Origin: an uncultured virus (IMG/VR IMGVR_UViG_3300046467_003049)
Lineage: Duplodnaviria; Heunggongvirae; Uroviricota; Caudoviricetes
Virus record (IMG/VR): IMGVR_UViG_3300046467_003049
Reading direction: 5' to 3' (one strand)
Length of the DNA: 64,000 nucleotides
Shown here: piece after piece, positions 1 through 64,000 of the stretch
Layout: each line of letters starts with the position of its first letter
How positions within the stretch are numbered: the stretch's first letter is position 1
Made by a program: the position numbers and the translations under genes
The notes under the pieces: generated by a model
The model's input: only the letters and a program-made list of their open reading frames with translations
Told to the model about the DNA's origin: nothing
The model's database searches: none

Positions 1-329
1 CTACTCCTTAGTAACTTTTTCTTCATCAGACATAAAATCTGCAAACATCTCATCCCAAAGCCCCTCATCACCATTAGGTAATGTCAGTGGGTATTGCTCT
101 GGATTTTGCTTGTTTTCTTTTAGGTACCAACGTTTGAAATCATCCAGCCGTGTTACCTCATGTTCTACAAAATCATTTAACGAAAGAGCCATACTTTTTT
201 CTTGAGTGTTTTTGAATATGTACCCATGTTATCAAACTGAGATAATTTGTCAATCATTTTTAAAATTTAAATAGAAAAAAGTGCCGAACATCACATTCGA
301 CACCATTCATCGTCTTTTAAAAAGCTAAG

Positions 330-755
330 TTATCTAAAGTTCTCTTCGAATCGCTTCACTTCAGCAATATACTCATCAATACTTAAAGTATCATGGTTAC
401 ACGTGTCTGACAGCTCCAACTCAAGGCCAACTTCCCGCATGGCAAGCAAGAACGTTAACAACTGATCCGTATCGCCATAGTAGTCTCTTACAACGTCACT
501 AAATCGCACGCCACGATGACGAAACAAATCATTATCTTCTGGGTCAGACGGATTGATATTTTCGGCATCAAATGCATACAGGAAACTTCCATCACTGCTA
601 AACCCCATCGCGCAATCTTTATGTTTAAACAGGAGTTCATCGTCGTCTTTGATCATCACCGCCAATTCTTCTGCGGAAACATCTTCTATATATTTTTGTA
701 GCGGCATACCATTAATCCCATTCATCGCAAGTGAAACATGTAATACCATGCGCAC
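330..755 (-). CDS. hypothetical protein
   Basis: 141-aa ORF downstream of 712-1098 on the same strand; the true start is uncertain. Confidence 0.6.
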   Translation of the reverse strand: MRMVLHVSLAMNGINGMPLQKYIEDVSAEELAVMIKDDDELLFKHKDCAMGFSSDGSFLYAFDAENINPSDPEDNDLFRHRGVRFSDVVRDYYGDTDQLLTFLLAMREVGLELELSDTCNHDTLSIDEYIAEVKRFEENFR

Positions 756-1098
756 TCAACACTTTACACATAGCGTTCAAGCCGTCCCAGTAACCATGAG
801 ATGTTTGAGAGCCGAAATACCACGCATTGCTCGTACCGCGATAATTATTCATAATACGACGTTCGTGATTTTTTTTGATGTAAGTCCTAAAAGCTCGGCT
901 CAACACATCACTACGATATAACGAAACCCATAAAAAGGCACTGCCGTTAACTTCGTTTTTTCGTGCTTCAAAAGCAACGTCAAAAGCAGCTTGTGCTTTG
1001 AACATTACCGTTTTCAAATAAGCTTGTTTTTTGGCCGGCGTTAATGACTTAAATTCATCTTCTGATAAAGCCGGCTTTTCTTCAATAACTAGTGACAT
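712..1098 (-). CDS. hypothetical protein (start revised to MSLVIEE)
   Basis: TTGACA promoter at ~1147; ACACACAAGGGAG leader at 1109-1118 precedes the ATG at 1098. Confidence 0.7.
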   Translation of the reverse strand: MSLVIEEKPALSEDEFKSLTPAKKQAYLKTVMFKAQAAFDVAFEARKNEVNGSAFLWVSLYRSDVLSRAFRTYIKKNHERRIMNNYRGTSNAWYFGSQTSHGYWDGLNAMCKVLSAHGITCFTCDEWD

Positions 1099-1209
1099 GA
1101 TAAGTCTCCCTTGTGTGTCCAACTATAATATCAAAATAACAATTTTTGTCAATCATTTATTTGTCTATAAAGCTCTTTTCACAACAAAAAAACCATCAAA
1201 CCACCTTTG

Positions 1210-1674
1210 CTACGCAACTTCGCTCGGCGAGTAAAGCTCTCGCACCTCGGTACACAACAAGGCATTAAGAATATCACTGGAATTCTGATTAAACCTATTC
1301 GCTTCACCTAACTTAAAGCTGACACGTTGGCTTGAATCTTTGACTGAAGCAATAACATGCTCAAGCAAACTATGTGCATTGCAGACATCAATAGCGTAGC
1401 TACCCCAGCAACCACCGGACAGCTCACCCGAACCATCAAGCTCTATGAAGTGCGCAATAATTTCGAATCCAGCAACACCAGGCTTAGGCAACATTAATTG
1501 CACTTGAGCTACCTCGTAAGTCACTTCGCTATCACCAGCAACATCAATAATATCGTAATAAAACTGTCCAATTTCAACTAACGCACCATCGTTGTGCTCT
1601 ACTGCCGATACTGACAAATAAGGTTTATACTGCTTTAACTCTTCAATTAATTTCTGCACCATTTCGTAAATCAT
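1210..1674 (-). CDS. hypothetical protein
   Basis: 154-aa ORF in a run of co-oriented genes downstream of the promoter at ~2375. Confidence 0.6.
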   Translation of the reverse strand: MIYEMVQKLIEELKQYKPYLSVSAVEHNDGALVEIGQFYYDIIDVAGDSEVTYEVAQVQLMLPKPGVAGFEIIAHFIELDGSGELSGGCWGSYAIDVCNAHSLLEHVIASVKDSSQRVSFKLGEANRFNQNSSDILNALLCTEVRELYSPSEVA

Positions 1675-2390
1675 ATATCACCAATTTTTATCAAAATAAA
1701 TGTTACTGTCGCGCTTGAAACTAGATCGTTTAACCGCACTCAACCAAGATATTCATCATGTTAATCCCATCGCCGGTGAGGGTTAACTTGTCTCGATGGT
1801 TAAACCAAGTCGTGTTAGGTTTGTCACTTCGATCCTTTCCTTTTAACGCGCTTTCCATAATGGTCAGCGCCTGCTCCCGTGTAATGCTTTTATTTACCTT
1901 GCATGGCTTGGAGCGATCACAATTATCAATTAAATCCTGCAACTGTCCGTAAGTCATTTCACCTGCGTAAGCCATCTTTTTTGCTTTAGATTTGTTCACT
2001 ACTTCTCTCCGTTACGTCAGCACTTAAGCTACTGAGGATTTAACGCGACATACCCTGCTTTTCCGCACACTGTATCGCTAGTTTTAGAACATACCCAATC
2101 CATCCACTCCCACTGGTTAGAGCTTATATCGCCATAAAGATGCGACCAACCACCCCTTAAATTAAGAGTATGAAAGTGCTTGTTTTCATCTAAACACTCA
2201 CGGCAAACAAAATAATCTATATGTAAAGCGTTAGCGCTTGATTCTGTGTATATTGCACCTAGATTTTCACTATTCTTAACAAAATCCGCTTTACATTCTT
2301 TACATTTAGGCATTGCCATTCCTTAAAAGCTTACAATATTTCATGTAACTGCATTATAGCGTAAACACGCCGTTTGTCAATCATTTATTT

Positions 2391-3287
2391 TTAATTAGCT
2401 ATCTCGAAATGCATCTGTTCGAGAGAAATAAGATCGGATTTATCAGGCCGATGAACATCCACTGTAAAACCATGCAGATACTCGTTATGCTCAAAAATAA
2501 CTTCCACTTCTTTTTTACCGGCAATAATTGCCTCTACATACCTGTGGTGACCCTCAATAAACACAGTATCACCATCAACATCAACCACACACTGAATAGG
2601 GGTTGTTGTTCTACTGACAGCTCCATTATCAACATCTCTTTTAACTGACAGAAATGTCCCACGATCAATTAAAATATCACCTATAGGAACAATGGACGTA
2701 AATGGGTAAACGGGCGTTGATGTATTCAGGAGAGGATAATCTTCGTCAATCCATTTGTTTCCATCAAGCTCATATGAGGTGAAAAAATGCTGATCTGACT
2801 CCTCGATCAACTTTAAAAGACCTAATGCATCTTCTGAAACACCATCTTTATTTAAATCAACAAAACTTGCATTGAAAGCTTCACTTGATGGTATGCGATA
2901 CGCATGTGTATAAGGCTTACTCTCATCTTCTTCTAACCCCTCAACCACTTCCACGTTCAAGTGCGCTGGCAGTAACTTTGTATGCAGTGGGTTAAGAGTG
3001 TTATAAAATTTTTCCCATATAGTAAGTGCCGCACCTCTTGTTAAGCCACTCCGGCTCGATGCAATGCTTTTACTTATGTTAAACGCATACTTCGCCATTG
3101 ATTGGTAAAGCAAAGTCCCAAAGGTTGGCCTGGCGACAGCAGATAAAACTTCCAAAACATCTTCACCGTCAATTTCTCGCATCTCAGCGCGACCAATAAA
3201 TTGATTGTCATTTGTAGCAACAATTAAAATAGTAACATTTTCAAACTTTACTACACCTATCTTTAAAATATTCAGAGGGAATGTCAT
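2391..3287 (-). CDS. hypothetical protein with C-terminal ParB/Srx-like motif
   Basis: FIEGHHRYVEAIIAGKKEVEV resembles the ParB/sulfiredoxin GHHR motif; has its own promoter (~3350) and AAGGA RBS. Confidence 0.55.
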   Translation of the reverse strand: MTFPLNILKIGVVKFENVTILIVATNDNQFIGRAEMREIDGEDVLEVLSAVARPTFGTLLYQSMAKYAFNISKSIASSRSGLTRGAALTIWEKFYNTLNPLHTKLLPAHLNVEVVEGLEEDESKPYTHAYRIPSSEAFNASFVDLNKDGVSEDALGLLKLIEESDQHFFTSYELDGNKWIDEDYPLLNTSTPVYPFTSIVPIGDILIDRGTFLSVKRDVDNGAVSRTTTPIQCVVDVDGDTVFIEGHHRYVEAIIAGKKEVEVIFEHNEYLHGFTVDVHRPDKSDLISLEQMHFEIAN

Positions 3288-3486
3288 GCATATTCCTTTT
3301 TATAATTGTGTTTGTGTGTGTGATTACATTCTAACGGAAAGTGGCTTTTTGTCAATCATTTTTATTTAAATTACGGAGGTTTTCACATAAATTCACCTAA
3401 TTGTCATTCGCAAATTTTGGGCAAAAAAAAAGCCCAGCAAAAACTGAACTTGTTTAATTTAGAAAGAGCTGGTTTTGACGTTTAGA

Positions 3487-4362
3487 CTAAAAAACCTCAT
3501 GATCATTAAAGCGTCTGGAAATGTCACATTCTGCCATTGACTCGCGAAATCTCACCAATGATGCCGGCAAATCATACTCAGGCTCTTTGTCGCCATACCC
3601 TCGATGTTTTTTATGTATCAGCCCATCACGCTCGTAGAACGGCTCAAAACTCACTTTTAACACTTGCTTTAAAAACTGATGCTTAATCCACCCTACAAGT
3701 AATTGTCTGTCAACATTAAACTCAGGAGAAACAATACTTTTGCCATCTGCATCAATGAAAGGTATGAGCACATCTTGTTCGTCAATATTAGACACGGCGT
3801 AGTCAAACCCATCATTATTATATTTTCTCTTTACGAAACGTCTTAAATCAATCGCTTCAACCAACCAATCACAAGATGCATCGCCCTTGACTACTATCCG
3901 ACGTTCAACACGAAGTATAATCGTATCACCAACGATATGATGCTCTTTGCTAGCCAGACCCGCATCGTCAAGATACAAAGGTTTACTTGAATCAAAATCT
4001 AACAAGAACCCATCTGAGTTCCCTTTGCCAACATCATAAAAATAATCATCCAAATACAGCTCAAACTCAGCCACATCGTCAATACCCATATCTTCCATCA
4101 TCGATTTAACACTATCGACTTTCGTATGCACACAAATGAAATAAGGCTCTACCATCATCAATTGAACCATATGGCCATCAAAATTAACGGTGTGATAATT
4201 TACCGCGCACTCAAGAAAAGGTTTAATTGTGGAAAGTGCATTCATGTACTTTAAGTTTATTTTTGGATCTGACAAATTTTTATAATAAATCATGACTTTG
4301 GCTCGTTTTTTTGTGGCGTTTCTTTGATGTAACCATGATAACACAGTCATACCTTTTGTCAA
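3487..4362 (-). CDS. hypothetical protein
   Basis: Long ORF; the real start is probably the internal MIYYKNL because the promoter -35 lies at ~4357. Confidence 0.6.
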   Translation of the reverse strand: MTKGMTVLSWLHQRNATKKRAKVMIYYKNLSDPKINLKYMNALSTIKPFLECAVNYHTVNFDGHMVQLMMVEPYFICVHTKVDSVKSMMEDMGIDDVAEFELYLDDYFYDVGKGNSDGFLLDFDSSKPLYLDDAGLASKEHHIVGDTIILRVERRIVVKGDASCDWLVEAIDLRRFVKRKYNNDGFDYAVSNIDEQDVLIPFIDADGKSIVSPEFNVDRQLLVGWIKHQFLKQVLKVSFEPFYERDGLIHKKHRGYGDKEPEYDLPASLVRFRESMAECDISRRFNDHEVF

Positions 4363-4919
4363 TCATTTTTGCTTTTTTATCTCACTTTTCCCCATCGCAA
4401 TTGATGCTTTCCAAGATAAAGTGCATAAGCTAACAAACCATCATGAGAAACCACTTTTTCGAACGAAAATATCCTATGATGCCTATTGCCATGAATGGTG
4501 TTACTCCAACATTTTTCGTTTGGATCATCAGCAACGACATGCTGCACAATATAAGGGGATTTCTCTAAAAAACGCCCACCTTTTAAATAATCTATAAAAC
4601 CACTTACCACCCCGACCAAAAAAGAGGCGCAGGCAAAAAGAAAAGATATTACCATTAAATAACTCACGTTAAACTCAATCAGTTTATTGTTAAAGCCCAT
4701 AATGTTTGCTGCTACGCTCAACAACGCATACAAGGGATAGCAGTAAAATGGAAATGGCACTAATATCAAAAACGCCTTAAAATAAACCGTCATAAACTCA
4801 CCTGATTTGATTATCTAACTTAAGTTAATTATACCCGAAAACATCGAGTTTTGTCAATCATTTTTATTTAACGAAAAAATGAAAAGTTGCACAACAAATG
4901 CTGTGCAACTCACTATTGA

Positions 4920-5837
4920 TTATTGTGGTTTATCGCTAAATAAAGTACGAGTATGCAAGCGTTGAATATTGTATCCACCGGCAAAAACCGCCTTGAAACC
5001 AAAATGCCCCACGTTCACACCATTTTTCAACAATGTAAAATCACACTCAACACCATCTAAACCTGATTGAACACGATCTGCGGTAGCCGAGTCAATATCA
5101 TAAGCACCTAAACGCTGTGTGCTTGCATATCGGATCTTAAGGAATTCACCTAAACGCTCTTGCTCAAGAACTTTTTCAATCTCAGGTAAAGGGCTTAAAA
5201 GCAATTCAAATACACCTTTACCAAATTTGTTTCTAATTTCACTTCTACGGGCGTAACGCGCTTTGTTGTTTTCAATTGAATCCAACTCATTTAAAATTTC
5301 TTCACGAGTTTTTAAAACATATTCAGTTCGGCTTTTGTGACGCTCATTGATTGGCGCTGTTACCGACTTAATGATAGCTTCAACCGTATCTTGTGACGCT
5401 TTAGGTAAAGACTTCCAACGTGCTTCATGCGCTTCACGTTCCGTTTCAGTACGTGTTTTTCTTGGTGTAGGCTCAATAAGCTTAACAACTTGACCTTGAC
5501 GTACATACTCAGCTGCATTTTTAAGCTCAGTTAAAAAGAGACCGAAAATTTCGTTTTGCTCAACAGCCTTTTCATATTTCTTAATAGCACTTTCATACTG
5601 ATGCATCATCACTGGATTAGGCAAACTCCACTTCATTTTGAAATACGCATCCTTAACGCATTCTGGCTGATCGAACATCTCAGCTTGTGCCAATGCATTA
5701 GCTTTACTGTAAAAGCTCTCTATAATGCGATTAACAAGCGAAATGAAGTCTTTCTTTTGTGACTTGGTGCGAAGACCATTTTCACTAATGTCTTCAAGCA
5801 TTTCTTCATATTTAGTTAAAAGTTTATCTGTGTTCAT
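4920..5837 (-). CDS. hypothetical protein
   Basis: 305-aa ORF with promoter at ~5896 and ACACACACAGG leader. Confidence 0.75.
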   Translation of the reverse strand: MNTDKLLTKYEEMLEDISENGLRTKSQKKDFISLVNRIIESFYSKANALAQAEMFDQPECVKDAYFKMKWSLPNPVMMHQYESAIKKYEKAVEQNEIFGLFLTELKNAAEYVRQGQVVKLIEPTPRKTRTETEREAHEARWKSLPKASQDTVEAIIKSVTAPINERHKSRTEYVLKTREEILNELDSIENNKARYARRSEIRNKFGKGVFELLLSPLPEIEKVLEQERLGEFLKIRYASTQRLGAYDIDSATADRVQSGLDGVECDFTLLKNGVNVGHFGFKAVFAGGYNIQRLHTRTLFSDKPQ

Positions 5838-5984
5838 AATTTCGCTGCCTGTGTGTGTTAACTCAATAAAACCATTGTATCAGATTGAAATGTTTTGTCA
5901 ATCATTTATTTTCACAAACACGTATAGAGGCAATTAAGCCCCTACAAAATATAAACCACTATATCAGCGCACTAACACGCCACT

Positions 5985-6209
5985 TTATTCAGGTGAAGTG
6001 ATCTCTACAATATTCTTCTTATACATCGCCTGGAGATAAGTGAAAGAATAGCCACCATTACCATTGCCACTAGTATTCATAATACCGCCTTGAGGGAAAT
6101 ACCCTTGGGCTTCAAGCTCAGCCACTGATAATTCTAAATCAGCTACGCTAGCGCCCTTTGCTACCTTGTAACTCATAAAACCACCTACATTAGTTGTTAA
6201 TACATACAT
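5985..6209 (-). CDS. DUF1737-like small protein
   Basis: YKV...LELSVAELEAQGYFPQGG...YLQAMYK pattern. Confidence 0.55.
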   Translation of the reverse strand: MYVLTTNVGGFMSYKVAKGASVADLELSVAELEAQGYFPQGGIMNTSGNGNGGYSFTYLQAMYKKNIVEITSPE

Positions 6210-6332
6210 GGTACTAAAAGCGGTCTAATTTGTCAATCATTTAATTTTGTGTATTTAGGCATAAATGATTGACAAGACATTTCATTGTGATAATATATAT
6301 ACATATTAAAAACACACACAACGGAGAACATC

Positions 6333-6926
6333 ATGGGACTTTTTAGCTACAAAACGTGCGACACAAAACAGTCAATACCAGCCCTATATTCAAATCATGA
6401 AGACCGTGGGCGAAACGTCTACTTCCTTATGCCAAATGGCCAACCTAGCATCGTAGAAAACGCCTATGAGGGTTACGGGGTTTTTGGTGGTGTAGATGTA
6501 TTTGAATGGCTCGCAAACGCAAATATGGATATCCCTGAAGATGCAGATCCCGAAGAAGTTCGACTATTAGGTATAAAGCTAAACTCAGGCTCATTCAAAA
6601 TGTGGAAATTTGGTGACACTATTGCGTTTTACGGCACCGACTTTATTACAGAAACATTAACACCATTCCTTAAAGAAAAATACGGCAATATCACTGTAGT
6701 AAACCCCGATACGTATGCTGATCCTATCGAAGCATTCAACGGGCTTACCCTTAATGATATTGGAGATGGCAACAACACAATAGGCGCAACAAAAATCCTA
6801 CTGTCTGATGTTATCGAGATAAAACATCACATCAAGCTTTCTTTCAATCCAGACGCGGTTTACGAGCAAAACGGCAAAAGCGAAGACTGCGAGTATCAAG
6901 GCTTCCTCTATCCTGAATGCGGGTAA
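6333..6926 (+). CDS. phage-type hypothetical protein
   Basis: 197-aa ORF; divergent promoter TTGACA at 6269; ACACACACAACGGAG leader. Confidence 0.75.
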   Translation: MGLFSYKTCDTKQSIPALYSNHEDRGRNVYFLMPNGQPSIVENAYEGYGVFGGVDVFEWLANANMDIPEDADPEEVRLLGIKLNSGSFKMWKFGDTIAFYGTDFITETLTPFLKEKYGNITVVNPDTYADPIEAFNGLTLNDIGDGNNTIGATKILLSDVIEIKHHIKLSFNPDAVYEQNGKSEDCEYQGFLYPECG

Positions 6927-9170
6927 CTAACCAACAAAAGCCCTATGTGACTCAAAATCATTTAGGGCTAAAATTAAAAAAAATACATAAGTTAATTATA
7001 AAAATGATTGACAAAACCTCTTGGTGTGGTATCATAAATATACTGAAAACACACACTAGGAAGAATTAAGATGCCAACAGCAAAATGCGTAAAATCGGGT
7101 GATACTTTTAAAGTAGTTGGATTTGCCATGCTACCAAACTTCGCAGAACATTTCCTTATAACTAAGCCTGACAGCAACGATATTTGCGAGTGCTACGTGA
7201 TGGCACAATTCAGCGAATTCGGTACGGTTTACTCAAAAGATATCGAAAAACACACAAAAATTGATTGGGATGTTTCATCAGATCAAGATAGCGAACATTT
7301 CGTACTACCTCCTGAGGGATATGTTTGGGTTTAACCCCTTAACGCAAATAGCGCCTCAAGGGGCGCTATTACTTAAAAACTCAATGCCCTACGACCATAC
7401 CCTCTGGAACAGCCTCATAAAACGCCACAAACGCACCTGGGTAGCTATAACCAACCAAAGATAAGTTACTTTGACCATAGGCACCACTTTTTTCCGTATA
7501 GCGAATAAGCACGTTATCACGCTCTGGTGGGATATATTCGATCACACAAGGAAAACACGTACCATTGTTATTTGGGTGTTCTATAAAAACAGGCGCACCA
7601 ATCGCCGGCAAGTTTTTCTTAAAATCAACCAGCTGCCTTTTGTACTCTATTTCTCTTAAGCGGTTATCCTCTTTTCGCCAAGCACACTCAATACGCTTTC
7701 GAAACTGCTCAAAGAAATCAGCGTCTTCATCAGTCGTACAATAGAATGCATCAGTAGGATCGTTCTCATCGTCAGCATAACTCTTGTTAGCAGTTCTTAA
7801 TGCTAATCCAAATGCATCAGGGTCAATATCTTTTAATTCGCCATTGTATGGCTTTGCTCGGACGTATTTAGTCAAAGTTTTTACCCTTTTTGATAAATCG
7901 ATAAACCAAGTAACACGAGCCGCATAAAACAATCAAAGGCAACATGCTAATCAACGCCTTTAACCCATTCCAAACTAAACCAATTACCATCAGTGCTACA
8001 ACTAAAACCAAAATATAAACTTTCACAATACCACCAAAAAAAACACCACTTCTCAGGGGTGAATTTGAATTATTCGCTAAACGTATTTAGCTTACCAATC
8101 GATAAGCTAAACATAACATAATTACCGATTTGCTCAGCTAGGCACCGCATAGCTTTTTAGCAGTCACAATCCAGTTATCAGACATATTATAACTAAACCC
8201 TGACAACCTATGTGAATAAAGCTGTTTAGATAAGTATTGCTTACCTTGCTTACAAGACTTACTAATACGTGACATCCAATTACCATGCATATCGTAAATA
8301 GTTGTTTCAGTTTGCGCTACAGATGGATCAGACGGTACAGCTACATCAGTACCATAAGCAAACGTCGATAACTCTGCCATGATTTCATCTGCCGTAACAA
8401 TAACCCTTTCCATTTGCACTGAATTAGGCATTTGGTACGCTTGTGCGGCAACTACCTCACCACGTATTGTTGAAATATTATAGGCAATGCGCTCACCTAA
8501 ACTTTGCGTACTTTTAACAATAGCTACCGTACCAAGTGCGCCAACAAGTAATAAAACTAACATTACATATTTCATAAAAACCTCTTTTGTGTGTTCTTGA
8601 TTAACTGTAATAATTATATTTCATTATGATAAGTTTGTCAATCTATTTTTCTTTTATTTGTGATGCTTTGGATCATTTTTTCGACTTCTTCAAGCATGTT
8701 TACAGCAGGCACCATCATTGCATCTAATTCTGAATGCGTAACAACATCATTTTCAATAGCGCTGGCGGCTTCAGTGAAATGTTTTCTATAAATATCAAAG
8801 GCACCTAAATGAAACTTGGCTACACGAATAACTGAGTCTCTTCCGACAGCTCGTTTAGGAGATAAAGGGGTGTTAGATCGAACCTTAACGTCACCTTTAG
8901 TGCTATGGTGGTCTATATCACCATGTTGAGACGCCAACACTGCAAGTGCGTTGCATAGCTCCATCGCGGTTGCACCCACGCCATTGTTTATTATCGCTTG
9001 TTCAATCGCTTTATTTAGATTATCGGTCATCATAATGCCCTCATTTTAATATAAACAAAGTATACCAATAAATAAACTTTTGTCAATCATTTAATTTTAT
9101 CATTTTGCATTTATTGCTTGCATTTTTCTCTATTTGTTCTACTATATTAATACACACAAGAGAGGTATTT

Positions 9171-9704
9171 ATGGAACAGCAACTATCAATGTTTGATGCG
9201 CAACCACAAAAAGCAACCATCAAACAAAAAGAATTCACCGGCATAAACAGTACTGTTGAAAACGGGCTTATGTACTCTGTTATTAAAAACAAAGGTCAAG
9301 AGCTTCACAGACACATTGAAGTGGGTCAAAAGGTTGATGTATACCGTAACCTTAATAAACCAGCTTACTTCTCTGCAAAGGCTAAAACGGGCGAATTCAA
9401 AAACCTTGTTGCTGGATACGCTAAATGCTACATACTAAAAGATGTAAGCTTCTTTGTTGGCACTGGTAGACTTCGAGTGTTAGATAAAGGCGTTAAAAAC
9501 GTACACGCTTATGTACGTGGTGAGTTTTTCGATGCGTTTGATGGCCATATCACAGACTTAAGCGGTATGCGTGCTGTTACCTACAACCCTCATGACAAAA
9601 CCAAGCCTTTTTTCTACTTCAAGGATACAGGGCAGCTTGTTGAAGGTATGACTTTTAAACACGTTATCGTGCAAGGCTCAAACGTTTGGGTTGAAGCCGA
9701 CTAA
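9171..9704 (+). CDS. phage-type hypothetical protein (start revised to MEQQL)
   Basis: ACACACAAGAGAGG leader before the ATG at 9171; VYRNL...KNVHAYVRG motif. Confidence 0.7.
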   Translation: MEQQLSMFDAQPQKATIKQKEFTGINSTVENGLMYSVIKNKGQELHRHIEVGQKVDVYRNLNKPAYFSAKAKTGEFKNLVAGYAKCYILKDVSFFVGTGRLRVLDKGVKNVHAYVRGEFFDAFDGHITDLSGMRAVTYNPHDKTKPFFYFKDTGQLVEGMTFKHVIVQGSNVWVEAD

Positions 9705-9728
9705 AGCGACACATCAAATTTAAAACAT

Positions 9729-9760
9729 AAAAAAAGCGCTGATGCTATCGGCGCTTTTTT
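9729..9760. terminator. bidirectional intrinsic terminator
   Basis: AAAAAAGCGCTGAT-GCT-ATCGGCGCTTTTTT hairpin between convergent genes. Confidence 0.75.
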
Positions 9761-9798
9761 GATTGCTAATTAAAGTACTATCCACTTAACACAATCTG

Positions 9799-10558
9799 TT
9801 AATCAAACTGTATGGTCTGTTGCGCTAAATTGCTTGGCTTAGTTTTGTGCTTGGCACGAATTTTATCTTTGATTGGCTCTATTCTTTCCAACTCAATTTC
9901 AGAATTTTCAAACAGATCCAAGCCAGCTTCATCACAGAAGCACGCTAAAGAAATAAGGCACTGACCAACCAAGCCTGAAGCATCTAAACCAAAGTAATCC
10001 GATGATAGATCGCTATACACCTTATCCACTAAACCTTTAACAGTATCTTTAGTCATACCGCTGGCTTGCACAAGCTCAAAACTTTCTTCTAAAAAGCGAT
10101 GGTTGCGCTCTGGGGCAGAAGACGAAACGGCGACACCAAAAGTTTGGAATAACCACGTATACACTCTGTTTTGAAAGCTCTGCATGTCACTTAGCGTATC
10201 AACTTCACCACATTCCGCTTCAGGGTATGCTATTTTTAATTGTTGCCAACCGCTTGCCATCATGTCAATTGTAGACTGACCACACAAGCAAGCTAACGTG
10301 ATAACAGCGCCGCCCACTTCTTGATGCACTTCACCTTTAGGGCGATCAAACACGTAATCAACCATCTCTGTCACATTTTCAACGGGACAACGTCGATACC
10401 GCGCTAACAACAACGCCATAGATAGGTAAACCGTCGCGTTTTTCAACGTATACATTTTTTTCTATGGGTTTAATTACTTTATTCGCCCAGGCGATTGACT
10501 GGCACTGGAAATTATTATCTACATTCGTGTCGCCTTGCACACTATTTATTGCTGGCAT
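9799..10558 (-). pseudogene. tandem two-domain MazG-like (NTP pyrophosphohydrolase fold) gene A, +1 frameshift at an A7 run
   Basis: FQ..W...ERNHRFLEESFELVQ and EVGG..TLACLC motifs; removing one base from T7 at 10455-10461 joins the two ORFs; AGAGGTGG RBS. Confidence 0.6.
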
Positions 10559-11005
10559 AAGCGCCACCTCTTAAAATCATTGATTATTAGGGAATTATTC
10601 AACCGGCAGCTGTTTTGTTACCACACTGACCGAGCACATTACCATTTCTGGCGCTTCTCGCGTTACAACGCTTTTCTCAGTTACCGGTTTAATAATTGGT
10701 TATAATGGCTTCCCACCAGCGATCGTTTACCTATTGAAAAGGCACTTTAAAGACCTGCCAACAAACTTCCTGCCTTTGGAAATAACACTTTTAAAATGCC
10801 ACCTACAAAAACACCTCTGAATGAGCTATTACCTAACCACATTCGAAGAAAAAAATAACATAAACGGAAATGTCATCATCGAAATCATAAAAAAATTCAA
10901 AGAATCAATCTTAGTGAATAAGGTAACATATTTACCCTTGAAAGTCCACAGTTAAACCAAAGTAAAGCGCCTTGCAACCAGCGCCTTACCTTGGTTTAGA
11001 TTAAA

Positions 11006-11756
11006 TCAGTTGATTGCTGATTGTAAGGAAAGTGCACGAGGCTTTTTGATATATTCTTTACGAATATCACCGATTGCAGCCCAAATCCTTTCTAACTCTA
11101 ATTCGCCATTTTTATGCATGTTCAGATCAAGTACATCACATAAACAAGCTAAATAAACCATCACGCCACCGACAAGCGATTCCTTGCTAGTGCCTCCACC
11201 GAATCGATACACGCTTTCTATCACAGTTTCCACATCAGCCGCACTAAAACCAACCGCCCGTACAAGCCTAAGTGAATTTTCTATTAAACGATGATTACGC
11301 TCATCTCTGTCATATGCAATCACTTGGCCAAAACACACTTTGAACCAGGGTGCTACACGTGACTGAAATGAGTCTTTTTTTGTTTTTATTGGTGCCGTGA
11401 AGGAACTCGCCATCATCCCTAAGCTTAGACAGCTCAACCTCACCATTATCATGCATGCTAATATCTGAAGCATTGCACAAGCAGGCTAACGTCACCATCA
11501 CCCCTCCTATACAATCATTCACTTTATCCGCCGGTTGACTATAAACATAATCAATCATGGCCGAAATATCTTCTCTAGTACAAGAGTGGGCTTTCACCAA
11601 CCGCAACGCACTTTCCAGAAAACATGAGTTAAGATCATTCATACTTGCAATCGACTTATCCCCAAAATACCACGCCGACCAATCTTTGGTGCGACACTGA
11701 AAAGTGCTCAGGGGGTTAGAAGGTGTAATATAGCTAATTTTATTAATATCTGACAT
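11006..11756 (-). pseudogene. tandem two-domain MazG-like gene B, paralog of A, +1 frameshift at an A7 run
   Basis: Two FQ.R..W...FLE/LIE..L.LV...GGVMV.LACLC domains lie in different frames and join at T7 11375-11381. Confidence 0.6.
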
Positions 11757-12186
11757 AGCACCACCTCTTGTAGCTTATGAAATTATTAAGTTATTAAATT
11801 GTGTGATTTGGTTTTAATGGCTTCCCACCAGCGATCATTATATACACATAAAGGCGCTTAAAGACCTGCAAACAAACTCCCTGCCTTTGCACATAACACT
11901 CAAAAAGTATTATCGACAAAAGCACAACAGCTCTTAAACTAAACATCATATTCATAAGCACCACCTATAAAACTTAACTCAATTCATGTTAAACTAACTG
12001 TTTTGGTGAACATACTAACTCGGGCACAACCAATTTAATCAAAAGGCAACTTTTTCGTCAACAATTACGCAGAATATTATTAGGCTTTCTCTTTATCTGA
12101 AATGGAGTTTTTTATAACTAGGGATTATAGGGAAAATTTTTAGACGGGGATAAAGTGCGCCCTAGCTTAACACTAGGGCTACTGCA

Positions 12187-12606
12187 TTAATCTACAAGCT
12201 CAAAAGAAATCAAGGCACCGTTGTTCGCTTTATTACCCATGATCATAGGCTTTTCAACTTTGTTTAACTCTGGCGAATAGGTAAAACCTTTTTTACTGCC
12301 AAAAACACCTTCTTCTTTACCTTCTGGCACAAAATAATAATCCGCAGAACGTAAATGGAAAACACCAGTCTCTACTGCCTTCATTTTAGGCTTAAACCAA
12401 AAGTATCGACCTAACGTAAACTTATCGCCTTCATCTTTGAAATCTTCTAAAGACAAGCCTTCTTTGGCCAAATTTTCCTTATTGGCTTCGATAGAACTAA
12501 TAAGTTCAGCTTTAAACTTATCTACCGTCTCAATAGTATGAGTGCCGGTGATACGTCTAATGACTTTTTTGCCGTTTAGGTTTGCTAGGGTTTTTGCTAC
12601 TGACAT
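12187..12606 (-). CDS. hypothetical protein
   Basis: Promoter at ~12670; exact ACACACAAGG leader at 12615-12624. Confidence 0.75.
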   Translation of the reverse strand: MSVAKTLANLNGKKVIRRITGTHTIETVDKFKAELISSIEANKENLAKEGLSLEDFKDEGDKFTLGRYFWFKPKMKAVETGVFHLRSADYYFVPEGKEEGVFGSKKGFTYSPELNKVEKPMIMGNKANNGALISFELVD

Positions 12607-14777
12607 AATATTCGCCTTGTGTGTGTTATTACTTAATCAATAAACACAGTTTATCACAATGATCTATTTTGTCAATCTTTTATTTTTGTTTTAGTGAATA
12701 AAAAGGTCAGCACAACAAGGCTAACCTTTATTAGTTATTTGCTTTCTTTCATGCGCTAGGGGCTTTTGCCATAACATCAGATTCAACATCTACGTCAAGT
12801 TTCTCAGCCTTTAAAATGAACATAGCCTTACGAGCGTCCCAAAGGAAAACATCACCAATTTTTGACATAACAGTACAATTGTAAATACCATCAACCAACT
12901 CACAATCCAAGGTATCTAGGGAAAGCTCAGATATCGCTTCAAGATATTTAGGATCATCTTTTGACTTTTGGGCGTAAGTTTTTACAACCCGCGCCTCCAC
13001 CAGGGATGCTTCGCTTAACGTTACAGTCTTATTTGCTTCGCCTGATTGGTAAATAAATACCGTTACAAATGAAAATAAACTAAAAAATAAGGCTAGTGAA
13101 AATACTCTAAATGTGGTCTTTGACATAATTGCTCCAATAAATGAATTTACAGCATTCTATCACTTCAATTCGATTTATCATCACACACAATCAACCATTA
13201 AACATCAGCAAACGACTCAGGCATATGTCCTGTCCTACTGTATATTCTGAAAAACTTGATCACACCTTGTATTATTTCATTAAACGCAGCTGCCACTACC
13301 GGATCTTCGTCCGACAACTTCTCTTGAGTGCTTTTTAAGTACACTTCAACATTTAACAATAACTTTGAATCAAAAACATCTCGCGTTGGATTTGTTTTTC
13401 TCGCGTCTCTAGCTAAATGGTCTACATGAGCACCGAAAGCATTAACAACACCAAGTGCCGAGCGCCACACTTCTTTATAGCTTTCAGCCTTAACCGTGTT
13501 GATCATGCCAGAAACAGCAGTTTCTTGGCGCAGTGTTATATTCTTTAAAGCAGCATAAGCAATAGAAATTTTGTAATCGCGACCTACTCTGCTTGGTTCA
13601 ACATGATTACTCATAACAAAACTCTTTATGATAAATAACTTTTAATTAGTGTACTTATTTTACCTTAAAATGATAATTTGTCAATCATTAAAATGAAATA
13701 CTAACCCATGCGCTCTCGAACCGTGATCAAACAAATACCGTCACCAATAGGCTTTAAGCTTACCAACTTACTTTTTTCAGGGTTAACAAGCATTACGCCA
13801 CCGTTTACAACAGGCTTATCTATCGCAACCCATTCACCACTGAAAGTGTATTTTCTTGAATCATCGCAACTCATAGATGATGAAAAAGTTGACTCTCGAT
13901 AGTCACTGCATAGCTTGTCACCATTACACACAGAGCTTTGTTCACTTGAATTCAAGCTTGCTTGTGCACCTGTAATGGTTGTTGCACTTGCACTTAACGA
14001 AGCAACCGACACTAAAGCAATCAACATTATTTTCTTTATCATAATAAAACCTCTAAACAACCAAATGAATACTAAGCAACACTGTTCAAATCAGCGGCAC
14101 TTTCAGATAAACCAAACATGCGTAACCAGTCACGCGTTTTTAATAAATTTTGTTGGGGGCAAACATTGTCAGAACAATCAACGGCATTATCACCACAATA
14201 ACTAAGTAATGTACCATCAGCTTTGACTTTTAACTCTACGTGCTTAGGCAAGTCCTTTGCATGAACCAAGGCACCATTGTGCGGCTCAAACAAGCTTTCT
14301 TCAAAAAGCGGTATTTCAGACAAACTAAACGTATGGGTATAATAATCATCCTGATCACAAGCGACTTTGTCAAACAAACTTTTTTTAATGAGTTCGACGC
14401 AAGAAACGCTTTCACACGTTGCGATCATAATATCAATGGCACTTAACAGCTTCTTAAAGGCGATAAAATTACCTTTAAAGCAATTAGGCATGACTGTATA
14501 AGCTAATGACGCATAACCTTCAAATTTCGAGGATTGAGCATCACAAGGCATACCATCTTCAGGCGTCCAGTAAGCGAAGTAACCCGACCATTTATCATTT
14601 TCTATGTCGTAGGTAAGATAGCCATGAAATTCGTTAACAAAACCAGTGCCCTGCACAGTATCATCTTGAACACGAAAGCACATATCAATGTAACCATCAA
14701 TATCCTGCATCCAACCTTCAGCGAGTTCTTGTTTTTTGTACTGATCTTTGATCACGTTTTTAAGTATCATATTAACC

Positions 14778-15320
14778 TCAAGCACTCATAATGTATTTTG
14801 GTGCTGCATTAGCCACTGGTTTTATCGTAACGGTAAATGACCTGATCAATCGTTCCACTTTCAACAGGTAAGACGCTTCATCACCGTAATTTCGAATAAC
14901 AATATCTGCATCATCAATCGTTAAATTCATTGATTTTTCAGACTCTGGCGGCACTCGATCACCCGCATCAACCCAAATCACTAAATCGATTAAACCCGCA
15001 GCTTTTAATGCTTCAAATTCATCACGATCACGACAACCATCATAAATAGGGTGGCGTGCATATATTTGACGACCTAACGTGGTTTTGTCAGGGGTGTTAA
15101 GATTTTGTATTTCTCTGTACCATAATTCTCTATGGTTATGACGATCAGCGTAACACTCATCAACCGTTGCATAACCAAACTTATCTTTAAATAAATCGAA
15201 TAAGTAAAGCTCACATGCCATTCTTGAGGATGCGATTGACGTTATACCAAACATTTTCTCAGCGACAGTACAAAATGTACCTTTTCCGCTGCGACCATAA
15301 CCGAGGAGCATGATATTCAT
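14778..15320 (-). CDS. P-loop nucleotide kinase (deoxynucleoside monophosphate kinase-like)
   Basis: N-terminal Walker A GYGRSGKGT; DGCR and ADIVIRN motifs typical of phage NMP-kinase-like proteins. Confidence 0.65.
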   Translation of the reverse strand: MNIMLLGYGRSGKGTFCTVAEKMFGITSIASSRMACELYLFDLFKDKFGYATVDECYADRHNHRELWYREIQNLNTPDKTTLGRQIYARHPIYDGCRDRDEFEALKAAGLIDLVIWVDAGDRVPPESEKSMNLTIDDADIVIRNYGDEASYLLKVERLIRSFTVTIKPVANAAPKYIMSA

Positions 15321-15394
15321 AGAAACCACCATTTTAAAATTTTGTTCAATAGGACATTATATCTCAAACGCCCCATTATCAGACCATCTAACGA

Positions 15395-15814
15395 CTATTT
15401 AGACACCAAACGCTTACTAGCAACACATTCTGAAATTGTCTCAGCAACGTGGTTTAAAAGAGCATCTTTATCACTATGAGAATAAATATGGCGATTACAC
15501 GAGCCTGAGTGAAAAGCAACATCACCCGAACCTAAAATTATTTCGCCTATCTTGTCGTATACAGCTATGATTACACTCGTAGAACCCGTAGAACCCGTAC
15601 TTCCCAGATGGATAGCTGGACATGGGAGGTGACTTGGATCAGTATGCAAATAAGCCTGTAACCCATAATCTGGCAAAGCGGCATTTAACTCATCAATAAT
15701 AGGCAATAACAACGCTGACTTTTCTTTTATTGCTTTGCTACGCGCTGCTTTATCAGCATCCATTTCACTAATTTTTACTGCGCTTTTTTCTGAAATTAAT
15801 ACGGCTAAGCCCAT
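15395..15814 (-). CDS. hypothetical protein
   Basis: Promoter at ~15867; exact ACACACAAGG leader at 15823. Confidence 0.7.
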   Translation of the reverse strand: MGLAVLISEKSAVKISEMDADKAARSKAIKEKSALLLPIIDELNAALPDYGLQAYLHTDPSHLPCPAIHLGSTGSTGSTSVIIAVYDKIGEIILGSGDVAFHSGSCNRHIYSHSDKDALLNHVAETISECVASKRLVSK

Positions 15815-15983
15815 GACTTTCCCCTTGTGTGTGTTTGAGTATTAAGTATACTTTATTATGATAATTTGTCAATCATTTATTTGTAGGCTTATAGATTTTC
15901 AGTACAACAGAAACAACAAAAGGCTTATCATTATGACAAGCCCTTTTTGTGCAAAAAAGTTATTGGTATTTAAACGCCAGTTA

Positions 15984-17399
15984 TTAGGTAGTAGGCACTA
16001 ACGAACCATCACGAATATCATTCAGATATCGACCAAAACCAGCGCCAATACTTTTCCAAACTTTACGCGAAACACCATTACCCAATAGTCGATGCGCTGC
16101 TGATGCACTACCGCGAACACTCACTAACGAATGAACACCTTTCCATACATCAATCACAACACGCCCTAGGCGCTCTGGAAGTGCACGTAAGCTCACATGC
16201 TCATCAACTTGCACTTGTCGTTGATAATCTGGTCTTGTAGGGTGTGCAATCATCGGAGTGCCTGCTTTGGGCGCACCATATGACGCAGGCAACGTCACCA
16301 TTTTTGTTTCATCACCGTAATACAAACAATTGCGGTACCCAAGGTTTTTCATATCATCACGCGCTTTCACATGTTCCATTGTACGCCAAAACGGAGCGTC
16401 CAAATCTACATCGCTTAAGTGATCGCTGATCACCGTTGGCGCTTCACCACTAAACAATGATGTAACAGTACTTAAATCGAATGTCGGCAAGCCTTTACTC
16501 GTAGCAACCACACAAACACGCTTTCTTGACTCAAGCTCATTAAAATCATGACCGTTAAAAACCGATTGAGTAAAGTTATAATCAGGCATAGAACGTTTAA
16601 TTAAATCTAACGTATCTGATGTGCCAAAACGAGGAGTGTTTTCGAATACGATCACTGCTGGGTTCATCTTACGAAGGGCGGCAATTAACGGCACAAACAA
16701 CGTACCACAATCAGGGTGCAATAAGTCGCGCTTTTCCGCTTTCGCCAACAACGAAAAACCTACACAGGGATAACCCACTGTCACGTAATCTACTTGCGGC
16801 AAATCATCTGTATCAACCGCATGTAAATCATCAACCACAACAGACGCATCTTTGGTCGGATTATCCCACATAGGATTACCCGCTAAATTACACGCCATAG
16901 CCAATTCATTATTGTCATTAGCAAAAGCAATCTGAGATTCGATACCCTGAGTCTTCAAACCCTCTTTTAAGCTAAAACTCAACATACCAAGACCAGAGAA
17001 GAAACAACCTTTACGTAATGGCTCACCATTAACAAGCTTATTGATTAAACCAGATTCACGGATCTGCTGCTTTTCTGTCATACCATGAACAGCTATAACA
17101 ATAACGCCCATACGGAACGTCACAGATACAAACTGAGCTTGACCCATTGCTTTAGCGGTATCTTTGTTTTTAAGCTCTAATAGCTCACCACGACCCGTAT
17201 CCATGATTTTCTTAGTACCTTTCGGATCTAAGTGAACTTCAATACGGTTAGGTTTATTGATAATACGAATGTTACTGTTAGATAAAAACCCTGCACTTTG
17301 CAAGGCCTCTGAATTTTGTACGTAAATGCGAGCCGCACCATTCTTAAGATGCTTAACCACATAACGATGCTTACGGGAAATAAATTGACGAAATGACAT
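15984..17399 (-). CDS. DNA (cytosine-5) methyltransferase with N-terminal extension
   Basis: Motif I FFSGLG, catalytic GYPCVGFS, motif VI FENT, RKRV, and C-terminal LLGNGVS. Confidence 0.85.
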   Translation of the reverse strand: MSFRQFISRKHRYVVKHLKNGAARIYVQNSEALQSAGFLSNSNIRIINKPNRIEVHLDPKGTKKIMDTGRGELLELKNKDTAKAMGQAQFVSVTFRMGVIVIAVHGMTEKQQIRESGLINKLVNGEPLRKGCFFSGLGMLSFSLKEGLKTQGIESQIAFANDNNELAMACNLAGNPMWDNPTKDASVVVDDLHAVDTDDLPQVDYVTVGYPCVGFSLLAKAEKRDLLHPDCGTLFVPLIAALRKMNPAVIVFENTPRFGTSDTLDLIKRSMPDYNFTQSVFNGHDFNELESRKRVCVVATSKGLPTFDLSTVTSLFSGEAPTVISDHLSDVDLDAPFWRTMEHVKARDDMKNLGYRNCLYYGDETKMVTLPASYGAPKAGTPMIAHPTRPDYQRQVQVDEHVSLRALPERLGRVVIDVWKGVHSLVSVRGSASAAHRLLGNGVSRKVWKSIGAGFGRYLNDIRDGSLVPTT

Positions 17400-17521
17400 A
17401 ATTACAATTCCATAATTTTTAGTGTGTGTTTTGTGGCGCAACAAGCACGCCAACTCATAAACCTATACTAGTTCATTATGATAAAAATGTCAATCTTTTG
17501 TTTTTGTTTTATTGCGGCGCA

Positions 17522-17788
17522 CTACATGGGCAAAAGAGGCTCAGATTTCCCCGTCAACTCAAAATATATCTGCTGGCGCGTGGTCATGTTATTGTCATGC
17601 AGGCCTTGTCTAATCTCTTTAGCGAACTGTTTTCTTTCGTTTGAATACTGGTGCTTTTGCTCTTGCGTTGCATGTGATGCAAAGTGAAAATTGCCATTGA
17701 TATAACCTTCAGCCAACTTGTCTTTTTTAGCCGCAACACGATCTCTTGCTGCTTGCACTAAGTCATCTGGAAATTCACTAAAATCCAT
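17522..17788 (-). CDS. hypothetical protein whose RBS was separated from it by the IS607 insertion
   Basis: MDFSEF start; the reconstructed empty site reads GGAGAGTGTGTATT-ATG. Confidence 0.6.
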   Translation of the reverse strand: MDFSEFPDDLVQAARDRVAAKKDKLAEGYINGNFHFASHATQEQKHQYSNERKQFAKEIRQGLHDNNMTTRQQIYFELTGKSEPLLPM

Positions 17789-17824
17789 AATACACACTGT
17801 TCGCATAAACATGGACAAATATGA

Positions 17825-19198
17825 TCATGCGATTAATTCGCACTCTGTTAATGTCTCGTTTCCGAGCGTGTAACTAGAGCCTAAGTCGGTCAGTTCCGAC
17901 TTGTAGCGGTAAGTCCGTGCTTGCAATATTTCACGTACCTTTTTATAGGGTGTGAAAAGACTTATCTCAGTGTCTTCATTTCTTGCAAGCACGTTTCTCG
18001 CAGCATTGTAGTCAGACTGCATAACATCCCCGTTTTCACGATGAAATTTATCACCCTTCCTCGTGCCGACAAGCAGCCCGTGGCAGAATGAGTCCATTTG
18101 CGATGTGTATGCAGCATTAACTACTTGCAACGTAGAACATCTACGTTGAGATACAGTTTTTAGCGCATCTGCCAAAATACCTTTAGTCCAAGTATTTAAG
18201 CGCCTATTTGTTTTTTTACCGTAGTTTCTCTTTGACTGAATTGGCGAGGTTAAATCCTCACATACAATCAACCCCGCCTTATCAACAAGCTTATGAACGC
18301 CAGTGTAGATTACGGTTTTTAGCTTCGCCTTTTGACGATCTTGGCGCTTATTAAGCTTCTTACGCCCAAGGTTGTTCTTAATGATATTCTGACGCTTATG
18401 TGGCTTCTTGTTGGCGACTGAGCGTAGTTTATTCCTGTTTTTGTACTTTTGATTTAGGTGATCTGACTCGCTAGAAATAAGCTTACCTAAACCTTCGCCA
18501 AATGAATCTCCATCTGAGTCAACAAAAGCCTCCGTGTATCCTTTATCAACACCAACAGTTTTAGTACCACAATCCTCTATAACCTCAGCATCATACTGAG
18601 AATGAACATCTACAGTGCCGCTCTTCAGAATAATGCGAAGCGTACCAGTCGGAGCAAATTCCATCGTGGTATTTAAAGGGATCTGAATCGTTTTACGTGA
18701 CACTAAACTTGGAACTTTAAGCCAACACTGCCCATTCAGCTCAAAAGTTTTGCACATGTCGGCACGAACAATGATTTGGTTGTGTGTGTGGTTTACGCCA
18801 TGCTTGAAGTGCTTGCGCATCTGTCGATGCAAGAATTTATCCTCCATCCACTTATCACGCTTCAGCAACGTATAAAGCCTCTTTAATTCTTTTTTACAGG
18901 CTGTGCGTTCTCGGATAGCTTTTTTAACTTTTTCCTTAGCAGCTTCACGATATGCTTTAATGTCACCTACAGCATCACGCAGTGTTTCTTTCCAAGGATT
19001 TGCAGGTACTTTAAAATCAAATCCTTGCTTCAGCCACAAGTCCCGAACCTCACGGTCACGCAGGGATACTCCGTTAATAGAGCCATACTCGCGCCACACT
19101 TTACTGCGAATAGCACCAAGCAGAAGAGCTTGCTTTTTAAGTTGTTCATACTTGGATTTATTCAATGCTTTGCAGCGGTGGATTCGGGTTAGTTTCAC
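17825..19198 (-). CDS. tnpB: TnpB RNA-guided endonuclease (IS607-associated)
   Basis: RuvC motifs GVDKG, VCEDL, AYTSQ and SDYNAARN. Confidence 0.9.
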   Translation of the reverse strand: MKLTRIHRCKALNKSKYEQLKKQALLLGAIRSKVWREYGSINGVSLRDREVRDLWLKQGFDFKVPANPWKETLRDAVGDIKAYREAAKEKVKKAIRERTACKKELKRLYTLLKRDKWMEDKFLHRQMRKHFKHGVNHTHNQIIVRADMCKTFELNGQCWLKVPSLVSRKTIQIPLNTTMEFAPTGTLRIILKSGTVDVHSQYDAEVIEDCGTKTVGVDKGYTEAFVDSDGDSFGEGLGKLISSESDHLNQKYKNRNKLRSVANKKPHKRQNIIKNNLGRKKLNKRQDRQKAKLKTVIYTGVHKLVDKAGLIVCEDLTSPIQSKRNYGKKTNRRLNTWTKGILADALKTVSQRRCSTLQVVNAAYTSQMDSFCHGLLVGTRKGDKFHRENGDVMQSDYNAARNVLARNEDTEISLFTPYKKVREILQARTYRYKSELTDLGSSYTLGNETLTECELIA

Positions 19199-19800
19199 TT
19201 ACACTCCTTTGTTTCAACTAGCTTTTTAACCTTGTCTTTATATTTTCTAAGCCCATAAAGGCGTAAGGAAAAACAATGGATAATTGCTAGTAGATCTTGA
19301 GTGACTTCTTCTGCTGGTGATAAGGACTCTTGATTCATAATGACCACTTCACACCCATGTCTTTCAGCAAAAGCTTCAAACCACTCAAAGCCAAAGCGCA
19401 CTAGACGATCTTTGTGAGCGATCACCAGCAAAGAAACCTTACCCATTTCGATATCAAGAAACAGTTTATTGAACTTCTTGCGTTTATAGTTAAGCCCACT
19501 ACCTGTTTCCGACAACCACTCATCTACAGCGTATCCATTCGCTGAGCAGAACTTCTCTAGCGCATCAATCTGGTTTTTAAGATCAGGTTTTTGGGCGGCA
19601 CTGGAAACCCTACTGTAAACAACTATTGAAGATTTATCTTTTTGTGCTTTTAAGCCTATGTACTCAAGGTATTGCTCGTGAGTGTAATATCTTCTGTTCT
19701 TTGGATTTCTCTTAGCAATAAGCACCCCAGTAACATCCCATCTCTGAAGGGTCTTCACAGACTTGCCAATCATTTTTCCGAACTGTGCAGGTGAGTACAT
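19195..19800 (-). CDS. tnpA: IS607 serine recombinase/transposase
   Basis: N-terminal MerR-like HTH (SVKTLQRWD), YSRVSS, GSGLNYKRK and HKDRLVRFGFE. Confidence 0.93.
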   Translation of the reverse strand: MYSPAQFGKMIGKSVKTLQRWDVTGVLIAKRNPKNRRYYTHEQYLEYIGLKAQKDKSSIVVYSRVSSAAQKPDLKNQIDALEKFCSANGYAVDEWLSETGSGLNYKRKKFNKLFLDIEMGKVSLLVIAHKDRLVRFGFEWFEAFAERHGCEVVIMNQESLSPAEEVTQDLLAIIHCFSLRLYGLRKYKDKVKKLVETKECK

Positions 19801-20433
19801 TTAGACAACCACTAAAGACTTGAAATCATCAAGAGTCATATCTGCAAAAAATGAATCATCGCCGAAGATATACTCACCATCATCTGCAACGCCAAGAACT
19901 TCACACATGTAACTACTAACATCAGTACCGCAGGAACTGAATCTACAGACGATATTCTCACAAACATCATATAACTCAGGCTCTTGTTCATGATCTACGA
20001 CATCAGAAAATATTAAGTCATTGATGTTTTCACAATCTTCTTTGTACCTATCAGGTACAGATAGCCCATGCAGGGCGATTAGTTTATTTAGCTCTTCAGA
20101 ACAAGCGTCGCCAAACATTTCGTACAACTTCTCAGAGTATGATTCGCACGCCATGCCACTACCTGAGTTAAAGGTGCAGACACTATTACCAGTATTTGAA
20201 TTAATAAACTCTTTGTAGGTTTTACACTTCTCTGATGCGAGCAGCCCAGTTCTAACGGGGTGAGTAGAGCAATCATAGCCAACATCAACAACTTCAGTAT
20301 CAACAAATTCACATTCAGACCATGTTTTATAAACCCAAAAACAGAACTGCCTAAAGAACCCATCCTTATTATCAGGGGATGCGAAATTTTCCATTTCGGA
20401 CTCAAGTTTCCTAAGGCTTGTTAATAAGTTCAT
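19801..20433 (-). CDS. acidic, Cys-rich hypothetical protein (IS607 passenger)
   Basis: 210-aa ORF with GGAG RBS; its stop codon directly abuts the tnpA ATG. Confidence 0.7.
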   Translation of the reverse strand: MNLLTSLRKLESEMENFASPDNKDGFFRQFCFWVYKTWSECEFVDTEVVDVGYDCSTHPVRTGLLASEKCKTYKEFINSNTGNSVCTFNSGSGMACESYSEKLYEMFGDACSEELNKLIALHGLSVPDRYKEDCENINDLIFSDVVDHEQEPELYDVCENIVCRFSSCGTDVSSYMCEVLGVADDGEYIFGDDSFFADMTLDDFKSLVVV

Positions 20434-20538
20434 TCATTAAGCTCCAGTGTCAATTTAGACCCCTATTGTAAGTGCACTTGACTACATATGTCTATGTTTT
20501 TATTTATAGTGAATAACTCTCCAAGGTTATTGAACTAT

Positions 20539-21060
20539 TCATTCTGGGTATACCTTTACATCATCTTGGTGTATCTCAACACAAAACTGCTCTGGCAGCG
20601 ACATCGGTATTTGGGTATTTACCACATCCAAAACCTTATCTGACAAACTTCTGCCGCACTTGATCACACTAACATCATGAACACCAATAGCCTCAAAGTC
20701 TTCATCTGATATTTCATCAATACTCACCGCTGGGCTTATTGTCACTTGCACAGTTACTGTTTCAGCACCACCTATTTCCAAGGCGGTTTCAATCGTACTG
20801 ATCATTTGTGCCTTAACATCTAACTCAGCACCAGTCATTAACTCATCTGGGTCTTCAATAGCCAACTCAAGCATGCGCTCAAGCATCATATCTACCTGTG
20901 AGGGTTTCAGCATATCTAACATGCCACTTATTGCGTGATTTAATATGCGTATTTCAGCTTCTAAATCATCTATCATAGCACCCGATGTATCATCAATTAC
21001 TTCACTCAACAAGGCCAAGCGTTCTTCAGGTTTTGCGTAATCAGGCATGGTAATATCCAA
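20539..21060 (-). CDS. hypothetical protein
   Basis: Acidic 173-aa ORF overlapping the end of 21041-21487. Confidence 0.65.
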   Translation of the reverse strand: MDITMPDYAKPEERLALLSEVIDDTSGAMIDDLEAEIRILNHAISGMLDMLKPSQVDMMLERMLELAIEDPDELMTGAELDVKAQMISTIETALEIGGAETVTVQVTISPAVSIDEISDEDFEAIGVHDVSVIKCGRSLSDKVLDVVNTQIPMSLPEQFCVEIHQDDVKVYPE

Positions 21061-21612
21061 TTTTTAGGTTAAAACGTCTCAGCCCTTCAGGGATAAGTGT
21101 AAAATCATAATCTTTCATTGCTTCTTCATTCGACAAAATACTATCTGGCATTGCCATTAATAGCTCGTCCAAGTCACTACCGTCACCGTTATAGCTTTCA
21201 AAGCCACCACCTTCACGGGCAATAATAAAAAGCATGCCAGTTTCATCATGCTGCAACCAATGTGCATCCATTATTTCGCGCATAAAAATATGGTTATCAC
21301 CTTCATTTTCTGGCAATGAAATCAACTTGGCTTTTTCGCCTTGATACTCCCAATAGAAATTGTTTGACACAAATTCACCATCAAGATATTCAACTTCACC
21401 AGACGTACCCCAGTTCTTCAAAATACGTAACTGCTCGTCAAACATTTCAATAACGGCACCTATAGGCCAATCTTCACCATATTTCATAAAATACCTTTCG
21501 AATGTGTGGGGTTATAATATTTTTATTAAACGAACAATGTAAGGTACTATAGGACTTATGTCGTTTATCAATTAAAGTAATTGTATCAATACTACTATAT
21601 TTTGTCAATCAT

Positions 21613-22725
21613 TTATTTGTTATTTTGTGGGGCACACCACGATAAATTTATGCGCACGGGCTTCACCCATTCGTCAAATTTTGCATCTTTAGCATCAACA
21701 ATATTTCTTGCATAAGCTCTCGCCATCACATCAAGCATGGCGCTAGCAAGCTCATTAGGGGTGATATCTTGAAACCACACATAATCCATACCATCAATTA
21801 AATCAATTTCTGAATATAGTACTAACTCTGGGTGTTTACAAAACTTCAGATAATCATCTTTAGTTTCAACCGCGTCAACGTGCGACTGAAATTGCGCTAT
21901 GAACTCACAAACCAACCCATTGTATTCTAGCACTGCACCACTTAACCCATTTACAAAAGCAGGCTCAATCAACGGCTTTGCTGCACTCTTTATTCTATCT
22001 ACGCTTGCTATCGGAAAAATATCGGTTCTCACATTAGACTCATATCGCGCAGAACGCCTGTCCTCTGCTTTAAGCGCACTAGAAAAGCACGGATCAATAA
22101 TCATAGCATGCCTAAAATACGGCTCATCTTTACCGAAATGCACAGTAAACCCTGTGTCGTTATATTCCTTGGTTATCCAAGCACAATGCTTTTCATCTTT
22201 AGGAGCATCAACTAGGTCAAATTGAACATCATATTCCATAACTAGCTCACGCCAACCCATACCAGGGTGCTCTATTGCTTTTTCACGGCTAACTGATTCT
22301 TTTTGGCGATTTAGGAATGATTCAAGCTTTTCATTAAGTGATTTTTCATGATAAGTTCGTGGCTTACTCACTATTGCGTTGTCGTATCCTTCAAGAATAC
22401 CGCTGTATAGCGCCCACCCCTCCTTAGCATCGACAATATAACTATTTACCACCTTTGCCCATACATCTTCAAAAAGTTCAGTGTCTTTGAAATGATTAAA
22501 GAACACACTTCCACGCATCATCCCTAAACCACCTTCTGAAGCAGCCCAGTGACCATCACGCCAATGACACTCATCCATCAAATCACCGTTTTCATCATGA
22601 GTAACACTTTCTATAAACTTTGGTTTAGCACCAAACCATACAGAAAAATGTCCACAACCACGGCTTACAAACATCGTAGGGCTGGGTTTTGTGACATAAA
22701 TTTTTATCGTATCGTTTTTACTCAA
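21613..22725 (-). CDS. hypothetical protein
   Basis: 370-aa ORF with promoter at ~22805. Confidence 0.7.
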   Translation of the reverse strand: MSKNDTIKIYVTKPSPTMFVSRGCGHFSVWFGAKPKFIESVTHDENGDLMDECHWRDGHWAASEGGLGMMRGSVFFNHFKDTELFEDVWAKVVNSYIVDAKEGWALYSGILEGYDNAIVSKPRTYHEKSLNEKLESFLNRQKESVSREKAIEHPGMGWRELVMEYDVQFDLVDAPKDEKHCAWITKEYNDTGFTVHFGKDEPYFRHAMIIDPCFSSALKAEDRRSARYESNVRTDIFPIASVDRIKSAAKPLIEPAFVNGLSGAVLEYNGLVCEFIAQFQSHVDAVETKDDYLKFCKHPELVLYSEIDLIDGMDYVWFQDITPNELASAMLDVMARAYARNIVDAKDAKFDEWVKPVRINLSWCAPQNNK

Positions 22726-22849
22726 AATAAAACCCTTGCTAGGATGAAAGCCAGTTTTTTAGAGGCTTTAAAAGATACACAAAGCATATCACATTCAGCT
22801 ATTTTGTCAATCTTTTTGTGCGCTTTTGAGTGGGTTACTTGAACATTCA

Positions 22850-22934
22850 AATATCATTAACTATTAATATCAAAATATCATATGAGACTAATATCAATTT
22901 ATAAAAATATCAGATTATATTAATATCATATGAT
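22850..22934. repeat. AATATCA direct-repeat array
   Basis: Six AATATCA copies at 22850, 22866, 22874, 22890, 22906 and 22922 in an AT-rich intergenic region. Confidence 0.85.
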
Positions 22935-23359
22935 GTTTGTAGCTTTGTATATTTTAAAACAGGTGAAAGATTGGGCTACTTACCTACTATTCCTTCGCGT
23001 ATAAAATAATGTTAATATATGTATCTAATGGCACGATGCCTACAGCAAAATCAAAGGAATGAATAACATGTTTATTAATAAATTTATCAAGCTATCTGTT
23101 GCATCATTTTTAGCAATATTTACCACACTAGCAGTCGCACCAACCCCTTTCGGGCTTTTAGCAACTACGGCGCTCTCCTTTTTCCTTACCGGCGTTTCTT
23201 TGTCGTTTTATGTCTTATTTCACTACATAAGCTTTCACAAAAACTATACCGCTAACTAATCTGGTTGGCGTGCCATCGCGCCGACAAAAACCTCTCTTTT
23301 ATTTTATCATAATGAAACATTTTTATTGACTCTTTCTCGGTTATCGTATAATATTTACT

Positions 23360-23570
23360 ACATTGATAGAGCACGTAACATTTTTTAGGATGTTATGTCA
23401 TTCAATCAGCTGGTTAAGCTGACCGTCTATGCCTCCAATGTTGGAGAAGGTAAATTGACAACACTAGCATCAAAGTAAAGTAAAACTCATTAAACGATAC
23501 GTGATTAATAACTTAATACACCGTACCGCTTGTGATAACGCATAGACCACTAAACGCAGTACGATAACAA
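23360..23570 (+). ncRNA. candidate structured leader RNA with pseudoknot
   Basis: Several stems with G-U pairs on the + strand; GTCTATGC (23425-32) pairs with GCATAGAC (23540-47). Confidence 0.45.
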
Positions 23571-23583
23571 TTAAGGATTTATC

Positions 23584-24768
23584 ATGTACGATCATAAAAT
23601 CGACATTCAAGAACAATTAAAAAACCGCCTTACTCCTGTAGTTGCCTGCATTAAAGATAAGCTGCGTAAAGATGTTGGCACAAGCAACGCTTACGACATC
23701 ATGGCTGTCTCTCAAGGCATTAAAGATTACCAAACAGCAAAAGGCTTGGCTAACAAACCATTTTATACGTTACGCGCCAATATCGGCACGAAAGAAAACC
23801 CAATGTGGATCATAGAAAACCTTGGTCACTTAGAAGGAAATGGCGAAGCGCAGTACAAAGCGAATCTTATTGCCAACAAATGCAACATATCGCTTAAATG
23901 GGATTTGTACCGTGATGATAAGCACGCCGACTACACGTACTATAGCGAACCAACAGTGGATAAAGGGCTTTTATGTAACATTACGCTTACATCAAATGAT
24001 TTAGTTGGACTTGAAGACGCATTACACGAAGTTAAACGCCTTATCTCTGAAGGTAACGAAGAAGGGTTTAACAAAAACGAAACATCTTCTTTTGATTTTG
24101 ATGTGTTTGGCGAAGAGTATGTGCTTGGGGCTGAGTTCGACATTGAATCATATGATGATTTTGCGATTATCGACGATAAAGGCATTTATAACAGCAATGA
24201 TGATCAGGATGAAGTGGAAGGTAACTTTCTTGAATATATCAACAACCGCACTATCTGTGGTGATACTACAGAAGATCTTGTTGGTGATACGCTGTACCTT
24301 TGTAATGAAGTGACTATGGAAGATCTGGTTTTCGATATTGAGTGTCTAGAACACACCTTTATCGCAGTAAACACCGACGATAACGAACCTAATGTCATGG
24401 GCAATGCTCAACAGCTGCTTGATGGTATGTCTAAGGATAACGAATACTACCTATTTCAAGCGAAACGAGAAACACCTATACATCGCCCAAACAAAAACTT
24501 AATAGCGCCTTGTGACATGGCTGAGGCGTTGAATGAAGTGGCAACTGCTGAGGCTTCAGAAAACAAGCACGAAAACAAAGTGTCAAAATCATTAATTGCT
24601 ATGAGAAAAGCAATGCGACAAAACACCGAGCAAAAATGGTCATTCGACGAAATGGCTGTGCAGTTTCGAGTTTCAACACAAACTTATAAGCTTTGGGAAG
24701 AAACGGGCAAGGTAGAGAATCACGACACATTCTTAACAAGATATCGTGAGCTATACACCAAGCTTTAA
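23584..24768 (+). CDS. multidomain protein with C-terminal XRE-like HTH
   Basis: C-terminus LIAMRKAM...SFDEMAVQFRVSTQTYKLWEETG resembles an XRE HTH; N-terminus SNAYDIMAVSQGIKDYQT resembles a small Glyoxalase_8-like domain. Confidence 0.6.
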   Translation: MYDHKIDIQEQLKNRLTPVVACIKDKLRKDVGTSNAYDIMAVSQGIKDYQTAKGLANKPFYTLRANIGTKENPMWIIENLGHLEGNGEAQYKANLIANKCNISLKWDLYRDDKHADYTYYSEPTVDKGLLCNITLTSNDLVGLEDALHEVKRLISEGNEEGFNKNETSSFDFDVFGEEYVLGAEFDIESYDDFAIIDDKGIYNSNDDQDEVEGNFLEYINNRTICGDTTEDLVGDTLYLCNEVTMEDLVFDIECLEHTFIAVNTDDNEPNVMGNAQQLLDGMSKDNEYYLFQAKRETPIHRPNKNLIAPCDMAEALNEVATAEASENKHENKVSKSLIAMRKAMRQNTEQKWSFDEMAVQFRVSTQTYKLWEETGKVENHDTFLTRYRELYTKL

Positions 24769-24789
24769 TCAACCAGAACTACAACCAAC

Positions 24790-24815
24790 AAAAAGGGCGC
24801 TATTAGCGCCCTTTT
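24790..24815. terminator. bidirectional intrinsic terminator
   Basis: AAAAGGGCGCT-ATT-AGCGCCCTTTT between convergent genes. Confidence 0.8.
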
Positions 24816-24841
24816 ATTGTTAAGTCTAAGCTAATAGACTT

Positions 24842-26371
24842 TTATTTCTTTTTAGCTCTACGAGCGACCTTCATGTGCGCTGTACAATAGCTATGGCATT
24901 TGTTTCTAAAAGAAGCGCTGTAAGCGGCAGGACAAGCATCTTGCCACTCTTTAATCGTTTGGTATTTCGCAGCTGAAGCCATACATGCTTCTTTGTTCCA
25001 TTTCTTGGTCATGTGAGCAACACATTCTTCGTAAAAATCGCTTTCAACAGCAACATAAAATGATGGACTGCTTGCCTTTAACCAAATGTCCACAGAAGGG
25101 TAGTATCCTGCCTCCTCTAAACAAGCCGCCTTTAACCATTTAACCTTTTGTTCTTCGGACTGCTGATCTTCATCTACCACCCCGTCAACTTCTTGAACTT
25201 CAGTTTCTTGAGCTTCAACTTCTTCAACTTCTTCAACTTCTTCAACTTCACTCTGAAGATGATCTAAAAGAACTTTTTTGCAAACTTCCAACAAGTGACT
25301 TGAAACAGCCAAATTATACAAATCAGGCTCTGCCGACTTCCACTTGTCTATTGAATCATACTTGACCACGGACGCTAAACAGCTATCTAATTCTTGTTCT
25401 GTTAATACTTCAGTATCAGCCGGAGCCTCACCACTAATTAAAGCCTTAAGCGCCCGAGATCTTTTAGCTCTTTTAACGGGCTTGGCACTTGTGCTTTTTT
25501 TCGTTTTACCCCACTTGCTTGGATTACTAGATTGTTTCGGCTTAGCAGATGGCTTGGACTTACTAGGCTTTAACGAACCAACACAAACCCCACTTACCTT
25601 GTATTTATTTGTACCAATATTATTAACACAAAAATCAAGCCACCCATTAGCCTTAGCCTGCAAGTAAGCTTCTTTTTCACCAAGAAACCATGCTTCTGTA
25701 CTAAGATAAGTCGAGGCACTTTCGATACACTCTTCTTTAGTCAGAGTAGAGACTTTATTGTCTGCTAATTCACTTTTCTTGTGGACTTCATTTGCCGCAC
25801 TAACCTTATGAGGTATAGACTTTGCTTTGCTGTCTTTATCTTTCGCTTTGCTTCGTCCAATAGGTGCCGATATCATCGCTTCTAAATCTTTGGGATCAAC
25901 ACTTGTTATTACAGGTGATGGCTCCATTAGCATATCTATTATTTCGCGGTTTTCTATTTCGGATTCTTTCAGTATCTTTTCTGCAACTATTTCTTCAACA
26001 AACGGTGCATTTGACTGATTAGGCGTATTTTTTCTAAGGATGCTCAGCGATTTTTCAAGCCGTTCATTATCATCTAAAACATCAGCACTATTAATTTCAA
26101 GGGCTTCTTTGATCAGCTCATTCTTTTTGTTTAATAAAGACCGTTCCTTTATTATCATTTTAGGGGTTATACGCATTGCCGCACGCAAAAGTTCATCTTT
26201 TTGCGCCAACACATCGATATCAGCTTTCCCCTTCTGTATTTTCTCAACACATCGGCTCATACAACCTAATATAAGTGCTGCATGCGCTGCATCTGGGTTT
26301 TCGTTGTACCAAGCTTCAATACTGCTATAGCCCTTGACGGTACGAAGGCATTCACTCTCTGTTTTATACAC
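24842..26371 (-). CDS. repeat-domain protein (about five ~40-aa helical repeats)
   Basis: Recurrent C...A..Y.S...W......AY..A......C unit; Lys/Ser-rich and Glu-rich linkers. Confidence 0.7.
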   Translation of the reverse strand: MYKTESECLRTVKGYSSIEAWYNENPDAAHAALILGCMSRCVEKIQKGKADIDVLAQKDELLRAAMRITPKMIIKERSLLNKKNELIKEALEINSADVLDDNERLEKSLSILRKNTPNQSNAPFVEEIVAEKILKESEIENREIIDMLMEPSPVITSVDPKDLEAMISAPIGRSKAKDKDSKAKSIPHKVSAANEVHKKSELADNKVSTLTKEECIESASTYLSTEAWFLGEKEAYLQAKANGWLDFCVNNIGTNKYKVSGVCVGSLKPSKSKPSAKPKQSSNPSKWGKTKKSTSAKPVKRAKRSRALKALISGEAPADTEVLTEQELDSCLASVVKYDSIDKWKSAEPDLYNLAVSSHLLEVCKKVLLDHLQSEVEEVEEVEEVEAQETEVQEVDGVVDEDQQSEEQKVKWLKAACLEEAGYYPSVDIWLKASSPSFYVAVESDFYEECVAHMTKKWNKEACMASAAKYQTIKEWQDACPAAYSASFRNKCHSYCTAHMKVARRAKKK

Positions 26372-26645
26372 AATAAATCCTTTAATATCGCTTCTAAATC
26401 GTTGCCACTAGAAACAATCATCTAACGTTGACTTTACCCAAGGGTAAAGTATTTACCTTAAATATACACAACACCAAGCCTTTTGACAATCAATTAATTC
26501 TAAACAAATGGGTTTAACAACTTCTAACACACCGGCAAACAGACAAAATCACCCCCATTTTGTGATAAGCTTATAGCTCATAAAATGATTGACAAATTAT
26601 CATTTTAAAGTATAATTAAAACATCAACTAGCAAGAGTATTTTTT

Positions 26646-27290
26646 ATGGGTAAGCCCTACGTAATCATTGAAGGACTTGATGGCGCTGGAAAAGGCGAAG
26701 CAATCAAGACAGTTAAGAAAATATTGGAAGAACACGGCTACGAAATCACGTTAACTCGTGAACCTGGTGGCACACCCTTAGCAGAAAATATACGCGACCT
26801 ATTTAAGAGCAACTGGGATGAAGTAGTATCACCTAAAACCGACTTGATGATGCTATACGCTAGCCGAGAGCAGCTTTATATAAACCGGATCATGACTGCT
26901 ATTGCTGAGAATAAAACAGCAATACTTCAAGACAGATCATGGCTTACAACCTTTGCCTATCAAATAAGAGGTTTAGGGGCATTCACTGACGAGGATTTCT
27001 CACATATCCACAATTTCGTCATGCACGATAAACCTACACCAGATCTCGTTTTATACTTAAACATTCCACCTGAAGTGGGCTTTGAACGGATCAAGAAAGC
27101 ACGGGGCGACAACAGCGCAGATCGCATGGAAGGCTATCAATTAGGCTTTTATAAAAGAGCGCGTGATGGTTACCTTGAATTACACTCTACTGGCAGAGTG
27201 CCTAACATGGCAGTCATTGACGCTAACCGAGCACTTGAACTCGTACAAGCCGATATTACCAAGCTTGTAAAAGATTTACTGGAGAAATAA
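26646..27290 (+). CDS. tmk: thymidylate (dTMP) kinase
   Basis: IEGLDGAGK, TREPGGTPLAE, DR...T.AYQ and PDLVLYL motifs. Confidence 0.93.
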   Translation: MGKPYVIIEGLDGAGKGEAIKTVKKILEEHGYEITLTREPGGTPLAENIRDLFKSNWDEVVSPKTDLMMLYASREQLYINRIMTAIAENKTAILQDRSWLTTFAYQIRGLGAFTDEDFSHIHNFVMHDKPTPDLVLYLNIPPEVGFERIKKARGDNSADRMEGYQLGFYKRARDGYLELHSTGRVPNMAVIDANRALELVQADITKLVKDLLEK

Positions 27291-28184
27291 TGGAATATTC
27301 AACCGAAGATGCCGCAAACAAAGCGAAAACTTATTGTGAACAACACAAGGGATGGCAGCGAATTTGTGACATTGAAAACAGCGACACGTTAATGTTAACT
27401 TTTGAAGAATTGCCTGCAAAAGTACAGAACGCATGGAAACGTGAATACCCAAGCAACCCTAAAGGCATGTGGGAAGAGTTTGGGAGCGGTATTAGCCGAC
27501 ACCCATACAAGTTCGTCTCTGGTGCCGGTGAAGTGTTTGACAAAGCCGCCGACATACCACATGGGCATCAACTAATGATGATATTCAATACCAGCAAAAC
27601 CCGCAAAGCCGGCTATCCATAATAACAGGGGCAATAACTATGCAACAACGTATATGGGTATCATTTAATTTTCTTGGTGATATACAGTTCACGACCACAA
27701 TAAAACCCACTAAGCCGCATGACTCTTACGGCAACCAATGGGTTGAAATGACACCTACCATCAGAGAAACATCTGATGAATTACCCGTTATTGAACCACC
27801 ATTAGATTTTAAGCTCGATGAGGAAACGCAGAACGTAAGCGAACTATGGGAAAGTGTTGCTAAAATCAGCACAGGTCGCGTAAAAGATAATAAAGCATCT
27901 TCTACCTACCCTCTCGCCACTCGTTTAAGACAGCTTAACTCACTGAGCGTCATTGTTGATTGCTTAAAGAAGACACACGCGGCTATGTTAACCTCTAAAA
28001 AATAGTCCTTACCAAAACAAAAGCAGTTAACGGGTAATGCCGATAGCTGCTTTTTTATTTCCGTCATATCAACAAAAAAACACACCCCAATCACCACCTA
28101 AAACACCGCTTTTTTAGTGCGTTTCTATTGACAAAATATTTCATTATGATAATATTAATACTCACACACACAAGGGAAAACACT

Positions 28185-28652
28185 ATGCTTTTAACCAAAC
28201 AATTGCCTGCCGGAATCTATCCGCAAATGATCGTAGAAATGACCGGTGAAGATTTTGACGGAATGCTTAACTTTGGCGCTGTACTGATACGCTCTAAATC
28301 TGCCGGTAAAATCGTTGTACTCGATGCTGTTCAAACCAATGGCTCACCTTGCACCGAGAACGTCGATAAGTACGTATTAAACACGGTTTTTGAGAATGAT
28401 TTTGAAGAAATACTCGAATGCTTATCAACCGATGATGGTAAGTACGATGGCTATGAGATGGTACAAGACTGTTTACCACTTTTAGCACTTGATGATGTTG
28501 AAATTATAACGTGTCTTGAACTGCTTGAAGACGTTGACGCTAATAAAGCCAATATCGAACGCATACAAAGCGTATACCTTGACTTTAGCCGCACAGAGCC
28601 TTCTGTTGATAAAACAATACCAGTTAAGCTATTGACCTCTGAAGAGATGTAG
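28185..28652 (+). CDS. hypothetical protein (start revised to MLLTKQ)
   Basis: TTGACA at 28128; exact ACACACAAGG at 28166-28175. Confidence 0.7.
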   Translation: MLLTKQLPAGIYPQMIVEMTGEDFDGMLNFGAVLIRSKSAGKIVVLDAVQTNGSPCTENVDKYVLNTVFENDFEEILECLSTDDGKYDGYEMVQDCLPLLALDDVEIITCLELLEDVDANKANIERIQSVYLDFSRTEPSVDKTIPVKLLTSEEM

Positions 28653-28804
28653 CGCCTAAAAAACGGGCGTTAATTCTAGCGCCCAAACAATTTATTTTGA
28701 TTGACAAAAAATCTCAATATGATATGGTTATTGTATTGAGTTATATTGCAGATTTCGAGCTAACATTACTCGTATCACGACACATTAAAGATTAGGTATT
28801 CAGG

Positions 28805-29479
28805 ATGAAAAATAGATTTTATTTAGCTTGTTTTAGAGATAATGTTGGTTCAAATGTCGCTTTTCATGGGATTAGTGGTTGCGGCTACCCTACTGACGTC
28901 AATAAAGCGCAAACCTACACGCTAGAAGAAGCGCAAAAGGCGTGGGATGGTGGTCGAGAATACGATCAGCCTATTTCAGCAGATCACGTTGACTCAATGC
29001 TTGTTTCAAAAGTGGATTGTCAAAAACTGCCAACAGAAACAACCAAAGTTCCTAATTGCAATAAATATGTCGCCTATCAGCGCGGCAACTGGGATGGTAA
29101 CGATGTTTACTGGCTAACAAGCAAGCAAAATAGCGTTAACTTTGCCGATGCTACCATTTATACCGCAGATGATGTTGATGATAATAGTGAAGTCGTTTAT
29201 TTGCCTTTCGACATGGTCGATAAATTAAAGCGTTCAACCTTTGCTTTTTCTAATTACAATAGACGCTCTATGGTGCAAGGTGCCGGCTTAAGAACGCCAA
29301 AACATCTTAAGCTATCAAGACGCCGTAAAAACAACCCTAAGACGCGGTGGAACTGCCCTGCTTGCGGAAAATTGCATTGGCAACACAACCCTCATGATTT
29401 CGGTGGCTGTAACGATATTCTTTGCGAAGAGCACCCATACTCGCACGCTAACTCACGTTTTTTAAGTCCATATGATTAA
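28805..29479 (+). CDS. phage-type hypothetical protein with C-terminal CxxC motif
   Basis: 224-aa ORF with NCPACGK; promoter at ~28701. Confidence 0.75.
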   Translation: MKNRFYLACFRDNVGSNVAFHGISGCGYPTDVNKAQTYTLEEAQKAWDGGREYDQPISADHVDSMLVSKVDCQKLPTETTKVPNCNKYVAYQRGNWDGNDVYWLTSKQNSVNFADATIYTADDVDDNSEVVYLPFDMVDKLKRSTFAFSNYNRRSMVQGAGLRTPKHLKLSRRRKNNPKTRWNCPACGKLHWQHNPHDFGGCNDILCEEHPYSHANSRFLSPYD

Positions 29480-30057
29480 TATGGGTTCGCAAACACATTG
29501 CTTAAATAATTATTTTTGATTGACAAATAATCTCATTGTGATAAAATTATTACAGTTAAAAAACAACTGAAGCACATTCACACAAAGGAATAAAATTATG
29601 AGCAAACTACATGCATCAATTCTTAGCGTAAAACTGCAATTGATAAAAGAAATTTCTGGATTCATCAATCTTTTTGGCGAACAAATATCTGAAACAAGCC
29701 CACAACAACAGACTATCCCTGCAAAAGAACACTTTGGCAACAATGAAGTAAAAGTGAAAGATATTACAATCTTACAAGGGGCGAAACTTAATACGCCTCA
29801 GTTAAAGCGTATAATTGCATCAGAATCAGACCACGAAAAAATAGTAGGGCTTTCTCACACGTGGGATGAAACTGGCGATATTAGCTTGGACGACTTGGTT
29901 AGCATTCATTTAGCGTTTCAAGCAAAGCTAGATGACATTCTGCATCGAAACAACGATTAGTTAACCAACTACCGCTAAAAACTCATGACAGCCCGTTCAG
30001 AGCTGTTATGGGTATCATTTTTAAACAGTGTTCTTGGCAAACATAAGGTGTTTAGAA

Positions 30058-30639
30058 TTATTTCTCATGCATGATTTTGTGTAGTTCAAACAGCCAATGC
30101 AAACGTTTTTGGAAACGGAAAATGAAATCGTTTATCGTCGAAATAGTCTCATGCGTCTGCAAAGGGAGCGCCGGCGATTTAGTGTAAGAAAATTTAAACC
30201 CACAATTAACCATCAAAGCTTTTAATCCTGCTTTTGACGCATCATCAATTCGCTCATCATCATATAACGTGATAAACCCGTCTATTGTTAGGTAGGCAGC
30301 TAACTCATTATTCCCTAACTCTATACCGTCAACAGCAGCGATCGTCATCAAACACTTTAAGAACGACGAAACACCTTCATACTCTCTCGTTACCACATCA
30401 TCACCACGCTTTATCAGCATTGCCTCACGCTCGATTAGGTAACATAAATCTGCATGATGTAGTGCCAGGTGTGTCGTGGTGTATTTATAAAACACCTCTT
30501 CTTCAATCCGCTTGTTTATCAATTGAGGGGCACCCACTTCAAACATCCGATCATAAAAAATCTTGGCTGCTGGTACAGGGGTTTCGAACAACTTCTTAAA
30601 GGTTTTGGCTGTAGTACTTAATATATTTGATATTGACAC
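30058..30639 (-). CDS. hypothetical protein
   Basis: 193-aa ORF with GGAG RBS and GTG start. Confidence 0.6.
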   Translation of the reverse strand: MSISNILSTTAKTFKKLFETPVPAAKIFYDRMFEVGAPQLINKRIEEEVFYKYTTTHLALHHADLCYLIEREAMLIKRGDDVVTREYEGVSSFLKCLMTIAAVDGIELGNNELAAYLTIDGFITLYDDERIDDASKAGLKALMVNCGFKFSYTKSPALPLQTHETISTINDFIFRFQKRLHWLFELHKIMHEK

Positions 30640-30779
30640 AATCTTTACTCCATTAATGATTGTTAAATGGCTTACATCCGCTTTGGACTAAACTTAACAC
30701 AATAAGTAATTATTCTGAAGACATCACAAAAACCACTATAACGCGGGATTTAATAATATCTAAGGGAGTATATCAAGGT

Positions 30780-30975
30780 TTAGGTTGGTGAGCCTCGCTG
30801 TAAACACACACAAGGATTAAACGAGACTCACCGAAGAGGTTGGTAGCACCCCCATCGTTATTGTCACACACAAGGATTCAGGGAGTGCTACCGTGGAACT
30901 GTTGAAATTGATTCAAATGTTCCTGTCATATAATCCCATATACAGGGGACTAATGGAACATTTCTTATGCTTTTA
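30780..30975 (-). ncRNA. candidate trans-acting antisense sRNA with two AAUCCUUGUGUGUG loops
   Basis: Hairpins at 30787-30832, 30842-30892 and 30915-30963; a C-A mismatch on + becomes a G-U pair on - in all three; loops are complementary to ACACACAAGG leaders. Confidence 0.6.
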
Positions 30976-31249
30976 TTTACATTGTTACTTTTTGTTTATA
31001 AAGCGTCTAAGCCTTAAAAAACGATTTAATCTCACGCCCGTCTTACTTTTTGATTGACAGGCTGATGCTTTATGCAATTTACCTTCCCAACTGATCAGGA
31101 TAGTTTTATCTTTCATTTTTGTTTTGAGTATTTTTGCAACGACTCTATCAGTGGTTGTTTTCATCATAACGAGTGACCTTACATCTTAATTGAACTGGCA
31201 ACCGGTTCAGCTGACTAGGGAGGCTGTAAGCCTCCCCTCTGGTCATCTA

Positions 31250-31528
31250 TTAACCTTCATACGCCATCAACGTGCCGCTGTCATAAGGTTCCGCATACCA
31301 ACCGTTTTTCTCAAGCTCACTGTTAAGCTTTTTATTTACACCTAGCGTTTCTGGGAACACGCTATCACTAAAAACCGGTAAACCATCAATATCCGCAGAC
31401 TCAGTTCCTCTGAACCAAATCCCATCACATTCTTTACCATAGAACTCACTGGCCGGCACTGCCTTGATCCCAGTAAATTTCTCATTAAGAATTTCAATCA
31501 TTTTTTCAAGCTTTGTTGATTTAGCCAT
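31250..31528 (-). CDS. hypothetical protein
   Basis: Promoter at ~31589; exact ACACACAAGG at 31539; WYAEPYDSGTLMAY C-terminus. Confidence 0.75.
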   Translation of the reverse strand: MAKSTKLEKMIEILNEKFTGIKAVPASEFYGKECDGIWFRGTESADIDGLPVFSDSVFPETLGVNKKLNSELEKNGWYAEPYDSGTLMAYEG

Positions 31529-31630
31529 TTTCTTGTTACCTTGTGTGTGTTTATTTTATGTAACCATATTAAGTCATTATGATAACGATGTCAATCATTT
31601 TAATAAAATAAACACAAGGTTTTGCTGCTT

Positions 31631-32413
31631 TTACTCAGTAATACCCTCTTTAACTTTTTCAACAAAACCTCTTAAAAAGCCTTCGTGACGTGAATGAAAC
31701 TCATAGTTTCTAGACGCAGACTCAACACACCCATCAACGGTACTAACACCATCTTTCAACCATACTTTAAGTGTGCTCGTTAATTGCTGCTCAATCTCTG
31801 GCTTTAGCGTTTCACCCTCAACCACAAAGTTATCTCGTGAACGAACATACCAGTTTACATATTCAGTGAAAGTCATACATTCAAAATAGTCTTCAAAGTA
31901 CACGCCGCTTAATTCAAGCAATATCTCATCACTAATATTGTTTAACGGGTGAATACGAGACATACGTACCCAATTTCTTTTGTTATCTGGAAAGTCATTG
32001 CGTAGCTGTTTAAAGCGCTCAGTAAAACGCTTTACCCACTGCATGTGAGGTTTATTTAGATCATCGATAGCAATATTGCTTAAATCTGGGTCTATTTTAC
32101 CAATAAGCGCAAACGTTGAATTATTTAAATTGCACAACACCGACTCTAAAAATTCATTAAACGGATTTTCATAAGAGCCATCCATCACGTCTTCTGTAGG
32201 TTGGTAGAATGGCTTGATAGCTTCCACCAAAGACTTGAACCAATCACTATTAAATTGCTCTGCACGACTAGGGAAGTTCTTGGCCATCATATCCAACTCT
32301 TTTTCAAAGCCGTCAGCACCTTTCAAGCAACGCAAATTCATTTCAAGCGATTTCGCCGCAACCATCTCTTCTTGCGTATTACATTGAAGTAAAAAAAAGT
32401 CTAATGTGTTCAT
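31631..32413 (-). CDS. hypothetical protein (start revised to MNTLDF)
   Basis: Promoter at ~32472; variant leader ACGCACGCACGGGA. Confidence 0.65.
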   Translation of the reverse strand: MNTLDFFLLQCNTQEEMVAAKSLEMNLRCLKGADGFEKELDMMAKNFPSRAEQFNSDWFKSLVEAIKPFYQPTEDVMDGSYENPFNEFLESVLCNLNNSTFALIGKIDPDLSNIAIDDLNKPHMQWVKRFTERFKQLRNDFPDNKRNWVRMSRIHPLNNISDEILLELSGVYFEDYFECMTFTEYVNWYVRSRDNFVVEGETLKPEIEQQLTSTLKVWLKDGVSTVDGCVESASRNYEFHSRHEGFLRGFVEKVKEGITE

Positions 32414-32544
32414 GTTTGTTCCCGTGCGTGCGTATATTTGTATAAAACAATAGTACCACACAATCGCATTTTGTCAATCATTTATTCTTACGCACAACAA
32501 AAAAAACGCACAAAGCATAACCCAGTGCGTCAATTCAAATCAGT

Positions 32545-33021
32545 TTATGAACAGCAACTAGCTACCCTGTCCTGAAACGCTTGAACACTAAAATCAATTT
32601 GAATAACATCCACACTGACTTCAGCAAACATATCCTTTGAGATAGCTACCGCTTCACCCCATCGAGACAAGTAATCCTCTGTTTGCACAGGAATATAAAC
32701 TTCTTTAATACCTACTTGAATTAGCTTTGCACAGCAATTGGGACATGGTAAATGGGTTGCGAATATCGAGCACCCTTTAACAGAACGATTCGCATTAAAT
32801 ATCGCGTTTTCTTCGGCATGAAGTGTTTTAAGATACTTTAGCTCTCGGGGATCATCTCTGTCTTCAACGCCACGAGGATAGCCATTAATACCGTTTGAAA
32901 CGAAGTTATTGCCATCGGCAATAACTGCACCTACTTTTGTCGATCTGTCTTTGCTCCACGTTGAACACAGAAAAGCCATTTCCATAAAGCGTGTTTGCCA
33001 CTTCTTGCTAACTGACTGCAT
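32545..33021 (-). CDS. dCMP deaminase family protein
   Basis: SKDRSTKVGAVI, G.NGYPRG, HAEENA and PCPNC zinc motifs. Confidence 0.9.
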   Translation of the reverse strand: MQSVSKKWQTRFMEMAFLCSTWSKDRSTKVGAVIADGNNFVSNGINGYPRGVEDRDDPRELKYLKTLHAEENAIFNANRSVKGCSIFATHLPCPNCCAKLIQVGIKEVYIPVQTEDYLSRWGEAVAISKDMFAEVSVDVIQIDFSVQAFQDRVASCCS

Positions 33022-34112
33022 GTTACTACACCTCTTCCTTTAACCACTTACTTAATGCAGAAGCGGCAGTTATTATATTATCGTATGCATCGGAATAATG
33101 ACTAAGATTTTTTAAAAACTTGTTGTTGCGCTCGCGTGCCTTTTCTTCATGGCTCGGCAAACTAAAATTACGCTCTTCTAGGGCGTCAATAGCGTCTAAA
33201 ACCTCTACATTAATATCCATACCAATTTTATAATCAAAGTTTATAAAATCTTCAAAATCTTTACAGTAAAGCTCACCAAAAGAAAACTCAATTTTTTGAG
33301 AATTCAAATCAACAACCATACCTAAATTAAACGCTTTATCATTTCCATCACCGTCTTTATCATAAACAGACACAACATCAGCATATATATCCACGCTGTC
33401 AGTAACGAGTGTCACACCCATACTTTTCAACTTCACCCAATCCGTATCGGTCAGACCATTTTCAACAATATGCTCAAAACGCGTCTTAGGCATTAAATCA
33501 ATAACAATAATAGCACGTGAACCTTTAGTGTACTGGCCAAGAGCAAATTTCATTGGATCGGTCAAATCATCCTTACCAAGCACAATAACTGAAGTATCTT
33601 CGCTAGACTCTCTTTTAGCGTTAACAATAGCTTTTAATTCTGGTAATGTTTTTTCGTATGTAGGCATAATATGTCACTCGTGTGCGTTTGATTTCAATAC
33701 ACACACTTTATCACATTGAACTTTTTTGTCAATCTTTTATTCTTTTATAGGTGGGTTAAAAAGTAGACAGATGTTACGGGGAGCAACAACATACTCAACA
33801 AAACAAGCAGCGCTGTACGATGCCTAAAAACAAGTTTTTTCGGCACTGAACCTTCAGGGACTGATTGAAATATATTTTTTAATGCCAGAAATATCACTAT
33901 CAATGACACAAGATAAATACAACCGCAAAAGGCTGTCATATTAAATGGTAACTCAGGTGGCGTTGATGCTTGTAATTCACCAATTAATTTATATGTTTTT
34001 GCCGTCATACAATCAACCTTTTAGGTGGATATATAAATAACAGCGCCTGAACACAACATGTAAATTCAATTAGCTGATTTTTCCCATTCGACACTAACAA
34101 TCAAATGGAACT

Positions 34113-34520
34113 TTACCCCATCATAGACGCAAGCGCTCCAAAAGCCAAGTTAGGCTTATACGAATTTGCGTTTACACGCTCAAGACGCAATGCTTCCTCT
34201 TCTTTTTGGCGCTCTAAATCAGCCTCAGATTCTTCTCGCAACTGCTCGTAGTTCTCTTCAACCATGAGCGTCAGCTCTTCCTTAGAAGCGCCACTGAGAT
34301 CTAACCAATTCGGCTTAATACCGGTGATCTCACGATACGTCTCCGCATACTCACACTTAAGTGAGTAAAGCTCATAAGCTTCAACGCTGGTAATACCATA
34401 CCCTGCCCAATGATCTAAACAATCAGTGGTGAGAAAACAGCTGCCTGCTGCCATACTAACGGCATTCTCTGCTTCGATGTGAGCACGTAAAGCTAATTGT
34501 TCTTGAGTGTATGCAGTCAT
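34113..34520 (-). CDS. phage-type hypothetical protein
   Basis: Promoter at ~34572 and AAGGA RBS. Confidence 0.7.
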   Translation of the reverse strand: MTAYTQEQLALRAHIEAENAVSMAAGSCFLTTDCLDHWAGYGITSVEAYELYSLKCEYAETYREITGIKPNWLDLSGASKEELTLMVEENYEQLREESEADLERQKEEEALRLERVNANSYKPNLAFGALASMMG

Positions 34521-36886
34521 GATATTTCCTTGGTTCGTTTTATGGTTATATAATAACACACGAACAAGTTTTGTCAATCATTTATTCTTAAATGATTGCA
34601 GAAAATATACATACTTGCCCATACACACTTACGCCACCAGAACCCGACTGAAGTTTTTCACACTTCCAGTAGCAAAATCAACATCAACTATACTACCGAC
34701 ATTTTCCAATTCTTCACCTAAAACAACTTTGTCATAATGAATAGCGAAATCATCTACAGGGGCGCAAGCAACTGCACCACTATAACTATCGCAACTTGAA
34801 TATTCGAAGATCGTTTTAAGGTTCATTTTTGCACGCAAAATAGAGGTGATAGACTTACCCATTACCCCACCATCTTCTATGTACTCTTTAACTCCCTTGA
34901 TGCGAACTGTTGCTATAGACAATACATCAACAGTAACAAATACCTGAGCTTGCTTCTCATCGTCAGTCGTAAACACAACAAAACTATCACCATAAAAAAG
35001 CACATCATCAAGCTGATACTTGCAATCTCTATCAGCCAATATTTTACTGACTTTTTCAGCCAACACTCTCGCCGTAACAGCGCCAAATAAAAACATTTCT
35101 TTCATTTTTACTTTCTCTTCAATTTAAAATAATAACATTTTTTATAAGCGCTTAATTAGCACTCACATTGGGTAATTGCGCAGCCACATGCCAATAAACC
35201 TTCGGGCGTTTCATCTTCTACACCAGAAACAATTACAGGCGATACAGCGTTTAGCCAATCACTTGAATACTTCTCACCATCAGGTGAACGGGCATAAGCT
35301 AACATCAACTCAAAATAATCATCAAACAGAGCTTGTGCCACTTTATTACCATTAACAGCATCACGGAATCTCAACCAATCAACACCGTTCAAACCAAGGT
35401 TTCTTTTAATGTCATTAAGCACATTAAACATAAAACCACTTTTACTCGTATCAGGCACAGTACCTAACGTCACAAAAATTGTTTTGTTTAGCTTGCTGCT
35501 AACCTCGCTGATCTCATTAAGCTCAATTGCATCAACAGCTCTAAAGCTTGCTTGTTGCGCAGTGAAATTAGCATTACCTTGATAGTCAACAGACATCACA
35601 AACGGGTACGATGAATCGTCCGAAGAGCAACCAATAAATGTTCGTGCGACAACAAATAAACCTTTAAACATTTCGTCCAAACGTTGGTGATCACTTTTAA
35701 TTACAGTGTATGCCTGATGCGTTTGTAAGTTCATTATAAATACCTTTCCCTATTTACTTATATCCGTGTAAAAAACAGTAGCACTTCTAATGCTACCGCA
35801 CTATTAATTTTATTTTTGAGGTTGATTTACCTTAATACCCGTAACGCTTACATACACCATTTCCACCATGGCATCACTCAGCATTTGAATACGTTGAAAT
35901 AAAGCCAAATAAGCAGTTTTACTGGTGTAGAATAGGACGGGGTTTAAAACGCGAGATACAATCGCAATCAAGGCGATTGCCGACACGATATTGAATATAT
36001 AATCATGGGTAATTGATATGGTTAACCGCTTTATAATTATCGCGTAAATTCATGGTGCTGACCTTGTGTGTGTTTAAGTTAACTAATATTATCATATTGA
36101 TGATATTTGTCAATCCTTTTTAAACAGAATCAGCATTTGTTTAAGGACTTGAACTACCCATTAGCACCATCAACAGTGCTTATGATATTTCGGTGGCCAG
36201 TAACACATTCATAAACATCAACATACGACGCCATATCACGTCTCATCTCACCAAACTTAAAATAGAACGAGCGATCAACCTGAGGATGCTGTTTGTCCAA
36301 ACCTAACTCATAACCAAAAGACACCATCGTCTCCCGTAGTGCCTTAGACGCATTACGAGCAATATCGTTATCAAACTCCTTTACCAGCAGCTTCTCAACA
36401 AAACGATAATCAAAAATAGATAACACACCATCAACACCCGCATTTCTAATCGCTATTAAGCTTAATGGATCGAACTTATCACTTATACTGGCCACTACAT
36501 CATATACAGCACCATACATACGCTTTGAATTCTCCCAGTGCTCTGATGATGGCGTGAAATAACCAATGTTAGAACGACTTTGTACATGCTCAAAATTAGC
36601 AGGACTTAATTCTGCTAGCTTTACTGCTTTGGCTTTATCTTGGTGCTCTGTTGGTATATAAGCATTAAAGAAACGTGACATCGTAGAGTGCTCTTGTGCA
36701 TACTCAATAAACGCTTTTACCTTCGCATCATCCATCATTAATCATCCTTATCAATTAGCTCTATACTAACTATGTCACACATGAACAAAAATAAGCCGTT
36801 TTGACCCGAATGTTTAGCTTTATTTCATTATGATAATGTGCTTTAATATGATAATATATAATACAAAACACACATAAGGACTTATT

Positions 36887-37960
36887 ATGTCAAGCACATT
36901 TAAACGCGCAAAGGTGACGCTTTTTCACAAAGACAACACCACTGACGCCAAAGCATTTGAAAGCACCGTTAAAGCCCAGTTAATGGAGCTTATCCACGAT
37001 TCAGCCTTCGTCCACGAAAGTGGTTTGTTCACACCAGGTGGCACAAAAGACACGGCGGCGAGTTCACAAAAAGCAAAAGATATTTGCAATGCACTCAATA
37101 TTGAATTCAGTCATGAAGCTATGCCTGAGCATATCGAAACCACAGTAAGCGTAAAAAACTCTGAGCCGCCTTATGAATTTGATCGCAATATTATTACAGA
37201 TGCCATTGATGAAATGACAGGTTCACCAAACTTCCAACTCACCAAATCTACGCTTGTTCAACAAGACAGAAGCGACCCCAAAGAAGAACTCGAATACACA
37301 GATCTAATGATCGACCTTGAAACACTATCCACTGAAATTGACACCGCAATTGTCTCTATCGGTTACGTATTCTACAACCCAGACAAACAAATTTTCAGCC
37401 CTACTCGCGAACTATTCGTCGATCATGCTGCCATGGTTAAAGATGGCTATCACGTATCAGACAGTACACTTGAATGGTGGAAAAAGAAAACTGGTCGTGC
37501 TCAAGAAGTTTTCAACTCTACTGATCGCCTTTCTATCGCTGATGCGTTAAACCAATTGGTGAAAGATATCAAAAGATACTCAAGCCCAGAAAAGGTTAAA
37601 CCATGGGGCAATGGTGCATTATTTGATATCGGCGCTATTGGCCATGCTTTCCGGAAAGAGTTTGGTCAAAGTTTCTCTCAAGAGCGAAATGGCAGAATTT
37701 CATTGCGCTCTACACCTTACATGCACTTCTCAGTACGCGATGTACGCACTCACGTCGAAGATGGCTTGCGTTTCGGCTTAAACCCTAAGTACGACATGCC
37801 TTTTACAGGAACGCCTCATAACGCCGCTGACGATGCCTTACATCAAGCTAAATATTGTACTGCTATTACTCAAGCCATGAACAAAGCTGCGCTAATGTAC
37901 AAAAACAACATGGAACTTGAAGTTGAACTAGAACAAAGCACCAATAGCCTGAAAAGATAG
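36887..37960 (+). CDS. 3'-5' exonuclease (DEDDh; phage exonuclease VIII/DUF5051-like) with N-terminal extension
   Basis: LMIDLETL, WGNGALFD, RDVRT and HNAADDALHQA motifs. Confidence 0.85.
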   Translation: MSSTFKRAKVTLFHKDNTTDAKAFESTVKAQLMELIHDSAFVHESGLFTPGGTKDTAASSQKAKDICNALNIEFSHEAMPEHIETTVSVKNSEPPYEFDRNIITDAIDEMTGSPNFQLTKSTLVQQDRSDPKEELEYTDLMIDLETLSTEIDTAIVSIGYVFYNPDKQIFSPTRELFVDHAAMVKDGYHVSDSTLEWWKKKTGRAQEVFNSTDRLSIADALNQLVKDIKRYSSPEKVKPWGNGALFDIGAIGHAFRKEFGQSFSQERNGRISLRSTPYMHFSVRDVRTHVEDGLRFGLNPKYDMPFTGTPHNAADDALHQAKYCTAITQAMNKAALMYKNNMELEVELEQSTNSLKR

Positions 37961-37978
37961 TCCGTTAACTCTCTGCTT

Positions 37979-38004
37979 AAAAGGTCGCTTCGGTGGCCTT
38001 TTTT
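37979..38004 (+). terminator. intrinsic terminator
   Basis: AAAAGGTCGC-TTCG-GTGGCCTTTTTT downstream of the exonuclease. Confidence 0.8.
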
Positions 38005-38194
38005 ATTGGTGAAGTTTCACTAACAATGATTTGTCTACCACCAACCTTTTTCAATGCACACAAAAAAAAGCCTACCTCAACACTAATTGAAATAGGCTTT
38101 TTTATCTGAATTTTAAATTTAGCTTTTGATCACTGGCTGTTTTAAGACGCCTATACCATCACACGCGGGGCAATCCCCTTTTGTTTCATAGCTA

Positions 38195-39194
38195 ACCTGA
38201 ATTCTGGATAAGAATGGAACTATTTGCCCACCTAGCGATCAGATCTTTCGACTAAAAACGATTTGAAAGCAAACAAGGTGGGCAAGTGGATAAACTAATA
38301 GATATTTTTTGTGATGTCGATGATTTTTGTCATAAATTTTTACCTGTATGGGAGGCAGAGTTAATTACTGACGGTGTTAAGAAGCGTAGACGACAATCAA
38401 AAATGTCTACAAGTGAATGTATGACAATCGTTATTGCTTTTCATCAATCAAACCATCGTGATTTCAAGAACTTCTATATAGGATTAGTGCGAAAGTATTG
38501 GTTAGAAGACTTCCCGAACTTATTAAGTTACACACGTTTTTTGAACAAAATGTCTGAACTCATCGTCCCTATGTGTGCTTATTTTCAAACCGTTAAAGGA
38601 GAATCTACGGGCATTGCTTTTGTCGACTCCACAAGTCTTAAAGTTTGCCATAACATTCGTATTCCTCGTAACAAAGTCTTTAATGGCATTGCTAAGCGAG
38701 GCAAAGGAACCATGGGTTGGTTTTACGGCTTTAAATTGCATCTATTGATTAATCACATAGGTGAAATCATTTCTTTGAAGATAACACCTGGCAATACAAA
38801 TGATAGAACGCCTATACCTGAGTTATGCCAAAATCTCACAGGAAAGCTTTATGCGGATAAAGGTTATATAGGTAAAAAATTAAGTGAGAAATTAGCTGAA
38901 AATGATATAGATTTGGTAACAACAGTGCGTAAAAATATGAAAGCTAAAGCGATCAGCTTGTTTGATAGAGCCATGTTATCAAAGAGATACATTATAGAAA
39001 CAATAAATGATCAGCTGAAAAACATTTCACAAGTAGAGCATAGCCGACATCGTAGCGAGACTGGTTTTATGCTGAATGTTATTTCTGGCATAGTGGCTTA
39101 TTGTCTAAAAGAACAAAAGCCATGTATTAAATTATCACCGAGTGAATTTGCTCTGATGGCCATTTAAAACACACGGCTTAAACAGATCTCAGGT
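38195..39194 (+). mobile_element. IS982-family insertion sequence
   Basis: Imperfect terminal IRs ACCTGAATTCTGGATAAG / ACCTGAGATCTGTTTAAG; 6-bp TAGCTA target duplication at 38189-94 and 39195-200. Confidence 0.92.
38286..39167 (+). CDS. IS982-family DDE transposase
   Basis: IFCDVDDFC, FVDST, GWFYGFKLHL, ADKGY and IETINDQLK motifs. Confidence 0.93.
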   Translation: MDKLIDIFCDVDDFCHKFLPVWEAELITDGVKKRRRQSKMSTSECMTIVIAFHQSNHRDFKNFYIGLVRKYWLEDFPNLLSYTRFLNKMSELIVPMCAYFQTVKGESTGIAFVDSTSLKVCHNIRIPRNKVFNGIAKRGKGTMGWFYGFKLHLLINHIGEIISLKITPGNTNDRTPIPELCQNLTGKLYADKGYIGKKLSEKLAENDIDLVTTVRKNMKAKAISLFDRAMLSKRYIIETINDQLKNISQVEHSRHRSETGFMLNVISGIVAYCLKEQKPCIKLSPSEFALMAI

Positions 39195-39656
39195 TAGCTA
39201 TCATCCTCTTTGTATACCTCTATACGCCCGTTTTTACAGTAAAGGTTTTCACATTTGTATGCATTGGCAGCTTTTGTTTTTTTAATGGTTCTGCCTTGGT
39301 TGAAAACCTCAAGCAACCCCTTTAAAATTAAACCTTGGCACACCACACCCACTTTAACAGGAAACACCTTGTCGCCTGCCCAGTATGCCGCATCGCTTGA
39401 ACCCATATACTCAATTGACCAGTTATACAAAACTGCGCTTGAGATAAATTTCCTTTCAGCTTTGGTTAAAGTTTCTACGGCCATAATATTCCCGCTAGGC
39501 TATTTTGCACAGTTTACTGTGCGCGTTCTTTTTTGGGTAACTCAATGGCATTATCAAGCTTTTTCATCATCAAATTAATCTGAACCTGTTTTCTGATCTT
39601 AGCTCGCTTGGCGATAGATTCAATCTCACGCTCTGCAATTTCAATAAGGCCGCGTC

Positions 39657-40532
39657 TCATGATGCCACCTCTTGAGACTGACCACCATTGATAAGATCAA
39701 TAGCTAAACAAACGTCAAAGTTTTCTTCAAACCAGTGCCAAATATCATCAGTTTCATGACCTTTTGTGAAGTGTAAAAAATCTTCATCTATTTCATCACC
39801 ATCGTCATTAACAGGGACATTGCCAAGCATTTGCCACAGACAACGTGCCATCGCTACATTAACTTTCTTTTCGTCAGCTGAATCACGGATATCAACCTTA
39901 GTTAAAAAGAATGGCTGAGCAGTAACAATCTTAGCTAACTCTAACAAGTTAAGCTCACCAACGGTTTTAGACAATACTTTCCCTGTATATTCACACAAGG
40001 AAAATAGCACCGCTGATTCAAATTCAGCAATAGGGGAATAATCGTGCGCCTTCTTTACTACCGCTACACAGGTAAATGCAGACAATAGATCATTTTGGAT
40101 CACTGGGTTATTTTTCGCTTCCCACGAAACACGACGATTAACTTGTACAAGACGCTCACTTTCTTCTTTAATTTGAGAATACATCTCTTTGAAAAAAGAA
40201 GATGTGTCACTTGCAGAAGCATAATAGCGCGTACCAGATTCACCATTAAATACTAACTGAGTCAAGTTTCTACAAGGTTGACCGTTAAACAAAAAAGAAT
40301 AACTATTTCGTTTGTTGTTGATACGATGAATGGCGCGAAAACCCATTATAGACAAGCTACTGTAACTAACCATAATAAGAACCAACAAGCCGCCACGATT
40401 AGTTACCGCAGTAGCTACGTTTTCTTTTACTTTGTTGATATCAACAACTTTGATTTTTGAACCGGATGCAGCTAACTCTGCGTTAGCGTGCTCAATAATT
40501 TTTTCTTTAGGAAATGCATTGTAAGAATTCAT
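39657..40532 (-). CDS. hypothetical protein
   Basis: Promoter at ~40592; exact ACACACAAGG at 40540; C-terminal FLHF.KG....DIWHWFEE motif. Confidence 0.75.
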   Translation of the reverse strand: MNSYNAFPKEKIIEHANAELAASGSKIKVVDINKVKENVATAVTNRGGLLVLIMVSYSSLSIMGFRAIHRINNKRNSYSFLFNGQPCRNLTQLVFNGESGTRYYASASDTSSFFKEMYSQIKEESERLVQVNRRVSWEAKNNPVIQNDLLSAFTCVAVVKKAHDYSPIAEFESAVLFSLCEYTGKVLSKTVGELNLLELAKIVTAQPFFLTKVDIRDSADEKKVNVAMARCLWQMLGNVPVNDDGDEIDEDFLHFTKGHETDDIWHWFEENFDVCLAIDLINGGQSQEVAS

Positions 40533-41727
40533 AATTTAACCTTGTGTGTGAATTAACTTTATACACACATGATACATTCATTATGATAATTTGTCAATCA
40601 TTTATCTTGTAAACAACCTTACTTTTCTTTCGCATTTCATGGTAGCTATCAGCAAAAAGGTCGGTATCAAAACCACCTTCACTTCCTATACCACTCAATA
40701 TTTCTTTGACCTCATCTGGACTAAAAGTATGACTGCTGTTAAATTTTAAATCCAACATTGTGCGACATGACTCTAGCTCACCTTGATACCACCGACCAGA
40801 TTTTGCTTTACCACTCTCAATAAGCTTTTTAATACTAAAAGCAATCGATAAAAAAGCGGTCATTACCAACGTAAACCCACCAACCCAAGACAACACTTCC
40901 TGCATGTAAACCTCTTCACTAAAAATCAACAAGTCGTTTCAAACAACGCCATAACAACGATATTAAACAACCCTCTATAATCACTCATATCAGACATGCC
41001 TACAACGGACTTACGCTCATGCAAACCATTGACATATTCGAATAATATTCCATCTTTTTTACGAACCAAACCAACGCGTCCATTAGCGCCGTTATAAGCG
41101 GTCGCAGAACCCAAATCAAACTCAACAGCCGCATCATTATTAAGAAGCAAATAAGCACACACTTGATGTGCACATTTAACTTGTTCTGTCTGTGCTACAG
41201 GGGTTTTGCGGTAAGATAACACATCGCATTCTTTTACAAACCCAGAAGGGGATTTTATTTCTCTAACACTTAAAGGGCTTAATATAATTTCAGCAAGTTC
41301 TCTTTGGAAAAAATCATACATTGCTCCACACGGCATTACCTTAGAGCGCCTAAATAACTCGGCCGCTATATGTAAAGGGCTTTGCTCTCCGTCCATACAA
41401 AAATACTGGCGTGAAAAACCGGCAGCAGAAAGAAAAACAACATCCTGCAATTGCTGCATAATCCTAGCGCGAGGAACAAGCCCCACACCATCCAATAATT
41501 GCTTAAAGTGCGCCTGGTCCGGAAGCGTTAATGTTCTTGCTACGAAAGCCATTCCTTTTCCCTGTATTATAATTACACTACCACACAAACACCAAGTAAA
41601 GACGGAGTTTGTCAATCATTAATACCCATATATTGACTGTAACAATGTTATCATAATTAAATAATACGTTGCATTATTATCATTTTGAACATATAATAGT
41701 TGCTCATACACAAGACGGAGACACCCC

Positions 41728-41907
41728 ATGCATATTGTTGCAGCATTTGAAGAAATGGTACAGAAAAAAGCCGAAGCGAGACAAGCTGTAAACGAACTTG
41801 TCATGCCTATGATGGCTGGCCAAGAGATTTCGAAAGAAGATCTAAAGAAGCACTGGGATAACATCAACAACAAAATTGACGAAATCATCAAGCCGTTTGT
41901 AGAATAG
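41728..41907 (+). CDS. 59-aa hypothetical protein, absent from the ORF track
   Basis: TTGCAT-17-TATAAT promoter; ACACAAGACGGAG leader; MHIVAAFEEMVQ...KPFVE*. Confidence 0.65.
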   Translation: MHIVAAFEEMVQKKAEARQAVNELVMPMMAGQEISKEDLKKHWDNINNKIDEIIKPFVE

Positions 41908-41996
41908 CCGGCATCAACCAGGTGATGCCGCCAACATGGCTTGCATCACTTCAATTAACAATTCCAGCAGTTTACTGTTAACGGCTAACCTTATCA

Positions 41997-43388
41997 TTGA
42001 CATTCTCCCCCACCTCGCTTCGCGCCAGCCGAAGGCTGGGAAGGAAGGGGATTCATTTGTTAGTTGAATAACAAAGGCTGGCTTTCTAAGAAACCAGAAG
42101 ATGCTCGCTTCAACGCGCTTGCCAATGCAGGCGCTCCACCAGCCAACACGACATGCCCTGCCGCTTCAATATTAAGACTCGCGTTATCATCAGCATTCAT
42201 CGTATGACCGCATTCAATGCAATGAAAAACTGCTTGTGTTTGCCTGTTTAATTTATCTCGATAACCGCAGCACGAACAGGTTTGACTTGTGCCAGCAGGA
42301 TTCACTTTAACGGTTTGACCGTTTCGCCAAGCTTGCTTGTAAGTCGTTAATTCAATTAATTTACCCCAGCCTTGATCGAGTATGGATTTATTGAGTCCTG
42401 ACTTTTGTTTAACCATGCTACCATGGTTATCTGCTGTGCCTTTCGATGATTTCGTCATATGCTTTACTTGTAGCTTTTCAAAGACAATCACTGCGTGGTT
42501 TTGGCTCATGATCGTTGAAAGCTTATGGAGTAAATCGTGTCGAATACGACTAATTTTACAATGTAGTTTGTTAATGCGTACTTTTGCTTTTTGCCAATTG
42601 CTGGAAAATTTAACTTTTCGAGCCAATTGACGTTGAAAGCGAGTGAGTTTTTGTTGATGGTCTTTAATAAGTTTAAAACCATCCACATAAAAGCCACTAG
42701 AGAGCGTAGTATGACGATTAACGCCTAAGTCGATACCAACAATCGTGCTAGATTGATGAGGTCGCTCAGTGCGGGTGTATTCTGTTTGAAAGGATATGTA
42801 CCAATGTCCTGAATCATAACCGACTGTCGTATTTTTAATTTTCCCTATAATATCACGAGAGCAATGAAAGCCAAACGTACCCAGTTTAGGCAAATAAACC
42901 CGATTGCCATGCGTTATGGTTACGCGTTGCGTATAACGAAAACTTGGACGGGATTTATGCTTTTTCTTTAGCGTTGGCAGGCGTTTATTTTTCTGGCTTT
43001 TATCAAAACCGTCTTGATAGGCGCGATAGAGATCTTTCAGCACTTGTTGCAACACGGTTGAATCCACGGTTTTCAGCCAAGTGACTTCTTTTTTAAGTTG
43101 CGTTAAGTGGCTACACATGGTTTGAAAGGATTCCACGTAATGACCGCGACTTCGCCTATATTCTTGGCGCTTTAAGAAGAAATTCCAAATAAATCGACAC
43201 GCGCCAGCTTGTTGCCAGAAAGCGTTGCTTTCTTTACCTAAAGATTTTAACCTGAATTTAAAGCCGCGCTGTATTTTCATGGGTTTAATTTACAATTAAT
43301 TGTTTGTATTGCAAAGGGTTTTTGTGATGGCTTCGCCATGACACTAACCATCCCCTACCTGAAGGAAGGGGCTTTTCGCATTTTTACG
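41997..43388 (-). mobile_element. tnpB-only IS200/IS605-family element
   Basis: CCCCTTCCTTC...AGGT(A/G)GGGG hairpins at both ends; right end TCAA; TTTAC upstream of the left end; excision gives the flanking gene the ending LLFTDKVSR*. Confidence 0.75.
42060..43280 (-). CDS. tnpB: TnpB RNA-guided endonuclease
   Basis: N-terminal GFKFRL/GACRFIWN, GIDLG, VFEKL, TSQTCSCCG, CIECG and ADDNASLNI. Confidence 0.92.
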   Translation of the reverse strand: MKIQRGFKFRLKSLGKESNAFWQQAGACRFIWNFFLKRQEYRRSRGHYVESFQTMCSHLTQLKKEVTWLKTVDSTVLQQVLKDLYRAYQDGFDKSQKNKRLPTLKKKHKSRPSFRYTQRVTITHGNRVYLPKLGTFGFHCSRDIIGKIKNTTVGYDSGHWYISFQTEYTRTERPHQSSTIVGIDLGVNRHTTLSSGFYVDGFKLIKDHQQKLTRFQRQLARKVKFSSNWQKAKVRINKLHCKISRIRHDLLHKLSTIMSQNHAVIVFEKLQVKHMTKSSKGTADNHGSMVKQKSGLNKSILDQGWGKLIELTTYKQAWRNGQTVKVNPAGTSQTCSCCGYRDKLNRQTQAVFHCIECGHTMNADDNASLNIEAAGHVVLAGGAPALASALKRASSGFLESQPLLFN

Positions 43389-45183
43389 GTAAACAACAAC
43401 GCTCTTGCACATGCTGAAACAGCATATGAACCCAGCATAAATAGCGCTGCAAGCGTCAATACCGCACCAATGGCAGTAAACAAACTTACCCATGGCACGT
43501 TAAGCACCGTGACACTAAAAACCAAAACAAACAAAAACACAAAGACCAAAGCAACCACCGTCACCTTAGTCATTTCTGAATCGTTATCTTTTACCGAATT
43601 ATCGTGAGATACATCGTCACTCATATTCGTACACCTTTTATGTGATGCGCTAAATCATTTGCGCTTTATAAACACTGTCAATCAACTACTTCCTTCATTG
43701 TACCCGTGCGATACAAATACGTGTCCTGACTACAAACCACCGACATTGACACCAACATATCATGCCTTGTTTTAACCTCTTCTTCGCCCAGTAAAGCAAG
43801 GCACTTCTTAAGGGCTGCGAGAATTTCAGGGTTATCTATTGCATCCTTTTCGCTTAAAACGTGTAATGCTTTTTGTGCTTCATACATCTCTATTGCACGC
43901 TTGTATTCTGGCGAATCAACCAAGACGATTTTTTTATCACGCGGAAAATCGCTGCAACTATAGCTCGCGCCATCTTTCATTTCGATAGCCCATCTACTTA
44001 CATTATCAACGACATGACGCTGGGTTGCTCTGCCATAATTTTCAAAAACTATGACTTCATCCCCTTGCTTAAGCACACTTAAATCCATAAACGACCTACA
44101 CCTTACTTTAACATCTACTAAGACGCATCACTTTCAATTTCAATACCCATCTTATGGCTTAGCGGTTTTAAAAGCGTTGTTCTATCCATCAAGCTTGTCG
44201 ATCCATGCGCAAGATAGTAAACCACACCGTGTTCATTTTTAAACAACCGGTCTGGATTGGTACTTAATAAATCATTATATGCACTTTCTGGTATTTCTAA
44301 ACTAGGGGCTAATGTCTCGAAAGCTACATTATGGTCTGCCGGATTACACAGAGGCTCTAGCGACTTGAACGACACACCATTTTTATGGGCATACTGCTCT
44401 ACATAAAGCATCAATTGTGACCAGTTAATCGTATCGGTTAACACAGGGGTAAACATGGCAATTATCTCATCGTCGGTAAGGACAACATCACCTGTGTACG
44501 CTTCAAGCGCCGAACGGATCAAAATTAGGTTTTCGCGCTTCATTATTTTACCAATTTCTTCAACCAGCTCATTGCCTTTAGCTTCAACGGCACCAACACA
44601 ATCCATATTGGCACTGCGAAAAAAACGCACAACATAATACAGATTAGGCTTAAACGTATCCGTACTGTTCATAAAACGCACTTCATACGGATCTTTATGT
44701 AACATAGCCGGCGTAATAACCGGTTTATTTGACTCTGTATTCATATAACAACCTTATTTCTTTGCTTTCGTAAAAGAGCTAATCAGCCCAGATAGTGAAT
44801 AAATAATAAAAATTAAACCTATCACAAGCCCGTAGTAAGCGCTTTTTCCATCAATACCATATTGAAGCAGCTCAGATGGCTCAGCAACGCAGTAAAAGTA
44901 AAAACCGGCAACAAGCACAAACGACAATGACGTAAGCACAACAGCAACCAAAACATTAACGATGCGACCAACAAGCGTTTTCGCACCTTCATTTCGACAG
45001 TAACCAAAAACTCTCAACGGAAAGCTAATGATTTCCAATAAATTATAAAACATGACCAATAAATGTATCTTGGTAGTGGCACCACTATAACCTTTTAATT
45101 CCAATTGCATGCGAAACCCGTCGTCAAGATAATTAATATATAGCTAATATTATCATATTGATAGGTTTTGTCAATACTTTTTC

Positions 45184-46185
45184 TTATTCAACACCATTGA
45201 GATGCTTTGGATTCACCTTGGAATTAACTACCGTATCCTCAACAAACACAAACCTCGAATTAGGCGGGTAATTCTTGTACTCACCTTGATAATACTTTTC
45301 ATGCGACAATTGGCGAATATACCATGACCGGTAGTGCTCTGATGGACGTGATTTCTTGAAGCCTGCCGATAGTGATGATGACGAAACACCCTCTTCAATA
45401 GCTCCATCCAATGCAAAACCTTTAACCTTTGGAAAACCACTTAATATAGCATCTGGTTTTGTCATGGCAAAGACAGATATCGACAACACCAATTTAACCA
45501 AAACGTACTGCAACTCTACCTCATTTTCATCTAACTCCTCGCCCATAGGGGATTTAGATTCAAAAGGAAATAGGTACGACCGATACTCTGCGAAATCCTT
45601 AGACTTAAACAGTCTCTCTAACTGTTCACTATGGTAATTTAAAACCGTGGTGCGACCCTCAATATCACTGTAAGTTATTGTCATGATATTAGTGCCGTAC
45701 TGGCGCTGCTCTTCTGGTGGATCAATACCATTCACACCAATTTTATCAATCATCTCTTTTATTGTATTTTCAAAGTCATCCATATCAGGGTAAGTAGATA
45801 TTAATACACCACCTGGTTTGATCCCTTTTACTTCAAATTCAGCAGGCAAGCATAGGGCGAATGCTTTATATGGCGTAAATACTTTAGGCAGCTTATTTAA
45901 ACTGTATTTACCCTTAAGCAGGGCATCAATGTCTTTTTGTTCAACGAAAAGTGCATTCATCCCCGATTTTTCCCAGTTAACCTCTGCGGTCATGGCGATA
46001 GTGTTCATAGGGGATTTCAACTGATGACCATAATATTTCATCAACTCCCTGATTGCCGACCACCCCTTTAAATTTTTAAAACATGCAGGAATACCCTTTG
46101 TCGCAAATTTCCTTTCAATCGCGCAACAAACTCGCGTGTAAACTCGAAATTTTGAACGTTTAATTGGTTTGCTTTTTTTAGCCAT
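45184..46185 (-). CDS. hypothetical protein
   Basis: 333-aa ORF with C-terminal HYRSWYIRQL motif. Confidence 0.75.
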   Translation of the reverse strand: MAKKSKPIKRSKFRVYTRVCCAIERKFATKGIPACFKNLKGWSAIRELMKYYGHQLKSPMNTIAMTAEVNWEKSGMNALFVEQKDIDALLKGKYSLNKLPKVFTPYKAFALCLPAEFEVKGIKPGGVLISTYPDMDDFENTIKEMIDKIGVNGIDPPEEQRQYGTNIMTITYSDIEGRTTVLNYHSEQLERLFKSKDFAEYRSYLFPFESKSPMGEELDENEVELQYVLVKLVLSISVFAMTKPDAILSGFPKVKGFALDGAIEEGVSSSSLSAGFKKSRPSEHYRSWYIRQLSHEKYYQGEYKNYPPNSRFVFVEDTVVNSKVNPKHLNGVE

Positions 46186-47299
46186 AACTACGCCTATCCT
46201 TTTCTTGCGGTTAAGTGAGCGTTCTTTTTTTGCTTGGCTTTAGGGTAACGTTTATCTGTTGTTTGAGTCACAAGCGGAGAAGCATCGCATTTTCCACTTG
46301 CTCTTATGTAATATATTTCGGGGTTAATGCCTCTAGTAGAACCACCTAGAACTGCAATTGTGCGAGAATTTGACATGTAACTATACCTGTGTGCTATCAA
46401 TAGTAATATTGTACGTTATTATGATAAATTGTCAATCATTTTTGCAGAACAATAAAATAATAAAAGGCACTAGAAAGTGCCTCGTTATCAGTTGGCTTTA
46501 AAAATCGTTTTCACTGAGTTTTGAGCTGATTTGGTCAACTGGCACGTAAGACACATTGCCTTCAAGGATCTTCTCATAAGGCAAAAGCTCTAAGTGAGAG
46601 TCAGAGCCATGCTCCATCTCACTAAGGTTAGCTGCGATATTCAAACAATCTTCCATTGCCAACGCTTCAGCTTCTTCCTTCGAGCTTGCCGGAACATCCA
46701 TCGTGATATAGCCATAAATAGGCACAACAACTTCGTAGGCTTCTTCTGATTTTTCTGTACTTTCTAGCTCTTCGCTCATATTAAACACCTCAAAGGTTCG
46801 AGTTAATTTGGTTTCGTCTTCATTTTGAGCATCAGTGACTTTAAATTCAATATTTTTATCATCATTCGTGACATAAATGTTTAGGTGGTTATCTTCATCA
46901 CCCACAACCTCAATACTATAACCTAAGCGGGATAAACTATGCGAACTAGGTTCGTGCTCAATCGTTTCATCTTTACAATAAGCCGCCTCGATACCTTCAG
47001 TGGTGAAACGTTCGCCAAACTCATCACAAGCTTCGCTTGAGCCATTTGACAGATCATCAACACAAGAAATTTTGGTTTTATCTTGGTTCGTTAGGCTAAT
47101 AACAAGATTTTCAGAGTCTTCATTAACAAAAACACTCCAATTACCAACGTTAACTGTATTCTCTTTAGAATTATTTTCCACGGGTAAATCCAACTTTAAA
47201 AACAATATATGCATTTTATCACAACGAACAGTGTTGTCAATCATTTATTTTTAATAAAAAGAGTTTACGGGAGTTTTGATTTTCAGATAGGTAGTAGTA

Positions 47300-47625
47300 T
47301 GGTGTGCGGTCTTTCCCGCCGTCAACTGGAACACCTTAGCAAGTAGCCACCGATAAAAGCGACAAACCTACCCCAAAGGAGACACTATCAAAATATAGAA
47401 AGTAAAGCGTATCGTCACCCACCTACAGTACAGACACGAACACATTACTCTTACTACTTCTCAAACCCAATACAAGCCGGATGACAGATAACGCCAAGCG
47501 TAAGGGATGAAACTCTATACCATCAGCATAAAGGAAAAAGCTTCCAATTCAGAGGGTTATTGGTTGTGGCCACCCCCTGCTATACGCCACTCTTAAGCGT
47601 CTGAAACTTAAGAACCACAATAACA
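47300..47625 (-). ncRNA. candidate multi-stem ncRNA ending in a GCGG-GAAAGA-CCGC hairpin and CCA
   Basis: Intergenic interval with no tracked ORF, multiple G-U-containing stems on the - strand, and a 3' ACACCA. Confidence 0.55.
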
Positions 47626-49014
47626 AAATGAAACGAAGAAATACATCTGCGCTAAAAAGATATTAACACAATTGATCAGGGTTTCTTTATTGCTGTTTAT
47701 TTATTTTCTTTTAGCTTAATTGCTGTATAAGCCCGTCAATCGCGGCTTCTGCATGTTTTGTTACTGTGCTTTTGTTTACTGTTTTCACTTTATTTGCCAA
47801 CAAGCTAAGCTTTTCCTCAATGCGTCTGTCTTTTTCTAATATTTGCAAGTTCGTTTTTTGACCAAAAGAAGTGATCTCTACTAAAGGCATTTCACACTCT
47901 TCGAAGTCCGATAAATTAAAATCAGCAAAAATTGCTATCACCCCACCTTCAACTGAAAACCCACAAACGTTATCAAGACAGAAAGCGTCATTCATCTCTT
48001 CAGCAGTATTATAATGACAGCCTTGCACTGGAAAGCCCATGTTAATGAGTTCACATGCAACCGCATAACCATTGCCGTTTACCGCCTTTACTTTGAATTC
48101 TTTTGGTAATTCCATACCCTACCCCTTTAAATTTGGCTAAACTGCCATGCCTAATGATTTCACGTCTTCATCGTTTAAAAACAAATCACGACCCAAGTCA
48201 TAATATGCATGCTCATGTGATTTTTTGTTCCACATATACTGAATTCTACGACCTTTAACAGTCATTACCGGCTCAGTTCCACCACACGCTACAACCCAAT
48301 TAGACATAACAACAACTCCTCAGTGACTATGAAATAATTATATTATCATTATGCACTTTTGTCAATCTTTTTTATTTATTTGTCTTGACTAAAAACCGTC
48401 ATTAATGCACAATAAGAATATAGAAAATCACAAACAAAAACGGGATCAAGTATGAGCGTTTCAAGAATATGCGAGTTTTACCTAGCAACGGATAACAAAT
48501 GGTATCTAATGCTTGCTGAAGACGAGCACACTGAAGAAATAGATGATTGTTATGCCATTGGTCCATTCAATTCATTGGAAGAAGCTGAACAAACCCTGGT
48601 GGAAGCTCCTCTACCTAATACTGGCTCAGCAAGCATAGATGACTCTGGAACAGTTGAGCCGCCAAAGACTGCACTGCTTAACTCAAAAGCATCATTGCTC
48701 AAAGGCGAGCTAAAATGAATCGACGCCATCGACGCAATAAAATCCTAGATTACCTCGCGAAACACGGCTCGATAAAAGCATCGAACGCACAAGCCAGAAC
48801 TGAAACCGGCTTCGCACACAAACCAGTTAAGCAATATAATAGGCTTTCTTATCATCTTGAATTGCTATGGGAAGAAGGTGTAATATCTGGATTTAAATCT
48901 AAAGGTAAATGGGAATACCACCTAATTTAAAAGGGCATTGCTTTATCAAGGCAACCAAGCTCCATTTATAGATCATTGAGTTATATTTAGTGCCATACAA
49001 AAACTGGCACCACA

Positions 49015-49425
49015 ATGATCATAGACAACATCAAAAACACTGTTATTAAAAACTCTACCCTTCACGGGAAAGGGCTTTTTGCTACCCGCAGTATTGAAAA
49101 AGACACATTACTATGCGTGCTTGAAGGGCAAGTGTTAACAACCAAGTGTTACATGGAATTGATTGAACATGGCAACTACGGGCGCAATTGCTTTATTGAA
49201 AAATATAAAATCGATGACACCCACGTTGCTGCTATGCCCTTTAGGACAAAATACAGCTTCATTAACCACAGCGACAAACCCAATGTTTACAGCGTGCTTA
49301 AAGATCGAAAGCTTTACGTATATACATCTACCAGCATCAATCATGAGGACGAACTGGTCGATACTTACAACTTAAACAAGCATATTGACGTGCTTGGCGG
49401 GTTTAAAGAAACCCAGGTGCTTTAA
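49015..49425 (+). CDS. SET-domain protein
   Basis: STLHGKGLFA, FINHSDKPN and ELVDTY motifs. Confidence 0.85.
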   Translation: MIIDNIKNTVIKNSTLHGKGLFATRSIEKDTLLCVLEGQVLTTKCYMELIEHGNYGRNCFIEKYKIDDTHVAAMPFRTKYSFINHSDKPNVYSVLKDRKLYVYTSTSINHEDELVDTYNLNKHIDVLGGFKETQVL

Positions 49426-52114
49426 AACTCACTTGCACCCCTCAACAACAGGCCGACCATCATCGCCGTGACTAACACGAACCTTGCGCAGATACTTTCC
49501 TGCTTTTGCAGATTCAGGGTACATGGTAACTACTGCTGAACTTTCCTTAGACACATCTAACTGGAACAGTACAACTTCAGTCATTTGGCTAAAAACCTTA
49601 TCAGCATTCTCTCTGTCATTAGCAGAACTACTAATCTCACCTGATTTATCAATAGAATGGCCATTAATTACGAACATATACAACGAACCCTTATCTTGGA
49701 TTTATACTGCAATTTAATTATCATAATGACTGAAACGTCAACGAACAACGCCTATTAAACCAAAGTTAAAATAGGCGTTCAAGTGTTTAATCTTTATTTA
49801 TTTATTTTTTTTCGTACTGCTTGAAATCATCAATAACATCACCATTAATGCTGATTTTTTCCACGGCATCGACATGTAGCGACCTTGGGTATTCAACTAA
49901 TCTCCCACAAACATTAGCGATCAAATAAGAAGAGAAATTTGCTCCACCTGTTGACGCTTCATACATGAAAACCTCACCAGTTTCCCTGATACGTATAAGA
50001 TCACCTTTATTAAACAAGTCCATCAACCGCTTATATATTTTAAATGCTGACATACCGGCACCTCTATCAATTTAGTTGATCGTTAAACCTTGTCAAACTA
50101 TTTAACAAGGTTTAACGCCTATGCTTTATCCACTCGGCTTATCGACCGTGCAATATAGGTTGAAGCTCTTTGTATTCCGCTGCACTAATAGTGCGAACGC
50201 GCACGCTCTGAGGGGGTTCTTTTTGCGGCAATGGTTCGGAGTTAATTGTAGACGCCCAAGAGCCTTTTCGTGGAGTATCTACTTTTTGTTTTGCATTATT
50301 CATTTTGTTTACCTTGTGTGTGATTACTTAGTAAAACCATAATATCATAATGAAATTTGTTGTCAATCATTTATTTTTGTTTGGCGCAAAAAAAAGCACC
50401 GCTTGTCATGAACAACAAGCAGTGTTTTTTATCTGGCAAATTTATAGAGGTCTTGCGGTGATCAGGCGAATACTATCAGCACGATTGTTTGACTTAGGTA
50501 TAAACCAGATATGCCCACCAGTTTTATACTTGTCACCGGCTTTTACTTTACTCATCTCACTTGCTCTATAAAAGTGATTAGCCATGTCAAATGCAGTTGT
50601 TTGCCCTAATGCATTCCTATCACAGCTAAGGAACTTATCAATCACTTCATCATTGATGATCACATGAGTTACCTTGCCACTTTCCAAAACATCAAAAATA
50701 TTCACAGGGAAATCCTTTTAATCATCTACTGTCGATAACATTGCTACTTTGCGCTTAATGGCTGATAGCGTATTTTTACCACTTAGTTCAATACCTTTTT
50801 CACGCCTAACTACATCACGCATCATCACCTTGTTACACTTGTGATTAACACTGATACTTACTTCTGCATGAGCTTTTTCAACTTCAAGCAAAAACTGAAT
50901 GTCATTCAACGCCACGGTTAAATCAACACGTAACTTTTTACGGTCAACTACACGCTTAGCGGCAAATAAGATTGAACCACCAGCAATTAACGCTGCAATG
51001 ACAGCACCAGAGGCCGAGACAATCGCTACAATGAGTTGTGTTTCCATAATAATATCCTTACGTCAAAAAAGAGGGAAAGTGCACCCTACGCGATGTAGAG
51101 TGCTGTATCTGATGTTGATGGAATGACCATAGCACCGTTAAGCTGCTTTAAAGTCTTTGTTAAATTTGTTTTAAGCTTTTCGGCTTGATATTTACTCCAA
51201 CCATTGTCACGTTCATTGTTCCACTCACCGTCAACATATTCGACTACGCGGTGATCACCGTAACGCTCATTTTTCTCAACCGTAAATTTTACTTTTTTTG
51301 TTTCGTTGCTTGAAGACATGATAATTCCTATGTGTGTGTTTGTTAACTCACATATATATTATCATACTGATATGGTTTGTCAATCTTTTATTTTTATTTA
51401 GATTGAGTTTAAAGCTGTACTTGACGACTCGACTCCATGAGTGAGCCGCCAGAGTTTTAAATTACAAGTTTACTGAGCCTATAGCGCCAGTAGATACCGC
51501 AGAGGCAATATCAGATACCATCAGATCATGTTCTTGCACAACCTTGTTAATGGCACTTGTTATGTCATTTGAAACTACGCGATAATCATTACCATCTTTG
51601 TCGGTTACTAAAAAAGTGTTTTTCATGTGAACTCCTAGTGTGTGAAGCTTACTTTAAAGCTTAAATTTATAACGCCTATTCTAACTTACTTAGCCTTACT
51701 TGTCAATCATTTTTATTTATTGCTAAGGCGAATAACCAAGAATTTTATTATATTTTCAAAGGTAAACAAAATCGATAAAATATCACTCTGGATTATATTT
51801 GTCGTGATGACCTTGTTCGTAACCTGCGGTGTAAGCGTCTTCGAACTTTGCATCCTTCAGACCTGCTTTTATACATTTCTCAAAATAACCATCATCGTAA
51901 CCATCATCATAAGATGGTTGCCAATCCTTTCTGTTTTTTTCGGTGCATTTCATTACGATGACTTCCTAATTTACGTTTATTGTTTAAGATAACACCATTA
52001 TAGCGAATACACGCTGTTTGTCAATCATTTTTATTTATTGTAACCACAAAAAAGCCGCGCTATCTTTCAACAACACGACTATATTTCAGGGGATTAATCT
52101 TATTTTACTATACG

Positions 52115-54352
52115 TTAAAGCTCACACACTCCACCCGCACAAGCCTGAGCACCTAACGTATCAACATTGGTGAAACGCTTTTTCTTTAACGATTCAACGA
52201 AGTTTACTGGCTTCATCTTGCTTTTAATTGAACACCACTTATGAAGATTATTAACATCTTTAAGCGCATTACACATCTTAACCAAATCACCACCAAAGTA
52301 AGTCTTAGCGAACTTCTCACCACGACGAACCCAATCACGCATCAACAAGTGCTGTGAGTTATCATCATCTAATTCTTGACCATAACCCATCAAGGTGTCA
52401 CAAGCTGACCACAAGTTGTTGCTGAAAGCATGTAAAGCATCAACAATCATTCCTGAGGCAAATATCGCGGCATCACCATACATTTCAGTTATCTGATCTG
52501 CTGTGAATACTTCCGTAAATGGAGACTGAACAAACGCACGATCACCAGACTTAGGCATCAAACTTACACCCGCAAACGAATCACGATTATCAAAAATATA
52601 ATCTTCAACCGCTTGCCAATCATCAACACTGATAGTATTAGAAACATTGTGACTTAAACGAGGGTCAACACAAAGCGATTCAACCTTACCTTCTTTAATG
52701 TAAACCGATTGCGCTTTACGAACATACTCAAGCTGTTTAACACCCATTAAATCACGTTTAAACATAGCAGTGGCAGGAGCTTCAATAGGGAATGAAATTA
52801 CTACATCATTGCCGTTAGCGTTCCAAAATGACTTTTCAACCATAGATGGATTAGTTTCTTTAATTAACTGCGCGACTTCTTCCGTCTTGCTCATTTGAAT
52901 GTTTCTCAAATATAACGGGGCATGCTCACCATGAATACCCGAGGCGCAACCAAGAATAGTACTCGCATTACCAGAAGGCTTAACCGTTGTTGTACGTGCA
53001 GCTTGATTAATACCAATCAATTGAGCAATACGCTTATTAACATCAACGATAAGGTTTGCAGCTTGTTTCATGTTGCTTTCATTAAACAACACATCAGGAT
53101 TATCCATCCAACCTGTGATAGAACAACCTAGCAACGCTTCACGCTCAGTGATCTCTTTACTCGCATCATCAAGGTACGTAAAATCAGTATAACCCGCTTG
53201 AAGTGTACCAAGGATAGCCGAGGCTTTAGATGCACGTAATAACGACTCTAAATCGACACAAGCACCACCATTTGATTCTGTTAAGTTACAGAACTGAAAA
53301 CCAGAGCGACCATCTTCTGTATAACCCATCAAACCAATTTCAACACAAGGGTTAAAACCAAACTCTTCATCATCAGCCATGATGAATCCTGGCTCACCAA
53401 ATTCACGCGTTTTACGCATAATTTCAGCAAATTCATCTTTCGTTAGCTTATTTCTAACCAACATAGCTGAGTTGTTAGAGCGACCACGCTGAGGGTTTTT
53501 CTCGAACCAATTACCCGTCTTAGCACCCATCATCTCTTCATCATCTTTAGAGAAAACACATAATGTTGCTGCTCGACGAATTCCACCACTTAACACCGCA
53601 TCAGACATATGCATAATAAAATCATACGCCTCAATCGGGCTTAGTGAAGCGGGATCTGAATTTTTAATCGCTTTATCCAACAAAACACGACATTTATCAA
53701 TCGCAATTTGTAAACCTCCATGGCCTGGGGCTTGGAAACCACCTGAAATATGTGCACCACGTGGACGAATCTCTGAATAATCAAACAATACTGTCTTACC
53801 CGCATACTCAGGGAAAGTAGCACCTTCTGTAAAATATGATGACAACAATACACCAAAAGCGTCAGCCCAACCTTCAATCGAATCAGGCACAACAAACACG
53901 TCCGAAACATTGCTTGGTTTTGTGATCTTAGGAAGTTTAGCTACATGATGCTTTTGTACTGAGAAACCAACACCACAACCCGCTAGCAATAAATACATGG
54001 CATGTTGAAAGAAAACTGGACGGTCAACGTAACTGAAAGAACAATTATACATTCTAGCGTTATGCTTCATGATTTGCTCACCACCGAACTGTAACGCTCG
54101 TTGTGCACCTAACACTAATTTGTCACGATAGGCTTGCTCTGCAAAGCTAATAGCCTCTTCAAGCTCATCAGTCATCACTGGCGCATATTTAGAACGATGC
54201 ATATTCATTACACGAGTAACTGAGTCGTCCCACGTTTCATAACGACCTAATTCATCATTCCAACGCGAATAACCTTTGAAAAAATTAGCCTCGCTCATCA
54301 TGTTTTTAGTGCTAAATTTTGGTTTAATAGCTGTTACTGTACCCATTTTCAT
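52115..54352 (-). CDS. nrdJ: class II (B12-dependent, NrdJ-like) ribonucleotide reductase
   Basis: YNC, FNPCVEI, FCNL, TTVKPSG and C-terminal CAGGVC; no beta subunit in the window. Confidence 0.8.
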   Translation of the reverse strand: MKMGTVTAIKPKFSTKNMMSEANFFKGYSRWNDELGRYETWDDSVTRVMNMHRSKYAPVMTDELEEAISFAEQAYRDKLVLGAQRALQFGGEQIMKHNARMYNCSFSYVDRPVFFQHAMYLLLAGCGVGFSVQKHHVAKLPKITKPSNVSDVFVVPDSIEGWADAFGVLLSSYFTEGATFPEYAGKTVLFDYSEIRPRGAHISGGFQAPGHGGLQIAIDKCRVLLDKAIKNSDPASLSPIEAYDFIMHMSDAVLSGGIRRAATLCVFSKDDEEMMGAKTGNWFEKNPQRGRSNNSAMLVRNKLTKDEFAEIMRKTREFGEPGFIMADDEEFGFNPCVEIGLMGYTEDGRSGFQFCNLTESNGGACVDLESLLRASKASAILGTLQAGYTDFTYLDDASKEITEREALLGCSITGWMDNPDVLFNESNMKQAANLIVDVNKRIAQLIGINQAARTTTVKPSGNASTILGCASGIHGEHAPLYLRNIQMSKTEEVAQLIKETNPSMVEKSFWNANGNDVVISFPIEAPATAMFKRDLMGVKQLEYVRKAQSVYIKEGKVESLCVDPRLSHNVSNTISVDDWQAVEDYIFDNRDSFAGVSLMPKSGDRAFVQSPFTEVFTADQITEMYGDAAIFASGMIVDALHAFSNNLWSACDTLMGYGQELDDDNSQHLLMRDWVRRGEKFAKTYFGGDLVKMCNALKDVNNLHKWCSIKSKMKPVNFVESLKKKRFTNVDTLGAQACAGGVCEL

Positions 54353-54750
54353 ACACCTTTTTCTTTGCCAACATAAGGGCTGGACTTAATTCAATTAAAC
54401 AAATGTGTTTGTGTGCTTTGCATTTCTGCTTTAGAACCACTATATTATCATAATGAATAGTTTTGTCAATCTTTTTGTTTGTTTTAGTGTGTATTTTAAG
54501 CAGAAACAGAAACGTTTTTAAACAAATACCTCGCAAACTAGATAACACATATAATGTTATCACAAGGCGCTTACTTGCTTGATAGCAACTTAAGGTAAAA
54601 TAGGGGTAATTCAAAGGTAATGTCGAAGATTATGATCTAGATCAAATTTACTATTAAACAACGTTATAAAGGCGCACAAAAAAACTCTGAAGCACGAACT
54701 TCAAAGTTTTTACTCTGTAACAGTCGATTTAATAAACTGCTTGCTTAGGG

Positions 54751-54918
54751 TTACAATTTCTCTATTTGCGTTACAACTTCATCTATTTGCGTTACAACTT
54801 CATCTATTTCAGCGTGAATGGCATGTAATCGATCTGGATCAGTCTCTTCATCACAGGCTGATTGCAGTAGCACCAATTGTTCTTCTAATTCTATTTTTTC
54901 TTGGCTTTGAGTGTTCAT
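54751..54918 (-). CDS. 55-aa coiled-coil protein with a duplicated heptad (IDEVVTQ), absent from the ORF track
   Basis: TTGCAA-17-TATAAT promoter; the ORF accounts for the 21-bp tandem repeat. Confidence 0.65.
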   Translation of the reverse strand: MNTQSQEKIELEEQLVLLQSACDEETDPDRLHAIHAEIDEVVTQIDEVVTQIEKL

Positions 54919-56846
54919 TACAGTGTTTCCGTTGGTTTGAATTATACGCCCATTATACTCGTGTACACGACATGTTGCAAGGTTTATTTAATGAAATATA
55001 AAAGGAATTTAAACTAAAAAACCCCTAGCAAGCAGGGGTTTTAATTAATACTACACAACATTACTTGGGGCGGTTTGTCTCAAACACATCGATAACATGC
55101 GCAACAAACACCGATCTCTTTTCGACATCGAGTTTTTTTAACGTCTTCGCAATAAGATAATACAAAAACATTATAGAGTGGCTATTCTCAGGCTCAACAA
55201 GCTCATTTTCCGTGTACTCTAATACCTCAGACTTAATACTAACTTCATCAACAACGATAAAGGCAAATCGTCTCATCAGCGCATCATCTCTCAGGTCGTC
55301 AACAAGCTTTTCATAAATATCGTACTCCCCTCTCGGGTCGCTTTTGAAAAACACAAAATCTGTCACTATACTTCTAATAACGCTCACTTCCCAAACAGCA
55401 AAACCATGTAACATTTTATCTTCCATAATAGACATAAACCATCCCCCTAACAAATATGAATCGATGCTATCATAATAAACCAAACATCACCTGTTAATGC
55501 ATGTCAGTAAGCACAAGAGCACACCAACACGCCTTACATTTAAACTACCCTATATAGCGAAGGGCATATGATTGATGCCACCCACCACTAACAGCATCAG
55601 TCTTAAACATTTTATCACTTGTCCCACTTCCATGATACAAAAGCACACCTGACTTACAACCATCTACTTTAGTCAGCTCACCTTTAACAAGCTTTGGATT
55701 GTGATCTGCCGACTGCACCAATAAACCATACATTTTACAAATCATCACAATAGGATCGCCTATCTCGATATCATCGAAACACACAGAGCACTTAATACCA
55801 CTATAATGGCCTAAATCAAACATCTCACCCTTTTCAATAGGTGGTTGCGTTAAAGCATACTCCACACCCTCTTTAAATGCTTCAGCAAACGCACTACTTG
55901 ACGGATATGGACAATTGCGAAGACTGCTACAAGCGCCATGGCGTCTTGACATGATAGCCAGATAACCGGCAATTTTGGCTGAATCTAATGGGGTTTTGGG
56001 GTTCGCTAAATCAATCATCAGTGCACTTCTCGCGTGTGTATTAAGAAGTCACATTGTAATTTAAAATGATAATATTGTCAATCTTTTTTGCCTTAAACAA
56101 GAAAGAGCGCCATAAGCACCCTTTAATAGAAACAACACCGTCAGGAAAGATACGGTTACGCTAATATTGCTTCACTTATCAACTCATTAACTGAGTAGTC
56201 AGACGTTTCCACTTTACGTAACACTTGCTCAAATCTAAACAAACCAACACGCTTTACTATCTTTGAAAACTCAGCAACATAAGGGTTTAGCTTGCGCTTA
56301 GCACTCTTTTCAATATCTTCTGCTGATTTAACGCTATTCGCTTCCAACTTAACCAATACAAACGCTTCTGTTGCATAGTTGATTAGGGTAGACCATGATG
56401 AGTGACGAACAAAGCCATTGTTGTACGCAATCGAACAACGCTCTTTTGCCATTGTACGCTCTCTGCTCGAACGAGGGGCGTCAATAAACTTATTGATAGC
56501 AATATGTACTGACTTGGCCATATATTTCTTAGCGGCACTATCACGAAGTATTGTGTTGCCATTAACAATAAAACCATTAACCAACAAGCTAGATTTATAC
56601 ATTTTTAATCTCGCTAGTGCAACATCAATGTCACTACGATGAATGCCATGGCTTGGGCGTGATTTTGCAATGCGAACCTTGCCGTTGTCCATTAGATATT
56701 TTGACTCTTGTAGAAACATTACTTACACTCTCTTTGCGGGTTAACTCAATAACAACATTGTATCAAATCAATACACCTTGTCAATCATTTATTTTGATTT
56801 GTGTCGTGGCAAAAGGCAATTAAAACCCTTTACCACAAAGCCACTT

Positions 56847-57305
56847 TTAGCCGAATCTCACTCGGCCATTATCTACAGCTCTTGGCTTTAAACCAGATAC
56901 CTTTAAAACCTTCTCAATTGCGCTAAGCACTTCTATTGTAAGCTCAGTAACATCGATTTTAACGTAAACGTCACACATGTTATTTACTTTGACAACGGCA
57001 CCATAGCGCTCAGTTGCTATTTTTTGCAACTCTTCAGTGGTATATGATTTAACTTCAGTTCTTAATACACCGAAAAAATCTTTAGGTGAGCGGACTTCAA
57101 AGCCCAAAACCGCCTTGCTGAAGTCATGTGACGTTTCAATGACCAGTCCGCAACGCACGTTGTTAACCGGACTAATTCTTACATTACCGCCCGATTCTTC
57201 AAATGATACCGGATCATAAGCGGCTAAAATGGCATTCTTCAATGACTCAACATTATCAACAATTACTTGTTTTTTCTGGTCTGTTAAAAAGCTAACTGGT
57301 TTCAT
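56847..57305 (-). CDS. hypothetical protein (start revised to MKPVSF)
   Basis: Promoter at ~57366; exact ACACACAAGG at 57314. Confidence 0.7.
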   Translation of the reverse strand: MKPVSFLTDQKKQVIVDNVESLKNAILAAYDPVSFEESGGNVRISPVNNVRCGLVIETSHDFSKAVLGFEVRSPKDFFGVLRTEVKSYTTEELQKIATERYGAVVKVNNMCDVYVKIDVTELTIEVLSAIEKVLKVSGLKPRAVDNGRVRFG

Positions 57306-57808
57306 GTGGATCACCTTGTGTGTGTTTTTTAAATAGTAAGTTTATTGTACACTGAAACAGTCTTTTGTCAATCTTTCTTTCTAAACGAACGCGCATTAAT
57401 GGCATAATAAATAAAAATAAATGATTGACAACACGATGGATTTAATAGACAATAGTCACAGTTAAAACACGCACAAGGTGAAAATATTATGAGTTCAGAA
57501 AATGAAGGTGAAATTTGCTATATATGTAACGTAACCGAGTTAACAAAACATGACGACTCTGGCCGCTGTGAAAGCTGTATGGATGATCTGGCAGAAGAGC
57601 ACGGGGATGGTTGGGATAACTAATAAACCAACTTAAGCAAACCTTTTATCAGGGTAAGGCTTTGTTTTATCTGCTTTCCTTTTATATTTCCTCTTATTTA
57701 AATAGGCGGAGAAACTTTCGTATGTTTGTGAATAAATGATTGACAAATGCTTGTTTTTTTATTACTATGTATGTGTAAGTTAAACAAAACACACACAAGG
57801 CAAAAACT

Positions 57809-58051
57809 ATGAAAGCACCTACAGTTAATATCGCAGTACTAGACGAAAAATCACTTGAAATGACCACTCGCCCTTGTAAGTTTATCGTTCGCGATAACAA
57901 GCTTATGACGGCTGATGAAGATGCCGTTGACTACTATGGTGAGTTTAGAGGCAACATTCCCTACATCGCACCTGAGCTAGTAGAGTGGGCTAAAAAACAA
58001 GGTGGTTACTGGGAATGGGAAAATCCTGAAGCTATCTGCTTTACCAAATAA
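57809..58051 (+). CDS. hypothetical protein
   Basis: TTGACA at 57740; exact ACACACAAGG at 57791. Confidence 0.75.
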   Translation: MKAPTVNIAVLDEKSLEMTTRPCKFIVRDNKLMTADEDAVDYYGEFRGNIPYIAPELVEWAKKQGGYWEWENPEAICFTK

Positions 58052-59184
58052 ATCAATTAAGCCCCTTTGCAATACTTAGGGGCTTAACTTTATCATTTTG
58101 AACAACTATAAGAACTGAATCTCACAAACTATTTTACGGAGTTAACCATGCCACAACGCGATGAATTTTTCGATATTTTTGAAAACACCTTAGATGCAAT
58201 TGCTAGCGATTCTAGCGACATCATTGATGCCTTTCTACCTCAACGTGGAAATACTAGTGATGATTGCCAAATGCTGACACTTCGCAACGCAACACATGAA
58301 CTCGATCACGCTATCACAGGAACAAAAGCAAAAGATATGCGCCCCGTTAACGATGAAGATCAAACAAAACTTGAACAAGAGTGGAATTGCGAACCTTTCA
58401 GTAAAGATATCGCCATTCACAGCATTGATTCACTCATCGAAAAGCTCCAACATGCTCGTGAAAAGCTAATAGAACTATAGCCTGCTAGTCTTACCGGCTA
58501 TTCAAAGCACACTGTTTATGTTAAATCATATTCCGTGTGCTCAACTCCTTTCATCCACATACCGTAGAGCTATCAGCGCAATCGACAAAGCCATAAGCAA
58601 GCATAGTAGCCACAATCACGCCTAAAAACACGCACAGACACAAAACAACCAGGTGACTATACGTTACTGCCTTAACCTTACTTATGAACAAACAGATTCG
58701 CACAGCGGCTTTTGACAAAATATTCAGGCAACATCTCGTTTGTTTAACTCTTGGTTATATAACATTGGCCAAACCCATGAACACACTAGCCAACAATGAA
58801 CGTTTATTGATTTTAAAAACAACAATGCCACTAAAAAGTGGCATTGTTTAATATTGATGTTAAATAGAATATTTATGCGGTTTTAAGTGCCACCACAAGC
58901 TTCATTACGGGCTTTTACACGCGTTTCAAACTCATGCAACACCGGACTAACATGTTCTTTTTCAAGATTCATTACAGAGCTTTCGATGAATTTTTTTACT
59001 GAAGCTATGGTTGCGGTGCCACTGACGCCTACATACTTAGGCATAAGCAAATTATCACCCTGCATGTTACTAAGTGCTTCAACACCTAAATTAGGGGTTA
59101 CACTTAAATCAACTTCATTTACCATAATGGTAAGTGTAGATTTATTGCCCATTCCGCCACGCAGTGAAAAAACTGCAAGTTTAA

Positions 59185-60546
59185 GTGAACTACTCGGCAC
59201 TAAAGCACCGAGCTTCAGCAAACCTAAATTAGGCTGCTTCTTTTTTCTCAGATCCCACACCAAACTTTGGTCGCTTAAAGACTTTCGTTTTAGAAGGTGA
59301 TTTCTGCTGAAATTTGGGCAACGCCCTAGCTAACATCCCATTAGCTATTAAATCTTTTTCGCCCGTTTCTGCCACGGATTTAGCCGCAGACAAATCTCGG
59401 CACTGCACTTTGCCACAGCTTTCGCAAGCGAATTCACGCACAGTTAAATCGAATTTATGTTCGTGTTTACATTCAAAACAAATACCTGACGATTTAACAA
59501 ATCGACCTATTTCATAGTACACAGCACCACTTAGCTCGGCCTTATATTTGACCAATTCCGTGATTTTGCCCATGATATTGTCGTTAACCATCTGGCCATT
59601 AAACTGCTGCATTCCTTTCACATTCAAATCCTCAAACACGATAATATCACTACTCTTGGCTATCAAGCGGCTTATTTCGTGTGCCCACGATAGACGTTGG
59701 CGAGAGATTTTCCCGTGAATTTTATTTAAGCGTGATTTTGTTTGGTGCCATCGATTAGAGCCTTTCTTTCTCCGGCTCAACTGGACTTGAATTTGTTTTA
59801 ATTTTACAGCTCCCTTTTTAAAAAATTTAGGGTTGTTAACATACAATCCATTAGAGCTGACAACGGTGTGCTGACTGTTGATGTCGTAGCCAGTGAGTGT
59901 TGTCAGTATTTGTTTTGCGCTCTTACACTCAACTTCTTGAGTGAGTGAAACGTACCATTTTCCGTGCTTAAATTGTACCGTAGCCGTTTTAATTTTACTG
60001 GCGAGTTTTCTATGCAAAACAATCGGTATTTTACCAATTTTAGGGATACTGATCGTACCTTGTTCAATACGAATGCAGTTAGAATTATTCACGCACCTAA
60101 AACTGTCATCGTGTAATTTCTTTTGCCTAAAGCCCACTTTAAACGTTGGAAACTGTTGAGTGCGACTTTTGGTGAATGCGTTCTTTAAGGCTGCATCTAG
60201 ATCACGCGCCACTTGCTGCGATGCCGCAGCATCAAAAGCCTTGAGCCAAGAAAATTCTTCAAACTTTTTTAAATCTCGAATGAGTTCCGCCATTTCATGA
60301 TAAAACAAAAAGGTTTTATCATAACGATATCTTCGTATATTTTCAGATAGCAACAAATTCCACAGCCCACGCGCATATGAGCCAAACGCTACGAGTTTAA
60401 CTTCATCGCCTACTGTTGGCTTGAGCCGGTAATTATATCTGAGTGTCTTTTTCATGTACTGTATAGACTACTGTATAGCCCCAAAGTCGTCAAGATATTA
60501 TCGATTCATCTCGGCACTAAAGCACCGAGTATTCTCGACAACATTG
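59185..60546 (-). mobile_element. tnpB-only IS200/IS605-family element
   Basis: Identical 20-bp hairpin CTCGGTGCTTTAGTGCCGAG at 59193-59212 and 60510-60529; TTTAT target; right end TCAC. Confidence 0.85.
59229..60455 (-). CDS. tnpB: TnpB RNA-guided endonuclease
   Basis: YNYRLKPT, GYDIN, VFEDLNV, CFEC/CESC zinc ribbon and RDLSAA. Confidence 0.9.
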   Translation of the reverse strand: MKKTLRYNYRLKPTVGDEVKLVAFGSYARGLWNLLLSENIRRYRYDKTFLFYHEMAELIRDLKKFEEFSWLKAFDAAASQQVARDLDAALKNAFTKSRTQQFPTFKVGFRQKKLHDDSFRCVNNSNCIRIEQGTISIPKIGKIPIVLHRKLASKIKTATVQFKHGKWYVSLTQEVECKSAKQILTTLTGYDINSQHTVVSSNGLYVNNPKFFKKGAVKLKQIQVQLSRRKKGSNRWHQTKSRLNKIHGKISRQRLSWAHEISRLIAKSSDIIVFEDLNVKGMQQFNGQMVNDNIMGKITELVKYKAELSGAVYYEIGRFVKSSGICFECKHEHKFDLTVREFACESCGKVQCRDLSAAKSVAETGEKDLIANGMLARALPKFQQKSPSKTKVFKRPKFGVGSEKKEAA

Positions 60547-61590
60547 ATAAATTGTTAGACATAATTCGTTTCTCGTGTGTGATTGTTAATGTAGGCATAT
60601 TTTATCAAATTGATATGATTTGTCAATCATTATTGCTAAAAAACTGAAAAAAGGGCGGTGCCGCCCTTACTTCTCTAGTTGAACCAGAATGCTCGATTCA
60701 TGTTATCGAATTTAGCAGGGATACCTACAATTTCCATTGCCTTTTCTTGGATCAACTTTACTAGGCTTCTTGAGGGCTTTACACTTCCAGTTTCAACAAA
60801 CTTATTGTTGACCTTAAGCATATAGTAGTTTTCTTCACCACTATCCATACAAATCTTTATTTCTGAACTTCCAATTTCTTCGTTAACAGATTTGATGAAC
60901 TCAGCTATTTTACTTTGTTGGCTTGATATCACTTGAGGTTTAGCTGCTTCAATATCCGCTTCAATCAAAGACTTTAAATAACTTTTCAGGTGAGTTTCAA
61001 ACTTAAATTCTTCTACTTTATCACCATCTACCACTTCATATGATGTACCACTAATTCTATGATAATTTGGATTGTACCCTACACCACCTTTAGTATTATC
61101 AACACATGTTACTAAAACTATCTGGCGACCGGCAACCTGACCTATGGTTCGCTTAAAAACACCCGTTAAACACGTTTCAGTTTCAAGGCGAAGTAATTCA
61201 TTTTTTAGGTTTGTATGGCTCATTGTGTGCTCTCACTTAATTCGTAATATTAATAAAATGGTCTTTATTGACCGGCACTTTAAATCAAATGAAAGGTTAA
61301 CAACTGATTTTAACAAGATCCCTTCTCGTTGTTTTATCCTTGTAGGTATCTAGCATGACGACTCAATTATATTTAAAACTGGACTTCACCTAAGCTCTCT
61401 TATCCGCTTGGCTTGCGTTGGTTAGGTTTCCCTTAACTCTTGACAACCATTATACAGTGATACACCATTTTGTCAATCATTTATTAAAAAACACCGCGCC
61501 AGGTCCAAAACAACCAGCAATAAAAAAAGCCTTTTGAGTTTCGCAACTTCAAAAGGCTTCGTGATAAATTTAATTCAACCAATAATAAAC

Positions 61591-62349
61591 TTAACCAACA
61601 AATTCAGACTTACGCTTTCTCTTAAGCGCACCCATACCAATTAAACCTAAACCAAAGATTGCCATAGTGGCCGGTTCAGGCACTGATGTAGCATTTGCGT
61701 TATACGCAGTACTGTTTGGGTTGTTTGATGTCAATGACATATCTTCTTGCGTGGTTTTGGTAGCACCACCATCCGCAACCAAGAACACCCCAAAAGCACT
61801 ATAGGAGTAGTCAGGGGTATTGGATACTTCTAGATTCAAAAAATAACTCACTTTGAAACTGTCACCACTTCCCAGAACAGAAAGACCAGATAAATTAACG
61901 CCGCCATCTTCAGGCCTTTCAAATAAACCCGCTACATGCGGACGGTTTTGATTGTTGGAGGCATAAAGTAACCCCAAAGCATCACTATTGACATTCACAA
62001 TGTCTAGCATGCCCTGTTTTGTTTCCTGTTTAGTCAAGCTGTAATTTTCATCAGCATCAAGGTTTGTTTCCCATAGGTAATTATAGACGCCTGCTACCTC
62101 TTGAGCAGACGGCAATCGCCAACCCTCGTAAATACCACCTTCACCTAATTCAGACTTAACATAAGACAAAGACTTGTTAGCCGTAGCCTCAAGCTTAAGC
62201 CACTCAACACCCGTCTCTTCATGCAAAGTCGCCTGTTCATCGCCATCAACCTTCCAGTCCAACGACACAAACCCTGCATTAGCTACACTTGAAATACTAA
62301 GCGATACAGCTAAAACCAATAAGCTAATCTTTTTCATCACAACATCCAA
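61591..62349 (-). CDS. PEP-CTERM sorting-domain protein
   Basis: Signal peptide (MKKISLLVLAV...ANA); C-terminal VPEP, TM helix and KRKRK. Confidence 0.9.
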   Translation of the reverse strand: MDVVMKKISLLVLAVSLSISSVANAGFVSLDWKVDGDEQATLHEETGVEWLKLEATANKSLSYVKSELGEGGIYEGWRLPSAQEVAGVYNYLWETNLDADENYSLTKQETKQGMLDIVNVNSDALGLLYASNNQNRPHVAGLFERPEDGGVNLSGLSVLGSGDSFKVSYFLNLEVSNTPDYSYSAFGVFLVADGGATKTTQEDMSLTSNNPNSTAYNANATSVPEPATMAIFGLGLIGMGALKRKRKSEFVG

Positions 62350-63579
62350 TTGTTTAAATTTTAATCCATTAATAAAAATAGTATCATAATTTATAATTAA
62401 TTCATCACAGGCACATTTAATTACATTGTTATTGTGCTAACCATATTCTGAATGGTATTTACAATCGAAGTGTATGTCGCAAAGTTGATGTAAGTGATGG
62501 AAAAGAGGGACAGGACTGTGAATAAAAAAGCTTACAGGAAAATAAACTCTTATCGCCTTCACAGCCCTATACTGCTAGTTGTTGGTTGGTCAACTAGCAG
62601 CAGTATTCTGCATATGGAAGCGCCAAGGACTCCATACAGCATAACTTTTAAATATACGCCTGACAGTTACGGATTATATGACTTCTCGCCATCTCGTTAC
62701 TTAGGCGCTCTTCTGGGAACATTTTTTTGAACTTGGTTACCAGTGAAGACTTAACAATAATCGCTCCAGTTGCAGAAGTATCTATTCGCTCAGCAAACCA
62801 TTGAATTTGTTCGTCATTTAAATTGCATTGATTCATTATATTGCCTTGTGTGCTTTGAGTCAGTAAGCACATTATATTATCATTATGATGTTTTATCAAT
62901 CATTTGTTTTTTATGGTGGGTTGTAAAAAACAACCCTTGACACAAAATTATAGACGGAAAAAATCGCTTCACGCCCTTCAATCAACATTTAACAAAAACA
63001 ATATCAACCATACCCCGCATGCCAAAGCCAATCACCACTTTCTAGCTCATGCTCACCGTCAGCTGACAAGAACACCACATTAGAGCCGCCATCCCACTTC
63101 ATTAGCATAGATTCACCTTCATACTCATCATCATCACGTTCACCTGATTCAATTTGAGCCGCATACTGCTCTCTGCCTTCTGCGATTAAATCCTCAACTT
63201 CATTAGCACTGCCATATACACAAGGCATACTTATCGTTTCGCCACTGATATCGTATTCAAAGCAACCCATCGCGAACCGACCAGATAGCGTTTGTATAAC
63301 CTCGACATGAAAAAGCTCATTTTCAATAGCCGTTGCCATAGCATCAATTCTTCCTTGATCGCCCGTCTCAAGCGCCTCATTCATCAATATTTTAAAATTA
63401 GGGTTCATATGTGTTTCCATTGCATTTTCAGTAGTCAAATGATATCTTTAACGAATAATTTTGTCAATCATTTATTTTTACACTGTACGATAAAAACAAC
63501 CCTTAACACAGAATTATAGGCGAAAAAAAACCTCTTCATACCCGTAGACATCAAGAGGCTTTCGTAACGTAAACAACCG

Positions 63580-63999
63580 CTAAACTTTGCTTTTTTTACT
63601 CATTCTAGCAGCACCAAGACCAAGTAAACCTAAACCTAAAATGGCCATTGAGGTCGGCTCCGGCACCGAAGTCGCACTGCTAACATAAGCCGTACTGTTC
63701 GGATTATTTGCCGTTAACGCCATATTTTCTTGAGTGGTCTTTGTTGCTCCGCCATCCGCAACCAAGAACACTGCGAAAGTGGCATGTTTAGACACTTCCG
63801 AATTGAAAGTGTCATTGTAATTATCTTTTACAAACCGGCCATTCGAACTGTAGTAGCTTGAACCAGAATAACGAGTAGTGCCATCATCAGGATCTACAAA
63901 AAGACCTTTGGTCATATATGTTGCCGGATTACCCGCTTTATAAACCACACCAAACACATCAGAGTACTGCGCGTAAAGCGTAGCAGCATCGCGACTCAC
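63580..63999 (-). CDS. PEP-CTERM protein, 3' part (paralog of 61591-62349)
   Basis: Shares VFLVADGGATKTTQE.M.LT.NNPNSTAY...ATSVPEP; continues beyond the window. Confidence 0.88.
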   Translation of the reverse strand: MSRDAATLYAQYSDVFGVVYKAGNPATYMTKGLFVDPDDGTTRYSGSSYYSSNGRFVKDNYNDTFNSEVSKHATFAVFLVADGGATKTTQENMALTANNPNSTAYVSSATSVPEPTSMAILGLGLLGLGAARMSKKSKV

Positions 64000-64000
64000 T

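Follow-up and report, generated by a model that had tools for sequence, protein, structure and literature searches.

Does the intergenic region at positions 47300..47625 of IMG/VR record IMGVR_UViG_3300046467_003049 encode a structured non-coding RNA and, if so, of which kind? An earlier note on the 64 000-nt stretch of DNA analysed here (the window) had proposed an RNA of ∼320 nt, folded into two domains and encoded on the minus strand. This proposal was supported by homologues and covariation. The region very probably specifies a real RNA under selection; the RNA constitutes a new structured family within the broad kind of mobile-element RNAs and has no match in Rfam. The features of the locus are collected in Table 1.

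Table 1. Coordinates of the RNA, its structural elements and its neighbours in the window.
Feature	Position	Strand	Evidence and remarks
Structured non-coding RNA, long form	47300..47625, conserved part 47615-47306	(-)	nhmmer homologues, covariation; 5′ and 3′ ends approximate
P0 hairpin, long form only	47589..47615, 7-nt loop 47605-47599	(-)	pair probability 0.92; some two-sided changes
H-type pseudoknot core	47550..47590	(-)	covariation over 8 sequences, invariant columns
P1	47590-86/47570-66	(-)	3/6 pairs changed on both sides
L1	47585-80	(-)	6-nt near-invariant first loop
P2	47579-72/47557-50	(-)	3/7 pairs changed on both sides
P3, long closing helix with 3′-side bulge	47549-38/47337-24 (47324..47549)	(-)	encloses variable domain
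Inner helix P4/P5	47384..47527, ∼47527-13 with 47400-384	(-)	encloses variable arms
P0-loop partner site, kissing-type	47431..47437	(-)	complement in 5/5 long copies
Small pyrimidine-tetraloop hairpin (47383-70) and variable last hairpin (47372-38)	47338..47383	(-)	80 % paired, weak
Portable hairpin: UGAC, 4-bp stem, GAAAGA loop	47306..47324	(-)	8/8 copies
ACACCA tail	47300..47305	(-)	1/8 copies, not conserved
Promoter of next gene	47213..47240	(-)	11/12 match; 65 nt after hairpin; repeated promoter element of the replicon
56-aa ORF, syntenic neighbour	48137..48307	(-)	widespread unnamed ∼50-aa domain family
Sigma-70-type promoter	48337..48365	(-)	12/12 consensus match only; nearest scored upstream on the RNA strand

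Homologues and distribution of the RNA

Homologues were located by way of a 333-aa window protein, the alignment of whose relatives led to six metagenome loci. The RNA was detected by nhmmer in all six of these related marine loci (E 1e-23 to 0.02), each of which also carries the pattern of the 5′ core. Locus L184 is a repeat of L185 and was left out of the comparisons; L183 holds three RNA copies in tandem. The distinct sequences number eight, that of the window included, and share 45–73 % identity (alignment A2). Five copies are long (∼270–350 nt: window, L186, L185, L183A and L182) and three are short (∼200 nt: L183B, L183C and L181), and the columns invariant in the eight sequences are concentrated in the 5′ core and the 3′ hairpin. 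No conserved ORF was found within the RNA on comparison of the eight distinct copies, the Met-initiated ORFs being at most 45 aa long, different from copy to copy and mostly antisense.

At the gathering threshold, Rfam 15 gave no match in the window or in five homologue loci, the best hits (E 2.1 and 7.6) being to unrelated models, and ARAGORN predicted no tRNA or tmRNA gene in the window, in agreement with the earlier statement that the RNA is not a tRNA cloverleaf. A blastn search of phages and plasmids with the RNA region returned nothing beyond chance matches of 22–30 nt, and exact patterns from the 3′ end of the window copy were absent from metagenome, viral and genome collections. The core pattern was found at 55 loci in IMG/VR, none with a full-length profile match and all with model scores of at most 27 bits, as against 60–70 bits for the training copies. 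Three of these core-pattern loci were inspected, and two of them were rejected, L235 lying antisense inside a 743-aa ORF and L221 reading as coding by eye. At L231 (1497-1550, (+)), an intergenic partial look-alike of the pseudoknot core follows a small repressor-like gene and is accompanied neither by the 3′ hairpin nor by the remaining RNA; it may be a chance occurrence or a distant relative. Covariance model R2 matched none of seven named plasmid records and neither of two virus records of distant relatives (a set holding no positive control record), and scans of GTDB and viral collections with the 333-aa family gave no match. From its absence in the seven distant named plasmids and in IMG/VR, the RNA appears to be limited to one clade within the range searched.

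In one study, a run guessed to be RNA, possibly DNA, assembled within the RNA region into one contig of 271 nt (47325-47595), to which no weight is given as evidence. The isolate-like run X11 differs in the RNA by four changes, too small a number to weigh, of which two keep pairs and two fall at unpaired positions; one G-U to G-C exchange was seen in this variant within 47338..47383. No description of the RNA or of the GAAAGA hairpin was found in the literature covered, which included the abstract, outline and searchable supplements of PMC10690425. The hairpin may have been listed before; for the whole RNA this is less likely.

Secondary structure and covariation

Owing to the high G and U content of the strand, the folding energy of the whole RNA region (z −0.42 against shuffles; −2.4 for the 5′ domain and −1.1 for the 3′ domain) is no better than that of shuffles. 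Since folding energy alone is not above chance, the evidence for the RNA consists of conservation and covariation. Over the eight sequences, 94.8 % of 134 cells of P1, P2 and the 3′ hairpin pair (slid controls: 21–46 %) and 16 cells are changed on both sides, compared with 5.0 in shuffles (0/500); over the 45 pairs of the five long copies, 90 % are paired and 18 pairs are changed on both sides, compared with 8.7 (0/500), all counts having been made on MAFFT alignments that were not structure-fitted and for a structure that was read from the same sequences. The eight sequences are related and form about three groups, the shuffle control ignores this kinship, and several of the double changes each reflect one event between groups. 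Many of the exchanges are of G-U for G-C, as would fit an RNA made from the minus strand, and G-U pairs, which are frequent, are kept on one strand.

The true conserved core is an H-type pseudoknot (47590-47550), which had been overlooked in the earlier note. P1 crosses P2, the second loop consists of 1 nt and the third loop (L3) is A-rich; the invariant unpaired bases sit in this compact pseudoknot. The note had drawn the 5′ domain with a GTTATTG/CAATAAC outer stem and a TTCAGA/TCTGAA pseudoknot, a combination that did not stand up: in the five long copies 67 % of its cells pair, and 274/500 shuffles do as well. The GTTATTG/CAATAAC and TTGTGGTT/GGCCACAA stems overlap by three bases in their 5′ arms and so cannot both form in full, and TCTGAA is the 3′ arm of a covarying helix together with the start of the closing helix. 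Searched as a pattern, the pseudoknot of the note occurs at 51 viral loci, none of them homologous. All sequence words that it quoted were recovered at their places on the minus strand, and several of its helices are well formed in the single-sequence fold, with pair probabilities of 0.92 (TCTTAAG hairpin), 0.89 (AATTGGAA/TTCCAGTT), 0.87 (AGAGTAA/TTACTTT), 0.97 (GTCGCT/GGTGGC) and 0.99 (GAAAGA hairpin).

The closing helix had also been recognised and is upheld by the comparison. In the five long copies, 92.6 % of the cells of P3 are paired and 7 of its 11 pairs are changed on both sides; it closes a multi-arm variable domain, and an equivalent helix is present in the short copies. For P4/P5, 85 % of cells are paired and 5/12 pairs are changed on both sides (long copies); P4 conflicts with the single-sequence fold of the window, in which 47533-13 pair locally.

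The UUCAGA loop of the P0 hairpin had been likened to a T-loop and assigned a partner at 47553-48. Its pairing site is instead 47437-31: by anchors, a complement of 7–10 nt was found at the equivalent place on an inner arm in all five long copies. Loop and site vary together, loop CAGAC occurring with site GUCUG and loop CAGAG with site UUCUG, and both are missing from all three short copies. For a loop that base-pairs over a long range and is missing from the short form, a T-loop identity is not supported. Since MAFFT does not align the partner site, this pairing was evaluated without a shuffle test; three copies contain further, shorter complements of the P0 loop. An extra 5′ hairpin was observed in four long copies (approximately L186 8120-8147, L185 8597-8627, L183 6866-6890 and L182 7357-7380) and is seemingly missing from the window copy.

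The 3′ hairpin module

The GAAAGA hairpin is present in all eight RNA copies, once with an extra A, and the exact 18-mer of the module was found at no fewer than 116 IMG/VR loci, with 78 distinct contexts among the matches listed. Of these contexts, 16 contain tRNAs, which in 16/16 cases lie on the strand of the motif and in 11 within 150 nt of it; more than one such hairpin is present in 16/78, and a CCA follows within 7 nt in 12/78. In phages the hairpin stands before terminator-like hairpins, between tRNAs or in arrays. By a crude test, a Met-ORF of at least 100 aa on either strand overlaps it in 31/78 contexts, which are therefore not all clearly intergenic. Among 20 hairpin loci scanned, four adjoin Proteo-phage-1 RNAs and one adjoins c4-2; the hairpin itself lies outside every Rfam match. 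The 5′ core was absent from the 100 hairpin loci examined among the matches listed, and one of nine records of distant relatives contained the hairpin pattern, with a mismatch.

Two arrangements were noted in passing. Arrays of four to five hairpins with GAAAGA or GAGAGA loops occupy less than 600 nt at L001, L008 and L058 (∼1400-1560), L001 having no Rfam match. At L029 and L049 (∼1465-1530), in a tRNA-Gln/tRNA-Asn interval, the hairpin lies within a separate 8-bp stem, apparently as a small RNA of its own.

The replicon and the surroundings of the RNA genes

The window is gene-dense and contains small orphan ORFs, most with a repeated sigma-70-type promoter element in front. Its Pfam-type content comprises a ribonucleotide-reductase-like gene, thymidylate kinase, dCMP deaminase, a DNA methylase and a SET protein, and three TnpB-like genes and a transposase are also encoded. 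No virion or conjugation family was detected among 50 window ORFs scanned against Pfam; the ORFs scanned included no recognisable replication gene. The 333-aa ORF (45184-46185) has relatives with 23–29 % identity in nine plasmid records of 157–972 kb, and a 583-kb contig carries window proteins. The runs that best match the window DNA are ice and seawater metagenomes, and Colwellia is the named source of one member of the window's transposase cluster. The replicon is read as megaplasmid-like, with a marine gammaproteobacterium as its inferred host; it may alternatively be a jumbo phage. That the RNA carriers form a clade of marine plasmid-like replicons of 0.3–0.6 Mb is the best explanation, put forward tentatively as part of the whole reading set out below.

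Several further features of the window were recorded. One promoter element is present in dozens of copies (58 occurrences of ATTGACA over the two strands), many followed by an AC-repeat leader ahead of small orphan genes, an arrangement that resembles early-gene or plasmid-entry cassettes. The SET-domain protein (49015-49425, (+)) stands alone on this plasmid-like replicon, and the ribonucleotide-reductase-like protein (52115-54352, (-)) shares 61 % identity with a gene, annotated as recombinase, of a Variovorax megaplasmid. A PEP-CTERM protein is encoded at 61591-62349 (-), and a 169-nt repeat, 76 % identical, lies 2 kb off at 63611-63779. The TnpB-like genes are located at 17825-19800, 42060-43280 and 59229-60455; one adjoins a MerR-resolvase gene, a pair suggestive of an IS607-like arrangement.

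The RNA is situated in long co-directional gene runs, among small accessory genes. No scored promoter stands directly before the window copy. Scored promoters lie just upstream of L183A and L183C (6815-6843 and 7539-7567), and, by eye, L183B sits behind the repeated promoter motif of the replicon and L182 is preceded by a −10-like element. No terminator-like site was found after the window or L183 copies. The promoter word ATTGACA occurs within 200 nt downstream of six of the eight copies (the exceptions being L186 and L183B) and the downstream genes vary between RNA loci, so that a role in cis is unlikely.

In the window and in five of the six related loci, the distance between the 56-aa ORF and an RNA copy is at most ∼0.7 kb. 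Its protein family comprises 236 clusters and at least 88 viral loci, with 17 repeats in one 2940-aa protein (P0047), and has no match in Pfam, PHROG or the atlas. This family, the candidate considered as a protein partner of the RNA, was rejected, as none of 80 of its viral loci carries the core or the hairpin; the association is one of synteny, not a shown partnership, and no partner protein was found.

Comparison with known RNAs

The RNA is most like the mobile-element RNAs ROOL, GOLLD, PAGEV and skipping-rope, and by Rfam it is a member of none of them. With ROOL and GOLLD, as these are described in the available parts of two sources (PMC5737381; bioRxiv 2024.12.08.627333), it shares a mobile-element origin, pseudoknots, covariation, a function yet to be assigned, long-range loop pairings and a conserved core combined with a variable part; like them, it combines a complex, covarying and pseudoknotted fold with carriage on a mobile element. 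ROOL and GOLLD measure ∼600–800 nt in those parts, whereas the marine RNA measures 200–350 nt, lacks an Rfam match and a tRNA in the window, and has two size forms and tandem paralogues. The plasmid-borne motifs PAGEV, ARRPOF and GEBRO average 223–349 nt, and PAGEV occurs in marine gammaproteobacteria (PMC5737381, available part); the marine RNA differs in having no Rfam match, is surrounded by small accessory genes, and its G-U-rich pairing points to RNA. According to the same part of PMC5737381, DUF3800-I, drum and skipping-rope are likewise free-standing, are conserved in the manner of riboswitches or ribozymes and do not act as leaders, but they have terminators at their ends and accompany a single protein family; the marine RNA has no terminator, and its neighbouring small-protein family also occurs without it. 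T4 RNA C and D (species I and II), to which the earlier note had likened the RNA, are also small RNAs other than tRNAs, encoded by a mobile element and without an assigned function; they are 119–139 nt long and lie inside a tRNA cluster, and no shared motif was seen.

The H-type pseudoknot topology is known from the SAM-II and preQ1 aptamers, tmRNA pk1 and type III antitoxins. The marine core differs from these in its invariant bases and in having no Rfam match, and no tag frame, cognate toxin or regulated gene was found for the RNA. A type III antitoxin was considered and rejected, the copies being 200–350 nt long rather than short tandem repeats and the flanking ORFs having no Pfam family. 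Processive antiterminator-type elements include put, EAR and boxB; the GAAAGA hairpin resembles boxB of the lambda type in being short and purine-looped, but no boxA or N-like protein was noted. The module has a 9-nt run in common with 23S rRNA 2054-2068 (PMC12887398, available part), which may be chance.

Possible modes of action

The explanation that we favour, though it falls somewhat short of an even chance, is that of a stable RNA working in trans, with the pseudoknot as binding site or decoy for a host protein and the hairpin as a marker of the 3′ end. The host sigma-70 polymerase would transcribe it, some copies from a promoter of their own and the window copy by read-through from 48365. 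The 5′ pseudoknot would be the working site and bind the host protein, with L1 possibly forming base triples in the deep groove of P2. The closing helix would present an interchangeable domain, clamped by the P0 loop in the long form, and the GAAAGA hairpin, recognised by a protein, would stand in for a terminator by fixing or shielding the 3′ end. By analogy and from its context, the RNA might then act on a host factor, such as a nuclease or a defence protein that senses RNA, either as its scaffold or as a decoy, during establishment of the element in its host.

A cis-acting processive antiterminator or transcript-boundary element, in which the nascent RNA and hairpin modify RNA polymerase or guide transcript processing, is unlikely: such a role would suit the phage positions of the hairpin, singly or several to a context, and the long co-directional gene runs around the RNA, but not the promoter word after six of eight copies or the tandem copies with promoters of their own; no terminator-like site was found near the copies, nor any Rfam match. 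The covarying loop-to-arm pairing raises the prospect of an RNA-only ornate assembly, since in ROOL and GOLLD pairs of such type are intermolecular (bioRxiv 2024.12.08.627333, available part) and the P0 loop could likewise build a multimer. The marine RNA is far smaller than ROOL and GOLLD, its short copies lack the pairing and the window lacks a tRNA gene, which leaves such a multimer distinctly unlikely. Much the same standing is given to a new self-cleaving or processing ribozyme with the invariant pseudoknot as its catalytic core. The invariant unpaired bases in a compact pseudoknot, the tandem copies and the failure to find a terminator after the RNA speak for catalysis; yet no known ribozyme family was matched in Rfam, the sequence 5′ of the core differs between long and short forms, and cleavage needs neither a large variable domain nor promoters before the copies. 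A riboswitch or other leader acting on the next gene is very unlikely, even though the SAM-II and preQ1 aptamers are likewise H-type pseudoknots whose loop is conserved, given that the downstream genes vary and mostly have their own promoter after the RNA; no expression platform was seen and Rfam gave no match.

Very unlikely, too, is a conserved single-stranded DNA structure or untranscribed relic: it would account for the unremarkable folding energy, but not for the frequent one-strand G-U pairs, the promoters before copies or the constant placement of the hairpin module on the tRNA strand. It is highly improbable that the RNA is an orphan guide-RNA scaffold for TnpB-like proteins with its variable 3′ tail as the guide. 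A constant scaffold followed by a variable tail, in a window with three TnpB-like genes, has that appearance; the RNA, however, does not resemble the three tnpB genes at their 3′ ends, no TnpB gene lies beside the copies listed, and the eight tails match the window and five loci over 10–13 nt, compared with ∼11 nt when shuffled (a small target set). Least credible is the comparison to which the earlier note inclined, with a stable tRNA-like RNA that ends in CCA, in the manner of T4 species I/II. An ACACCA does follow the hairpin in the window, and some of the viral contexts listed have a nearby CCA, but the encoded CCA end is a feature of the window copy only (0/7 other distinct copies), acceptor stem and T arm are missing, and, by eye, the 5′ core and the GAAAGA hairpin are both absent from T4 rnaC and rnaD. 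A bolder reading is also doubtful, namely that the pseudoknot might be the active site of a new catalytic or ligand-binding RNA class, which giant plasmids express in exchangeable long and short versions so as to disarm or redirect a process of the host, and that the pan-phage GAAAGA hairpin is a universal tag for one conserved host factor, possibly imitating the A2058 loop of 23S rRNA.

Significance

To our knowledge, few large bacterial RNAs with conserved tertiary pairings have been found, and ROOL, GOLLD and RAGATH-18 yielded new biology once they were followed up. The natural minimal form of ∼200 nt and the natural deletions of a tertiary contact make the present RNA inexpensive to probe; with it, the widespread, uncatalogued GAAAGA hairpin can be studied in a defined setting. 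Giant marine plasmid-like elements bring their own RNA genes.
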